A DNA stretch of 64,000 bases from Spizellomyces punctatus DAOM BR117 (GCA_000182565.2 KQ257466.1); one strand, 5' to 3'; positions 1-64,000 are shown, counted from the first letter of the stretch. A program made the numbers and translations. Notes: a model not told the origin generated them from the sequence alone.

Positions 1-815
1 CAACGATAACCAAGATGGAACAAAAGAACACGTACGAAAACTTGAGCAATGGGGGCGTGCAGAGTGTCGAAAATCAGTGTCTAGTAAATGACGCTGCACA
101 CAAAGCATTGCACGGGACATTATGCCAGTATCCGTGGTTGCCTGCAAGACGACATGGCTGACTAATGTTGATGTAACTCCGACATGGGGGGCAAAGCACA
201 TGGGCAGACAAAAAGGAGGGATAGGACTAGGATATAAGGGACGGAAATATAAAAAAAACTAGATATTCCATACCGTAGTCAAGAGCCGTGGCATTCCCCT
301 GCCTGCACAGAAGAAGACTAAGTTGGAATAACTGGGTAACTAGTGGGCGGCTGCATGTACTTGTGCAGTTTTCCAATTGTTTTTGCAGTTTACAAGAGTC
401 GTAACGATATGCAAATCAATCCTCAATGACGAAGGAAAATAGGGGTTTTCTACGGGTGTGGACGCCTCCCAGCATCCCCTTTATTTCCATCGCCTGTGTT
501 AATTACCATGGAGTATTATAACCGTGTTGCGACATATACAATAAATATAAGATATAAGGGTCATTAAGGCAGCTTGGAAATCTAGCGATGCAGAACAAAA
601 AAAAAGGCACATATTTTTACGTATTGCAGCCATAAAAAAAAATCAGGTTACAAGTAGACAACATATCGTCCTCAATCTAATGCTAACACAAGAAGAGATA
701 TCATCATCCTCGCGACCGCCGATATTGCGGACCACCACAAAGGAAGATTTTCTATCGGCCATAAACTTCACCATATCCTTCGCTAACGTAACCAAAGCCA
801 CCCAACGAAAACAAC

Positions 816-2941
816 CTACTTTTTGGTTGTTCGCTTGACTAATGGAGTCAATGCACTCGACGGCGCTGCGATTCTCAAGAAGGGATGCTGTAGCAACTCA
901 TCTGCTGTGGCCCGCTTAGCAACATCCACTTCCAGACACCGTCCCAAAAAGTTCTTAAACACGCCGCTCAACTTTTCGGGGCTTTTCAACGTAGGAGTAC
1001 CGTTCGTTGCAATGAGGTAAAGCGCTTTAAGTGGCTCTTCTTCCAAATATGGCGGTTCGCCTTCAATCATTTCAATAGCCATGATTCCCAAGGACCAGAT
1101 ATCAACTTTTGCACCGTATTCTTTTTGCTTGACGACTTCCGGAGCCATCCAGTAAGGAGTACCGACCATTGTAGCACGTTTGCCCCGATCCGCAGTCAGT
1201 TTGGCACAGAAACCAAAATCTGTAATTTTCACGTGTCCTTCAGAGTCCAAAAGCACGTTATCACTCTTAATGTCTCGGTGGATAATGCTACGATTGTGCA
1301 GGTGGTGTAGACCCTTTATGGTTTCACAGCAGATTGCGGCGATTTGCGGCTCGTTCATTGTGTTGTTGTCAATAATGTCGGTTAATGGCCCTCCCTCCAT
1401 GTACTCCATGACCACCCACAACTCGCTCTTCACCAAGAAACTGTCGAGGTAGTTTACAATGTTTGGATGCTGGCTCTCCTTCATTACCAGGATCTCGTTT
1501 ACGATGAGCTCCTTACGAGGTTGGTTAGCCAGGTCCATCTGTTTGATGGCTACCACTGTGTTGTTGCCCGTGTTACGTGCGACAAATACAGAACCAGATG
1601 CTCTATAAACGATCAAATGTTAAGATGAGCACGAAAATTCGAGTCTGTGATAACCGCATGCTGATCACATACCCTTGACCGACTTTCTTGACTTTGGCAT
1701 AAAGAATGGTCGGATCTCCTTTGGAAACCACTGCTCGCAATTTCTCCATAATCTGTGCTTCCGACATTGTCGACAATCGTGTGTCTCGGCCTTTTGGGCT
1801 CTTTGTCGGAGCTGCAGTTGGAGCAGATGGTTCTTTAACTGGAGCCGGAGGACGCGCCGGCACATCCTGTGGCCGCGATGGTTGCGGGGGCGGTAGTCGC
1901 GAAGAGCCCCCATTTGTGTAAGCGCTCCCATTGGGGTACGCTGGCTGGCTAGGCGGTGGGGCATATTGCTGTCGATCTCGGGTGCGATCCAATGTCTCAG
2001 GTGGTCGGGGGACAATTGCGGGTCTTGATGGCGGGGGTGGCACAACACGTTGCTAAAGAGTGGTCAACACTCCGATACCTAGGCACAGGAGAATAAAATA
2101 GAGTAAACTTACTGAAAGGTTAGGTGATGACGAAGGCGTCATGTACGGAGAAGTGGCCTTTGCTGGAGGTGCTGGTGATCCATAACCACCGTTCTGCTGT
2201 GAGGAATAACCACTACCAGGATCGAGACGAGAGCGTGGTGGCTCCTCAGCTCGTCTAGGTTGTGGTGGTGACCTTGGCGCGTCCCGCCCTCGACCCATAT
2301 TCTCAGTGTAGAATTCAAGAACATCCAAAACCGCCTGCGGGTTTTTGGTCATTTCTTCCTTTGAGATATTCGAGGATTCTAGGAGCGACTTCCATTCCCT
2401 TGGCAAACCGGTAAATAGCCCGCTATCCGAATCAAAACCGACATGAACCTTATGTACAAAGTTGGTAGGATTTGAGATACCCATTAACGGAGATCGCTGA
2501 AAACAAGGAAACATATCATGGGTCAGGACGAGAGGATGGGATACGTAATTTCTTCAGTAGCTTACCTGATAGATTTCATCCATCCACGAGTAAAGTTCCT
2601 CGTCACTCTTGCATGAGACATAGTAAGTCTTTTCTTTTGTCACAATCTCAAACGAGTATGGTTTTAATTCTGTCCGATTGACCGCTTCCACTTCTTTAAG
2701 AAATATGAGGGCCAATGCTTGGTATGTGTTCTAAAATGCATAGCCTGCATAAGCCAATGTCCCGGCGGCCCAAGCCAGAACCAGTGCGTTCCGCTTTCTA
2801 CTGGACAAGTGCAAGTACCTCATTCCGATGGAAGGTCAACGTCTGTTCTCTCAATAGCAGCCACCGCTTGGACCACATGAACGAGCGGAACCCATCTTCT
2901 CGAACTGAACAATAACCCCTCTTCACCACATAAGACGACAT
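816..2941 (-). CDS. CLA4: p21-activated kinase, Cla4-type (PH + CRIB + kinase), multi-exon
   Basis: First exon reads [41 protein letters not shown] (PH). CRIB motif [19 protein letters not shown]20 kinase motifs [20 protein letters not shown]. Exons are separated by GT-AG introns. Confidence 0.9.
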
Positions 2942-5033
2942 GGTCACGCTCCTTGTTTGGTGGGCCTTTCAGTTTGATTCAACGACTGATAGAGATACTT
3001 TCGCTGTCTGGTTCAGGTATTCATTAGAGTTTTGTTCAAGCATATAAACGGTCCATAGATGGAATAGAATCTTACTAATAGACAAAACTAGCGCAAGTTT
3101 GGTCCGTTTAACCGATGCGGTAATAATATCCAGGTCCCCGATATGCTATTTACACTTCTGTCCACAACGCCAAGAGTTTGTAACCGCCAGCGACAAGGTT
3201 GTGATGACAAGCGCGATGGCAGGAGAGCAGAGGGAACAAAAGAAGGATAGACAGAGTTACAATGGCTGTTGCGCAAAAGTGACAGAATATTTTGAACGTT
3301 TCCGTCGCCCATCGATTTCCTACTGGCACTTGCACACACCTGGGTACCGTCCCAAACACTCCACCTCCCGACAAACAATATCGCGTTCCAGAAGGAAAGG
3401 TCAGTCGCGATTGCTCAAGTCCACAGCCGACAAGGTTGTTTGAACGGAGTATGGTCACAGCCGTTGTCAAAACCGAGCACAGATTGCGCTGCCTTCAACT
3501 GACAAGCAAAAAAAAAAAAAAAAAAGAAAGCCTGTCCGTCCCAACCAGCTGTTGCTTTGTCCGCCTTGGAACTTGCTCCTTTTGGCACAAAAGGGTCGAA
3601 AGCCCCACCACCACCGTCTGTGTGACGTTGTGATGGACCGCCTTATTTGATTACCAAATATAGGAATATGAAATGGCGCCGTAAAAATGGCAAGTTTTAC
3701 AAAGGGCGCTTTCTGAACAAGGAGGGGGAATTAAACTCGCATGGTTTGTTTTTTTGAAAGGTTTTTGTTAACGGGATGTTTAACAGATATCTCCATTGTC
3801 TTGATTAAGCGGGTGTGATAGCCGTTGTCTTTAAGGCAAGATTCGGACAAGAGGATCGGGATGGGAATACAATGGCCCCAAGGCATGACCCTCCGTCTTT
3901 ACTCGCCAGACATACTCGCAACATTGTTACAAAGCTCATCCTCCGAAAAGAGTCTGGACAGTCGGCTGGACGTGTGTCAACTGGCACATGATGTGAATTC
4001 TGACTTCTGCTGGTTAAGCTCACGTGTATATATTCTTTACGCAAGAGGTAATAAGAGTGTGCTGGTGACATGACAAAAGGGCAGTGTTTCTGACTGCTGA
4101 AGACGGCCGACAGGAATGTCATTTTGTGTCAATAGTGGCATGTGTCTCACTTTTTTGTTAACCATCGCGCCGCGGTTCCAGGCGCTATGTGTGCGTGACA
4201 TGGTCTGCTGGCCTCGACGCTAATGGAGATGACAGACTGGAGACAAGCCGACGTCGTCCATGTGGATGGATTTACGCAAAGTCTGGATTGTTGGATCAGA
4301 CAGCAGTCCAACATTCCTTTGTTCTGACCAATAAAGCACCTTTCACTTCAGCTTTATTCAAATCGGTTAAATAGTGAAGCGCGGCTCTGGTCTTTAGCTA
4401 TTCTTTCATTTGGAAGACTGCCTGAACTTGGTAGCGAGCACTCTTGGCAGATGTTACTGAATTTTACACGCTATCTGCATGCAAGTCTGGTATGGGTTTA
4501 TACAGCTTGGAAAAAAGTCCATAGATCTTACGGGTACTGAAAAATTCTCAAGAGCAATAGCAGAAGGGAAAGACTCATGCCAGCTCTGATCGGAAAGCTG
4601 GCGCTTTGTACAATGTTATAACGATACAGGTTGTCTCAGTGTCAACCACCTGCGCAGGTGCCCTCAAATGACCAGGGATACATCTCAATAGAGATCTTAC
4701 TGTAACTTACAGAATGTAAGTCGTCACTCTTGTTAGAGTGATATTATAGTACCACAACACCACCATATCTAGTGTAGCCACAGGAGAAATCATAATTTCC
4801 GTGCAATTTCGGCGTGATTGAGACACAAGTCGGAGTATCATACACAGGGTTATATGAAAAGGAAGCCGCGGTATACAATAGTGCAAAGGGACGGTGGTCG
4901 GTGTGCGATCGCATAACGAGAGTTCAGCGTGCTTGATCGCCATGGCACTACTCGTTGACCCGCCTCCGCAGACGTATACGTTCATCTGCTTTAAGATTGA
5001 CAATACAGGGCAAAGACCCTCACAGGTATGTAT

Positions 5034-5106
5034 GGGCCTATGGCCCAATGGATAAGGCGCCTGACTACGGATCAGGAGATTCCAGGTTCGAATCCTGGTA
5101 GGCTCG
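5034..5106 (+). tRNA. tRNA-Arg(ACG)
   Basis: 73-nt cloverleaf GGGCCTA...TAGGCTCG. Anticodon arm CCTGA-CTACGGA-TCAGG, T-loop GGTTCGAATCC. Confidence 0.95.
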
Positions 5107-6910
5107 TAAACTTTGCGCTCACAACATTTTTTGCCCTTTCCTTAACAAAGATCGTTTCCTTTTTGCATAGCGTTCTACGTATTCGCATATGGCGGAACTA
5201 CGCACATACATCGCAACTTGCGGGCGGCATCATTTGCTTCGGTTCAACCGATGCGAGCACTGATCCTCGTGTTTTGAGTATGCCTTGCACGCCGCCCTAT
5301 GCAGGTGATTCCAGTATCGTCCTACGGTCCGGCTTCAATTAATGTAAGTCGCCCGAAAGATCCAGATGTAACGTTATACCGTTCGCTTAAACGTCACAGT
5401 GGACAATGAATTCTCTATAGTCGCTTACTGCAGAGCACACACGCTACTGGCGGTGTGTGGTTGCACCGGACCCCGTGCAACAGCCTGCCAAAGTGCATCC
5501 GAATGCAGTGTCGTGTGATGATCGGCGCCGCATATGTTCTTTCCACTAGTTTTCTAAGCGTGTGCTTTGCAATGCATCGCAAATCCAGAGATCCTAACAA
5601 GGCACATCATCTGGTGATGACAGTGCAGTTGTGACGTGCGAGCTTCATGCTAGGCTGCTTTGGGTGTGGACGATAGCCCCGCTTCTGACAGCCACAATAG
5701 AGCGATTTGGGACGGTCGTGGTGTAGGGAGGGTGTAACGTGAAGGCGGTCCAGCCAGGAGTTCAAATTATTGCCATGAGACCAAAAGTCACAAAAATGCG
5801 GTGGTGTTCCCTCTGCCGCTGGAATGTATCCACATCTGGCTCGGATCTAGTAACTGCACGCTTACGGAATCCCGTTTTACTGCATTCCGTCCAAACTCAT
5901 CTTTTCCGCGAAAGGACACCTTTAGGACTACATCGCTATCCGCGATTGATCGCAGATGCTCACATTTGAGATTCAAAATGATCGCTTTCTTCCCGCTCTG
6001 CCCCTGGTGAGCAATGTCGGATGGCAAGCGCTATTTGCGTTTTCCCAATTCCTCACTACATCGGGCCGTTGCGCACTTTCAAGGAGGTTGTCGATGAAGC
6101 CAGAGTTCTTGGAAATATAGGTAAAGTGCTCCCAACAAGGGTTTTGGAACGATTTCACCGTGCAATGAATGGCAAAGTATTGATTCAACCAATTGGGATT
6201 TGGGAGCAAGACTGCGGTTGAGGTAGCAGATATTTGAATAATACTATACGGCAGAATCGGCAGTCATCAATGTTCGCTCTGAACGATAGTGTTACCGGCA
6301 GAACTGAGACCAAGCTCTATTCCAGCGAGGCTAAAGATGAGACGTGTCGTCCGCATGCCCTCATTCTCTGCTCCTAGGAAGCGTACGGTCGGTCACAGGC
6401 TTACTAGGTCATGTTACTGTAAAAGTGGTATGCCATAGTGCCAGCTCCCGCGGCGCGGCGTTCGATGACATATCGTCGGCGAAACGTGGCGAAAGCGTTT
6501 AGGGAGAACTGGAAAGCGCGTTGCAGTCAAAGCTTTATCCACAGTCGATGCACGATTGACCGCGGTTTTCGGATAGATCCCACCCATTGTGTGAAAACCA
6601 ATAGGTATGCGTTTGTATTGAGGAATGTCATCTGGGCATCTGGGCGGTTCGCGAGTCAGCCACACCAGCGCGACGCGTCAGCAGCCGTTTGAGTTGGCCG
6701 CGAATAGTGAGTTCGAGGAATGAAAAACTAGCCAATATAGGACTCGTATCCAAAAACATAGAACAGAAACAACAGACAAAGCGCAAGATGAAATAAGATA
6801 AGATCGGAAAAGATTATACAGGGAGTAAATGGCCAGAACTATCCTGGAAATTCCTCTGGCACTCCTACTCGTATTTTTGAAATCTTCAGCAAAAGCCTTC
6901 CCATTCACAT

Positions 6911-8506
6911 TTAATCCCAAGACTTGCTCGAGACTGCTGATAATGTTAATATTACATTCCTCCCATCAAAGATGTTGCTGAAAACATTCCCGCCAATCCA
7001 GCTTCTACCATCCGCGTCCTGAGATCCTGGCATAGCTCGACGCGCACCCGTTGTTGGATGAGCGTCCACAGAGGTCGCATGTCCGATATCAATACACATC
7101 CCTTGTAAAGCCATGATTGATATAAAAAGTCGGGAGTAGTTAATGGTAACGACAATTGGGCCTTACCTTGACTTCCAAAACTGCCAGCTTCTTGCACTGG
7201 CTCTTGATGCGTGTTAAACTCTTATCCGTTATGGGGCAATAATTTACTTCCAGTGTCCTCAAGGACTCTCCGCATTCTTCGACAACCAGCCCAATGGCTT
7301 CGTCTGTTACTCGACATCCCGTCAAACCCAACTCCACTAACGACTTGCAATTTCGTGCCAGGACGTACAGCGATCGATCAGTAACACAGTTTCCGTCCTC
7401 CCTCCGACCCAGATTGATGTGACGCAGTCGCGTACAGCGTCGAAAGAGTGGACAGAGACCCTTGTCAGTGATGAGAGAGCAGAAGCGGAGGTCGAGGTGT
7501 ACGAGGGTTTTATGGGAGAAGCGAGTAAGTTCGGATAGGGACGTATCTGTGATTTTGGGGACATGGGGTGTTGATAGATGACTTAGACGAGAGCAATGGT
7601 GGGCAGCGGTGACAATGGTGGCATTTGTGAGCATGTGGCAAGAATCAAGTTCCAAATGCGTGAGGTTATGGCACTGACGTAGGATGGGTATCATATGATC
7701 GTCGGTGATGTCGGAGAGCTGCAGCGAGAGCAATCAAGATAGGTCAGAGTGCGGCGATACAATAGATTGTCTCGAAAAAACAATAAAATGCTCACCTTGT
7801 AACAAACCAATTTCGTGACCATTCCTCCATACAAATGTGTATATTCTGGTGTCAACAAGCTTGACCTCCACATTTCGGGTAACAAATTCCAATCCTTCAC
7901 AATAGTTGGCACCCCATTTCCACCATCGGTTGCCACCCGATTAACAAGTTTCTCGCTCACTTCCCATACTCCTCCCAATACGGCACCAATCACACTAAAA
8001 ACACCGCCTCTTCTCCACTCTGCCTCTAGTCTGTCCTGACCGCGCTCCCTCAACTCTAACCACCGACTTTTTGGCGCAAAGGTTCGCAAAAGTCGTCGAA
8101 AGGTGTAAAAATTATCCAGTCGGAGTTCACTCCATAACATTTTTGTGGCAAACATGTTCCACGTTCGGCAAACCAAGGCGCATGTATATAGTTGTCGGAG
8201 TGTTGTGTCGGAGGTGCATGGGAGGTCGGAGTTGGAAGAATCGGGCAGTATGTGTCGTGCATTTTGTACGTAGGTTAGTATGGGGATTAGGATGTCGGGT
8301 AGTAAGAGTGGATGGAGGTTATCGCCATTGTGACGTCGGGGTATTCTTTGTGTCAAGCCGTCAACCGGTAACGACTTTGTCACGGCAAAGGACGAAAGCT
8401 CTGGTGCTTTTCCGGACTCGTTTCTCTTCAAAGCTACCAGTGGCGGATATGACGTCCGCTGGAATTCGCAGTGAGCGGACAGCGGACCTCTTTGCAGAGG
8501 GGGCAT
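6911..8506 (-). CDS. F-box / leucine-rich repeat (FBXL-like) protein, about 3 exons
   Basis: F-box-like LLLPDILIPILTYV...LYTCALVCRTWN. Repeated cysteine-containing LRRs (LxxLxLxxCxxITD) in ORF 7140-7733. Confidence 0.8.
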
Positions 8507-8848
8507 GTGCCGACTGACAGGTTTGTTTCGTTTTAAAGTGTACGAAGCGAAAGTAAAGTGTTCTTGTGTGTTTTCTTGCGTATTCCAAAAGAGTTTCCTT
8601 CTGTGCCGTGTGTGTTAATGGGGGTCAATTGCGAAAATGCCGCACAGTAAGGTTGCTTTTGAGGATGTGTTGAAGGGGGGGAAGCCTGTTGGTTGCAAAG
8701 GCAGGCTCTCCGACGCTCCCATGTGAAAGATTATCATTTCAACACACACCGCGCCCCTCTGCCAAAAGGTGTTTCCCCCCCTTTTCCAAGGCTTCTAAAC
8801 CCCCCAGAAGCAAAACACATTTTGACCACACGAGGACATTCAACGACA

Positions 8849-9502
8849 ATGACATTTCCCTCCACCACAGACAATCCCAGAGTCAATAGCGCTGTAAAGG
8901 CCTTTTTCGCTATCCACCAAACAGACCCAAATATCGTCGCATCTCCAGATCACACAGAGATCCCTTACTCGGTTCTCTACCATTCCCGCCTGGTTCACTG
9001 GACCCAAACCCTCTCCGCCCCCGATACTCCCTCCGAGCCCCTTTTTCTCGCCGCCCATACTCAGCATATCCGTCGTTGGACAGTTCCGCGTGCGTCGTTT
9101 CCAGAAGGGTTAGCTGGATACAAACGCTGGAGAAGCTCGCTGGCAAAGTTCCACGCTGAAGAGGCGGAAAGAGTGCTACGGGAAAGTGGGTACGGCGATG
9201 AGGATGCCGACATAATACAACGAGTGAAAGACTTGCTTCAAAAGCGAAACTTGAAAACGGACGCTGAAATGCAACTGTTTGAAGATGCCATTTGCTTGGT
9301 GTTCCTCGAAAAGGAATTCGAAGCCTTTGTCGCAAAGTACGATGAAGCAAAGGTTATTGATGTGTTGAGAAAGACTTGGGTAAAGATGGGAAGTAAAGGA
9401 CATGAAGCGGCATTGCAATTGGCTGGTGGCCTCCCCGAAGACTTGCAAGCTGTTGTCCACAAGGCCCTAACGGAAGATGCCTCTGATCCCAAAGTTGCAT
9501 AG
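8849..9502 (+). CDS. DUF4202-like protein (intronless)
   Basis: Motifs DPN, LAAHTQHIRRWTVPRASFPEGLAGYKRWR, QLFEDAICLVFLE and KTWVKM match my recollection of DUF4202. Likely ATG at 8849. Confidence 0.75.
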   Translation: MTFPSTTDNPRVNSAVKAFFAIHQTDPNIVASPDHTEIPYSVLYHSRLVHWTQTLSAPDTPSEPLFLAAHTQHIRRWTVPRASFPEGLAGYKRWRSSLAKFHAEEAERVLRESGYGDEDADIIQRVKDLLQKRNLKTDAEMQLFEDAICLVFLEKEFEAFVAKYDEAKVIDVLRKTWVKMGSKGHEAALQLAGGLPEDLQAVVHKALTEDASDPKVA

Positions 9503-9908
9503 GAGTATATACTTCATTAGCAGCGTTCCCCAGTCATTAACCAGGTGTACCATCATAAGGATGGCACACAAACCTGGCAGCCATGTAGAAAAGAGAACAG
9601 TACACAGGACATGTACATATCCAATTAATATTTCAGAATATCCATCACTAATCGCCCTAGCAGTATAGAATAGCACTGTCGCCCCTCTTGTATGATATAG
9701 CATTAAAGATGTAGCGTACTTGTTTACATGGCTGATGCAACTCTATTTGCATATCATTTTCTTATAGTACACCGCCAATATACTAATCGTCTGATATTAT
9801 ATCAAAGAGACCAGATACACCCTCATACACTGAGAACAATAAGAAACAATTCCACCATAACCTCAAGTACAGCCCCAAAAAAAACATTTCCTGATACTTT
9901 TTGTTTTG

Positions 9909-12310
9909 TCAATGCCGGTGATAACAATTACTACATTGATCCTTCCTAAACGCATTCGCCAAAAACTCGGCACATCCACAGGTTCCACACGGAGTAGCAG
10001 TCGTCGCATGATTTGATACAGGTAGCTGTCCACCGACGAAACTCATCCTACCTCGGCTCGCGGGTGAGGCAGGAGGAGGAAAGGGTGCTCCGCCAGCTGC
10101 AGAGGATCGTTGGACAAGTCCTTCCAAAGCAGCCGGAGAGGCCTGTGTAACCTGCTGTTGTGGTGGGATGGGTGCATTCGTGGGGACAAAGGAGAGACGG
10201 GAAATATGGGAGTACGGGCGGTCTTGCGGTCGTTGTTGGCTAACAGATGTGGGGGAGAGGTTAATATCAGAGTTTGGGCGGGGGGTTTGTTCGACTTCGG
10301 AAGATCTAGGTTGGTAGGCTGGGTCGGATCCTCCTGCCAGCTCATTTCGTGGAGGCATGGAAGGAAGGTTGTTGGTTAATACTCTGTGGATGGGACACAT
10401 TGTAATAAGCACGGTAGGTGTATATAAATTCCGCAAAAAGTTAAACTTACTCAACATAATTGCTTGGGAACATTCCGACGGTTCCACTACCGTCAGAAAG
10501 TTCGCCTTCCCACCACCCTTCATCAATTTCGCAGACTACATTGATAATATCGCCTTTTCGCACTAGCAAGGTTCTCGCAGTTGAGCTATCAAGATACAGG
10601 CAGGGCGCTAGATCACTGAACACTTACATGTGAGTTCATCGGGTCCTTCGGCATCGAAATCAAAGAGAACGCGAACTTGTTTTTTCGCTGGGGACGTTGA
10701 TGGTTGTGGGACACTCGCCAGAGGTAATGATGAAGCTGAAAGTGAAAAGTTATAAAGTAAATTGAGGTGCCAAGCTCCAAATCTGCTCTCAGGTATTTCT
10801 TACAGGAATCTTGTCTCTGTGGAATAGGCGCGGGTACTGTGGACCCGTTGGGTCCAACCATTGGGTAAACCATGGATCCTGCATTTGCAGCATAAGACAA
10901 TTTGCGGTCCGGCCCAGTAGGTCGTGCTGTGGAGGGAGGCCCAAAACTGTCGCCGCTAGGCCGCCGCTGCGGTGGGTCATTTACACTTGACCGGGCAGTT
11001 ACAGACATTCGTGCGGCACCAGCATGTGAATTGGGATTACGAGGGATGCTATAAATCAGACATGGTCAATATGACAGTGCGACTCGGGACGTATGGAGAA
11101 CAGGAGGTAAAACTTACTCGGCCAAGGTTTGCTGCAAACCTGATATTATATCCAGACACTTTTTGTGATACGTCACTTCAGCATCCATAAAATTTAACAG
11201 ATCCTCCAGCTGGTCTTCTTCATTGGAGTTGAGTTCAATCATCTTGTGTGTCGTGTCTGTTAGAGACTCTTCGTATTTTGATTGAGCTGCTCTCGTCTCC
11301 TCTTCCAGTTCCGGCTTTTCCTTTCGACTTTTCTGCACTTTGTTCAGTTTGGCATCAAAATCTAGGCGTCGTCGTTCCAGCTTTGCTTTCAGTTGCTGAG
11401 GATATGACAATTAAGAGTCACATAAGTGCCCACAAGGGTTCGGTGTAAAGTGTGCGAAGAGTTACCGTGTACTCTTTCATGTCTGCAAGAATTCGAGAAA
11501 TATTGTTCACGTAAGAGTCTCGGACACGAGTCACCTGCGGGAGATATGCGAGAGTTTTGAGCTCCGAGATACTGGCATGTTCACAACAGCATTCTGGGCG
11601 TTGAGAGGTATCACTTACATACTCCAACTGAATATTGGCAATCCTTTCATGGCATTCCCCAAACTTGATCAAAGCTCTTCCTGCAAAGCGTGATTTAGAT
11701 GAGTTGTTTTTGCGGCTTTCACTACACTTGACAAGAAGGTCCAATAGTACCGTAGTTTGAATCCTCATGTAGCATGGTTCCAAAATGGATCATTGCGTCC
11801 GCCATGATTTCCAGTGGCAGCTTCTTGGTTTTATCTGTGAGGGACTCTTTTCGCTTTCCTACACATTTCATTGGTTTATAGAAATCGATGTTCAAGCTCT
11901 TCTGTGACATGCGTACCCATGGATTTTAGATAAACTGCCAAAGCCTCATGAACTTTTTCCGTGAACTCTCGTCGTAAATCCGTCTCCTGTTCCAGTCGTT
12001 TGAATTCCTCGCTGGTTTCTGTAACGGACAATGGTGAGCACCCGAACGTGGTCAAGCCGCCACCGGTCTCTTCCAACTCTGCTTCAAAAGCGCACCTGTC
12101 TTTTGCGAGCTGCCCATTTTCTCCCCTGAAAAACGCAACACTCAGAACAACATGTATATATTTCGTAGGCATCCACGGGACGTTACCTGTCCACTACAAG
12201 AAAACAAGGGTAAGTCCAAAAAAGACCCTGCCACTCGCCAAAAAATGAACTCGTAACAAACGTATACGAACCTGACGCAGCTGCCCAAACTTTTTCCCAA
12301 GAGACGCCAT
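9909..12310 (-). CDS. N-BAR + SH3 protein (endophilin-like) with C-terminal Cys/His motif, multi-exon
   Basis: Start [16 protein letters not shown] helices [17 protein letters not shown] and [14 protein letters not shown]3 start [16 protein letters not shown]. Ends [26 protein letters not shown]. Confidence 0.8.
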
Positions 12311-12813
12311 CTCGCTAGATTTCGAGTCGGAAAAAAGGGTCCGCCGTCAGCGTCAACTGAATACCACAGAGATCATGAACACGCTTTATACGGCACCCAA
12401 CACGTAACAATGACAGTAATACCTCCGGTGAGCAGTCTCCCAACCCAACGTTCAAGGAGAACCACAAGGACGTGATGAGAAAGTCGAAAGTAAAAAACCG
12501 TCTGTTCAAAAAGGGAAACTCCGTCTCGAATGGGGCCGGGGTGCTGTAAAGGGTTGTGGTTCTTAGGACCTGTCGATCATTATTAGGGCGCGTTTCTACA
12601 GGATTTTCTCATGGATCACCCACATATATACCCGTGCGTGTATGTTTGTAATTTTCGATATCTGTGGATGCAAAGAAATGTAAGTAAATGGGGAGTGTCC
12701 GTGGATTCAAAGAGCAGATATTCTATCTTGAGCCGTTGACATACCGAGGGGATGTGAATATCAATATCACCAATGTACGCATCGTGATGATACCCGCTTG
12801 CCAACATTTCAAG

Positions 12814-12887
12814 GCTCTCTTAGCTCAGTTGGTTAGAGCGTGGTGCTAATAACGCCAAGGTCATAGGTTCGATCCCTATAGGGAGCA
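12814..12887 (+). tRNA. tRNA-Ile(AAT)
   Basis: 74-nt cloverleaf GCTCTCT...AGGGAGCA with anticodon loop CTAATAA and a downstream T-run terminator. Confidence 0.95.
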
Positions 12888-13261
12888 TCTCGACGTTCAA
12901 CACTCTTTTTGTTGGCTTGCAAGAAGCCATCCCGACGACCAGTTTCATAGAAACTATATATGCAAAAGTTGATACAGACAGCGAAACCAAATATCGATGA
13001 TGTTATTGTCAGAGCACAACCTGACTACGTTCATCACTGCACGTTTTCTTGGACTGTCGATTTGACAAGTATCCATCTCGATCATCAGTTATTGTTTCAA
13101 ATTTTATACGAACAAGGAGTTCTAGTCGTCTGGGAACACTACCTGAATACATCAGCATACTATTTTCTCGGAACTATTCGTTCGCTATAAAATAACCAAG
13201 TCATTGAATACATATGATCAAAGTATGTATGATCAAAAACACCGAGACATGCGTATTCGAC

Positions 13262-13335
13262 GCTCTCTTAGCTCAGTTGGTCAGAGCGTGGTGCTAATAA
13301 CGCCAAGGTCATAGGTTCGACCCCTATAGGGAGCA
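13262..13335 (+). tRNA. tRNA-Ile(AAT)
   Basis: Near-identical to the 12814 copy (differences in the D- and T-loops), followed by a T-run. Confidence 0.95.
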
Positions 13336-13738
13336 CTCAACGATGGGTCTGTATTTTTTTTGCACCTTGTTAATGCTAATTTTTTTATTTTTTCATGTCG
13401 TCGGAGAGTAGCTATGCGATGCATTGTGGTTCATGAAAAATGTGTATTAGCTGTTTACAAACTGTACATGATCCAGGCATATTATATCATTTGCTTGTAT
13501 TCGTAGTCTTGATTGACTTCGAACGAGGCATCCAGCACATCGCTACACATGGTTCATGAAAAAATTGTATATTTAAACCGTCTACAAACTTTAGAGAATA
13601 CCAACACACCATACATGAATTAAGAGAAGAAGAGGGGGGGTAGTATAAAAGCGTAGAAAAGGATGGGCGTAAGGAAAATACAGAAAAAAAGCACACACAC
13701 ACACTACACACACACACATATATTACCAATTTACTCTT

Positions 13739-16155
13739 TCAAACACCCTGATCAACCAACACCACATCTTTGCCCTGTCCACTCTGAATCCACTCTCGTA
13801 AATCCTCAGGCACATCCACAACACTACATTTGACCTGCTTACATTTCGCCTTTTGAACAACCCACAGTTGTTGATTATCCAACGTCCAGTACCCATTATT
13901 GTCAAAGACACGAAGGGGGGGTATATCATCCTGGGAGAGGGTGTTGCGAGTTAGGTCCGTGACGAGGTGGTAGAGGGATGTACCATTGACGAGTGTTTCG
14001 GGGATAGTGGGGGTCGTATAAGATAGGGTGGAGGGATCCAAAAAGATAATGGTGTCATGGGTGGAGGAAGGGGAGGAATGGTCCCATCCGAATCCGGAAT
14101 CGCGTTTAGGGCTTTTGGAGTTGGAGCGTTGGGGGAGGAGGGATTGACGGAATTGGGCTTCGTAAATGTAACTGAGGGCGAGGTGGTGGTCAATGGTTGA
14201 TTGTTCTTGGTTGCTAGTTTTGGTAGGGGTTTTGTAGTGTTGGATGGCGTCCGTGATTTCGTCCATGCTGTAGCCGTATTTGCCTTCTACCCAGCCGTTG
14301 AGCCATGGGTTGGGCAGCGGGGAGGGGTCAGTGGCTTCTAGCCAGCCTTCAGCGTATAGGACAAAGTACTCGGTTTCGGCTAGCTGGTCGGTTGTGGCGT
14401 TGCGGGTGGTGGTTAATTGGTAAGCGAGGGTGTCGAGGTTTTGGAAAACCGGGTGAGTTCTGGGTAGAGGGTGAGGAGGAGGCGAGTGGCGAAATGTGTT
14501 ACGGGCATGTTAGTTTTACATGTCGGTGAACTCTGTGTGGAATTGTACTATGCATACCTTTCTTGTATTTGTCCCTTGACTTGAGCCACACGATCTAGCA
14601 TCATATCTGTTTCGCCATCATATTCGTCGTGCTCAGCACGACTTTGTTGGTTTGGCGATGTGGAATTCTTGTTGTTTGGCACTGCTCTTGCATCGCCTCT
14701 CGTTACGGACCGTCCACGCGCAGTTTCGTTCTTGGGACCACTGCTCAATGAAAATACCGAGGACATGGACGAAAAAAACGACGTGAGGCCAGCTGTTGCC
14801 GTGGCTGGGGCGGGAGCAGGAGAAGTAGTACTTGTGCTGGAGGTGCCTAGACTCCATCTACTCTTGCTCTGTGTGGGGGCAGTGTTGAGAGTGCCAGAGG
14901 CTGCACGAAGGAGGAGTCGTCCTCCTTCTTCAGCCTCCACGTTTCCGTCAACCTGTGCATACTCCAAGTTGGGAGTAAGGAGGCTCAGGGATGACGAGCG
15001 AGTTGAGCCGGACGGCAGCTGTACTTCGACAACCGAGCCGCCGCCGCCAATGGATGAAACAACGTCATCATCCAGGTCCTGACCACCATTATCCCCAAAT
15101 GTAGAGCTATTATCACCACCCGCAGCATGCCGAAACAAATCTTCAAATTCTTCACTAGCGACGGGCGCACTGGGAAGAGGCACGGTATAATTAATGTTCA
15201 TCTCGGGTTGTGCCACCGGACTGCCATCTTCAGTGGTCTCCTCTCTAGCCCACGCCAGAGCTGCGCGCATGTTGGGATGCTCAATATTGGTATCATATGC
15301 TGTTCCTACGGCGATAAAGTAACCGTTCATCTCAGCCGGCGAAAGGCCGACAATCAAATGTTTGGGGCTCTTGCGAATGGTCTGGATCAGAATTTTTTCA
15401 AGCCGAGGGGGTAATCCCTCCCATTCGCATTCTCTATCCTCAAATCGGATGAACCAGCCTCCCAATTTGGATATGGCCACGTAATCGACAGGCGGATCGC
15501 CTTTGGATCTTCGCTTCAAGAGATCGCTCAAACCGCTCGGTAGTCGCTCCCAGACAGATGTCCCATCTTCTCGGGTCAATAGCCATCCACCGCCAGGCGC
15601 AAAGACGAGATTTGTAACATCTGCATCGGCGTCATTATGAAGTGCATCAAAGAGTCGTCCGCGTGGGGGAAACCCAGATGTGGCAAACGATCCGTCATCA
15701 AAGGACACAAACCACTCATTGTTATCCGACATTCCCATCTGACGGACACCCGGAAGTGTGGAATTGCGTTTGTTTAGCTTTGCATGGAGAGTGGGTGGAA
15801 GGTGCTCCCAGCCAGAGGTACCGTCCGACCAGCGGATATACCAACCTCCTCGTGGGCCGAATGCGACGGTCATTGGGTAACGTGGGCCAGAAGGAGTTGG
15901 CATTGGACCATCCGACAGATTCTCATCCGAATCTGCCAATCCTGCGTGGTTCGGCTCTAATGTTCCGTTCAATTCAGCGGGTTGACCATTAGAGCTAATT
16001 GCAGGCTCAGTCTTTTCCAGTTCCAGTTCTTGCTCAGTCCCCATATCTGCGTCATTCGTGGTATCTTTTACAGCCGATTCTTGCACCTTGTTAGGGGACG
16101 AAGGGGTTTCCTGTTCCACTAACAATGATTCTTGTGGATCAACAGTTCCCATCAT
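13739..16155 (-). CDS. Uncharacterised protein with four ~45-aa Trp/Gly repeats and a C-terminal ParB/Srx-like domain, 2 exons
   Basis: ORFs 14548-16155 and 13739-14266 join in frame through an intron of about 14460-14557 (AG|gtatgc...actaac...cccag|A ACT CAC). Repeat consensus is roughly VAFGPxGGWFIRxxDGxxxWExLP. Confidence 0.65.
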
Positions 16156-17207
16156 TGCTTTCTTTGCATGCGCGCTTGTTCACGATGTGTGACTGACAAT
16201 GGAACTCTGCACGAGGTGGTATTGGTGGCACTACACTAACGAAAAGCAAGTTGAATGAGTACGGTGCCCTCCATTTTCAACTGCGAATCATCACAACATG
16301 TATGCCGCCAAAAGATCGCTACTACTCACACAAACAAAAGTCTCCTACGCAATGCCTTGTTTGCTCACTCTCTAGCAAAACGTGGGAATGCCCGAGACCA
16401 GGTATATCAGAGAACCGTCCTAGTATCAACCTTTTGCTCGCTTCTCTTGCCCGTCAAGACGAGTATCTCGCGAGATGAAAATAAAAAAAAGAAAACGGTA
16501 GCAATGGCAAAGAATATCCCAGCACGAACAAAAAACTTGTCAAGGACAAACACAAACCCAATGTGTACTTTGCATCTCCGCCACGCCCATTTAGCGGTCG
16601 AATGGAAGCGCGTGTTTGCCGTTTACATTCCAATTATGCATTCCATCCCATTCCAGTTGGTAATAAAGGCCACAAACAGGTGATTTGGATTGACTGGATC
16701 CAAACAAGTTGGCCCATCAGGTGGGCAATGAAACCACCATGGAGTGTTTCATCTGGAAGATAAACAAAAGAGTGAGCATTTGGGATAATTTTTGGAGAAT
16801 GTCGGACGGAATGAATGAAAACGTTAAATGACAAACGGCCAAGGATTTTGGACAGTTGAGGATGGAAATCGCTACATCTTTGTGTGCATTTGGGGCTAGC
16901 AAGCAAGCATTGAAAAGACGCAAAGAAAAACAAAAAGTGTTCAAAAGTTGTGTGTTGAAATTAGGTCGAGTGGCGTCCTTTTGACATTACACTTTTGAAT
17001 AAGAGTTGCCTGTCATGAACGGCCTTTGTAACCAATCTGCCACAAGGACTAAAATAGATCCAACTACCTCACCCGCTTACTGTTGGGCCACATGCCCACC
17101 TAACACGAAATCTGTGCTGTTGTTGCTGATGGGACGATCCGATATCCAAAGCATATACTTGGAATCAAAAGAATTAGTTGAAAAAGATTGGCGTACGATG
17201 GTCTGTA

Positions 17208-17281
17208 TGCTCCGCACAGGGGTCGAACCTGTGACCTTGGCGTTATTAGCACCACGCTCTAACCAACTGAGCTAGCGGAGC
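17208..17281 (-). tRNA. tRNA-Ile(AAT)
   Basis: Reverse complement GCTCCGCTAGCTCAGTTGG...CTAATAA...GGTTCGACCC...GCGGAGCA, 74 nt. Confidence 0.95.
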
Positions 17282-17914
17282 TCTCATATTTTCAAGGGGA
17301 ACTTTGTACTACCTATCCTTGAGCAAGCCTTCCCAGACAGCAAATGTCCAGAGGTCAACGAGTAGGATGATTACGGACGAGTGTGGAAAATGTCCCAAAA
17401 ATACGACAGTGGGTGGAAAGACAGTATAGAGAATGTACATGATATGAAATACTCTTTCTACATGACAATTGGATAAGAAACATTTGTCTAAAGCCTTACA
17501 AACGGAGAGAAAGAAGTGTCAGGCAGATGAGTTTGATACTCTCAAAACACACGGACTGATTTCACACTTATTTTCACACTCTCACACTCTCGCTCATTCT
17601 CCCAATTGCAAATACATACACACACACATATACTCCATATGTTTTATTCTCTCATATCCAAACGTATTTATTCCCATATTTTCACTCGTAACTCTCTTTC
17701 ATCCCCCAAAATTGTTTTACAGAGAGTGAAATTTAAAGAAAACGCGCAAAGGGAATTTCACACATCTGTCAGTTCTTTGGTTTTTTATTTTTTTTTGTTA
17801 GCGGCAACTGGAATTGTTCATCAGCATACTACATGTCTTGTTCGCAATTCCCATTCTGGTTTTTGACATTTGAGTGAGCCTCTTTGTCTCTCTCCTTCTT
17901 TCATACGCAAGTTT

Positions 17915-20900
17915 ATGACGGACATGTGGTGGTGGTGGTGGAGGGGGTGGATAGGAGTGCAGATCGCGTCTCTCTCACTCCTAGTCCATGCTGCTCCCCA
18001 TCCACACGAATGCCCAGAATTCCCTTCTAGCTGCAAGTATCTCTTATTGGGTTATTCATAGAGTGCCATTGGCTGACTTTTTGTATTCTTTAATATTCTA
18101 TAGGTGAGTGCATACCGCTATCACCTGGTTGCTCTTCTCAAGGCAAGCCATGTCAACCTGGATCTCCAGACTGTGGAATGGCCGTTGGGACAATGCCTCC
18201 CAAAGTCACATTTTCCATACCTGCCACCGCACTGCCAACCGTCACACCCAGCCCATCTTCTTCTTCTGTTTCCTCGCCAATTGCAACATTGTCGATTCCG
18301 TCAACACAACCCTCTGGTGGCGCTCCCGTCCCACTTCCAACAGCTTCCTCTTTCCCAGCAGGCGCCCGCTCAGGCGATCCCTCCTCAACATGTAAAGTGT
18401 CATGACAGGATAGTTAAAAAGTCTTGCAAGTTGGCTAATCTTTAAATCTTTTTACAGCAACTCCAACACCCGTCGTGGGAGAGCGATCCGAAATCCAAGG
18501 TGACTCAAATGGTACAAATCTTGGTCTTGCTGTTGGGCTCCCCATTGGCCTCCTCGTTCTTTTTGCCCTTGCCGCCTTTTTCGTATATCGAAAACGTCGA
18601 AGCCAGGCCGTCCCCTCATCAACGCTCATGTCGCAAGGAGACGGATTTGATGGACATTCAAGTCTGGACTCTGCAATAACATTGTCCGTTCCACCTCCCA
18701 TGACTCAAGTGGGAGCGAAAACCGCCCTGGGTAGCACTGCGCGTGACTTGGAATTTGGGAATTTGAGCACCGTGTCTGGTAATGGAACGGCAGTTCCTGC
18801 TCCAGATCCATCTGGTGGAGCGGGAGGGTCGATAGGCGCCACTGCCCTTGCCGGGGGTTTGGCTGGTGGAGCTGCAGTGGCTGCTTTAGCTGCGTCGTCG
18901 CCTCCTGAACCGTCTAGCGTGGACCGCGAGGTAGGCTCCGCTGCCCTTACCGGGGGTTTGGCTGGTGGAGCTGCAGTGGCTGCTTTAGCTGCGTCGTCGC
19001 CTCGTGAACCTTCTAGCGTGGACCGCAAGGCAGGCACCGGTCAACCTGGAGCGGCCAGTGAGGCTGCTTCCGCGGTCACCGCGGCTGGCGCGCTTCCGAG
19101 TAACACTCAAGAGACGCCGGCCTCTACGTCCTCTGCTGAGCAAGGACTCGAGTCAACTGCAAACGTTCCAGAGGAAGATGATCTAAAGGACAAGATGCCT
19201 GCTGGCGGGCCGATATTGGAGCAAGGCAACCCTGCTGAGCAGAGTGAGCCTGTTGTTCCTCCCAAGAGCCCAGAAAGGGAGGTCACGGCCATGGCACCGG
19301 CAGCCGAGACACCCGTGGCGCTGGCAGCTGAGACGTTGGATGGCACACCACTGAATCCACCGTCACCAACCTCGTCTAGTTCACCCTGGGACATGGATCA
19401 GTTCACTCGCAGCAATACCTTGTCTTCCTTGACATCCGCAAGTACCGGAGCTGGAGCCCTGGCGGCTCTTGCAGCAGCAGGAGCGGTAGCCTCGACGTTG
19501 GAGCGTTCATCACCGTCACCCGAAAACGCGGCAGAGTCGGACGGTCGGTCCATTTCATCTGGTACATCTCGCACCTCACGTTACCTCCCAACTCTTTCCC
19601 GCCGCGGAACACTCCGCACCATTGACGAAGTCATTACCATCATTGACGAACGAACGGGTCACGTCCTAGACAAAAAGACAGTCACGGTCACTGAATACGA
19701 GGGTGACATGTCTGCTCTTGAGGCTCAGAGTGCAAAGATTGAGATTGCTGGGGCAGAAATTGTTGGTGTTGGGGAGACGGTCACTGTAGAGTATGCGGAT
19801 ACCGGAGTGGCGGACGGTGGAGATGGGACTGCAACGGTTGTGACGACCATTACGGATCTGAAAGGGGAAACTCAGACGCTTGTTAGCGATGTGAGTAGTG
19901 TCAAAACGAGGACTTCTGAAGACGCGTCATCTCCTGCCTCTATCACTGATGTGCCGGTGCCAGACCCCGTACCGGACCCGGTGCCGGATGTTGGTGGCGA
20001 GCCATTGCAAAGATCCCCTAGCATTCATAGTACTGCGGCGTCCCCTGTCTTGTCATCCAATGAGGAGACAATATCACCAGAGATGCTGGGGGAACCCGTC
20101 GTGCAACCCGCTGAGGAGGCCGCGGAGCCCATAAGCACTCAGTCTCCTGAATCACCGATAATGCCTTCAGAACCAAACGATCCTACTCAATCGCAATTGG
20201 AAGAAACGAAATCCGTAGACTCTGAACGAACGATTATCCGTCCCATAGGATCGTTGGAGACGATCGTCCCACCAGTTGTACAACCCCCTGAAGACTTTAC
20301 GACATTACCCACACCTGAGGCGCCGGAACGCCCCGTCATGGAGCTTACAAACGTTTTAGGAGACAAGTCCCAGATTGTGGACCATCAACTTGATCCCAAT
20401 TTATCACGGCCAACGTATCGACCTACGAGTCCGACACCACTTGGTCCCATTATCCTTTCGGGAGGAGGAACCCGATCCGTTCGAGGAGCAACGGACGCCA
20501 GCCGACGATCCACTGTCCTCTCGTTTGCACCACCCGACCAAGACGACATTCCCGATCTTTCTGCCTACCACCCACCCGCACCTACCTCTCACGTGGTGAT
20601 TAACCACTACTACCCCGTCCGTCCCGACGAAATGGCCATGCAAGTAGGTGATCTGGTCGGTATCGAACGAGAATACACGGACGGATGGGCTCGTGGCCAA
20701 AACATTACACATGGACGTAAACGCGGGTTTTTCCCACTGAATATTCTCACACCCATTAAAAGCGGGCCTAGTCAACGTGTTGCCAAAATTGGTGGTCGAT
20801 CCTGGTTGGGACGTACTACTAAAGCCGATGAACTTGAACGTCGAGCGAGTATTGTTCCTCCTTCTCGTGACGCGTCCCTCCCCACCCGCTCCCGAACCTC

Positions 20901-21156
20901 TACATCCGATATACTCATTTCAGAAGAACAAGAACCCCACACCAAAGTCATTAGACACAACACGGCACACACACAAGAACCCGATGGAACGTCTGTGGAA
21001 ACCATCACAACCGTAACGCGGACCGGTGAGACTCCGAATTTGGTTACCCGTGTTGTAAGACGGGCGAGTAAACGGAATGGGGATGGGACCGTGACGAAGC
21101 GGGTGAGTGTTAGTATTGTGGATGTGGTTCAGGAATTAACGAGTGGGGATATATAG
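17915..21156 (+). CDS. Single-pass membrane protein: signal peptide, Ser/Pro/Thr-rich ectodomain, TM helix, cytoplasmic SH3
   Basis: Hydrophobic N-terminus in ORF 17870-18061. TM LGLAVGLPIGLLVLFALAAFFVY followed by RKRR. SH3 VVINHYYPVRPDEMAMQVGDLV...DGWARG...GFFP. Confidence 0.7.
18842..19039 (+). repeat. Two-copy 99-bp in-frame tandem duplication (33 aa)
   Basis: ctgccctt(g/a)ccgggggtttggctggtggagctgcagtgg... occurs at 18842 and 18941, and the peptide repeats ALxGGLAGGAAVAALAASSPxEPSSVDR. Confidence 0.9.
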
Positions 21157-21579
21157 ATTTGTGGTATATAGATTTCTTTTTTTTTTTTTTTTTAGTGGTT
21201 GTTGTTTGTTGTTTTTTTTTCTATGCGTAGAATGAGATTTTAGAAAATTATGGGTTTTTATAGAATAGAATAGATTTTTTTGTTTTTGTTTTTTTAAACA
21301 TGTCTGTGTGTTGGTTTTTGCAAAATGATGGTTTCTTTATCAGATACATGATTGTGCTGTGACAAGTACACTTTTGTAGAGCAAAACCAAAAAAAAACGT
21401 TTTCTTGTGTGCAAATGTTTTTGATGAATATATATATACAAGTATCGTGATGCGTATGTCCAACCCAACACCCACCCCAACTCCAAAAAAAAAAAAAAAG
21501 AAAAGGCATAATTACAAAAAAGTCCCCTATCCACGCCCCCTCCAAAAAACTTAAATAAAAAAAAAAAAAAAGCCGATAT

Positions 21580-24500
21580 CTACATTAACGCCAAAGCCTC
21601 CAACGTAAACTCCTCCACAACATCCCTAACAAACATTTCAACCCCTTTCAACTCCTCACCAAAAATACTGGTCAAGTACTCTAGGACACCTCGGGCGGTA
21701 ACACTATTCAAATCCCGTGTGCTTAAAAAAGCGTAAACATGATCTCGAACCGCTTTTTTCAATTCTTGTGACAAATTTGGGGAATTGGATGCAAATGATG
21801 ATCGGAGTGTCATGCCCGTTTCAGCGGAATTGGTTGTCGCGAACGAGGGGTAATGGGATGTTACGCCCGATACGACCCGGAACGAGCGGGACGATTTTCG
21901 GGAGGAGATGGATTTTCTGTAGAGGTTGTAAGGGGAGATGACGTCTGATGGGGGGCGGGAAGAAGTAGAGGTTTGGGGGTCATTGTCGAGCATGGCTGCT
22001 AATGCGGGTGTCATGACGGGTCGTAAAAAGGATTTAATGGGGGGTGTGGAGATGGGGGTTGAGAGGGGGTAGTAGGTTGCTTCGGCGGGGGTTAGGAAGG
22101 AGGTTGTGGAGGCGGGTGTGGCGGGTAAGGTTGTTGCAGCGGAATTGATGGTCGGTGTTCGTTCAAGGGAGGTTTTAATGTGGTAGGGTGAGATTCGGTT
22201 CCGTACGTAGGTTGCTATAGGTGTATCCAGGTCCGTGTCGGTTAATCCATGGTCAACCATGTTGATACCAACTTGGTTGGTAGGTTCTTCTTCGGTTTCA
22301 AAAGGCATTAAAACGGGTCCCGTTGACAATTTTCGTTTATCTCTTATGGAACCAGGGACATCTCCGCCACCACCACATGTTGCATCCGCACCATGGACAC
22401 GGACCCACCCCGCCCGCTCCACAACAACCGTATCACTCCACACGGCACGATCCATGCTCCAGAATCCCCATAAGGGAATCACAATCTGGTACAATGGGAT
22501 CCCAAACACCATGTAGGCAAACAAGGGAAACAGGCTCTTGATGTTGAGTGTAGCGAGGAAGAGGAGGGCTTGGAGGAGAAAGAGTGTCCCCATGGCGATA
22601 GAGACGAGGATATCGGTGTTCGTGAGTGAAATGGCGGGACAGTGCTTGATGATCACTAGCACGATGATTCGTGTCACGATATAGTACAAGTACGCAGTTG
22701 CGACAGGGGATAGGGTCATGGTAAGGACTTCCACATAGGCCATGAGCGGCACGATGGGCCGACGAATACAAAACGGGATAGAGGACAGGATATTGTACCG
22801 TGCGTTGAACGATCGACGTTGTTGTGCCATTAACGTTCGAAACCGTGTCGGCATATCCGAATACGCAACAGCTGACGAGTTATATTCTAAATGATTCGGC
22901 CGTGGATGCGCTTGGAGGAGTAACGGCGGTAAAAACTTGTCTTCACCTAAATGAAGAGCGTTTTGGGTGGACATGTCACAAGCCGTCCGTGCAAACTCGC
23001 GCAAAACCCGTTCAGACACTAAACATGGCGTTCCATCTTCAAATGAGAGTCGGTACACGGCAAACCCGCCGCCCCATGATCTTCCCACGGAACCCAAGAC
23101 GGAATCGAGACAAGGTGCTAGGTGATGCAGGTGGAACCATGGGTAGGCTTGTAAGATTGTTGCAAAGGTCGTTGTTTTTGACACGGGTTGAAGTGTACCG
23201 TGAATCGCCATGATGGTATCATTTCGCTCCAATCGTCCGACAAGGCGCTTCACGGCGTTGGTCTCCACATACGAGTCCCCATCAATAACAGCAAAATATT
23301 TGAACAGCGTCGGATCCATTTTTAGTTTACGTGTGATTTGCCTATGAATCTCGTGTTCGAGGGGGGTCAAGAGAGCTTGGGAGGGTTGTGTCAAGTTCAT
23401 GAGATAGTTTAAAGCAATCAACATGGAATCCCGTTTTCCTCTTGTCCCGGGTAATGTCGTCTCATTATCACTCCCGCTCTTGACCACAACGATATATGGA
23501 ATCTGTGACCCTTTTGAAGCGGTAAAGACGCCGGAATACACTCGTGCGGCATTGACTTTTCGAACGCCTTGTCCGATGGATACGTACGAGTGGGTAGATG
23601 CAGGGAGACCCGAGCACCCTAGAATCCCCGTCACAGTGGACCCACAATCACGGTACGACCCCGGTCGAACGGCGACACCATCCACAACGACAAACAATAA
23701 CCGCTTCATGGCATCGTAATTGCTATTCACGATGGACTCTATCGATCGCTGGATCGTGACGGCTTCCTCATTGTAAACTGGGACAAAAAAGATTGTATAC
23801 GGTGCGGTCGTTAACCGTGGTGCCGACCCCGTCGAGAGCGTCATGAAAATCTTGATGACAAAACTCAGGTATACCAATGCCCCCACGCCCAGTAGCACTG
23901 GGTTGAACTTGAACGTATCTGGCGGCATGGCATCGTCCAATACACCCGCGAAAAACAGCTTGTTCATGGCATTAATGTTTTGGACTCGATTCGGAATGGA
24001 TTTAAACGCTGCGGATGCGTCCCCGCCTAGATTATTCATCAAGGCTCTCGTCACGGGTTCAGAGAGAAACGCTGTGCTAGGATTGATTTGTTGTTGGTTG
24101 TCTGGATATCGGGTCGCAATGCGGAGGTACCAAGTTACATCGTAGACGAGTGAATCGATAATTACTAGTGCGGCGCTGGTGTCAAGGTTGTTGTTTTGTA
24201 CACTGATCTCCTCTGCATTATGGAGCACATCTGTTGACCAAACAAACATGGCGTGAGAATGGGATGCCCGCCTGAACCTGTGTAATACCGTTCACTTACA
24301 TCCAACTACACTCTCGCTAATAACCCTCTCTGTACTCGACGTAAAACACAAGGCATCATTCCCGCTCTGTCTATCCGGTGTGGGACAATTCTGCAGCATT
24401 TGACGCGAGGCATTTACAACGTATCCCGGCTCCTGCATCAATCGGGTGTTTAACCAATTGTCCACGGCACCCATACTCGTCGCCACGGCATTCAAATCGG

Positions 24501-25134
24501 GATCCACGAGTCGAGAAAAGTTGAGCGGGCGGGATAAGAGCGCAAACGTGGGAAACATTGTCGAGACATCTTGACCCGCATAAGGCGAGACTTGTTTATT
24601 AATGGCTTTACCCATTGGATCCTGTGACGTTGAAAAATCCGCTACACGGCCATTGACTGCCACAAAATTCGTATCGGCCAGATCGGAAGTCGAAAAGTTT
24701 GTACGAGGGGGAGCGAGGAATCTACCAGCGATTTCCACGACCGCGACAAACGCACCAGAAGCCACCAACACGATGGAAAATAATAGGACTTTTTCCCTCC
24801 ATGCTTGACGTTGGGAATCCGTTTTGAAGCCCACCCATCGCAGAATGACATTGGGTATCCAAAATGTGATCAACTTTGCAAGGAACGGCCATGCCCGTCC
24901 TCTTGTCTTTGCTCGCTGTCGATCAAAGCAATCCAATGGTCGATCGACAATGGTTTCTTGCATGGATGATATTGACGATACCGACAATGCACTGTTTCTC
25001 CTCTCTTTTCCGTCACCTCGTCGTTCTTGTCCTATTGACGATGATGACGATGATGACGATACAGACGCTGACCGTCCATGCTCTTGTAACCTCTTTCCAC
25101 CGTCAGGATTCTCCCCGTCCGATGAAGTGGACAT
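21580..25134 (-). CDS. Chitin synthase-like protein (division 2 type: cytochrome-b5-like region, GT2 domain, DEK_C), with degenerate catalytic motifs
   Basis: AWREK, IDSLVYDVT, PVYNE, VVVDG, GKRDS and LGEDK motifs plus a C-terminal DEK_C-like helix set. One short intron near 24250-24298. Confidence 0.85.
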
Positions 25135-25558
25135 GGTTAACGTTGTGTGTATGTGCCAATACAAGGTTGTTCTGCACCCAAGTTAAAAAACAAGAAAACT
25201 CAAAAGTAAAAACAGTTGTGAATATTCCCACGTTCAATTGTAAGAGTGTGGGAATAAACTTTCAAAACGGGGGTTATCATTGTTTTATCCCACACACATT
25301 TAATCACATTAATTATTATTATTCTCACACAAAGAGAGAGAGAGAGAGAGAGAGAGAGTTTCATGTTGCAAATTGAAACGCTTTCTTCTCCTCACTCACA
25401 CACTCACACACACACACAAGACAACACGCGTTAGTCATGTGAATGACATTCTCTCTGTTGCAAAGGGGGGTTTCTTCTTTTGGCTTTTACTAGGGGAGCT
25501 TTCTCTCCCTTTATGGATACATGATGGATGAACATTGTCAGATGTAATATATTGTTCA

Positions 25559-25588
25559 TAGTGCGGAGCCGGTGGGTATTGGCACTAG
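25559..25588. repeat. Second perfect copy of the 30-nt Fanzor element terminus (TAGTGCGGAGCCGGTGGGTATTGGCACTAG); its leading TA completes a + strand CATA at 25557-25560
   Basis: Identical to 25633-25662 in direct orientation, separated by a 44-nt spacer. Confidence 0.95.
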
Positions 25589-25632
25589 TACAGTGATTCC
25601 AACCAATTGAATCATTAAAAGTATTCTATATA

Positions 25633-25706
25633 TAGTGCGGAGCCGGTGGGTATTGGCACTAGCACCCGCACCAGGGATTGAACCGGCGACAACCGGCTCG
25701 GAAAAC
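25633..25706 (-). ncRNA. Fanzor omegaRNA scaffold (element right end); guide expected to extend into about 25618-25632
   Basis: Minus strand reads GTTTTCCGAGCCGGTTGTCGCCGGTTCAATCCCTGGTGCGGGTGCTAGTGCCAATACCCACCGGCTCCGCACTA, starting 14 nt after the Fanzor stop. Internal GAGCCGGT/ACCGGCTC stem. Closely matches my recollection of the SpuFz1 omegaRNA. Confidence 0.88.
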
Positions 25707-25720
25707 CTAATCTAACCAAT

Positions 25721-27607
25721 CTAAGCTACGGCTGGAACACTCCTGCTGAACACTTCTGGTCTACTGTGTCCATCCAACATTGATTGCACGATTATCAGCA
25801 TATTGCAGGTGCTCAGCGTATCTCGATTCCAGTAGCGCATCGTCCAGGCTTGCTGACAGTTAGGGTTGGTACAACCCAGCAATCCATGGACTTTTTCAAT
25901 CTTGCCTTCTCGTCGTCGCCAAGGTCTTGAATGAGGTCGTGTTTTGAAACCTTTTTCAAGGAAGTCATCGGATGAACAGTGAGGGCAGACAGATGAGGTT
26001 TTATACTCATCGAGAAGGAAGCAGTTGATCCTGTTGCGCTTAAAGAGGGTGCGCCAACCTTTCGTCTTTGATGAGGTCTGAAATCTTGCAGTTCGACCGG
26101 CATCGCTCCAATCTCCCATCACAATGGTAAAGTTTTCACCGTACTTGTTGCGTAAGTTGGATATGAGGTTCGATTCACTCTTCTGACGGTTTATAAATGC
26201 ATGCCACTTCCACCGCGTGTGGGCAGGATGCGAATAGAAGTCCTTGCGGCGGTTCCAGTCGGCACGGCGAACGAGGAGATAGCGAGTAAAGTCCATGAGG
26301 TTCATCGTCTTGTGAGATGGTATTCGTGATTCTATGAGGTCAATACCGCCGGCTTTCATCCGCTGCCGTTCTTTTGCAAATCGACGGCTTCCAGTCTCCA
26401 CGGCTCGCTGGTTGGCGGTGTAGCGAAACGTACCATTGCCGTCTTGGCAGTAGAGAATGTCACGCTTGTTTGGGTCGATAACAATGACATTCTCTGCTGC
26501 TCGACAAGCAGGTAAGTTTTTCTCCACATAAAGCGCCGTCACCTCAGCTGTAAGAGTTGTTGCTGACTTTTTCCCACCGCTGCGCTTCCCATACTTGTCT
26601 GCTTCTGGGTGCTTTAGGTATACAGACACCGAGGTTCCATCCGTGGTGATCGAGCCTTCAAACTGCATACCGCGGCGAGACCGAAAAGCTTTGGTACGTA
26701 GATTACAGATGCGCATCCATAAATCGACCTTCTCGACGGCTTCTGCGTCTCGCCGCGTGATGCAAAGGATATGAGAGTAGAGGATGACGGTGTCGATCCG
26801 CACATGGCTTTGGATGAGGGAGCGGCGAAGTGGGATTGCACTGAACCGTCGAAATCCATGCTTTTCATATAGGCTTGACAACCGACAGTAGGCAGGGAAG
26901 AAGGCGAGAGGGTCTACAGTAACTGAATATGCGAGCGGCTTGTCTTGATCAGGAAATGGCAGGTTAAGTGTCCACATCTCTTCTAGAAGCTCACTCTCTT
27001 CAGCGGTCAAGTCATCCAGCGACTCGGGCATGATATCAAAAAGAAAAACTGACTTTAAGTAGCGTAGCCGAGTAAAGAAAGCTTTTCGCGCATCACTTTT
27101 CGGGGGCAGTCGCTGCTTGTGTCCCTTCACGTCGAGCCGCAGATTAATGTACCGAAGGAGCATCTGCATGAAATGTTCTTGAACGTTGACTTTCAGGTTT
27201 GTCATCATACTCGCTGTCAGGTAATTGATTGACTGCTGCTCGCCGTGTAGGTTTGGATGAGGAAAATCAACGATGCGGCAGTACTGTTGAACATATGGCA
27301 GCAAACAATCCCGCCGTGCCTTCTTTGCTTCCTTTCTTGGATGCCAAGCCTCCCCCTTGTTGAGAAGATAGAGAATTGCTTCGATTGTATCTTCATTTAC
27401 CGTGGGAAAGGTTGGTGCAGATAGGATGTAGAATTTGAGAGCGTGGGAAGCGTGGTCGGCGAGTTGATGGATGATGGCGATGTAATCTAGAAGCCGTTGG
27501 TGGTAGGTCTCATTAGGCAGGAAAGCTTTTGCAAAGGAAGTTTTGTTGCAGGTATGTAAGGTGGGTTTGTCGAGTTTTTCAAGCTTTTGCTTTTTCTTTG
27601 GCGGCAT
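25721..27607 (-). CDS. Fz1: Fanzor1 RNA-guided DNA endonuclease (TnpB/Cas12 superfamily), SpuFz1-like, 628 aa
   Basis: N-terminal NLS-like PPKKKQK. RuvC-I VIDPNKRD, Fanzor-type RuvC-II LLDEYKTS, Zn finger CPHC...CTNPNC, RuvC-III WNRD. ITTDGTSVSV motif. Intronless in an intron-rich genome. Confidence 0.95.
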   Translation of the reverse strand: MPPKKKQKLEKLDKPTLHTCNKTSFAKAFLPNETYHQRLLDYIAIIHQLADHASHALKFYILSAPTFPTVNEDTIEAILYLLNKGEAWHPRKEAKKARRDCLLPYVQQYCRIVDFPHPNLHGEQQSINYLTASMMTNLKVNVQEHFMQMLLRYINLRLDVKGHKQRLPPKSDARKAFFTRLRYLKSVFLFDIMPESLDDLTAEESELLEEMWTLNLPFPDQDKPLAYSVTVDPLAFFPAYCRLSSLYEKHGFRRFSAIPLRRSLIQSHVRIDTVILYSHILCITRRDAEAVEKVDLWMRICNLRTKAFRSRRGMQFEGSITTDGTSVSVYLKHPEADKYGKRSGGKKSATTLTAEVTALYVEKNLPACRAAENVIVIDPNKRDILYCQDGNGTFRYTANQRAVETGSRRFAKERQRMKAGGIDLIESRIPSHKTMNLMDFTRYLLVRRADWNRRKDFYSHPAHTRWKWHAFINRQKSESNLISNLRNKYGENFTIVMGDWSDAGRTARFQTSSKTKGWRTLFKRNRINCFLLDEYKTSSVCPHCSSDDFLEKGFKTRPHSRPWRRREGKIEKVHGLLGCTNPNCQQAWTMRYWNRDTLSTCNMLIIVQSMLDGHSRPEVFSRSVPAVA

Positions 27608-27628
27608 GATGATTGGAATAGAAAAATG

Positions 27629-27709
27629 GATGAAAGCCTGGAAAATGGGCAGAGAATGATGAAAGCCTATCGGCAGAGAATGATGAAAACCTGGGAAATG
27701 GGCAGAGAA
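27629..27709. repeat. Three imperfect short repeats (GATGAAAGCCT...GGCAGAGAA) in the Fanzor 5' leader
   Basis: ggcagagaa and gatgaaa(g/a)cct each recur three times. Confidence 0.8.
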
Positions 27710-27715
27710 GGCGGG

Positions 27716-27724
27716 TTTATATAG
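27716..27724 (-). promoter_or_regulatory. Candidate TATA box for Fanzor
   Basis: Minus strand CTATATAAA about 110 nt upstream of the ATG at 27607. Confidence 0.4.
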
Positions 27725-27741
27725 AGATATGACAACTGCGC

Positions 27742-27894
27742 ATTGGACCCGTTTTTCAATGGTGGAGCAACTGCAGAATATTCAATTCGTTCATTGCCGC
27801 ACATATTGGACCCGTTTTTCAATGGTGGAGCAACTGCAGAATATTCAATCCGTTCATTGCCGCACATATTGGACCCGTTTTTAATGGTGGAGCA
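27742..27894. repeat. 63-bp tandem repeat, about 2.4 copies
   Basis: attggacccgttttt starts at 27742, 27805 and 27868, and the units are nearly identical. Confidence 0.92.
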
Positions 27895-28186
27895 TCGTTT
27901 GTGCATCGAACCATTATCAAATCATAGTTCATGAGTCTAAATCGAGTAAAATTATATGAATAGGTTGATCGAGTTTGCATTCGCCAATGGATATTAACAC
28001 ATTGCTTCTATCACACGCTAGCAAAGGTTCTTTGTTCGTGTAGAGATCAACCTCTTTGACTGTGGATGCTCACACAGATGTGGTTACGTAATAAACGCCC
28101 CAGAATCATTTCCTTTTTCTCTTGATTCTATTTTGTCTTACTTCTATAGTAGTGGAGGGCGCTCATACTTGAACACACACACACAA

Positions 28187-28921
28187 ATGTTTACAGGCCA
28201 TATTGCCCTTGGGCTTTTCCTCTACTCCCTCTATCCATCCCTTCCCCCCGAGATCCCCCTCGTGGGCTCAGCATTCATTGATCTAATCAATGGCATCTTG
28301 CTCTTGTTATCCGTGGATCGCATCTCACCTGCCCCTCACCTCTCCCTCGGCGTGACCCTCGATTTCATCGACTATGATCATTCCTTATTGGCATGCATTG
28401 CATGGGGGGCCATGTATGCTGTCATGGTTCGCACGATGGTGAACAAGGAGCACCGCAACACGGCCGCTTTGCTTGCGTTTGGCGCTGTCGTGTCACATTG
28501 GGTCTTGGATTACTCTGTGCATCAAAAGGATTTGGCAATGTATCCCGGGTCGACTCTCAAATTTGGGACAGAGTTGTGGGAAACACATCCCTGGAGTGCT
28601 TGGTCGATGGAAGCAGTCTTTTCGCTTGGGTTGTGGGCGGCAACCGCTAAAAACCTCAGGCTGGACAAAAGCAAGTCTCTCAAGATGGCATGCGTTTTGG
28701 GACTCCTTCATTTGAATATCGTCCCACCACCCGGAGTGAATCCGATGCACATCATGGTGCACAGAGTGGATACAAATTGGTTGCGGCCGATCGGCGGCAT
28801 TGCGATTTTTTCGAGCTTTTTGATTGCGACATTGGGAATGTCAAAGGTCTTGAGGCAGTGGAGTACGGCTCACAACGTGAAGGAAGCGATAGCCAAGGCG
28901 CGAGTGAAAAAGACTCGCTAG
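28187..28921 (+). CDS. Membrane protein resembling YdjM/DUF457 metal-dependent hydrolases (intronless)
   Basis: MFTGH, IDL, DHSLL and SHWVLDxxVHxxDL motifs with several hydrophobic helices. Confidence 0.6.
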   Translation: MFTGHIALGLFLYSLYPSLPPEIPLVGSAFIDLINGILLLLSVDRISPAPHLSLGVTLDFIDYDHSLLACIAWGAMYAVMVRTMVNKEHRNTAALLAFGAVVSHWVLDYSVHQKDLAMYPGSTLKFGTELWETHPWSAWSMEAVFSLGLWAATAKNLRLDKSKSLKMACVLGLLHLNIVPPPGVNPMHIMVHRVDTNWLRPIGGIAIFSSFLIATLGMSKVLRQWSTAHNVKEAIAKARVKKTR

Positions 28922-29213
28922 AGAGACATTTCTTTTTTTATAGGATCAAGGTAGACTATAGTCCAGTATCCGGGTTTGTGATTGCATCATTCTCGGTACT
29001 ATCTGCATTAGCAATTTCTTGCTCTAGCAGTCTCTGTCGCAATTGTCGGGACGCGAAAGAAGCGGTAGCCAAGGCGCGAGTGAAAAAGACTCACTAGGGA
29101 GATCAAGATAGATTATAGGCTAGTATGCTTGATTGTGTTTAGTTCGCTCCCGGTACTATCTGCATTAGCAATTTCTTGCTCTAGCAGTCTCTGTCGCAAA
29201 TGTGCAATTGTCG
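28875..29213. repeat. Imperfect ~170-bp tandem duplication across two convergent gene ends
   Basis: 28875-28921 is similar to 29051-29097, and 28994-29042 equals 29151-29199. Confidence 0.85.
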
Positions 29214-29958
29214 AATCTCTCGCTTTGATCAGTCGCTCAGCCTTTTCAAGCGTCAACCCAGAATACCCTTTGGTGGGAGATGGCAGTGACGGATTGGCGG
29301 TTAGCGGCCCTGACCCCGCACTCTCCAGGCGCTGCCGCAAATGGTCTACAGTGCTGTCTTTGGCTCTCAACAGTTTTTCAGCCTTTTCGAGTGTCATACC
29401 TGTCGCAGTCACAACAGGCTGAGCAGGTGAAGGAGAGACCTGGCGAGGACGGCCTATCCATCCGCCCAATTCCAGCACCTCTTTGGTGACCTGCTCAATG
29501 TGCCTGAATCTTGCACTTCCCAACAATACCCCTCCATACCACCGCGAAACAATAACAACAACATCAACGACTTGAAATTGTTCTAAAATTTTGGCAATTT
29601 TAGAGCCCGCCCATTTTTCGCCGTCGTCGTCGTAACCAGATACGACACCAAAGTCGTCAGGTCCCTCCAATCCGGTTTTTCCGGGTTTAAGAGAGAGATA
29701 CCTCCATGCCCTAATATTATGGGATGCATTTTGGGTTGCTTTGGAGCTTGTTATCGTTTGGGTGAGACGGGAGAGATCTTGGGGTGAGCGGACTTCTGCA
29801 GCATGTGCGACAAATGTTGACTTTCTGTCACTTATCGAAGAGGACACAAAGATGGTTGGCGGTGGGTTCGTGTTTGTTGCGGGGAGTGCGTCATGGCTTG
29901 TCCTTGGTCTCTTGTCATCCTGAGGTGATGAATGACTGTCTGGCAGCGAGCGTTTCAT
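29113..29958 (-). CDS. IMPACT/YigZ (UPF0029) family protein without RWD domain
   Basis: DRKSTFVAHA, ASHNIRAWR, DDDGEKWAG and VSRWYGGVLLGSARF motifs, plus a duplicated C-terminal helix (TLEKAExLxxAxDSTxxHLRQRL). Confidence 0.85.
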   Translation of the reverse strand: MKRSLPDSHSSPQDDKRPRTSHDALPATNTNPPPTIFVSSSISDRKSTFVAHAAEVRSPQDLSRLTQTITSSKATQNASHNIRAWRYLSLKPGKTGLEGPDDFGVVSGYDDDGEKWAGSKIAKILEQFQVVDVVVIVSRWYGGVLLGSARFRHIEQVTKEVLELGGWIGRPRQVSPSPAQPVVTATGMTLEKAEKLLRAKDSTVDHLRQRLESAGSGPLTANPSLPSPTKGYSGLTLEKAERLIKARDSTIAHLRQRLLEQEIANADSTGSELNTIKHTSL

Positions 29959-30786
29959 TTGGGTCCCTCAAAAAATGCCCCACCATCACCTAGAGCTCCT
30001 TTAGGCTGCTTTCCTGAAGGTTACGGCATCATGACTCAGAACATGACTCATCATTACTCATCCACTCTCACGTGAGATATCCCCTCCAATCACAGCCTCC
30101 CAACTGTCCCCACCACCAACTAGCAAATGATCCACGAGGACTCCATGGGCCCACACAGCAAGCCAAAAACACACCACCCACTAAAACAAAACGCCCCCCC
30201 CCCCACAGAGACACAAAAATCAAAATGTCCGCAAGTTGCAAAGTGTCCAGTCATTCTAGTCCAATGGAGCCAACGAGAGGGATCGACAGTCCAGATCGCC
30301 CCTCCGACTGCAAAATCTTTATGTGCAAACCAGAGACCTGGAACTCGGTCCATATGAAACGCTGATCAATGACACATGATACCAAAGTATGGGGTTAAAC
30401 TTCGGAGGGCTTACATAGAAAATGACGACCATGACGTCACTAGTTACTATAAAATTTCGTTTGGATTCCATGGCAATAGAGAGAGGGAAAATCGTTGCCG
30501 ATCACTTGTAAGGAACGTCCCGTTTTTCTCACCCTTTCAAACGGAGGAGAGAGTGTGGGAAAAAGAAAAAGGTTCACCGGAGGGGATTTGCCTTTTATTT
30601 ATACATTAATAATAGCAGAGGGTTTAAGACGGCGGTTCCGCCAGTGTTTCTGTGCTGTTCTAGGGTTTTCTTTTTTTTAGAAGGGTTGTTCTTTTTTTGT
30701 ATTTGAGCTGGGATGCAGTTTAGGAGGAACAAAAGTTTAGAGATGCTATAACAGTAGATTCTATTTTTTTTTTCTTTTGAAGGGAG

Positions 30787-33700
30787 ATGGAACAAGAAAC
30801 GGAACACGATACAGTCGAAGGGCCGGTCGATACTACACAGGTTGATACAGCTGTCTCCCCATCCGTCGCCAATGATCCGGTCCTCGCAGCAATTCAATCC
30901 GCAGGTGTTGCCCCCGTGCGGTTCAGATCAGCCTGCGATGCATGCAGAGCGAGAAAAGTCAAATGCACTCCCATACAATCAAATTCACCTCCCACCACCG
31001 ATAATCCACACGATGCCCCAACCGGTGAACCTTGCGGACCTTGTTGGAGAAATAAGCGAGAGTGTTCATTTGGGATTCGACAGGCTCGCAGACCTTCGGG
31101 TCCCAAACCGCTCATTCATCATGGAAAGAAACGGATGGGTCCTCGTGCACGCCTGTCTGCAGATCTTCGAGCAAAGATTAAAGATGCAGAGACAAGATTG
31201 CGAGATTTGCAGATTCAGCGTTTGGTAAAATAAATGAAATGGCGATTGTGTCTACTCGGCTTGTAACTTTTTCTTTGCTAATGACTTTTTTTTTTTTTGT
31301 TTTACGATAGACGAGCGACAAACCCGGTACGCGAACATCTGCAGATGATAAAATCGCTAGCCTCGGGTTGTCAACCGACCCTCTCTCCCCAACATCCCCA
31401 TCTTGGAGCAATACCCCGCCAATGGAATTGATTGAAACACTTTCCAATCGGTTCTTTAATGTGAGGATGCAAATGCAGCTATTCCAAGTATCCTTTTCCA
31501 TTTTTATTCACCCTTTTTTCTTTCTTTTCAAAGACATGGTACAATACGGTCCCAAACATCTTTCTCCACCGCCGAACCTTCCTCGCCACTCTCCATCAAC
31601 AACCCGACTACCTTTTATACGCCGTTTGCGCCCTGAGTGCCTGGAGACATCCACCATCACCAGCATCAGATGGGGAAATCTGGACAGCCCAAATGTTTTT
31701 CAAACTAGCTCGAAAAAAAGTACATAATTTAGTCGACAAGCCGAGCTTGGCTGCAGTGCAGGCTCTCATATTATTGGGAACATTTGCGGGATGTAAGTAT
31801 ACCCTTTATTTTGTCGGGTTTTTTTTTGCATTGGGGTGCTGCTTGACTCGTGTTTTGGTCGCTGATGTTTTACGAGGTTCACCAGCGGATACTTACTCTT
31901 GTATCTTGTAATTTTTTTTTAAAATGTTTCCCTAGGCACGGGAAAACGTGAGTTGCAGCGATCAACATGTTTGTGTATCGCGAATTCGCACCCTTGACTG
32001 GTGGAACTTTTTTGTAGCATCTCTCGGATTTCGCTACTGTACAATGTCCACGCACATGGCCATGGCTCTCGGTCTCGATTCTCCCGTCGCATCGCCATCC
32101 ATGAGCGATCCTATCTCCGCTTGGTTGGAACGTGAGACACAAGCTCGGACGTGGTTTGCATGCCTTCATAACGAAGTTTGTTTAAAAATGTGGACAAATC
32201 AGGACCATGTTTCTGCTTTGTCTGACCGGCTGCAAGCGGGACAGAAACTTGCGCGGGAAGATGTTTGGCAAGAGGGTAAACCCCGTGACGACGACACAAG
32301 AGATTTTTGCATGTTCGACGCTACACTGCTCCTTTTACGAGGTCACGCTGAGACCGTCCGGGTTTTTGGGATTATTTCAAGGTGACAGGACGACTTACCC
32401 GTCACGGANNNNNNNNNNNNNNNNNNNNNNNNNNNNNNNNNNNNNNNNNNNNNNNNNNNNNNNNNNNNNNNNNNNNNNNNNNNNNNNNNNNNNNNNNNNN
32501 NNNNNNNNTCGCTCAGTGAATCCCCGGATTCCGACATCACCCCAATTTTGACACCCACCTCAAACGACTACCGAAATTTGGCGCAAAGTACCCACGAACG
32601 ACTTCACAAGTGGTACACAACCTCCACCCTGGATTCAGAATATACTTCCCAAATCATTAAAGGGCAAGAATGATGTGACATATTCAGTCGATTTGGCTAG
32701 CCAGGACCCGCCATGCTGGCATGCGGCCGTCCTTATCATATATTATTTGACATTACTGATTTCGGTGGATTATCCTGAGGTGATGGCTGGTTGGTATTCG
32801 TTCACGTAGTGGTAGATGACAAACACAGGATAAGCTAACATGCATGAATTAGAAATACGTACCGACCCGATGGGAGCGCCAAATACGGGCGCGGCCTACC
32901 GAGCCTGCCAACAAGCTACCGACGAGATGGGCATACTTTTAGAAAGCCTCCTGAGCGTGGACGATACGCTGACACATATTGCATCTGGGACGATTCTTCC
33001 TGTTTTTCTTTCTGGACTGGTATGATCCGAAAAACTAACCTGTGTATCAGATTGGATCCCCACTTCCTAACCTATGAACAAAAAAACAAAATCCAGTGCG
33101 CAGTAATATTCCTCAAACTCTCCCCACGAGCCGAAACGTACCTCTCGATGCAAAACCATCTCCGAGCACTCGCACTACACGCAAAAACCTATGTCGTTGC
33201 CGCGAAACTACATTCCCAACTTTGCCACATGGTTCAAAGCTTACTCGACAAAACTGTGCTGGACACGCACGAGTTGCATGGCGCACGCGGTGCATTAGTA
33301 GAGTTGGAAGATCAAGGACAATGGGGACCCGTCATCGGACTGGGTATCCTTGGAAAGGAGCAACTTGGCAAAGACAGCGGAGTGGATACCAGTGGGGGAA
33401 TGGCTGATCATGTACTTGCCAAATGTTTGAGGGAGTTCAGCCCGGGCACCACTGATACTCTTCTTTTCTCGCCTACTGAATATCAGAACGATTCGCGTAC
33501 ATCTCAATACGTATCTTCCCACGATTCGTCCAACGATTCCAGCAAATCGCCACCATCTGAATACCCGCCTGATTCGACATCCACATGGACAGGCTACAAC
33601 CATTCACCCTCATCGTACACCATGGATAATTACACACCGGGCGTGAATTGGGTATCAGATCCTAATGGTGCCGCGTATAGGGGCTTGAATACTCGACATG

Positions 33701-33831
33701 AGGACGGAGTATACGACCCACCACCGGAAATGAACATGTCGACGTCGTCTTTTGGGGCGAACAAGTCGAATGATGCGACTTCTGGATATAATGATAGCAT
33801 GGATGGTCTGTGGGAGTCACAAACCAATTGA
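30787..33831 (+). CDS. Zn(II)2Cys6 fungal transcription factor, multi-exon, spans an assembly gap
   Basis: ACDACRARKVKC...CGPCWRNKREC. Fungal-trans-like segments PSLAAVQALILL, MAMALGLD and ERETQARTW. Confidence 0.8.
32409..32508. other. Assembly gap (100 N)
   Basis: Run of n. Confidence 1.
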
Positions 33832-34866
33832 CAAGTCATAAATTCTGTATCTACTCACGGCATCACTTGAATGCTTTTTAGAATGAATAACTGCTGGGCC
33901 AATAGTTTAGGCTTATGCTAGGATTTTTTGAAATATAAATGCATTTTAGGAATTGCAAATGGTTGGATATTTACATGTGTGTGTTCATAAAAGGAGTGAT
34001 AGAGAAAATCTAGAATATGGCTTTGCACTGCTCAACCCCACTCTACAGGTGGATCCAAGTTCTTCCATCCTTCTGGCGGGGGAGGACGCAAGCTAGGCGG
34101 CACCTTATCCAAAGAAGGAAACCCCGCCGGAAGTTTACAAAAAGCCCTTGTTGGCTGTACGTAAGGTATCCACTCTATAAAAACCCCACCTCAGAAAATC
34201 CCGCACACAACACGAAAATTGCGGACTGCACATACCTCCAATTTCACCAACGCTAACTCCAAATGTCCCATACGCAGCATAATGAATCTTGACCATTCTT
34301 TGATGTTGTGTTCCCTTTAGATGCTGTATATAATGTCAGTATGATGCCCAAACATGTTGCAGCACGGTCCATTTGATGTACCACCTTTTCTCGAGATGCG
34401 GGTGTGTCGGTGAAGGACCTGTCACAGTAATCGCAATAATCTATATAATCTAAGTCGGGGGGAACTACATGCGCCCAAGAGAAAGAACATGTACATACAA
34501 TTTCGTGTCATGTTCATTCGCAAGGCCAAAACTAGCGATAACGTTGTAAACTGGGCAAGCACTTACGAGATGATGATACAAATTCCAGTGTTTCAAACCA
34601 GTTTAGCCCAAATGTTTATATTCGATTCAAATCCATTTACTCATTGCATTTGAAAAGCACGCCAATGAAACCCAGCCGTGGAAGGGTGTTGTCCCCACCT
34701 GTGGCTATTCTTGCAAGTGTGTGTTTTTTTTTAGGTTTTTTTTTTGTGGTGGTATTCCTCGCTCGGGCTTGTACACGTCGTATTTTTAATACCGACGGGG
34801 CATATAAGCATCTCGACTACATTGGTTTTACTTGCACAAGCATCGTACAACACTACAACAACAAAC

Positions 34867-36496
34867 ATGGCTAGCACTTCTTTTGATCGCTGCAAGATCT
34901 TGGATAATATCCTTGAGCATATTGGGGGTACGCCCATGGTGCGTTTGAACAGGGTAACAAAGGACGCTGGTTTGGAATGTGATTTGGGTGAGTATTTTTG
35001 ATTGTTTCGGCATCTTTTGTGGTACTAGTTTGGCTGAGATTGAGAATGTATTTTTAAGTGGCCAAATGCGAGTTTTTTAACGCGGGTGGGTCAGTTAAGG
35101 ATCGTATTGCCAAGAGGATGGTGGAAGCTGCTGAACGGGATGGAAAGTTGAAGGTATGTTGAGAGAGGCCATTTTGTGTGGTCTGTTGATGAAATAATGG
35201 GAAAAATCACTCATTGTATTTGTGGATTTATTTTTTTAGCCCGGATATACGCTCATCGAACCTACTTCTGGCAACACAGGAATTGGTCTTGCCCTTGCCG
35301 CCGCGGTGAAAGGCTACCGCGCCATCATCACACTTCCTGAAAAAATGTCTCAAGAGAAAGTCGACGTTCTTAAAGCCCTTGGCGCGGAAATCATTCGTAC
35401 ACCTACTGAAGCAGCGTGGGATGCCCCCGATTCGCACATTGGCGTGGCGAGACGGTTGAACGCTGAAATCAAAGAATCTCTTATCCCAGATCAGTATACG
35501 AACCCGAATAACCCATTGGCGCATTATGAGGGAACAGCGGAGGAGATTATTGCTCAGTGCGGGGGACAGGTGGATATGTTTGTGGCAAGTGCTGGGACGG
35601 GAGGCACGATTGCTGGAGTCGCGAAAAAGCTGAAAGAAAAGTTTCCGAATGTGAAGGTTGTCGGGATTGACCCGAATGGCTCCATTCTTGCTCAACCAGA
35701 GGCCTTGAACAAGGAAGGAATCCATTCTTACCAGGTGGAGGGTATTGGCTATGATTTTGTCCCCGAAGTGCTGGATCGACAGTATGTGGACGAATGGATC
35801 AAGACAGATGACAGAGAGTCCTTTTTGATGGCTCGCAGACTGATTCGCGAAGAGGGATTGCTCTGTGGTGGATCATCAGGAGCTGCTGTCGTCGGAGCTA
35901 TCAAAGCTGCCAAGAGTTTGAAACCTGGACAACGCTGCGTGGTCCTCTTGGCTGACTCTATCCGGAACTACATGACAAAACACTTGAATGAAGATTGGAT
36001 GAAATCTCACGGCTTTATCGATGCCACGACCGAAAAGATTGAGGCAGACAAGAAATCCCAATGGGGTGGTGCAACCATTAAAGGATTGAATCTCCCGGTC
36101 GCTGTCACAGTCCCTGAAACGACCACCTGTCGCGAGGCAGCCCAAGTTATGCAATCTCGTGGATTTGACCAGCTCCCCGTCACCTCTTCGACATCAAGTA
36201 AGCTTGTTGGATTGGTAACTCTAGGAAACCTCCTCGCCAAAGTCGCCTCTGGGCGCGCCAGACTTGAAGATCCCGTAACAAAAGCCATGTTTACATTTAA
36301 ACAAAACAAGAAATTCACGGAATTCACTGTAGAGACGCCCCTGGAGAGTTTGAGCAGATTCTTTGAAACAAACTCGTCAGCGATCGTTACAGAGAACGTG
36401 AGTGGGGAGCTACAGGTTCGGCATGTGGTGACCAAGGTGGATTTGTTGGGGTACTTGATTCATCATTCTGGAGTAGAGGCTGTAGGGACTCGATAG
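34867..36496 (+). CDS. CYS4: Cystathionine beta-synthase with C-terminal CBS domains, 3 exons
   Basis: [40 protein letters not shown] and EGIGYDF motifs plus a CBS-domain pair. Confidence 0.95.
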
Positions 36497-36740
36497 GAGC
36501 AAACAGTAGTCTAGATGATACAAGATCATGTTAGAAAAAAATTATGTTTTGTGTAGCTAGCTTGCAATACAGAATAGCGTCTGATTCCCATTCAAACACA
36601 AGAGTTTTTGTTGTAATCCAGATTTTAGCAATCACCCGATATCACATTCACAAATTTCATACACAAGATCATATATCCCTAAAACAAAAAGCCGACTCCT
36701 ATATTCACATAACCCAATTAAAAAAATACACAAAATAAAA

Positions 36741-39700
36741 TCACGCAGCAGAGGCTTTAGTCGGCGAATTTGGCGGCGTGTTCAAAGCCTCATTCGATTT
36801 TTTTGATGAGGATAAAGCATTTCTGGACCTGAACATGTGTTTCAACCAATGTTTTAGTCTCCGTTTACGATGGCGGGGATTTGGTGATGCCTATAATGAA
36901 TAATGTCAATCGTTTTACATTTCGAGAAGAAGAAAAAACGAATAGCACATACGTCGTCTGGAACAATCACAGAGGGATCAACGTCGTAAGCGAAACACCA
37001 AGAAAGGCATGCGGAGAACGCTTTGTGGTTAGAAAAATAGTTTGGATAGTCTCATGAATGTCGCTCAAAAAAACCACAAACGTTGAAAAAGAGGGACGAA
37101 AAGGAAATTCATCCCACCCTCCCAAGAAAAAACAAAACAAAAAACAAAAAGAAATACCAACCTGTCGATTGGGCAACATTCGTTTCACTCCCTCCTTCCA
37201 CCTTTCCAATCCGCTCCAACTCCTCTTCAATCTCATCAGCAAACAATTCTTCCAAATACGGAATTAAAGTCGTTTCGCATGGCGTAAACTGCGTGGTAGG
37301 ATGGTTCCCTTGTTCCTTTTCCTTTTGGTCCTTTGATTTCGTTGGTGATGGGGTGCTTTTTGATGATTCGGTGGGAGTGGAGGGATCTGCGTGCGTTGGG
37401 TAAGTTAGGATGGGTGGAGGGGGTTTGAGGGATTCGTGAAAAAAGGTGCGTGTCCAAGGATGGGAGAGGATTTGGTCGGTTGTTAGGCGGTGTGCGGGGT
37501 TTTTACGAAGCATGCCTAGTTTTAAACAAAATGATCGTAGATATTAATGAGGTGATTCAAAAGTGGATATCACAAATAAAAACATGCCATAAAGCAAATC
37601 CTTTAGATCGTCATCAAACCCGCTTGGCATGTCAAATTCCCCTGCCATGATCTTTTCGTATAGTACGAGTAGATTGCCATCTTCGTCGAATTCAAATGGA
37701 TATCGTCCTGTTAGCATGTTGTATCTGGTCAACAAGAAAAAACAAACGTTAGAAATGATGAGATGGCAAAAACCGTTTGCGAGAAATCAACTTACAGTGT
37801 GATACCACATGCCCATACGTCCACTGCGATGAATAACTAGCTGTTAAACCAAAAGAACGAGATGCAACTGCAAATGCAAAAATAACCGCTCGAACCTTTT
37901 TCCCCAGAAAACGAGAGAGCTCCTTCCGCAATTTCAGGCGAAAGGAACTGATGGGTCCCAGCAAACGACGTTACGTTCATTGGTGATCCATCGTACCCCG
38001 AAAATTGCTAATCTCAAAAAAGAATTCGATCAATAAAAGAGTAACCGACATATTATGTTTAAAAAAAGAGATATCCGTACCTCGGCAATCCCGAAATCGG
38101 ATATTTTCAGCACGTTGTCGGGTGTGATAAGCATGTTGCCTGGTTTGATATCCCGATCTGTATTTGTTTTGTGGTGATGTACATTATTATTCAATTGAGC
38201 TTTGAAGGATGGTTGAAATATTCTGATTTGAAAACTTTTGGTACATACGTATAACTCCTTGAGAATGAAGGTAACTCAATCCTTCCATAAGTTGTACGAA
38301 ATACCTGCCATGTTCATCAGAATTTCAACTCAATATGCACCAAACAATGAACGAAACCTCACCACTTACCAATGCGCCCTTGGAACCGGCAACCGATTCC
38401 CGTCGGATTGCTCCAGCAATACCTGGAGCGAACAAGGACAATACTCAAACACCAGGTACCACTTTAAAATCTCCACACTACGATCATCTGCGGTTCCATC
38501 CTCAAAGCGCCAGGTAATGGGTTCTTCTTCAATGGTCGAAAACCAGTTGAATACTGCAACGTTGCTGTCTTCATCTTCTACTTTGCAGTAGACGTCGATG
38601 AGAGTTATCGTGTTACGGTGCTTTAGTCGACGCAGGAGCTTGATTTCTCTAATTGAATTTTCCGTTTCGTTTAGAATGAAAAACGAATCTGAAAACGTTT
38701 GCATAAATGCGAACCTTATAACACCCTCTATACCTCCCTGCATCTTCCTCAACCGCTTTTTATTTATAATCTTGACTGCAACGCGTTGAAGCGTTTCGGA
38801 GCATAGCCCTTCCTTGACTTTTCCAAACGATCCTTTCCCAATTTGATCGCCAAGGAGATATCTCCCAATCATCTTCACCTGTGCCGCTTCATTTTTCCAT
38901 ACTACTTCCGATGAATCGATCTTGTGTATGAAATTGGAGCTTGCGTGTCGTTGACAAAGCATGAGGTATTCATAATAGTCGGGATTATTCCGATAGCTAT
39001 CGTCAATGTCACCAACGACAGATATGGGTCGACTTTCGAATATTCCTGGGGAAGGAGAACGCGGTTGATGGTGGGATTCGTCGGTGGAGAGGATTCGTGT
39101 ATCCTCCAAGGGTTGCTCTAAAGCTTGAGGATATTTATCAGCGTCCGGGACTTCGGGGATATCGGATTCAGATGGTGGACGAAGGGACGAGCGTTTTGAC
39201 CCGCCGGCGGCGAGTCCACTTGATGCCGAAGCTGGTGCGGATCCATAGGGAGTGGAAACATATCCTGTTGACGCATGTCGGAATGCTCGTCCAGTCGATC
39301 CTATCTTGTCTTGGGCTTCGCGTTTACTGGCCAAGCTTCGAGCGCTTGCGCTAGCTGCTAGTGCTCCTACACTAGCGCTGACTGACAATCCACTCCTCAA
39401 GCTGGTTGAAGCGGCGCGCATGCCAGCTGCACCCTTTACGTTGCTGTATGAAGCAACCCTACCCATACTTCCTACCCTGTTAGTGTTAACGGAGGCGACG
39501 CTTCCGTGTCTTGAAGACCCTTTGGTCAAAGAGCTGGTCGAAGTCATTAGAACCTCTTTACGAGGATACATAAGAATGGTGGGCCGCTCGGAATTTGGAA
39601 CGGAAAATTCACTTGACGCAGCAAGAGCGGCGGCAACCTCGGATACGACGCTGGACCGAGCGCTACTGCTTTTGAATATTCCTAATTGGCTCACATCCAC

Positions 39701-40078
39701 AGCTGACATTCGCTTTTGGACTGAGTTGACCATTGCAGCTTTTCCCTGAAATGTGGGCCGTCTGGATGAGTTGTTGCTCCGGGATCCATGCTGTCCGCCA
39801 TGTGTCTGTGAGACTTCCCGTCGACTATCTGTCTCAGAGACCGAAGAAGTTCTCGTTGTCCCGATGCCAGGTCCAGCAATGACAAAATCCACTCTGGTAA
39901 TATCCGGTGCTGAGAGGATCGCCTTTTGATTCAACACGAGTCCTTGTTCGGATCGAAAGGACTGCCCTCCCAGAATAGTAGGGAGGGAAACCATCTTGCG
40001 ATGGGCGTGGCCAGCAGTCCCATCGTTCGCTTCTCCCATCGTTCGCGTCCTACCAGTGCGGACTTGGGGATGAGGCAA
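36741..40078 (-). CDS. STK11: LKB1/STK11-like Ser/Thr kinase with long N-terminal extension, multi-exon
   Basis: [12 protein letters not shown]...[44 protein letters not shown]...[12 protein letters not shown], then [14 protein letters not shown] and [11 protein letters not shown]. Confidence 0.8.
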
Positions 40079-40566
40079 GCTATATTTGGTTTTTTGGGGA
40101 AGCGCGTATTTACCCCGCTTCGGGTGATTCTATGTGGGGTTTTTGAGGTTAGGGTGACTGAACTTTTGTAGTGATAGTCCAAGTTACTGAAGGCCCGTAT
40201 TCTCTTGAATAATCATCACCAAAGTGTAAGACTGGGTAGGTATTTTCTTCAAGGGTATCGTCGCGATCAGAAGCCCCGTTACCCCGGAAATTTTCAAAGA
40301 GAACCTTTCCTGAGAATAGCTCAACACTTCGCTTGCCAATATATGGATCCTTCTTAACAGTACACTCTCTTTATGTCAGTGCATTAGTTGTTAACCCTGC
40401 TATATTCGCTGTGTTTGACATATTGCACCTTTGCTCATCGTCCAGTTCCGACTGTTTATGTAAGCCAACTCGCCTGATTGGCCAAATTATATGACGTTGC
40501 CTTTCTTTATTTTTGACTTTCGCTGCAATCTTACATTCATTGCAATTGCTCCATTCACGAGCAAGT

Positions 40567-43500
40567 ATGAGGAAAAAGACACATTGGCGGAAGACCCCAA
40601 ACCCTTCCAAACTTGCCCCCCACGAAGAGGAACAAGATGTTTTTCTTTCAGACGAGGACATGGGCCTCCTGGAGGAGTATGGCTCGTTCACAAGCTTCTT
40701 GACAAACCTCAATCCAGAAGAGCTGACTCGCAATGAGGTCTTGGAAGGACCGGACGCCATAATGCGGGCCAAAGGAAAATTTCGCATATCTACTGGCGAG
40801 TCCGTCTCTGACATTGACGAACAGGATCATTCTGACTTAGAAGCGTCCTATGAGCAGCGACCGCGCCCTCTGAAGCGGGACTGGAAGGAAGAAGGAAAGA
40901 CGAGATTACCAGTTAGAGGCGAAGATGGCCAGCTGAGAGCGCAACAAGTTGTTGTTATTGAAGAAGCAGGTAGGTACGTTTCTCCAAGAGCGTGGATCTT
41001 TGTTTTCGCTCTCGTACCAGGGGAACTGATAGTCAAAATCTAGACATGAAGCCGGAGGATGAAGAGAGTGATGAAGAAGTGGATCTACCACCCGTTGCCA
41101 AAAAGGAAAGGGTGGAAAAGCCAAAGGCACCGAAGAATGAATCAAACGATACTCAACCAAAGGCGCAACCAAAAAGCCGGGCCGGACGACTGGTCGACGC
41201 TCAGGAGAAATTGGCGGAGATTGCGTCGACCATCATCGAAGATCCCGAAAAGCATATCGCACATCTAAAGAATCTTCGACAAATTGGTGGTGACAAAGAC
41301 GTCCAAATCAAAAAACTGGCCTTGTTGACCCAGCTCGCTGTATACAAGGATATCATCCCGGGCTACCGTATTCGTCAGTTGACGGAAGAAGAGCAAACCA
41401 TGAAAGTGTCAAAGGATGTTAAACGGCTGAGGCAATATGAAGAAACCTTGCTCGCTAATTACCAAGCCTACCTTCAGATCCTTGAAAACACTGTTCAAGC
41501 GTCCCTCAAATCATCCGACTCTGACAAGGCCCTCCTCGTCATCGCAATCCAGTGCATGGCGGACCTACTCACATCTGTAACACACTTTAACTTTCGGCTC
41601 AACCTATTGACTGCGGTCGTTGCTCGTATGACTCTCAAAACCCCACCAGAAGTCGCTGTCATCTGCTGCAATGCGCTTTGTACTCTCTTTGACAATGATG
41701 AATCCGGCGAAGTGAGCCTCGAAGCGGTGAAACTTATTGCTAAGGCAATCAAAGCCAAACACTTCAATGTGCAAGAGGAGGTGCTGAGGACATTTCTACA
41801 CCTAAGGTTGAACCAGGATCTTGCTGCTGGGAATGATCAGCCTGTGGAAAAGGAGCGAGGGACCAAGGACAGAGCTTCTAACAAGAGAAAAAGCACCGAG
41901 AAACACGTATCACGCAAAAAGCGAAAGATTGAAAAGCACAACAAGGAGATTGAAAAGGAGTTTAAGGAGGCTGAGGCAGTTTACGATCGAGAGGAAGTGA
42001 AGAAACGACACACGGAGACATTGAAATTTGTGTTTTTGACGTATTTTCGGATATTGAAGAACGCACAGGCATCTCCATTGCTGCCTGCTGTGTTGGAGGG
42101 GCTCGCAAGGTACATTGAGAAAGCCGTCGGTATACTCAGACCCATAGCTAAACCGTCCTCTCCGCAGATTCGCACATCTTATCAATGTCGAATTTTTTGC
42201 CGACTTGCTGAACGTTTTGAAAAGGATATCTTTTGAACAATATCAGCAATATCTTGCGGGAGATGTCGCATCAGAAGCAGACACCCGAAGTGCATTTCAC
42301 TGCGTTATTGCAGCTTTTCAACTTCTCAGTGGCCAGGGTGAAGCCCTTAATCTGGACTTGAAAGACTTTTACAACTCCATGTACACACAGCTGATGCGCT
42401 TACCTATGAACCCGGAGGCAGCGCTCGCGGTAGCCGGTACAGCAGCTACGACAAAAAGGCGGGCACAAAAGGCAAAGTCATCGACGCTTGTGCATATTGA
42501 GAACCGATCGGGTAGCGAAATTGAGCTGGCGTTGCAAGGGTTCGAATTGCTCTTTTATAAGAAGCGACAGGTGAGTTATTACTTTTTCTCGATGTTGGCT
42601 TTCAGACAAGGCTCGATGATGACAATGGGATAATGACATCACTCATGATTTTGGGAGACATGATCTCCCAAATTGTTCCTACTGAGAGCTTTCAATGAGG
42701 TCGATGGGCATGTTCTTGAATTGTATACGCTGCTAATATGATGGACTCAATTAATAGGTGCCCGCCGAACGCGTAGCAGCTTTCGTTAAGCGACTTGCAA
42801 TCGTGGCCCTTCATCTCCCTGCAAATGCCGTTTTAGCATGTCTGGCCATTATTCGTTCCCTCATCATCGTGAGTGATTGTTTATATTAAGTCAATAATTG
42901 CGGACAGTCTGACATTCTCCTCCTTGTTTAGCGATTCCCCCGTTTAGAGTCTCTACTGGACGCCGAAGGCCGTTTGGGAACAGGTATCTACCAACCAATG
43001 CTGGACGACCCCGAGCTTTCAAATCCCTTCGCTACCAATCTATGGGAAATGACGCTCTTTATGCAACACTATCATCCCACTGTTTCCTCTCTCGCCAAAC
43101 ACGTCACATCCACGATTGCTATTACCCAGAAAGGCACCGCTCATGTCACCAACGTCCACAAACCCCTCCCCAGCAATCTTGCTTTACCACCAAGAGATTT
43201 TCTCACCGCATTTGATCCCCAACCAGCGATTGTCGGAAACCCACGGTTCCATTTGGTCCCCGCGGCGGAGATACCTGGTTCCATTGCGTCGATACTGAAG
43301 AAGAAGAAGGAGAAGGGCATCAAATACGCAGACGGTCCCACCGTGGTCCTCGAAAGTAGTTTCATGGAGAATCTGAGAGAGAGCACGGCCACCACTGATG
43401 ACAACAATGTGTCCCTTGCAAAGTCTTTCAGAGAGATGAAAGAAGTTGGTGAGCTGAAGGAGTTGGAGGCCGTGGCAAGCCGGTTGCGAATCATGGTGGA

Positions 43501-43723
43501 GCTTTTGAAGGAACATGCCGCGATGGACGACGAGCATTCAGACAGCGGGGAGGAGCCAAATGAGTTTGGTGTAGTAGATAGTCAAAGTGAGGAAGACGGT
43601 GAGGACCAACGTTTTGAGGCACCACCAGCACCTCAACAGCTTAAAAAGCGACGAAAATGTATGGGTGGAACAAAAGGTCGACCTGGGGGTGGATGGGTAG
43701 TGAAGGATGTGACAGGTAGATGA
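40567..43723 (+). CDS. NOC3: Nucleolar complex protein 3 (NOC3), multi-exon
   Basis: AVYKDIIPGYRIR, HFNFRLNL, VLEGLARFAHLINVEF and CBF-domain PELSNPFATNLWE...HYHP motifs. Confidence 0.9.
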
Positions 43724-43824
43724 TTGTATATCAAAATATCTATATAGAAGCCACTAGGTATAAGAACGCCCAACGCTGACGTGCGTTTTAAGCAATTCTA
43801 GCTGGAAAATACATCAAATGTGCT

Positions 43825-45470
43825 TCACCCATCCTCTGGGGACTTGGCCACGTTACCCAGTAATGATCTAATCCCGGTGATTGACCTCCGACATGATTTT
43901 GCCACCGATCTGTATCCGCCCTGTATTCTACGCCCGATTTTTGCAAGTAAATCCTTGCTAGCCTTATTCCACCTAGGATCAATGAAGAAATTTACCAAGG
44001 GGTTGAATATTCCTGGAAAGATTGATGTGGAAAAATGTTGGATTAATGCGTCGCTTTAAGATCATAGTCACATCTCTGCTCACCTGGAGACACAGCAAGG
44101 ATAGAAGCGTACATGTCAAATTTATTCGATACTGGTTCGTGATTAATGCCGCTATATATCATCTTGACTGTGTTTGGCAACCACATCATCGTGAAGCAGA
44201 TGACCATGATGGCGCACTTTCTTGCCACCTCTAACGGAACGCAAAGCTGTGTTCAGTGGATTATCCATGTGGCATTGTGTTCAACATGGACCTTACGAGA
44301 TTCTAATTTCCCAATTCTCTGAATTGAAAGATCATTCTTTGATAGCGCAATCTTGGTCTCTGCAAGTCGACTTTGCCCGCCTATCTGCGACTCGCTCGGT
44401 CTTGATATGTCGTCCCTACTGGTGTTTGCAACCATATTTGAGTTCTGATGAGCGCTGGCACTTTGGTTCTGCGGGACACTGGCGCTAGTACTATTTCCGT
44501 CGCGTTTCTTTTTATCGTTTGTTTGGATGCCTCCCAACTTGCGGGCAGCTTTGCGTACTATGAGCCAGATCGCTGTATATGTCACTCTAAACGAATCGTC
44601 ATCATTGAATAGTTGCTAGTAGACATTTTTGAATATCGCCAGGGTTTTACTTACCCTACATTCAACATTGACAGCACCGCAACCATACCGAGGATGACCG
44701 TGAGCCTCCGATTCACGACTGGATGAGGTTGCGGACGAAGCACGCTGCCCCCTGGTGAAGAGCTTCATCAATTACAATCCCTGCAATCCCTCCGTTATAA
44801 AGTTTCTGGAGAAGATACTCACAATCTGGGCAGCAATATATACCCGCTTCTTGAACAGCATACTTATTCCCACTCGCGAAGTAGATGCTAGCCAGGATAA
44901 TGGACGTAACGGTACACAAAGTGATCCCACAGCCGGTAAGTAGTCCGGTCCACTTTTTGCCCATCAGAATGGTGTGGCTGCGCTCTTGAGTAAGAAGACC
45001 AATGCCGAGGATTGAGATGAAGCCCCCCACGCAACTCATGAATCCCTGAAATTGACACCAGCTGTCTGATAGACGCCTGCCAAGATGTAAATAAGCCATA
45101 TGTAACTGGTAGCATTGGATATTTAAGAGAGTACCATTTTCCGGACCGTAGCATGTCCAATACGGCGCCAAGTTGAAAAACATTCCTGTTAGAGCAAGTT
45201 GTTAGGATGCGGATGACTAGAAATGGCTACCGATTCACGAACGAATACTTGCAAAAATAAGTCTCCAATGCCAATGTAAAAGATAATCCAGTTGTGCCAT
45301 TTTGTCGCCCCTGTCCGTAAATCTGACGATGTGATGAATAGGGTGAAATTGAAGATTGCAATCAAGAGAGCCCCGGAATGCAGGATGACACCAATGGAAT
45401 CGTGGGTTTTTTGAAGCGAGGTCAAAGTGCGCTCGTATGGTATGCCGATCCAGTCTGTTGCATCAGCCAT
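43825..45470 (-). CDS. Class A (rhodopsin-like) 7TM GPCR with opsin-like motifs, multi-exon
   Basis: TM2 IGIGDL, TM3 WCQFQGF...QERS, ECL2 YAVQEAGIYCCPD, TM6 FTMMWLP, and spliced TM7 ILAVSPG|IFNPLVNFFIDPRW. Confidence 0.7.
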
Positions 45471-47040
45471 GCTGAAATTTGGTGGTCTGAACGAGAAAGG
45501 AATTGGGAACTAGGAATTCGGAACGAGTGGGGTTGTCTGTAGCTTATGGCCATTCAATGGTGTCGTGACTTTCGAAATATTTTGTTGGTACGACCGGCAG
45601 AAGTCATTTAGCTGCACGTTACCATTACTTTCTGCATCCGTCAGCCGAGAACCAAATGTCAGGGATATCTATGAATAGTTACCTTCAGTCCAAGAATAGG
45701 CGAAAACACGTTTCAGACACTCAGCGACAGTTGGGCCAAGAATTCTGCAAAAACGAGAAATATTTGGGTCTCGAGGATCTTCAAAATAGGCAGTACAAGC
45801 AGAACGTCCCTTATTGCTTTTCGGGAGTTCCCATTAATGACGACTTTTAGACATTTCAATGTTTCGCGAGATTGGCTGGCTAACATTCCAAATAGACGGA
45901 AAGGGATGTGGATGATGACCCTTAATTATGTTTTATTTCTGAAGGCGCTAAAAGCGATTTCAGTGCAATTGTCCCTCGGGTAGCGCATCGCATTCCCGTG
46001 GACTACCTCGGAGACACTCGTGACATTAAACTGCCTCCCGACCAAGTGCAACAATGTACCTTTGAACAAACATACGCTTCATTATGCACTAAATAACTTG
46101 GTCTACTCTCGTTTAAAAAAACTTTTAGGAACAAAGAATTTCTCCTATATTGCCCTTACTCTCACTGTTCTATCATTGGTTCTCTATTATCTTTGATCTA
46201 CTATACTACCAAATAGGCCCGAACCATCCACATTCATTCATACTTGAAATAGTTTGCAATGTGGCAGCTGTGTGAATTCACCAACTGGTTCGCAGTAAAA
46301 TCCAAATGTTCATTACTGCAAGTCTTGCTGGTCGGAGTTGTCTTACGAAAGATCACGGGGATGATAAAGTAATGAGTGTCCGTCATCTGCCCCATTTCCG
46401 TGTTCGGATCGCGCACGGGACTCTTTCACTCAATAAGGTTGACCCTTTTTTAGGGGAGGGTTGAGGTTTCTACTCGCAAACAGGCGGCAGGTCAGCCGTT
46501 GCAATGCACGTTGAAAACCAAGCATTTCGACGACGTTGTTTTGCTTTCCGCCTTGTCCGCCAGGCGCTGTGCTTCACAAAGGCTTTTGGGGCCGCGGCAA
46601 ACCGTCCATCAAACCATGAAAACGTCACCACAACACATGCAATGCATCCAGGTTCCAGCATAGAGTAGGAGGCACAGCCATAAATAGAATTTGGAATGCA
46701 TCCGGGTCCATAAGAAGCAAACCAATTAGTCATCCCTAAACCAGACTGTCCCAATATGCAGTCAAGATAACACTAGTTTCCCTCCACATCATCCCAGCCA
46801 GACAGCCTTATTTGCGGAACGGAAACAAGCCAGGACGGACCTACTGCACTCTCTTGCGCATCGCAGTTTGAAAAGGTGCGCGGAATCTACTTGAAAGGAG
46901 ACTTAATTGGGCTGCCACCGAGACATTCCGCTTGAAATTGTTCTCCAGACCGACTCCGCTGCGGCGTTGTAAACTGCTCGGATATTCTCCTGATATAAAC
47001 TGCTTGAACTCTGCCCACCCCCTGGGCATTTTACTGGGGA

Positions 47041-49555
47041 AATACAGCACCAATCCTGGCGTCCGCAGGTTCCGGCGGCCAAAAGCGCAGATATCAGGAA
47101 AACGACTCGGAGGACATCGGTTCGCCGGAGCTTAATTCCGGAACCGATTTCGCTGCCTCCAGCGCTTTCAGCGCTGTTGGACAGTCGGGTACGCGTGAAA
47201 GCAAACGCATGAGACTTGACGGCAGTGAGGACATCCTGGGAGAGCCGGCTGACATGAAGATCAACGCAGTATCACCTACTGGCGCCGCAAATGGGTATTT
47301 GCGTGGGGAGGCAGTTAGTAACGGGAAGGCAAGAGGGCTGCCAAAGAGTCAAAGACAAGAGGAATTGGTGCGCCTTATAATCCAGTCGCTGCAAGATTTA
47401 GGCCTCAGGTAAGCAGCTAGCATCAGGACGCCTGAGCCTGGAGAACTTCCGCACCCGATCAACTGAACATGTGGTCACAACTCTCAATATTGTAGAGATT
47501 CTGCAGAAACAGTTCAACGTGAATCCGGATACAGCCTGGAGTCACCAGCTGTAAGCCAATTTCGCCAAGGAGTGCTGTCAGGAAGCTGGGAAGCAGTGGA
47601 AGATCTATTGCCGATCTTGGATATTGACGCACAAGACTTTCAGGTGGAGTCCAAGTCAGCACGCGGCTAGACTTTGTAAATCAAATGTCAACTTATAATT
47701 GTATCTTTTCAAAAGACCATCAAGTTTCTCATCCGCGAGCAGAAATACTTGGAGTTATTAGAGCAGCAAAAAACGAAGAAAGCGTTGGCTGTCTTACGGC
47801 AAGAATTGGCGCCTATAAACATCAATTTACACAGGCTTCATGAGCTTTCGAGGTACGAATGATAATGGATTCTGGTGGATACTCCACGCTAACTCAGAGT
47901 CAACCAAAGCTTCATTATGTGCACTGATATCGACACACTGCGATCAAAAGCAAACTGGGACGGAGCTGACGGAAAGTCGCGTGCAATACTTTTAAGCAAA
48001 CTGCAAAGTAAGCCAACAATGGACGAGCGAATATGCACTATACCTTAACTTTTCCGTTGTTGTACACTCAGAACATATCCCTTCTGCTATAATGATACCG
48101 GAGCGTCGTCTCGATATTCTACTGGATCAAGCGATCCAATTACAAAAGATGAACTGCCTGTATCACAACGTGTCCGAGGAGTCGACCTCGTTGTACGTGG
48201 ACCATTCTTGTGATAGGTACCTAATTAACACAGTTCAAAGGTTACACTTTCTACAAAGGATTCACTTTATGTGCCACAGGAACCGATTTCCGTGCATCAC
48301 AACTCACATCTTTGAAGAGCACGCCGATGAAGTCTGGTTCCTTGCATTTTCTCATGACGGCAATTATCTGGCTTCGGCTTCAAAGGATATGACCGCGGTT
48401 ATTTGGAGTGTGGGGGTGAGTCTTCTTTTTGTGATCAACCAATGGCACTTGACTGACGTCCCATAAAAGGAATGGAAACTAGTCCACATTCTGGCCGGAC
48501 ATACAAATGCAATTTCGTTTCTGGCATGGAGTCCGGATGACAGTTTGCTTTTGACCGGGTCCAACGATAATTCGCTCAAAGTTTGGGATCCCAAAGTACG
48601 TTGGCTTATATTACGGCATAGGAGGCAAACCTATTTACTCAACATTTTCCTCATTTTTAGACGGGAGGCTGCATAAGCACCTTCTCTCGACATACAGACA
48701 CGGTGACATCTTGCGCCTGGCTTCCAGATGGGAAGCATTTCGTTTCCGGGAGCGTCGACAAACACATTTACCTGTGGAATCTCGAGGGCGAACTTGTGCA
48801 CAAATGGTCTGGGGTACGCGTGACAGATCTGGCGGTGGCCAAGGACGGAAATATTATGCTAGCCATATCTGAGAAGAAGATTCGAATCTATAATTTGCTG
48901 GATAAATCTGAGATTGGGTATGTTTCGTACGTCTTGACGTTTGACCTATAGCTTTTTAACTGATGGATATTGCGGGTTTATAAAGTGCGCTCCCCGAAAC
49001 AGATTCTATCACGTCCGTGAGTATTGCCGATGACTGTCAGCATGTGTTGGTCAATCTCTCGATACAGGTACGATGTGGTAGTATGAAGACGCCTTGTGTC
49101 CGTCCGAAAACTCACACTCCATTCCAGGAGGTTCATTTGTGGGACCTGGAAGAAAAGCGTCTCGTCCGCAAATATGTTGGTCAAAAACAGGGACGATTTG
49201 TCATTAGATCATGTTTTGGTGGACTTCATCAAAATTTTGTTCTGAGTGGGAGCGAAGGTATTCCAACACTTTCATCAATCATATTCTGGCAGTGGTTCGT
49301 TGACTATCATTCCATTGTGTAGACTCGCTAGTGTACGTGTGGCATCGAGAACGCGGGGTTCTGATCGAATCATTACCTGGCCATACAGGTACGGGCAAAA
49401 CGCCATACTGAGATTACCACTACATGCTCACCTCATGCTATTGTGCTGTAGGTTGCGTCAATTGCGTTAGTTGGAATCCGAAACGGAATATGTTTGCCTC
49501 CGCATCAGACGATCACACAATACGAGTCTGGGGCCTAGCACCAGGCAATGCTTAA
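47041..49555 (+). CDS. GID7: WDR26/GID7-like LisH-CTLH WD40 protein (start uncertain), multi-exon
   Basis: [43 protein letters not shown] and FVIRSCFGG motifs with several WD repeats. Confidence 0.85.
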
Positions 49556-49818
49556 TAGCTCTGCGATCTTCACCATTCTGCCTTAGTATAACTATCCCTC
49601 CCCTTTTTCTTGTGTATATGGTAGCGGCTTTTGAATATACGCTTTTTTCACCTAATGGAATGAAAGCGAGCTCCTGCGCTATTGCTGAGTGATGCACTAC
49701 ATCAATCTTGATCACTAAAATGCGTTACTGACGCGCAGTCTGGGTACTAATGAAAGTATAAAAATCAATTGAGCTCCCTATCCATATACAAGAACACTCC
49801 ACCCTCCATGGTCCCAAT

Positions 49819-51114
<1,296 letters not shown>

Positions 51115-51186
51115 TGCGTCGACGTTGCGAAAGAGAGGGAACGTTACGGGTCCCCGCTGCAGTAACTAGTTATTCGCAGATTCAAA

Positions 51187-51215
51187 GAATTTTTCACGTG
51201 ATGTTTATCACGTGA
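51187..51215. promoter_or_regulatory. Paired palindromic E-boxes (TCACGTGA x2) overlapping an RRPE-like motif, upstream of RPS3
   Basis: TCACGTGA at 51194-51201 and 51208-51215. Minus-strand TGAAAAATTC at 51187-51196. Confidence 0.5.
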
Positions 51216-51886
51216 TTATGGCCATGAACGACTTCCTCATCATGCGTGCCTTCGTTCAACAACACACCGGTGTCAGTCCAAACATCCAGCGATGGTGATG
51301 TGTCTCGGTAATTTTGTATGAGAAGATGTAGGCTGTTTGTCTTTTACTAACTATGACGAGGTGTTAGCACAATGCGCAGCCGTTAAAAAGGCAAAATGTG
51401 CACCAGTGAGGGACTGACAGGAATGTCATCTTGCGGTCCATCTGGTCTTCATCAATAGCAGCGGTACCGCTAACGGTCGGCTACCGGTATGTGCTGTTAG
51501 GGACCTGGCAAATGGGGATTATGAAGATTCCGATCTTTACGTAATCCAAAGACGCGGTACTGGGAGCGTGACCTAATCGCGCGTTTGCGCAGACCTCGTC
51601 GGGTTTCTCTCCTGCGCGCTGCTCGCTGCGATATCCCTTGTCACAAACAATTGAAAAAAAAAGACTTTCTACTTATTGCAAGCAAATCCACCGAAAGCGA
51701 AGGAGAGCATTCAATAGATCACTTGGCTTTTTCTGAACAACGATCGGAACGAAACGATCTTGCGACTACAACTTGTGACTTTGGACGCGCACGATGATAT
51801 AGAGAAGCCTCAACGCTCACAATCCCTTCAAAATAACCCTTTCTTTCCATCAGCAACCCAAAAGGTATAAGGACAGTCATAGAGCC

Positions 51887-54800
51887 ATGAAACGGATTCG
51901 GACAGTCGACGAGGAGTCTAGGAGCGCTTTCGTAGCCAAACAGCAGGACTCTGGATTTCCCAATGATCAGCTGAATAAACGACGGCGCACTTTGGGAATG
52001 AGTTATGGCGAGTCATCAAACGCTGGATTTGTGGAGGCCGGTGTTGTTTTGGATGTTAAGGCGACATCCGCTCTTATTTCGCATGGGAGCCCACTTTCAG
52101 GGATAGAAAACATAGCGCATGTCAGCGATCAGCAAACTGGGGGTATCGCATTACGCGCTGCCTGTGGGCAGTCGACGGAGCAGCGTTGTATTGTTATTGA
52201 CGAAGTCATGCGAGCATGGGATTCGAGTTTGGATTTGTGTAAATCCACGTTTGAAGCCTGTAAGACGATTCTGGACAAGGTTACCTTCAACATAGCTGGA
52301 AATGATATCTCACAGATGGTAAAGACAATATTTTTGCATTCATAAAGCGTCATGCATCTCAATTATCGATTCTCAGGGGAGCGAGAAATTGCATGAATGG
52401 GCAGCAGCGGCGATTTGGGTGCAATCCCATGTTGAAAAATGCCAAGTATGCCCAGACGGCACCCTCTCCGAAGCATATGGGCCACCTATGCGGATATCAA
52501 GGCTCTTAGATTGCGCCCTATTGAAGAGGTAGCTATGCACCGCAAGGTTTTTTTCTTCTCATTTGTTTAACGTGTGTTCCAACATAGGAGCAACACCCCG
52601 ATTCAGATAAAAGATCTGCCATCGCTTACGACCGAATTCAAGCTAGTTGTGACGGCACTTCAGCCCGATCTTCATCCTGTCTTATACCAGAGGTTGACGA
52701 CCGATCTCCACGTAGCAGAAACGTTACATCAAACCATTGCTCGCGCTTTTGGCCTGTTTGATAACGTATTCAGAGGGCTGCTTCGACATACAAACTCGGA
52801 GCGGATGGGACTAGCTATGGGTGATGAGTTCTTGGATGCTGTTCATCGCTTTGCGTGGATTTTTTTCTTGGTTGGTGCTGGTACGCCGTCGATCTCAATA
52901 TGAAAGATTTTGTTACCCGGAAGTATGGCTCATTGTTGCATTAGATGCACATTTCACGGTACCTTGGCCAGAAAATGACGTTGAAACGTGGTGCCTGTAC
53001 TGTGTGCTTTTTGTTGCGATCCAACTCCCGGTCGATAAGCGCAGAATGATTAGGGAAGGTGGGCTGAATGTTTTCTACAAAATGTGCAGCGGGTCTCTAT
53101 ATTTAACGCTTGCTTCAGTTTTGACGTTTGTTGGCCTTGAAAATAGGTCATCTGTTGACCAGTGCATTGCGGGCGGTGTCCAACCGGACGCCGACTGGAG
53201 AGACTATTACACTACTGTGCGAAAATGGTTCTGTGAAAAGTACAACAAGGACACCGCTCAGTTTTTGCGACATGAGCAGGACTCAATTGAGCGGGTGCTG
53301 AATGTATGTTGTCATGCAGCGACAATTATCTATCTAACCACACATAATCATCATGACGACCGCTTTTGATTTACAACAGATGCTGATACAACACAAAACG
53401 CAGCCGTTCAAGCACGAGCAAATACGAGTTCTTAACCCGCAAATACCATGGTCCATCTACGACGGTGCTTTGGACCCTGGGCGATTATTGTACAGTAATA
53501 TCGAAGATTTGAGCCGGTGGTACGATACAATATTGCTGGAGAAGCCGTATGAGTTTGATGGTAGGCTTTTCAGGCCCCTAAGTAGAACAATAGGTATGCG
53601 ATTAATTGTAATCCAATCCAACTTCTCCGCCTCGGAAAGCATAAGGAGGGCAAGGTATTGGAAGTGTACTTATGCTATATTCTTCTTTAGCCACTCCACG
53701 AAGATTTTGTAGAACGCCCCGTATGTCGGTTACGAAATCCGCGAGCTCGCGGAGCTTAAAAGCCGCATTTGAGCGGGCCAGTGTTTTCAATGTATGGTTA
53801 CGCCCAGCACACCATCTTCTGACGTTGCCCTTACGTCTCATCCTCTGAATCTACACTGTTTAGAATCTCATGGCAGCCACTCCCTACATGGCCCGCTCCA
53901 TCTCTGGAAGAGGAACAAGAGGGGCACCAACTGAAGCCGATCGACACCAGTTACAAGAGAAGTTTGCGGGGATGTTTGCGAACGATGTGGGTGTCCTAGA
54001 ACGGTTTGGATGATGAGCCCTATATTACAGACCTAACTTTCACTCTCCGCGTTCAGTCTCTAGACCAAGCCATCATTACTTGCAGACTCTTGGCCTCGTA
54101 CATATCACACACGCAGATTCGTGCCATCATAAATCGAGTGGAAACTGTGACAGGTAGCCTATGAAAACCAATGCGCCGCACTTCGGACGCAGATTATTTA
54201 CTCCGTGGTTATCTACCCTGACAGCAAATCTCCCACATGACCCAATCCGCGATGCAGCGTGGTCTTACGGTGTCAAGCTTTATTATCGACTCATGGAAGA
54301 TTTGTTGGGTAGTCCACATGCACGAACATCAAAGGTGTGTGAAACGTACAGCCACGAACCTTCTTCAAAAACGAGGCTTATTGACCAACATCTCAATGGG
54401 ACCTAGGAATTTTACCAAAAGTTGGTGGAAGATGGGCAATTCCATCGCTGCCTGCTATTTATTTCGTTGGAAATTGTTCGATACATGTACAAGGTGCAAC
54501 AGCGTCTGCATGCTAATCGAGTATCCTCATTGGTTAACCCAAACCTCTGCCGAACAGTTCGACAAACCATTCACAAATGATTTAATACATCAGACGCAAT
54601 GTCATGTTGTGGTGTTGGCGATGATGCTAAAGTTGGTGCAGCAAGGCGATTTTTGGGTATGTGAGAACTGCATCCAGAGCTTACACACGTACGGATGTTC
54701 ATCAAAAGTTCGGGTGTAGTTGCCTGGGTGGATGAGCAAGCGACTAGTAGAGATCGAAGAGCGAGTGCTGGAGACGGAGTTGTGGAAGTGCAGAAGATTC

Positions 54801-55936
54801 TATCCCATGCTGCGGGCTGCGGCCGGTGAGCGGTGCGATGGTGAGTTCGGCGATACGACTATTTCTGCTCCTTCAATGAAAAAATATTTATACGCCGACG
54901 GCTTATTCCAGATGGAGCGTCACCAATGATACCGAAAACTGCGGCTTTCTACGGCTCTAAAATAAACCCCACTGAGTCGTCCGTACCAGGCGAAATCAAA
55001 GGCATTCAGGTGCGCTCAAATTGAGCACTATCCAGCGAATAGGAAGACAACTAATAGCACAGATCTTCAACAGTGTCTTTTAAGCCAAGCAACTCTTATG
55101 TCGATTGTGCGCCTGCGTCATCTTTGCACCGCACTTCACCTCTCTCCCGACACCGCACAGAAACTCCTCGAATGGGGCTTCAAGCACGAGCACAGGCATC
55201 ACTTGCTTCAGAATCGCCATGTGGATGTGTACGTTATGGCATGTGTGTACGCTGCCGCAAAAATGGAGGGGAAAATTATGACCTTCAAAAGTGTGGTAGA
55301 GGGATATAGAAAGCAGCCGCAGTTTGATGAGAAGGTAAGCTTGTATTTGATGGTCCCTGTCGACATGAGCGGAATCAGATAATAATTGTATCAACCAGAC
55401 GGCCACCTCCATCTATATTTCGCAATCTGAGCCTTCCGTGGACTTGATAACTTATTACAATCGTGTCTTCCTTCCGATTCTGCGAACGTATATGAACTCC
55501 ATTGATGTGAGTAACTAAACAGTCAGCTTTCCATGTGCATTTCCTAAACAACAAACTCTAGACCAACTCCCGAGCTGCTCAGTCGACAACCACCACAACA
55601 GCAACCACAACCATCGCAAATGCAAGTGCACCAGTACCACCACCAGCAATAGTACCGTCTCCTTCGCACCACCGCCTATCTGCCCTGCGCCCACCGATCG
55701 ACTCATCAGTCCCCACCATGACACCTCGCACACGACGCTACTGCGCAACGGAGAGCCCTTTGACAACCGGACGGGTATGTTTCAATACGTAAAGAGAACC
55801 GAGTAATATTCCTGATTTATCATTTTTGCAGAGAGATTTGGGATCAAGTAGAGGCCCCGTTACCTCCATGCGTCGTCTGTTCGGTGCCGACGGTCGTCCA
55901 CCGCGACTCCCGGACTCTAGACCTCCCCGGGGTTGA
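51887..55936 (+). CDS. Retinoblastoma-family pocket protein, multi-exon
   Basis: Pocket A FHRCLLFISLEIV and RLVEIEERVLETELW. Pocket B RLRHLC...LLQNRHVDVYVMACVYAAAK...FKSVVEGYRKQPQ and DLITYYNRVFLP. C-terminal MTPRTR...ESP and RRLFG. Confidence 0.85.
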
Positions 55937-56193
55937 TGCCCTTGTGTCACAGAAGGTCATGAAAAGCATTTGGAATCCATTGATACAGGCGTCTTGACTG
56001 CGTAGAACTTCTAGTGAGAAGAAATGGTCAGTGCCGGCATAGATTTAAGTTATTATGGTGGAAGTAGGAACGGAAGGGAAATGGGAATCTGTGATCAATG
56101 TAAGTATGATTAAAGTGACAACAATGTTATGAGCAAGATCTCTGTTACAATAGTATATTATACATAAAAACAACGTGTGTCCTAGAAAGATGG

Positions 56194-58619
56194 TTACTTG
56201 TGGCTTCTAGCTGCTTCTTCTAGTAGTCTTGCTTGAAGTTTGCTGCCACCGCCTCCTGTAATGCATCCAAATGTCCCAAGCTGGGGGTGTTGTTGCGCCT
56301 GCATGGCCTTTTTGCGCTTTTCCCCTATGAAAGGACTTTCTGGCTCTGTCAATTTCTTGGTGGATGGTTTGACATTCAGCGGTTTCATTTTATCGTACAA
56401 AACTGGCTGCGCTTTATGAACTTGTTGCTTACGGAGGAGCCGTATTTGTTCTTTCTCGCGTTCCTATTTTACGGAGGTCAATATTCAGCCTTACTTTATC
56501 CCTGATCGTAATAGTGTCATAGGCAGACTACAGACCTCGTCATCTTTTGCCATCTCTTCCCTCATCTTTTGTTCGATAGCCTCTCTCTGTTTTCGTGACT
56601 CTTCAAACGCCCGCCTCTCCTCGGCCCTTACGTCCGTGTGCAACAGCACGTTTTCCACATCTGTAAGCGGGCGATTTGAAGGCTGTGGAATGAAAGGGTC
56701 CAAACATGGGAGAGGATTCGCCCGAAATTGCCTCATCCGCTCCTGTTCTCTTAGTTCCCGCTCTCGCTTCTCTTCGATGGTAAGACGCGCAAAGGAGCCG
56801 CGAATTTCTGTTTCAAGATTGAAGGGCTGAGGGTTGGTTATTGGGCGGTGAGGGACGGATGGAAGAGGCTTTGCATGAACATGTCAATGAATCAGGTCCA
56901 AGATTTGCAGAAACCGAGAGCGATCACCCTTCAAGACTCACATCAGGCTCATCATAAGGCAAAGGGTAGGCGCGGAACTGTTTCGCGCGCTCCTCTTCCT
57001 CTTTCTCTCGTTTGACCCGTTCCTCAAATTCAATTTTTTTTCTTCTGCTAATCTCATCCCCTGGGAGCGAGAATTCGGGTGGCACGATGACACGATGTTC
57101 GACCACAGGCTCAAACGGCTGAAAGATCTTTTTAGGAATAGGATTCGCCTTTACTATTCTCGGTGGTGAGGGTTCAGGAGCCGGTGGTGGTCGGGGTTTT
57201 GTAATAGCAGGCGACTGAGGAATGGTGGGTGCTGATTTGGGAACGGCAGGAACACCAATTGGACGGTCGGAGGCCAGGATCTTACGGTCAACAGGCTTTG
57301 CCTTGAACGGCTGGATCTTGGCCAATTCCGCCAGCTCTTGTTCTTCTCGACTCGGAACGCTAAGGATCAACAGTAGGTCAGTGTTGAAGTTTTGTATAGC
57401 TACTAAATATACATACGTATGCGTCTTCTTCCGTAGCTTTGTGAGCAAATACGGTGATCGTGGTTTGGTCATTCTTACATGCCCCCTCCAAGGAGATGAC
57501 ACCTACAGAGTAGATTCACCCCAGGGTTAGCCAAAACTCCATTCTTTCAAAGCGTCCGTGTGTTACCGCAGAAAAGACCTTTGCAGGTCCCGGCTTAGCC
57601 TTGAATCTCTCGGGTACATTCGCCTCGAAAGACTTCACTTTCACTGCCAACGGAACGTACGGGGATTTTGGCTGGGTCACGTCGTTTGCCAACGTTCGTA
57701 GAGTAGAATGAAAATTGAAAGGTCTGGGGACTGTCATTCCATTCATTCGCTTTATTGGCTTCTTTTTCTGAAACAGACAATGCGCGTAAGTTACTGGTTC
57801 CCTGAGATCATGAACAAGCGATGTCTTACCTGTACTCCGCCAGGAGACCGCATCCCCAACCCGTCCTTAGTTCTTAACCTTGAAGCAAAGCTAAACTCCT
57901 TTGGTACTGTAAGTCCCCTGCGTTTCTGCGTCTGATTCATTTTCTCAGCGACAGGTTTTCCTTCACGGGGTTTAGTGTCCCGTGCCTTGGTTCTTTCTGG
58001 CTTAACAGATTCATCGGCAGATGACGATGACGATGACAATCGCTGATTCGCAGATGCGAAGGGGTTTGCGAAGTTGCTAGCGCTCGTGTTTTGCTTACAT
58101 TCGGGTTGAGTCAACCCAAGATTTGCCAGAAACTGGCTGGCTTTCGGTGTCGACTCTTGTACAGAAAATTCTTCGTGAAATTCGTCGTCGCCCTCGTTGT
58201 GATGATTATCTTCCGCAAATATCGTGCTTGCAGGAGTTGTGATACGTGCGTCTGCGGCCCCGCCAAAGTCAATGGCTGTTAAAATCTGATTGACATTGAC
58301 TGACTGGGCTCCCCATAAAAAGAATTTCCCGGCAGTCGCTATATATTGTGATTGGGGAAACAGGTTACGTACCAAACCAACTATCAATGCCAGTTTCGCT
58401 CTCCTCTTTCAAGAAATCATGAAATTGAGGAGCGTTAAATTCATAATTTGCATCCGTATCATCGCTCCCAACCGTCCTTTGCTCGGCCGCTTCGGCAAAC
58501 AGATTAGATCCTGTAGTTTCCTTCGGAAGGCGTGCGTGGATAACGGGATAAAGCGATAGGGTTTTCAGTGGACGTGGTGTGAGGGAGCTTCTACGTGGAG
58601 GTTTAGGTCGAGGCGTCAT
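56194..58619 (-). CDS. TPX2: TPX2-like spindle assembly factor, multi-exon
   Basis: N-terminal YEFNAPQFHDF...IDSWF, followed by repeated LTxPxxF/P and FKAxP/FRAxP motifs. Confidence 0.82.
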
Positions 58620-59093
58620 TGAGATTTTAAACGACTTTATTAAAGAGGAAGGCACCCCTTCTCCTTGGCTAGTTACAAAACGATAGAGAAAATGGGTGGA
58701 GGGGTTGATCTCGATACTCGTTTTCCTGCAGCCCCAGGAACACCTTCAAAGATCGTAGGAAACGCGGCAGGACGCGCCTTCGGACAAACCGAGTGGAAAC
58801 TGCTTTCGGACTTTGCTTATGTAATCAGGCAACCCTTTGGTTGTCCCGCCGGTCCCAATTCTAGATCTGAACATCCCGAGCCGTTTTCACATCAGTCGCA
58901 ATGATAATCAAGACATAGTAGCAGCTTGTGGAGAGGTATAAAAGACAAGAAACACACTATAGTACTATACAATCCCACAATTCCCTCTATTACCCCAACC
59001 GGGCATGTCCAAGATTAAACTAATAAACGCCAACATCCAAAAAAAAAAATCAATATTTCACGTTGAATCCATATCTGCCGCTGCAAAACTTCT

Positions 59094-61768
59094 TCAGGTC
59101 CAGTCTCGTCCTGATGCACTGTCTCGATGCATTAACACATTCCGCGCGAGCTTTGGGGGTGACATTGGGGGGAGCGGTGGGTCGTTGAATGATTGAACGG
59201 CAATGCGTGACGACGGTATGCGCGCTTCCGCACTAGCGCTAATGGCTAGGTCATCTAGCGAATGGCTTCGTGTTTTATTATTGGCGCTATGTAAAGTGAC
59301 ATTTAAGTTCATTAGAGGAGAAAGTATGAATCAGGTGGATTCCTCATTCTACGTACGCTTGAAAGAACCCCTTCAAGCCCCACTTTGCTGACAGCCGCGC
59401 AAAAAGCGTCTGGCTTTTGCTCTTCCCTCTTTCACTTTGTACGCTGTCAGCGTACCCACTTTGTTCCACCACTCGTTTGAGCTCAAAGAAGTTGGGCAAC
59501 ACCCCCGCGCTCTCTTCTGGTGTGAGGTAACATAATTGCTCTTCCAGTTCGCGTTCAATCTTGGGAAGGGATTTGCCCAGATAGATGTAAAAGTTTGCTG
59601 TATCTACTAGGTCCCCCGAGAGTGTTCGGGGGTATTTTAGGTTTGCGGAGCGGGGGCTCTCGGGACCTTTTAGTGATGGCATTGATCGGGAGAGTGCTTT
59701 GTTGATATTTGTGGAAGTGGCGTTCGATGACAATAAGTGTCCTGATCTGGTTACTTCTACGTCTTCCAGCTGTGCGTGACAATGGAAGAATAGCATTAGC
59801 ACCATTCAATCTGGCTATTTTCCATGCTAAAATGGTCACACTAACCACATCCCGGGCGCTCTCGTCCTGGTCAAATTTCTCATCCAACGATGCAAATGTC
59901 AGGAAATCTTTGATCTTTTCACGATTTTCTCGTAGAAAGTGATTCAAGGCCATAAGATACTGCTCTTTGTTGCCAAAATCCACATCATTGCACATGGCTG
60001 TCAAAATCTTGCCACATAGTACGAGACCACGGCGTGCGGAAGGTGAGATTTTGCCTTCAACTAGACCGTAAGTATCCGGGGCCGTGATTGCTACAAAGCG
60101 AACCCTTGGTATGAACAAGAATTTAAATGGCAGCTGCATCGAAGATGTCACTTTACCTGGCACAAAAAATCGGAGGAAGAGGAAAGATCCCACGACCTTC
60201 TCAGATACAGATAGATATCCCACTGACTTTGCACTTGCAAAAGAACCTCTGCTCGCGGCCGGGAGCTTCGGAACGAAGGCGCGTTCGGAAAGACCTCTTG
60301 ATCGAAATACCTCTGATCCTGAGGTGTCTTGCCTTGGTCGAAATACCTCCGATCCTGAGGTGTCAGTCCCTAGTGATGGATGCGAATCCTTCCGTCCATT
60401 CGGCCATGAATTCATTGATTCTGGACTTTTTATTCGACCTTGAGATTGCCGCTTTTCGAAACTACCAAGTTCCTGCCCGGTACTGCCGCTTCTGACATGA
60501 GACTTACTGGTGGACCTTTTGTTAGACTGGGATGGGCGCCGGGACGTAGGAGAGGAGTGGAGAAGCTCCACACTTCCTGTCCTTCGCATAGGGCCTGTGA
60601 AATCCTCCTCCCCTTCCTTGGTGCTCGCGCTACTCGTTGATCCACGATGTTTTCTTCGACCGAAAAGGCGGAATCCTTCACCTTTTGATGGAAGTGGATT
60701 CATGTCATCTTTTAATGACTGACTTCGAGTGAAGGACTGAGAACGCCGTGTTTCTGTCGGGCCAAGTTTTTCTGCTGAATCAGTTAGTATCGCCGAGCGC
60801 TCCTTTGGCGGTTTGTCCTTCAACGAATCGCGCGACTCTGACCGAGAGGTCATAATCGTCCCGCCTTCCGCCAAATGTGAACCACCCACTGGCTCTGCCA
60901 TTTCCGCTTTCGAACCACCCTGTCTGACCGTAAATGTCGGTGTCCACCCCCCCTCGTATATCTCATCCACCGTGGCTCGCAGAAAATGGCACATCCTCTT
61001 TAGCGTCACTGGCATCTGTTCCTTTTTCTCCACGATGGATGTGAGGAGCCGTGAGCAGGCGCTTTTGAGTCGGGATTCATTCTCCGCTAACAGTTCTTGG
61101 ACAGTGAATTGATCCATGTCTGGCGGAAACTTTTGAGGATCAATTTCGCACCCGTCAATGAAGGGGAGGATGTCACGAAGCGGTTCTGTGAGAGATTGAC
61201 CGAGGTAGTGTAGACCTTCGTACCGAGCGAATGCATTGAGGAGCATGGTGGCCATACTGGATAAATACATATTTAGTTATAAGCACCGATGGCAAAAGGC
61301 TCCTATAGCGAACTACCTGTTATCTCGTATTATATCGCTCAAATCTCTGCTCTTGATCACTGAACGCGGAGATAGTCTTAATGCCTGCAAGCGGCTTCAA
61401 ATATCTTTTTGTTCAGGCATTTACTTACAATACCCCTGTATTCGTGACCGCAGCAATCTCTTCAAGAATGCCTCTGTTCCTCTCTCGCGCTGTCTTCTCA
61501 ACAATGACAATACGCCCAACGACACGCTTGCAGCTGTATCTCCCACAAAGGTAGCCTGACATATCAATGCGAGGAGGTTGGCGTTATTGGCGAGGAGAAG
61601 GTCGGCTATACGTTGATCAGCCGACACGGCCTATGTGAGAATGCCAGGAATCAGATGTGCGTGCAGATCGGTTGAGCATTAGTGATATTCTACCGTCTTG
61701 TCCGACAGATTTTCCAGACTCCTACTTCCAAGCTTTGACCGCCCCGTTGTTCCCCCCTTGTGACGCAT
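59094..61768 (-). CDS. Ras GTPase-activating protein (RasGAP), multi-exon
   Basis: SMATMLLNAFAR, CEIDP and GSFLFLRFFVP|AITAPDTYGL...RRGLVLCGKIL...FGNKEQYLMALNHFL. Confidence 0.85.
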
Positions 61769-62698
61769 TCACGGAATTATCGCACGCTGACGGAGGGAAT
61801 GGAGGACGAAAGCGGAACCTGTCCAGCGACAATGAGCCTGTGTGCAGTTGCCTGATCGTCAGCTTATTGTCGAGATTGCACAGGAAAGTCTGTCATGAAC
61901 TAGCAAGCTTCTTTTTCGCTAAATGGAAACCTGGATGTACGTTCTCAAAGCTAATGCGTCGTAGTATTTGGATTTTCGGATTAAAGTTGCCAAACAGAAC
62001 TACTGTTATTGTGTGGACAAGCTGCTCTTATTGTCGAAACTGAGATGCGCGAACGGCTCTTCAGATTACTGCATCCGCTATTAAGCTATTCATAGAAACC
62101 TTGGATGAGGGTCATTCATTTTTGATTCACTGAGTATAATGGGATCCGATCGTAGTCCCCACTGCATAATATAAGTAGCACCGCCAGGCTCCCAAGGGGC
62201 GACAGTAAAACTGGATGTTGCTGGAAACGGGATCCGGAGTGATACCATTGGAGATGATAAACCACGGAGGGACATATCCCGGTGCATGGTAGTGCATATC
62301 ACGAGCACATATCAGGATCAGGATTCCATAGGTCGGTCGCATTAGTGTCCAAATGTTTGACCTAGAACCATGTAAACGAACGCTTTTTCTGTTGGGTTAA
62401 CTCTCCATCTCGAGCATCGACCGTTTGCATAGAATCATAGAATCCATGAGACCGTCAAAGTTCAAAGTCGTTATCAACACTTCTAAAGTTGATGATTGAC
62501 TTTGATGTAAAATGGCCTGCTCCAGTTCGTTGAGCAGGATAGAATGTCCGCTAGCATATTTCCATGGGCAGCGGACAAACAAAAACCACAGAATATCGAT
62601 GGAAAGGGCGAGTTTTAGAGGTCACTCGGTCTCCTTGTGCGTTAAAACACTGGATTTGATGCAGGACGCGCCGTCAAAACCCAGCAGAACAACACTGC

Positions 62699-64000
62699 AT
62701 GCTCCTTGATGGATTTTCGCAATTTATCTACCAACCCCTTTCCCATCTCTTACAACCACGGATATTTTGCAGCTGTGCTCTCAAGGCTGCAGCTATGACC
62801 ACTTCTTCACCTCTACGAAGATCTACCCGACTTGTAGTGCAGCAAGTAACAACCAAGACGATGCAGTCTGTGGCCCCGGAGACAGCAGAGGTTAAAGGTG
62901 AACGACGACGAGTTGCATCAAAGGCAGTGTCCTACAAAATTGAGGAAGTAGACGACGTGGAAGAAAGAACTGGTGCCCCCGAGACCGGCACCGAGCAAAA
63001 GAGATGGCCAAAGCAGGAGAACAACAAAAATGGGCAGGAAGACAAGCCATTGAAGCGGCGAAGGAAGAGGGCGGAGGCGGTAGATGCTATAGATGGCGAT
63101 GAGGTGAAAATGCCAGATGATGATCTAAAGACGAAGCGTCAAAAGCACCGAAACAAGGGTATCAGTGATGACAAAGATATGGTAGCATCAGGTGAACCAA
63201 CGGAAGCAGAGAAGGAGAAACCAGCGAAACGCCGAGTCACAAAAGCAAAGAGTACGGCAAATGAAGAGGATGAGAAAAGCATCAAAAAGCCCAAAAAGCC
63301 AAAGGTGGAAAAGACCATTGAAATTCCTGACATGGATACCGAATATATGTGGGCCCGTGCCAAAGCATGCAAAAAGTACGTCGGTGCGCATGTGAGTGCC
63401 GCCGGTGGAAGTCATAATGCGGTTATCACCAGTACCAAAATAGGGTATGAGCGCTCCCTTTATTTCCACAGAACCTTGTTAATATCTTTGTATCAGTGGT
63501 ACATGTTTTGCGCTCTTTGTCAAAAACCAACGCAGATGGGAATCCCCACCAACTCCTGGCTCACAAGTGGAAGCGTTCGCCAAAGCTTGCCCTCTGGCTG
63601 GCTTCTGTCCCAAGACACATGTCCTACCACATGGGTCTTATTTAGTTAATCTGGCGAACTATGAGGATGAAAGGGCCACGCAAGCTTTCAATGGCTTTGT
63701 GGACGAATTGAAACGATGCGAAGAGCTTGGGATCGGATTATACAACTTCCAGTTGAGTATCGTTGAGGCAGTGATTTTAAGAATATTGACATCTTAGCCC
63801 TAATGGNNNNNNNNNNNNNNNNNNNNNNNNNNNNNNNNNNNNNNNNNNNNNNNNNNNNNNNNNNNNNNNNNNNNNNNNNNNNNNNNNNNNNNNNNNNNNN
63901 NNNNNNNNNNNNNNGGGTGGGAATATGTCTCGACACTTGTCATATGTTTGCAGCAGGTACATGAACAGCATCTGAGCATGCGCGGGACTATATTCTTAAT
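62699..64000 (+). CDS. APN1: Apurinic/apyrimidinic endonuclease (endonuclease IV family), truncated by gap and window end
   Basis: KKYVGAHVSAAGG, VLPHGSYLVNLAN and DELKRCEELGIGLYNFH motifs after a long Lys/Glu-rich N-terminal extension. Confidence 0.88.
63807..63913. other. Assembly gap
   Basis: Run of n. Confidence 1.

What the first reader, a model, noticed from the sequence alone, without database searches (positions are those of the whole stretch)
25633..27607. Apparently intact eukaryotic RNA-guided nuclease system: Fanzor1 plus cis-encoded omegaRNA
Seen: an intronless 628-aa ORF with all three RuvC acidic residues (DPNKRD, DEYKTS, NRD), a CxxC/CxxxxC zinc finger and an NLS-like N-terminus. 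A structured 74-nt segment begins 14 nt after the stop and ends in TA. Known: Fanzors are eukaryotic TnpB derivatives whose omegaRNA comes from the transposon right end, with flanking DNA as guide; the characterised SpuFz1 uses a 5'-CATA TAM. Inference: this is a diverged SpuFz1 paralog (it seems slightly shorter than the protein I recall, with substitutions throughout). It may be an untested programmable nuclease variant, with native guide about UAUAUAGAAUACUUU.
Basis: partly seen in the sequence, partly recalled or inferred. Interest (0 to 1): 0.9.

Follow-up and report, generated by a model that had tools for sequence, protein, structure and literature searches.

The report
Known Fanzor1 transposon copy, Spizellomyces punctatus

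Summary
Window 25721-27607 (-) is an uninterrupted 628-aa ORF. It matches the solved SpuFz1 structure 8GKH at E=0 and is 548/626 (87.5%) identical to SPPG_07727, which is SpuFz1.

Every published functional residue I mapped is kept:
- 4 of 4 active-site residues
- 6 of 6 TAM-reading residues
- 10 of 10 nucleic-acid contacts

A 75-nt segment (25707-25633, -) starts 13 nt after the stop. It folds into two stem-loops, z -3.24. It ends in a 30-nt right-end repeat, followed by a 15-nt flank that would serve as the guide.

An exact neighbour-protein match places the window in the S. punctatus DAOM BR117 assembly, on a contig of the same length as the one carrying SpuFz1. This element family, SPu-1, was described there in 2013. 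In 2023 it was catalogued as 42 Fz loci (19 full-length) and characterised biochemically and structurally. So the find is a paralog of a known system.

Three local oddities:
- No left-end repeat anywhere in the window.
- A second exact copy of the right-end repeat 74 nt downstream.
- The protein is absent from the protein collection searched.

I obtained no locus-specific RNA evidence.

The parts
25721..27607 (-). Fanzor1 ORF, 628 aa, single exon, stop codon included
   Evidence: ORF. (8GKH SpuFz1, E=0, 1246 bits, query residues 2-628). (548/626 identical to P0002 = SPPG_07727; closest paralog P0053 = SPPG_09432 at 565/627).
27584..27604 (-). Basic N-terminal peptide PPKKKQK (NLS-like)
   Evidence: position. 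It is identical to the SpuFz1 N-terminus in the alignment. [quoted passage not shown]
26459..26476 (-). RuvC motif I, DPNKRD. D378 and N380 correspond to SpuFz1 D383 and N385
   Evidence: The residue roles come from PMC10432273 (passage).
25994..26011 (-). RuvC motif II, DEYKTS. E534 corresponds to SpuFz1 E541
25820..25831 (-). RuvC motif III, WNRD. D596 corresponds to SpuFz1 D606
25856..25987 (-). Zinc-finger cysteines, CPHC (aa 541-544) and CTNPNC (aa 579-584)
   Evidence: C541 and C544 are nearly invariant across 24 relatives. A CCCC zinc finger in the NUC domain of SpuFz1 is stated in PMC10432273 (figure legend).
25633..25707 (-). Predicted omegaRNA scaffold, 75 nt. SL1 is at 25699-25680 (8 predicted bp, 4-nt loop). 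SL2 is at 25673-25633 (8-nt hairpin loop)
   Evidence: fold, z -3.24. The published description is a 75-nt scaffold, a canonical stem 2 with an 8-nt hairpin loop, and SL1 plus a single SL2.
25633..25662 (-). 30-nt right-end inverted-repeat sequence, the last 30 nt of the scaffold
   Evidence: The 30-nt IR length comes from PMC10432273.
25618..25632 (-). Predicted native guide, the 15 nt of flanking DNA after the scaffold (TATATAGAATACTTT)
   Evidence: The 14-15-nt guide length comes from PMC10432273. This is inferred. No read spanning the junction was obtained.
25559..25588 (-). Second exact copy of the right-end 30-mer, in the same orientation, start-to-start spacing 74 nt. Nothing scaffold-like lies in front of it
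   Evidence: 34 nt at 97%. (no similarity upstream of the repeat). (z +0.10). A 103-nt contig of run X1 spans 25559-25661 with 0 differences.

Best explanation
This is a copy of the SPu-1 transposon family of Spizellomyces punctatus DAOM BR117. It carries an intact Fanzor1 gene, a paralog of the characterised SpuFz1, and its cis-encoded omegaRNA.

**Inferred mechanism, by homology to SpuFz1**
1. An RNA of about 90 nt is made from the minus strand over about 25707-25618. It consists of a 75-nt scaffold (SL1 and SL2, ending in the right-end repeat) plus 14-15 nt copied from the flanking DNA.
2. The 628-aa protein enters the nucleus through its basic N-terminus and binds this RNA.
3. The complex reads a 5'-CATA motif with the conserved REC/WED residues.
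4. It cuts double-stranded DNA that matches the guide, using the RuvC site D378/N380/E534/D596.

**Self-targeting:** the locus should not cut itself. The four bases before the guide-matching DNA are ACTA, not CATA.

**Natural target:** it would be an element-free site reading CATA followed by the flank, as in the TnpB homing model.

**Mobility:** this copy has no detectable left end. It is probably no longer mobile as a unit, but it could still supply nuclease in trans.

**Shown here:** ORF integrity, homology, residue conservation, RNA position and predicted fold, and genome of origin.
**Inferred:** transcription, RNP formation, TAM and cleavage.
For: **Homology**
- phmmer against PDB gives 8GKH (SpuFz1) at E=0 and 1246 bits, Parasitella Fanzor1 at 1.9e-45 and Guillardia Fanzor1 at 9.8e-10.
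- A 24-sequence profile hits the same 3 chains and nothing else at E<=1.
- In the large protein search, 51 relatives passed E<=0.001. The top ones are S. punctatus DAOM BR117 proteins at 81-88% identity.

**Functional residues**
- 4/4 active-site, 6/6 TAM-reading and 10/10 nucleic-acid-contact residues named in PMC10432273 are identical.

**Frame maintenance**
- 9 indel events against SpuFz1, all in frame. By hand, (1/3)^9 is about 5e-5 if they were unconstrained.
- 78 missense differences but 0 nonsense. About 4.7 nonsense changes would be expected, P(0) about 0.009.

**RNA**
- 75 nt, z -3.24. The shape matches the published wording.
- An environmental relative, L008 (54% identity over residues 475-622), has a small stem-loop directly after its stop. 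A second stem-loop follows whose base and 3' end (GGUGCG...CGCACUA) match the window's.

**Origin**
- The neighbouring 244-aa ORF is an exact database entry on a contig of 566,506 bases. SPPG_07727 (SpuFz1) sits on a contig of the same length.
Against: - **No profile hit:** the local Pfam-A copy gave 0 families at E<=1. NCBIfam gave only a sub-threshold zinc-ribbon match. Relatives carry a precomputed PF26935.1, whose name I could not see.
- **No left end:** no left-end repeat anywhere in the 64-kb window at <=11 of 30 mismatches, ungapped. A gapped local alignment of the 1.9 kb upstream (27608-29500) gave only a 14-nt match. There are no 11-mer inverted seeds. The published 'IR on both sides with CA before the 5' IR' is therefore not met.
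- **Not in the collection:** this exact protein is absent from the 15-billion-protein collection. No 100% hit appeared.
- **No locus-specific RNA.**
- **Weak statistic:** conservation of 20 of 20 listed sites is weak evidence alone. 0.875^20 is about 0.07 by hand.
- **Ascertainment:** the frame argument is biased, because the ORF was picked for being intact.
- **No direct RNA comparison:** I could not compare the scaffold base by base with the published SpuFz1 omegaRNA. No tool gave me that sequence.
Confidence: 0.85

Rival explanations
1. It is a silent, immobile relic. The copy was recently duplicated and has lost its left end. It is not transcribed, and its intact ORF only reflects a young age. 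On this reading it is a non-functional remnant of an SPu-1 insertion, not a working nuclease/omegaRNA pair.
For: - No left-end repeat in the window.
- No gene model gives this protein in the collection.
- The odd tandem right-end repeat suggests local rearrangement.
Against: - The copy is not young relative to its paralogs. It is at most 90% identical to any of the 6 compared (565/627 to P0053). It differs from SpuFz1 by 78 substitutions and 9 in-frame indels, with no stop.
- All 20 mapped functional residues are kept.
- The scaffold folds as expected.
Confidence: 0.12
2. It is a domesticated host gene. This Fanzor copy would have been immobilised and co-opted for a host function. Its fixed guide would address one host site, or it would serve the many protein-less 'ghost' omegaRNA loci in trans.
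For: - The left end is missing while the ORF and RNA are preserved.
- PMC10432273 discusses Fz acting in trans with ghost omegaRNAs (discussion passage).
Against: - It is one of many near-equivalent paralogs, with no sign of distinct sequence constraints.
- No CATA + guide site exists in the window. The rest of the genome could not be searched.
Confidence: 0.03

Closest known systems
SpuFz1 (SPPG_07727; PDB 8GKH, 9CEU-9CEZ) with its omegaRNA, S. punctatus DAOM BR117
   Same: - Same genome, and a contig of the same length.
- 87.5% identical protein.
- The same catalytic, TAM-reading and nucleic-acid-contact residues.
- The same N-terminal basic peptide and the same zinc-finger cysteines.
- An RNA of the same size and shape at the same place behind the stop.
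   Different: - 628 aa against 638 aa, with 78 substitutions and 9 short indels.
- Arg at the positions equivalent to SpuFz1 C310 and C318.
- No left-end repeat, and a duplicated right-end repeat.
- A different native guide.
SPu-1 transposon family (Bao & Jurka 2013, PMC3627910)
   Same: - A single-ORF element encoding a TnpB-like protein of about 630 aa.
- A right terminal repeat followed by TA.
   Different: The family is described as about 2,100 bp with 33-bp terminal inverted repeats and putative TA duplications at both ends. Only the right end is found here.
Bacterial IS200/IS605 TnpB with right-end omegaRNA (ISDra2)
   Same: Works alike. A RuvC nuclease is guided by an RNA made from the transposon's right end, with the flanking DNA as guide and a 5' transposon-adjacent motif (PMC10432273 passages).
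   Different: - No sequence-level hit to TnpB in PDB, even with a profile.
- The Fanzor1 omegaRNA does not overlap the ORF here.
- The REC domain is larger, the N-terminus is NLS-like, and no TnpA lies nearby.

Membership tests
Fanzor1 (SpuFz1 clade) | Significant full-length sequence similarity to experimentally characterised Fanzor1 proteins | tested here: met
   8GKH at E=0 over residues 2-628, 9CF0 at 1.9e-45, 9CER at 9.8e-10; a profile search returns the same three.
Fanzor1 (SpuFz1 clade) | Complete RuvC active site (SpuFz1 D383, N385, E541, D606) | tested here: met
   D378, N380, E534, D596. The residue list comes from PMC10432273.
Fanzor1 (SpuFz1 clade) | CCCC zinc finger in the NUC/TNB domain | tested here: met
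   CPHC at 541-544 and CTNPNC at 579-584. The alignment places them on the SpuFz1 cysteines.
Fanzor1 (SpuFz1 clade) | CATA-reading residues (R96, Q129, Q130, N133, R291, Y345) | tested here: met
   6 of 6 identical. The TAM itself was not assayed.
Fanzor1 (SpuFz1 clade) | [quoted passage not shown] | tested here: met
   Position, length and predicted two-stem-loop fold fit (published wording). Base-by-base identity to the published RNA could not be checked.
Fanzor1 (SpuFz1 clade) | omegaRNA expressed and bound by the protein, with guide- and TAM-dependent dsDNA cleavage | not testable with these tools
   The read laying gave no locus-specific signal. Biochemistry is needed.
Complete SPu-1 element | 30-nt (Saito) or 33-bp (Bao & Jurka) inverted repeats at both ends, with CA before the 5' repeat | tested here: not met
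   The right-end repeat is present. No inverted copy occurs anywhere in the window at <=11 of 30 mismatches, and there are no 11-mer inverted seeds.
TnpB superfamily (profile level) | Hit to a curated TnpB / OrfB_Zn_ribbon-type profile | tested here: not met
   The local Pfam-A copy gave 0 families at E<=1. NCBIfam gave nothing relevant. Relatives carry the precomputed PF26935.1, which matched nothing in my scan of the local copy.

The most novel reading that the evidence does not exclude
This left-end-less copy is a naturally better, or differently tuned, nuclease than the reference SpuFz1.
- It already carries Arg at the two sites (equivalents of C310 and C318) where engineered basic substitutions raised SpuFz1 activity.
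- It lacks the acidic residue at the D487 equivalent (N480).
- It may be retained as an immobilised supplier of nuclease for the many protein-less ghost omegaRNA loci.
Probability: 0.15. Interest if true: 0.4.

Novelty: already known. Interest (0 to 1): 0.15.

Why it matters
It matters little for discovery.

- Fanzor1 of S. punctatus is the founding and best-characterised eukaryotic RNA-guided nuclease.
- Its copies in this very assembly have been counted in print: 17 full-length copies, 9 with intact ORFs, in 2013, and 42 loci, 19 full-length, in 2023.

The residual value is practical.

- The protein sequence of this copy is missing from the protein collection searched. Homolog-based engineering that starts from protein databases, such as the UniRef100 search described in PMC13434818, may therefore miss it.
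- It is a natural variant set for a genome-editing enzyme. That set includes two positions where engineers later introduced basic residues.

Tried and rejected
**Whole-genome searches**
- No genome is held for this window. I could not search the rest of the genome for the left end, the native target (CATA + guide) or the paralogous loci.

**Earlier findings**

**RNA evidence**
- The look-up of sequencing runs listed no holder on record as RNA.
- I laid 4 of the 9 listed runs.
- X9 (guessed RNA, contigs) and X8 (RNA library, contigs) laid nothing.
- X7 (raw RNA reads, about 6% of the run read) laid 3567 reads, of which 3548 fit only partly.
- Its large pile at 25671-25747 carries T>A at 25678 in 1626 of 1737 reads. 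It runs on into unlike sequence on both sides, so it comes from another locus.
- Reads over the 5' part of the ORF carry paralog-type differences.
- Nothing here bears on whether this locus is expressed.

**Other checks**
- Rfam gave only a sub-threshold mir-27 match at 25512-25573 (24.1 bits against a gathering score of 48.5), taken as chance.
- ARAGORN found no tRNA in 25300-26000. I ran it because the scaffold holds a GGTTCAATCC-like string.
- The window holds no second Fanzor copy (tblastn) and no ghost-type repeat.
- The published omegaRNA sequence is not printed in the main text of PMC13434818 or PMC11423790 (0 matches). Supplements were closed.
- Of the 11 metagenome relatives, I examined the 3' flanks of 4 (L002, L004, L006, L008) and scanned 5 (those four plus L003) for inverted repeats. 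None of the 5 had 11-mer inverted seeds between its 3' flank and its upstream region. Only L008 showed a clearly comparable RNA shape. L002 and L004 were suggestive but not analysed further. Several of these genes are interrupted in frame, so they did not help to define a left end.
- I considered that the second right-end repeat marks a second omegaRNA and rejected it. The 74 nt ending in it do not fold better than shuffles (z +0.10). Similarity stops 34 nt from the end.

Full report
**Observation**

Window 25721-27607 on the minus strand is one uninterrupted ORF of 628 aa.
- DPNKRD at aa 378-383
- DEYKTS at aa 533-538
- WNRD at aa 593-596
- CPHC at aa 541-544
- CTNPNC at aa 579-584
- the basic N-terminus PPKKKQK at aa 2-8

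Behind the stop lie 13 nt and then a 75-nt segment (25707-25633). The segment folds into a short 5' hairpin, an 8-bp stem-loop with a 4-nt loop, and a long stem-loop with an 8-nt hairpin loop. The energy is -33.7 kcal/mol against -23.3 for shuffles (z -3.24; 1 of 200 shuffles folds as well).

**What it is**

- phmmer against all PDB chains gives the Spizellomyces punctatus Fanzor1 structure 8GKH at E=0 (1246 bits, query residues 2-628). The Parasitella Fanzor1 follows at 1.9e-45 and the Guillardia Fanzor1 at 9.8e-10.
- A profile of 24 relatives finds the same three chains and nothing else at E<=1.
- In the large protein collection, 51 proteins pass E<=0.001. The top hits are S. punctatus DAOM BR117 proteins at 81-88% identity.
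- P0002 (SPPG_07727, 638 aa) shares its 90% cluster with the MBP-SpuFz1 construct of the PDB entry, so it is SpuFz1.
- The window protein is 548/626 identical to P0002. It is closest to SPPG_09432, at 565/627.

**Origin**

The neighbouring 244-aa ORF (28187-28921, +) is an exact entry of the collection, held by NCBI, UniRef and EukProt. It sits on a contig of 566,506 bases, the same length as the contig that carries SPPG_07727. The window is therefore from the S. punctatus DAOM BR117 assembly, very probably from the same scaffold as SpuFz1 itself. The window's own Fanzor protein is not in the collection. The public gene models appear to lack it or to model it differently.

**Function by homology**

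PMC10432273 (passages) names these SpuFz1 residues:
- the metal-binding residues D383, N385, E541 and D606
- the CATA-reading residues R96, Q129, Q130, N133, R291 and Y345
- ten backbone contacts to the RNA/DNA duplex

All 20 are identical in the window protein. On its own this is weak. At 87.5% identity, 20 unchanged sites have a chance of about 0.07 (hand arithmetic).

The reading frame gives a stronger argument. Against SpuFz1 there are 9 indel events, all in frame. There are also 78 missense differences without a single stop, where about 4.7 stops would be expected. One caveat applies: the ORF was selected for being intact.

**The RNA**

Saito et al. [quoted passage not shown] They found it transcribed as an 88-90-nt RNA that runs 14-15 nt into variable flank. 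The canonical RNA has a stem 2 with an 8-nt hairpin loop. The Cell 2024 paper describes SL1 plus a single SL2.

The window segment fits in position, length and shape. The 15 nt that follow it (25632-25618) are the predicted guide.

The four bases before the guide-matching DNA are ACTA, not CATA. The paper reports that any TAM mutation abolishes cleavage. The locus should therefore not cut itself.

Bao & Jurka describe putative TA target duplications, and Saito describes a conserved CA before the 5' repeat. Together these imply an empty site reading CATA + flank, which is exactly TAM + guide target. This step is my inference.

One environmental relative gives comparative support. L008 is 54% identical over residues 475-622. 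It has a small stem-loop directly after its stop and a second stem-loop whose base and 3' end match the window's. I could not compare the scaffold base by base with the published omegaRNA. No tool supplied that sequence, it is not printed in the main texts I searched, and supplements were closed.

**What departs from the published picture**

1. *No left end.* The inverse of the right-end 30-mer is absent from the whole 64-kb window at up to 11 of 30 mismatches. A gapped alignment to the 1.9 kb upstream finds only a 14-nt match. No 11-mer inverted seeds link the 3' flank to the upstream region. The 579 nt between the ATG and the next gene hold two tandem arrays instead: period 24 at 27629-27709 and period 63 at 27742-27894.
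2. *A doubled right end.* The right-end 30-mer occurs a second time, exactly and in the same orientation, at 25588-25559. Similarity extends over 34 nt only. The 74 nt ending in it do not fold better than shuffles. A 103-nt contig of run X1 spans 25559-25661 without a difference. The arrangement therefore also stands in a contig of run X1, which may, however, come from the same sample as the assembly. Read on the plus strand, this second copy is preceded by CA, which is the published left-end configuration. I have no tested explanation for it.

**Expression**

No listed run is on record as an RNA holder. The four runs I laid gave no locus-specific signal. Details are under Tried and rejected.

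**Comparison and verdict**

The family was discovered in this genome: SPu-1, about 2,100 bp, 17 full-length copies, nine with intact ORFs (PMC3627910). It was then catalogued as 42 loci, 19 of them full-length, plus 134 ghost loci. It has been characterised by small-RNA-seq, RNP pull-down, TAM screening, cleavage assays, human-cell editing and cryo-EM (PMC10432273). It has been studied further in PMC11423790 and PMC13434818.

Two full-text searches listed no paper whose title or abstract opening (all I read of most of them) concerns a different S. punctatus paralog. That does not show this copy is untested.

I rate the finding as already known and of low interest.

The only mildly new points are the missing left end, the doubled right end, the absence of the protein from databases, and two natural Arg residues. 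These Arg residues lie at the sites equivalent to C310 and C318 of SpuFz1, where engineered C310R and C318K raised activity.

Noticed in passing
window 25559-25588 (-) and 25633-25662 (-): The 30-nt right-end repeat is present twice in direct orientation, 74 nt apart start to start. The downstream copy has no scaffold in front of it. Read on the plus strand, it is preceded by CA, like a published left end. The cause is unexplained.
   Followed up: partly
window 27608-28186: There is no left-end inverted repeat upstream of the Fanzor ATG. The 579-nt intergenic stretch instead holds a 24-nt-period array (27629-27709, 3 copies) and a 63-nt-period array (27742-27894, 2.4 copies at 97%).
   Followed up: partly
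window 25670-25710: In RNA run X7, a very deep pile (about 1400x in the 25671-25747 bin) matches only about 40 nt, the SL1 part of the scaffold. It carries T>A at 25678 in 1626 of 1737 reads and continues into unrelated sequence on both sides. An abundant RNA from another locus therefore shares this 40-nt module. Its first-mate direction is opposite to that of reads over the 5' part of the ORF.
   Followed up: no
window ORF aa 304, 312, 294, 480: The window protein has R304 and R312 where SpuFz1 has C310 and C318. Published engineering found that C310R and C318K increase activity. Of the 5 other paralogs compared, 4 also have R at the first site and 3 at the second. The D300 equivalent is V294 and the D487 equivalent is N480.
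   Followed up: partly
window 25721-27607: The exact 628-aa protein is not in the 15-billion-protein collection, although the neighbouring gene's product is. The public annotation of this assembly seems to lack or mis-model this Fanzor gene.
   Followed up: partly
window 28187-28921 (+): The divergent neighbour is a 244-aa membrane-protein-like ORF with a sub-threshold match to Pfam YdjM (PF04307, E 1.6e-4, 21.7 bits against a cut-off of 29).
   Followed up: no
L008:3337-3417: In an environmental Fanzor1 relative, the 3' flank has a 5-bp stem-loop directly after the stop. A long stem-loop follows that starts GGUGCG and ends CGCACUA, like the window's scaffold (z -2.64). This hints that the base of SL2 and the terminal bases are conserved across diverged elements.
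   Followed up: partly
window 32409-32508 and 63807-63914: Two runs of N (100 and 108 bases), which are presumably assembly gaps.
   Followed up: no
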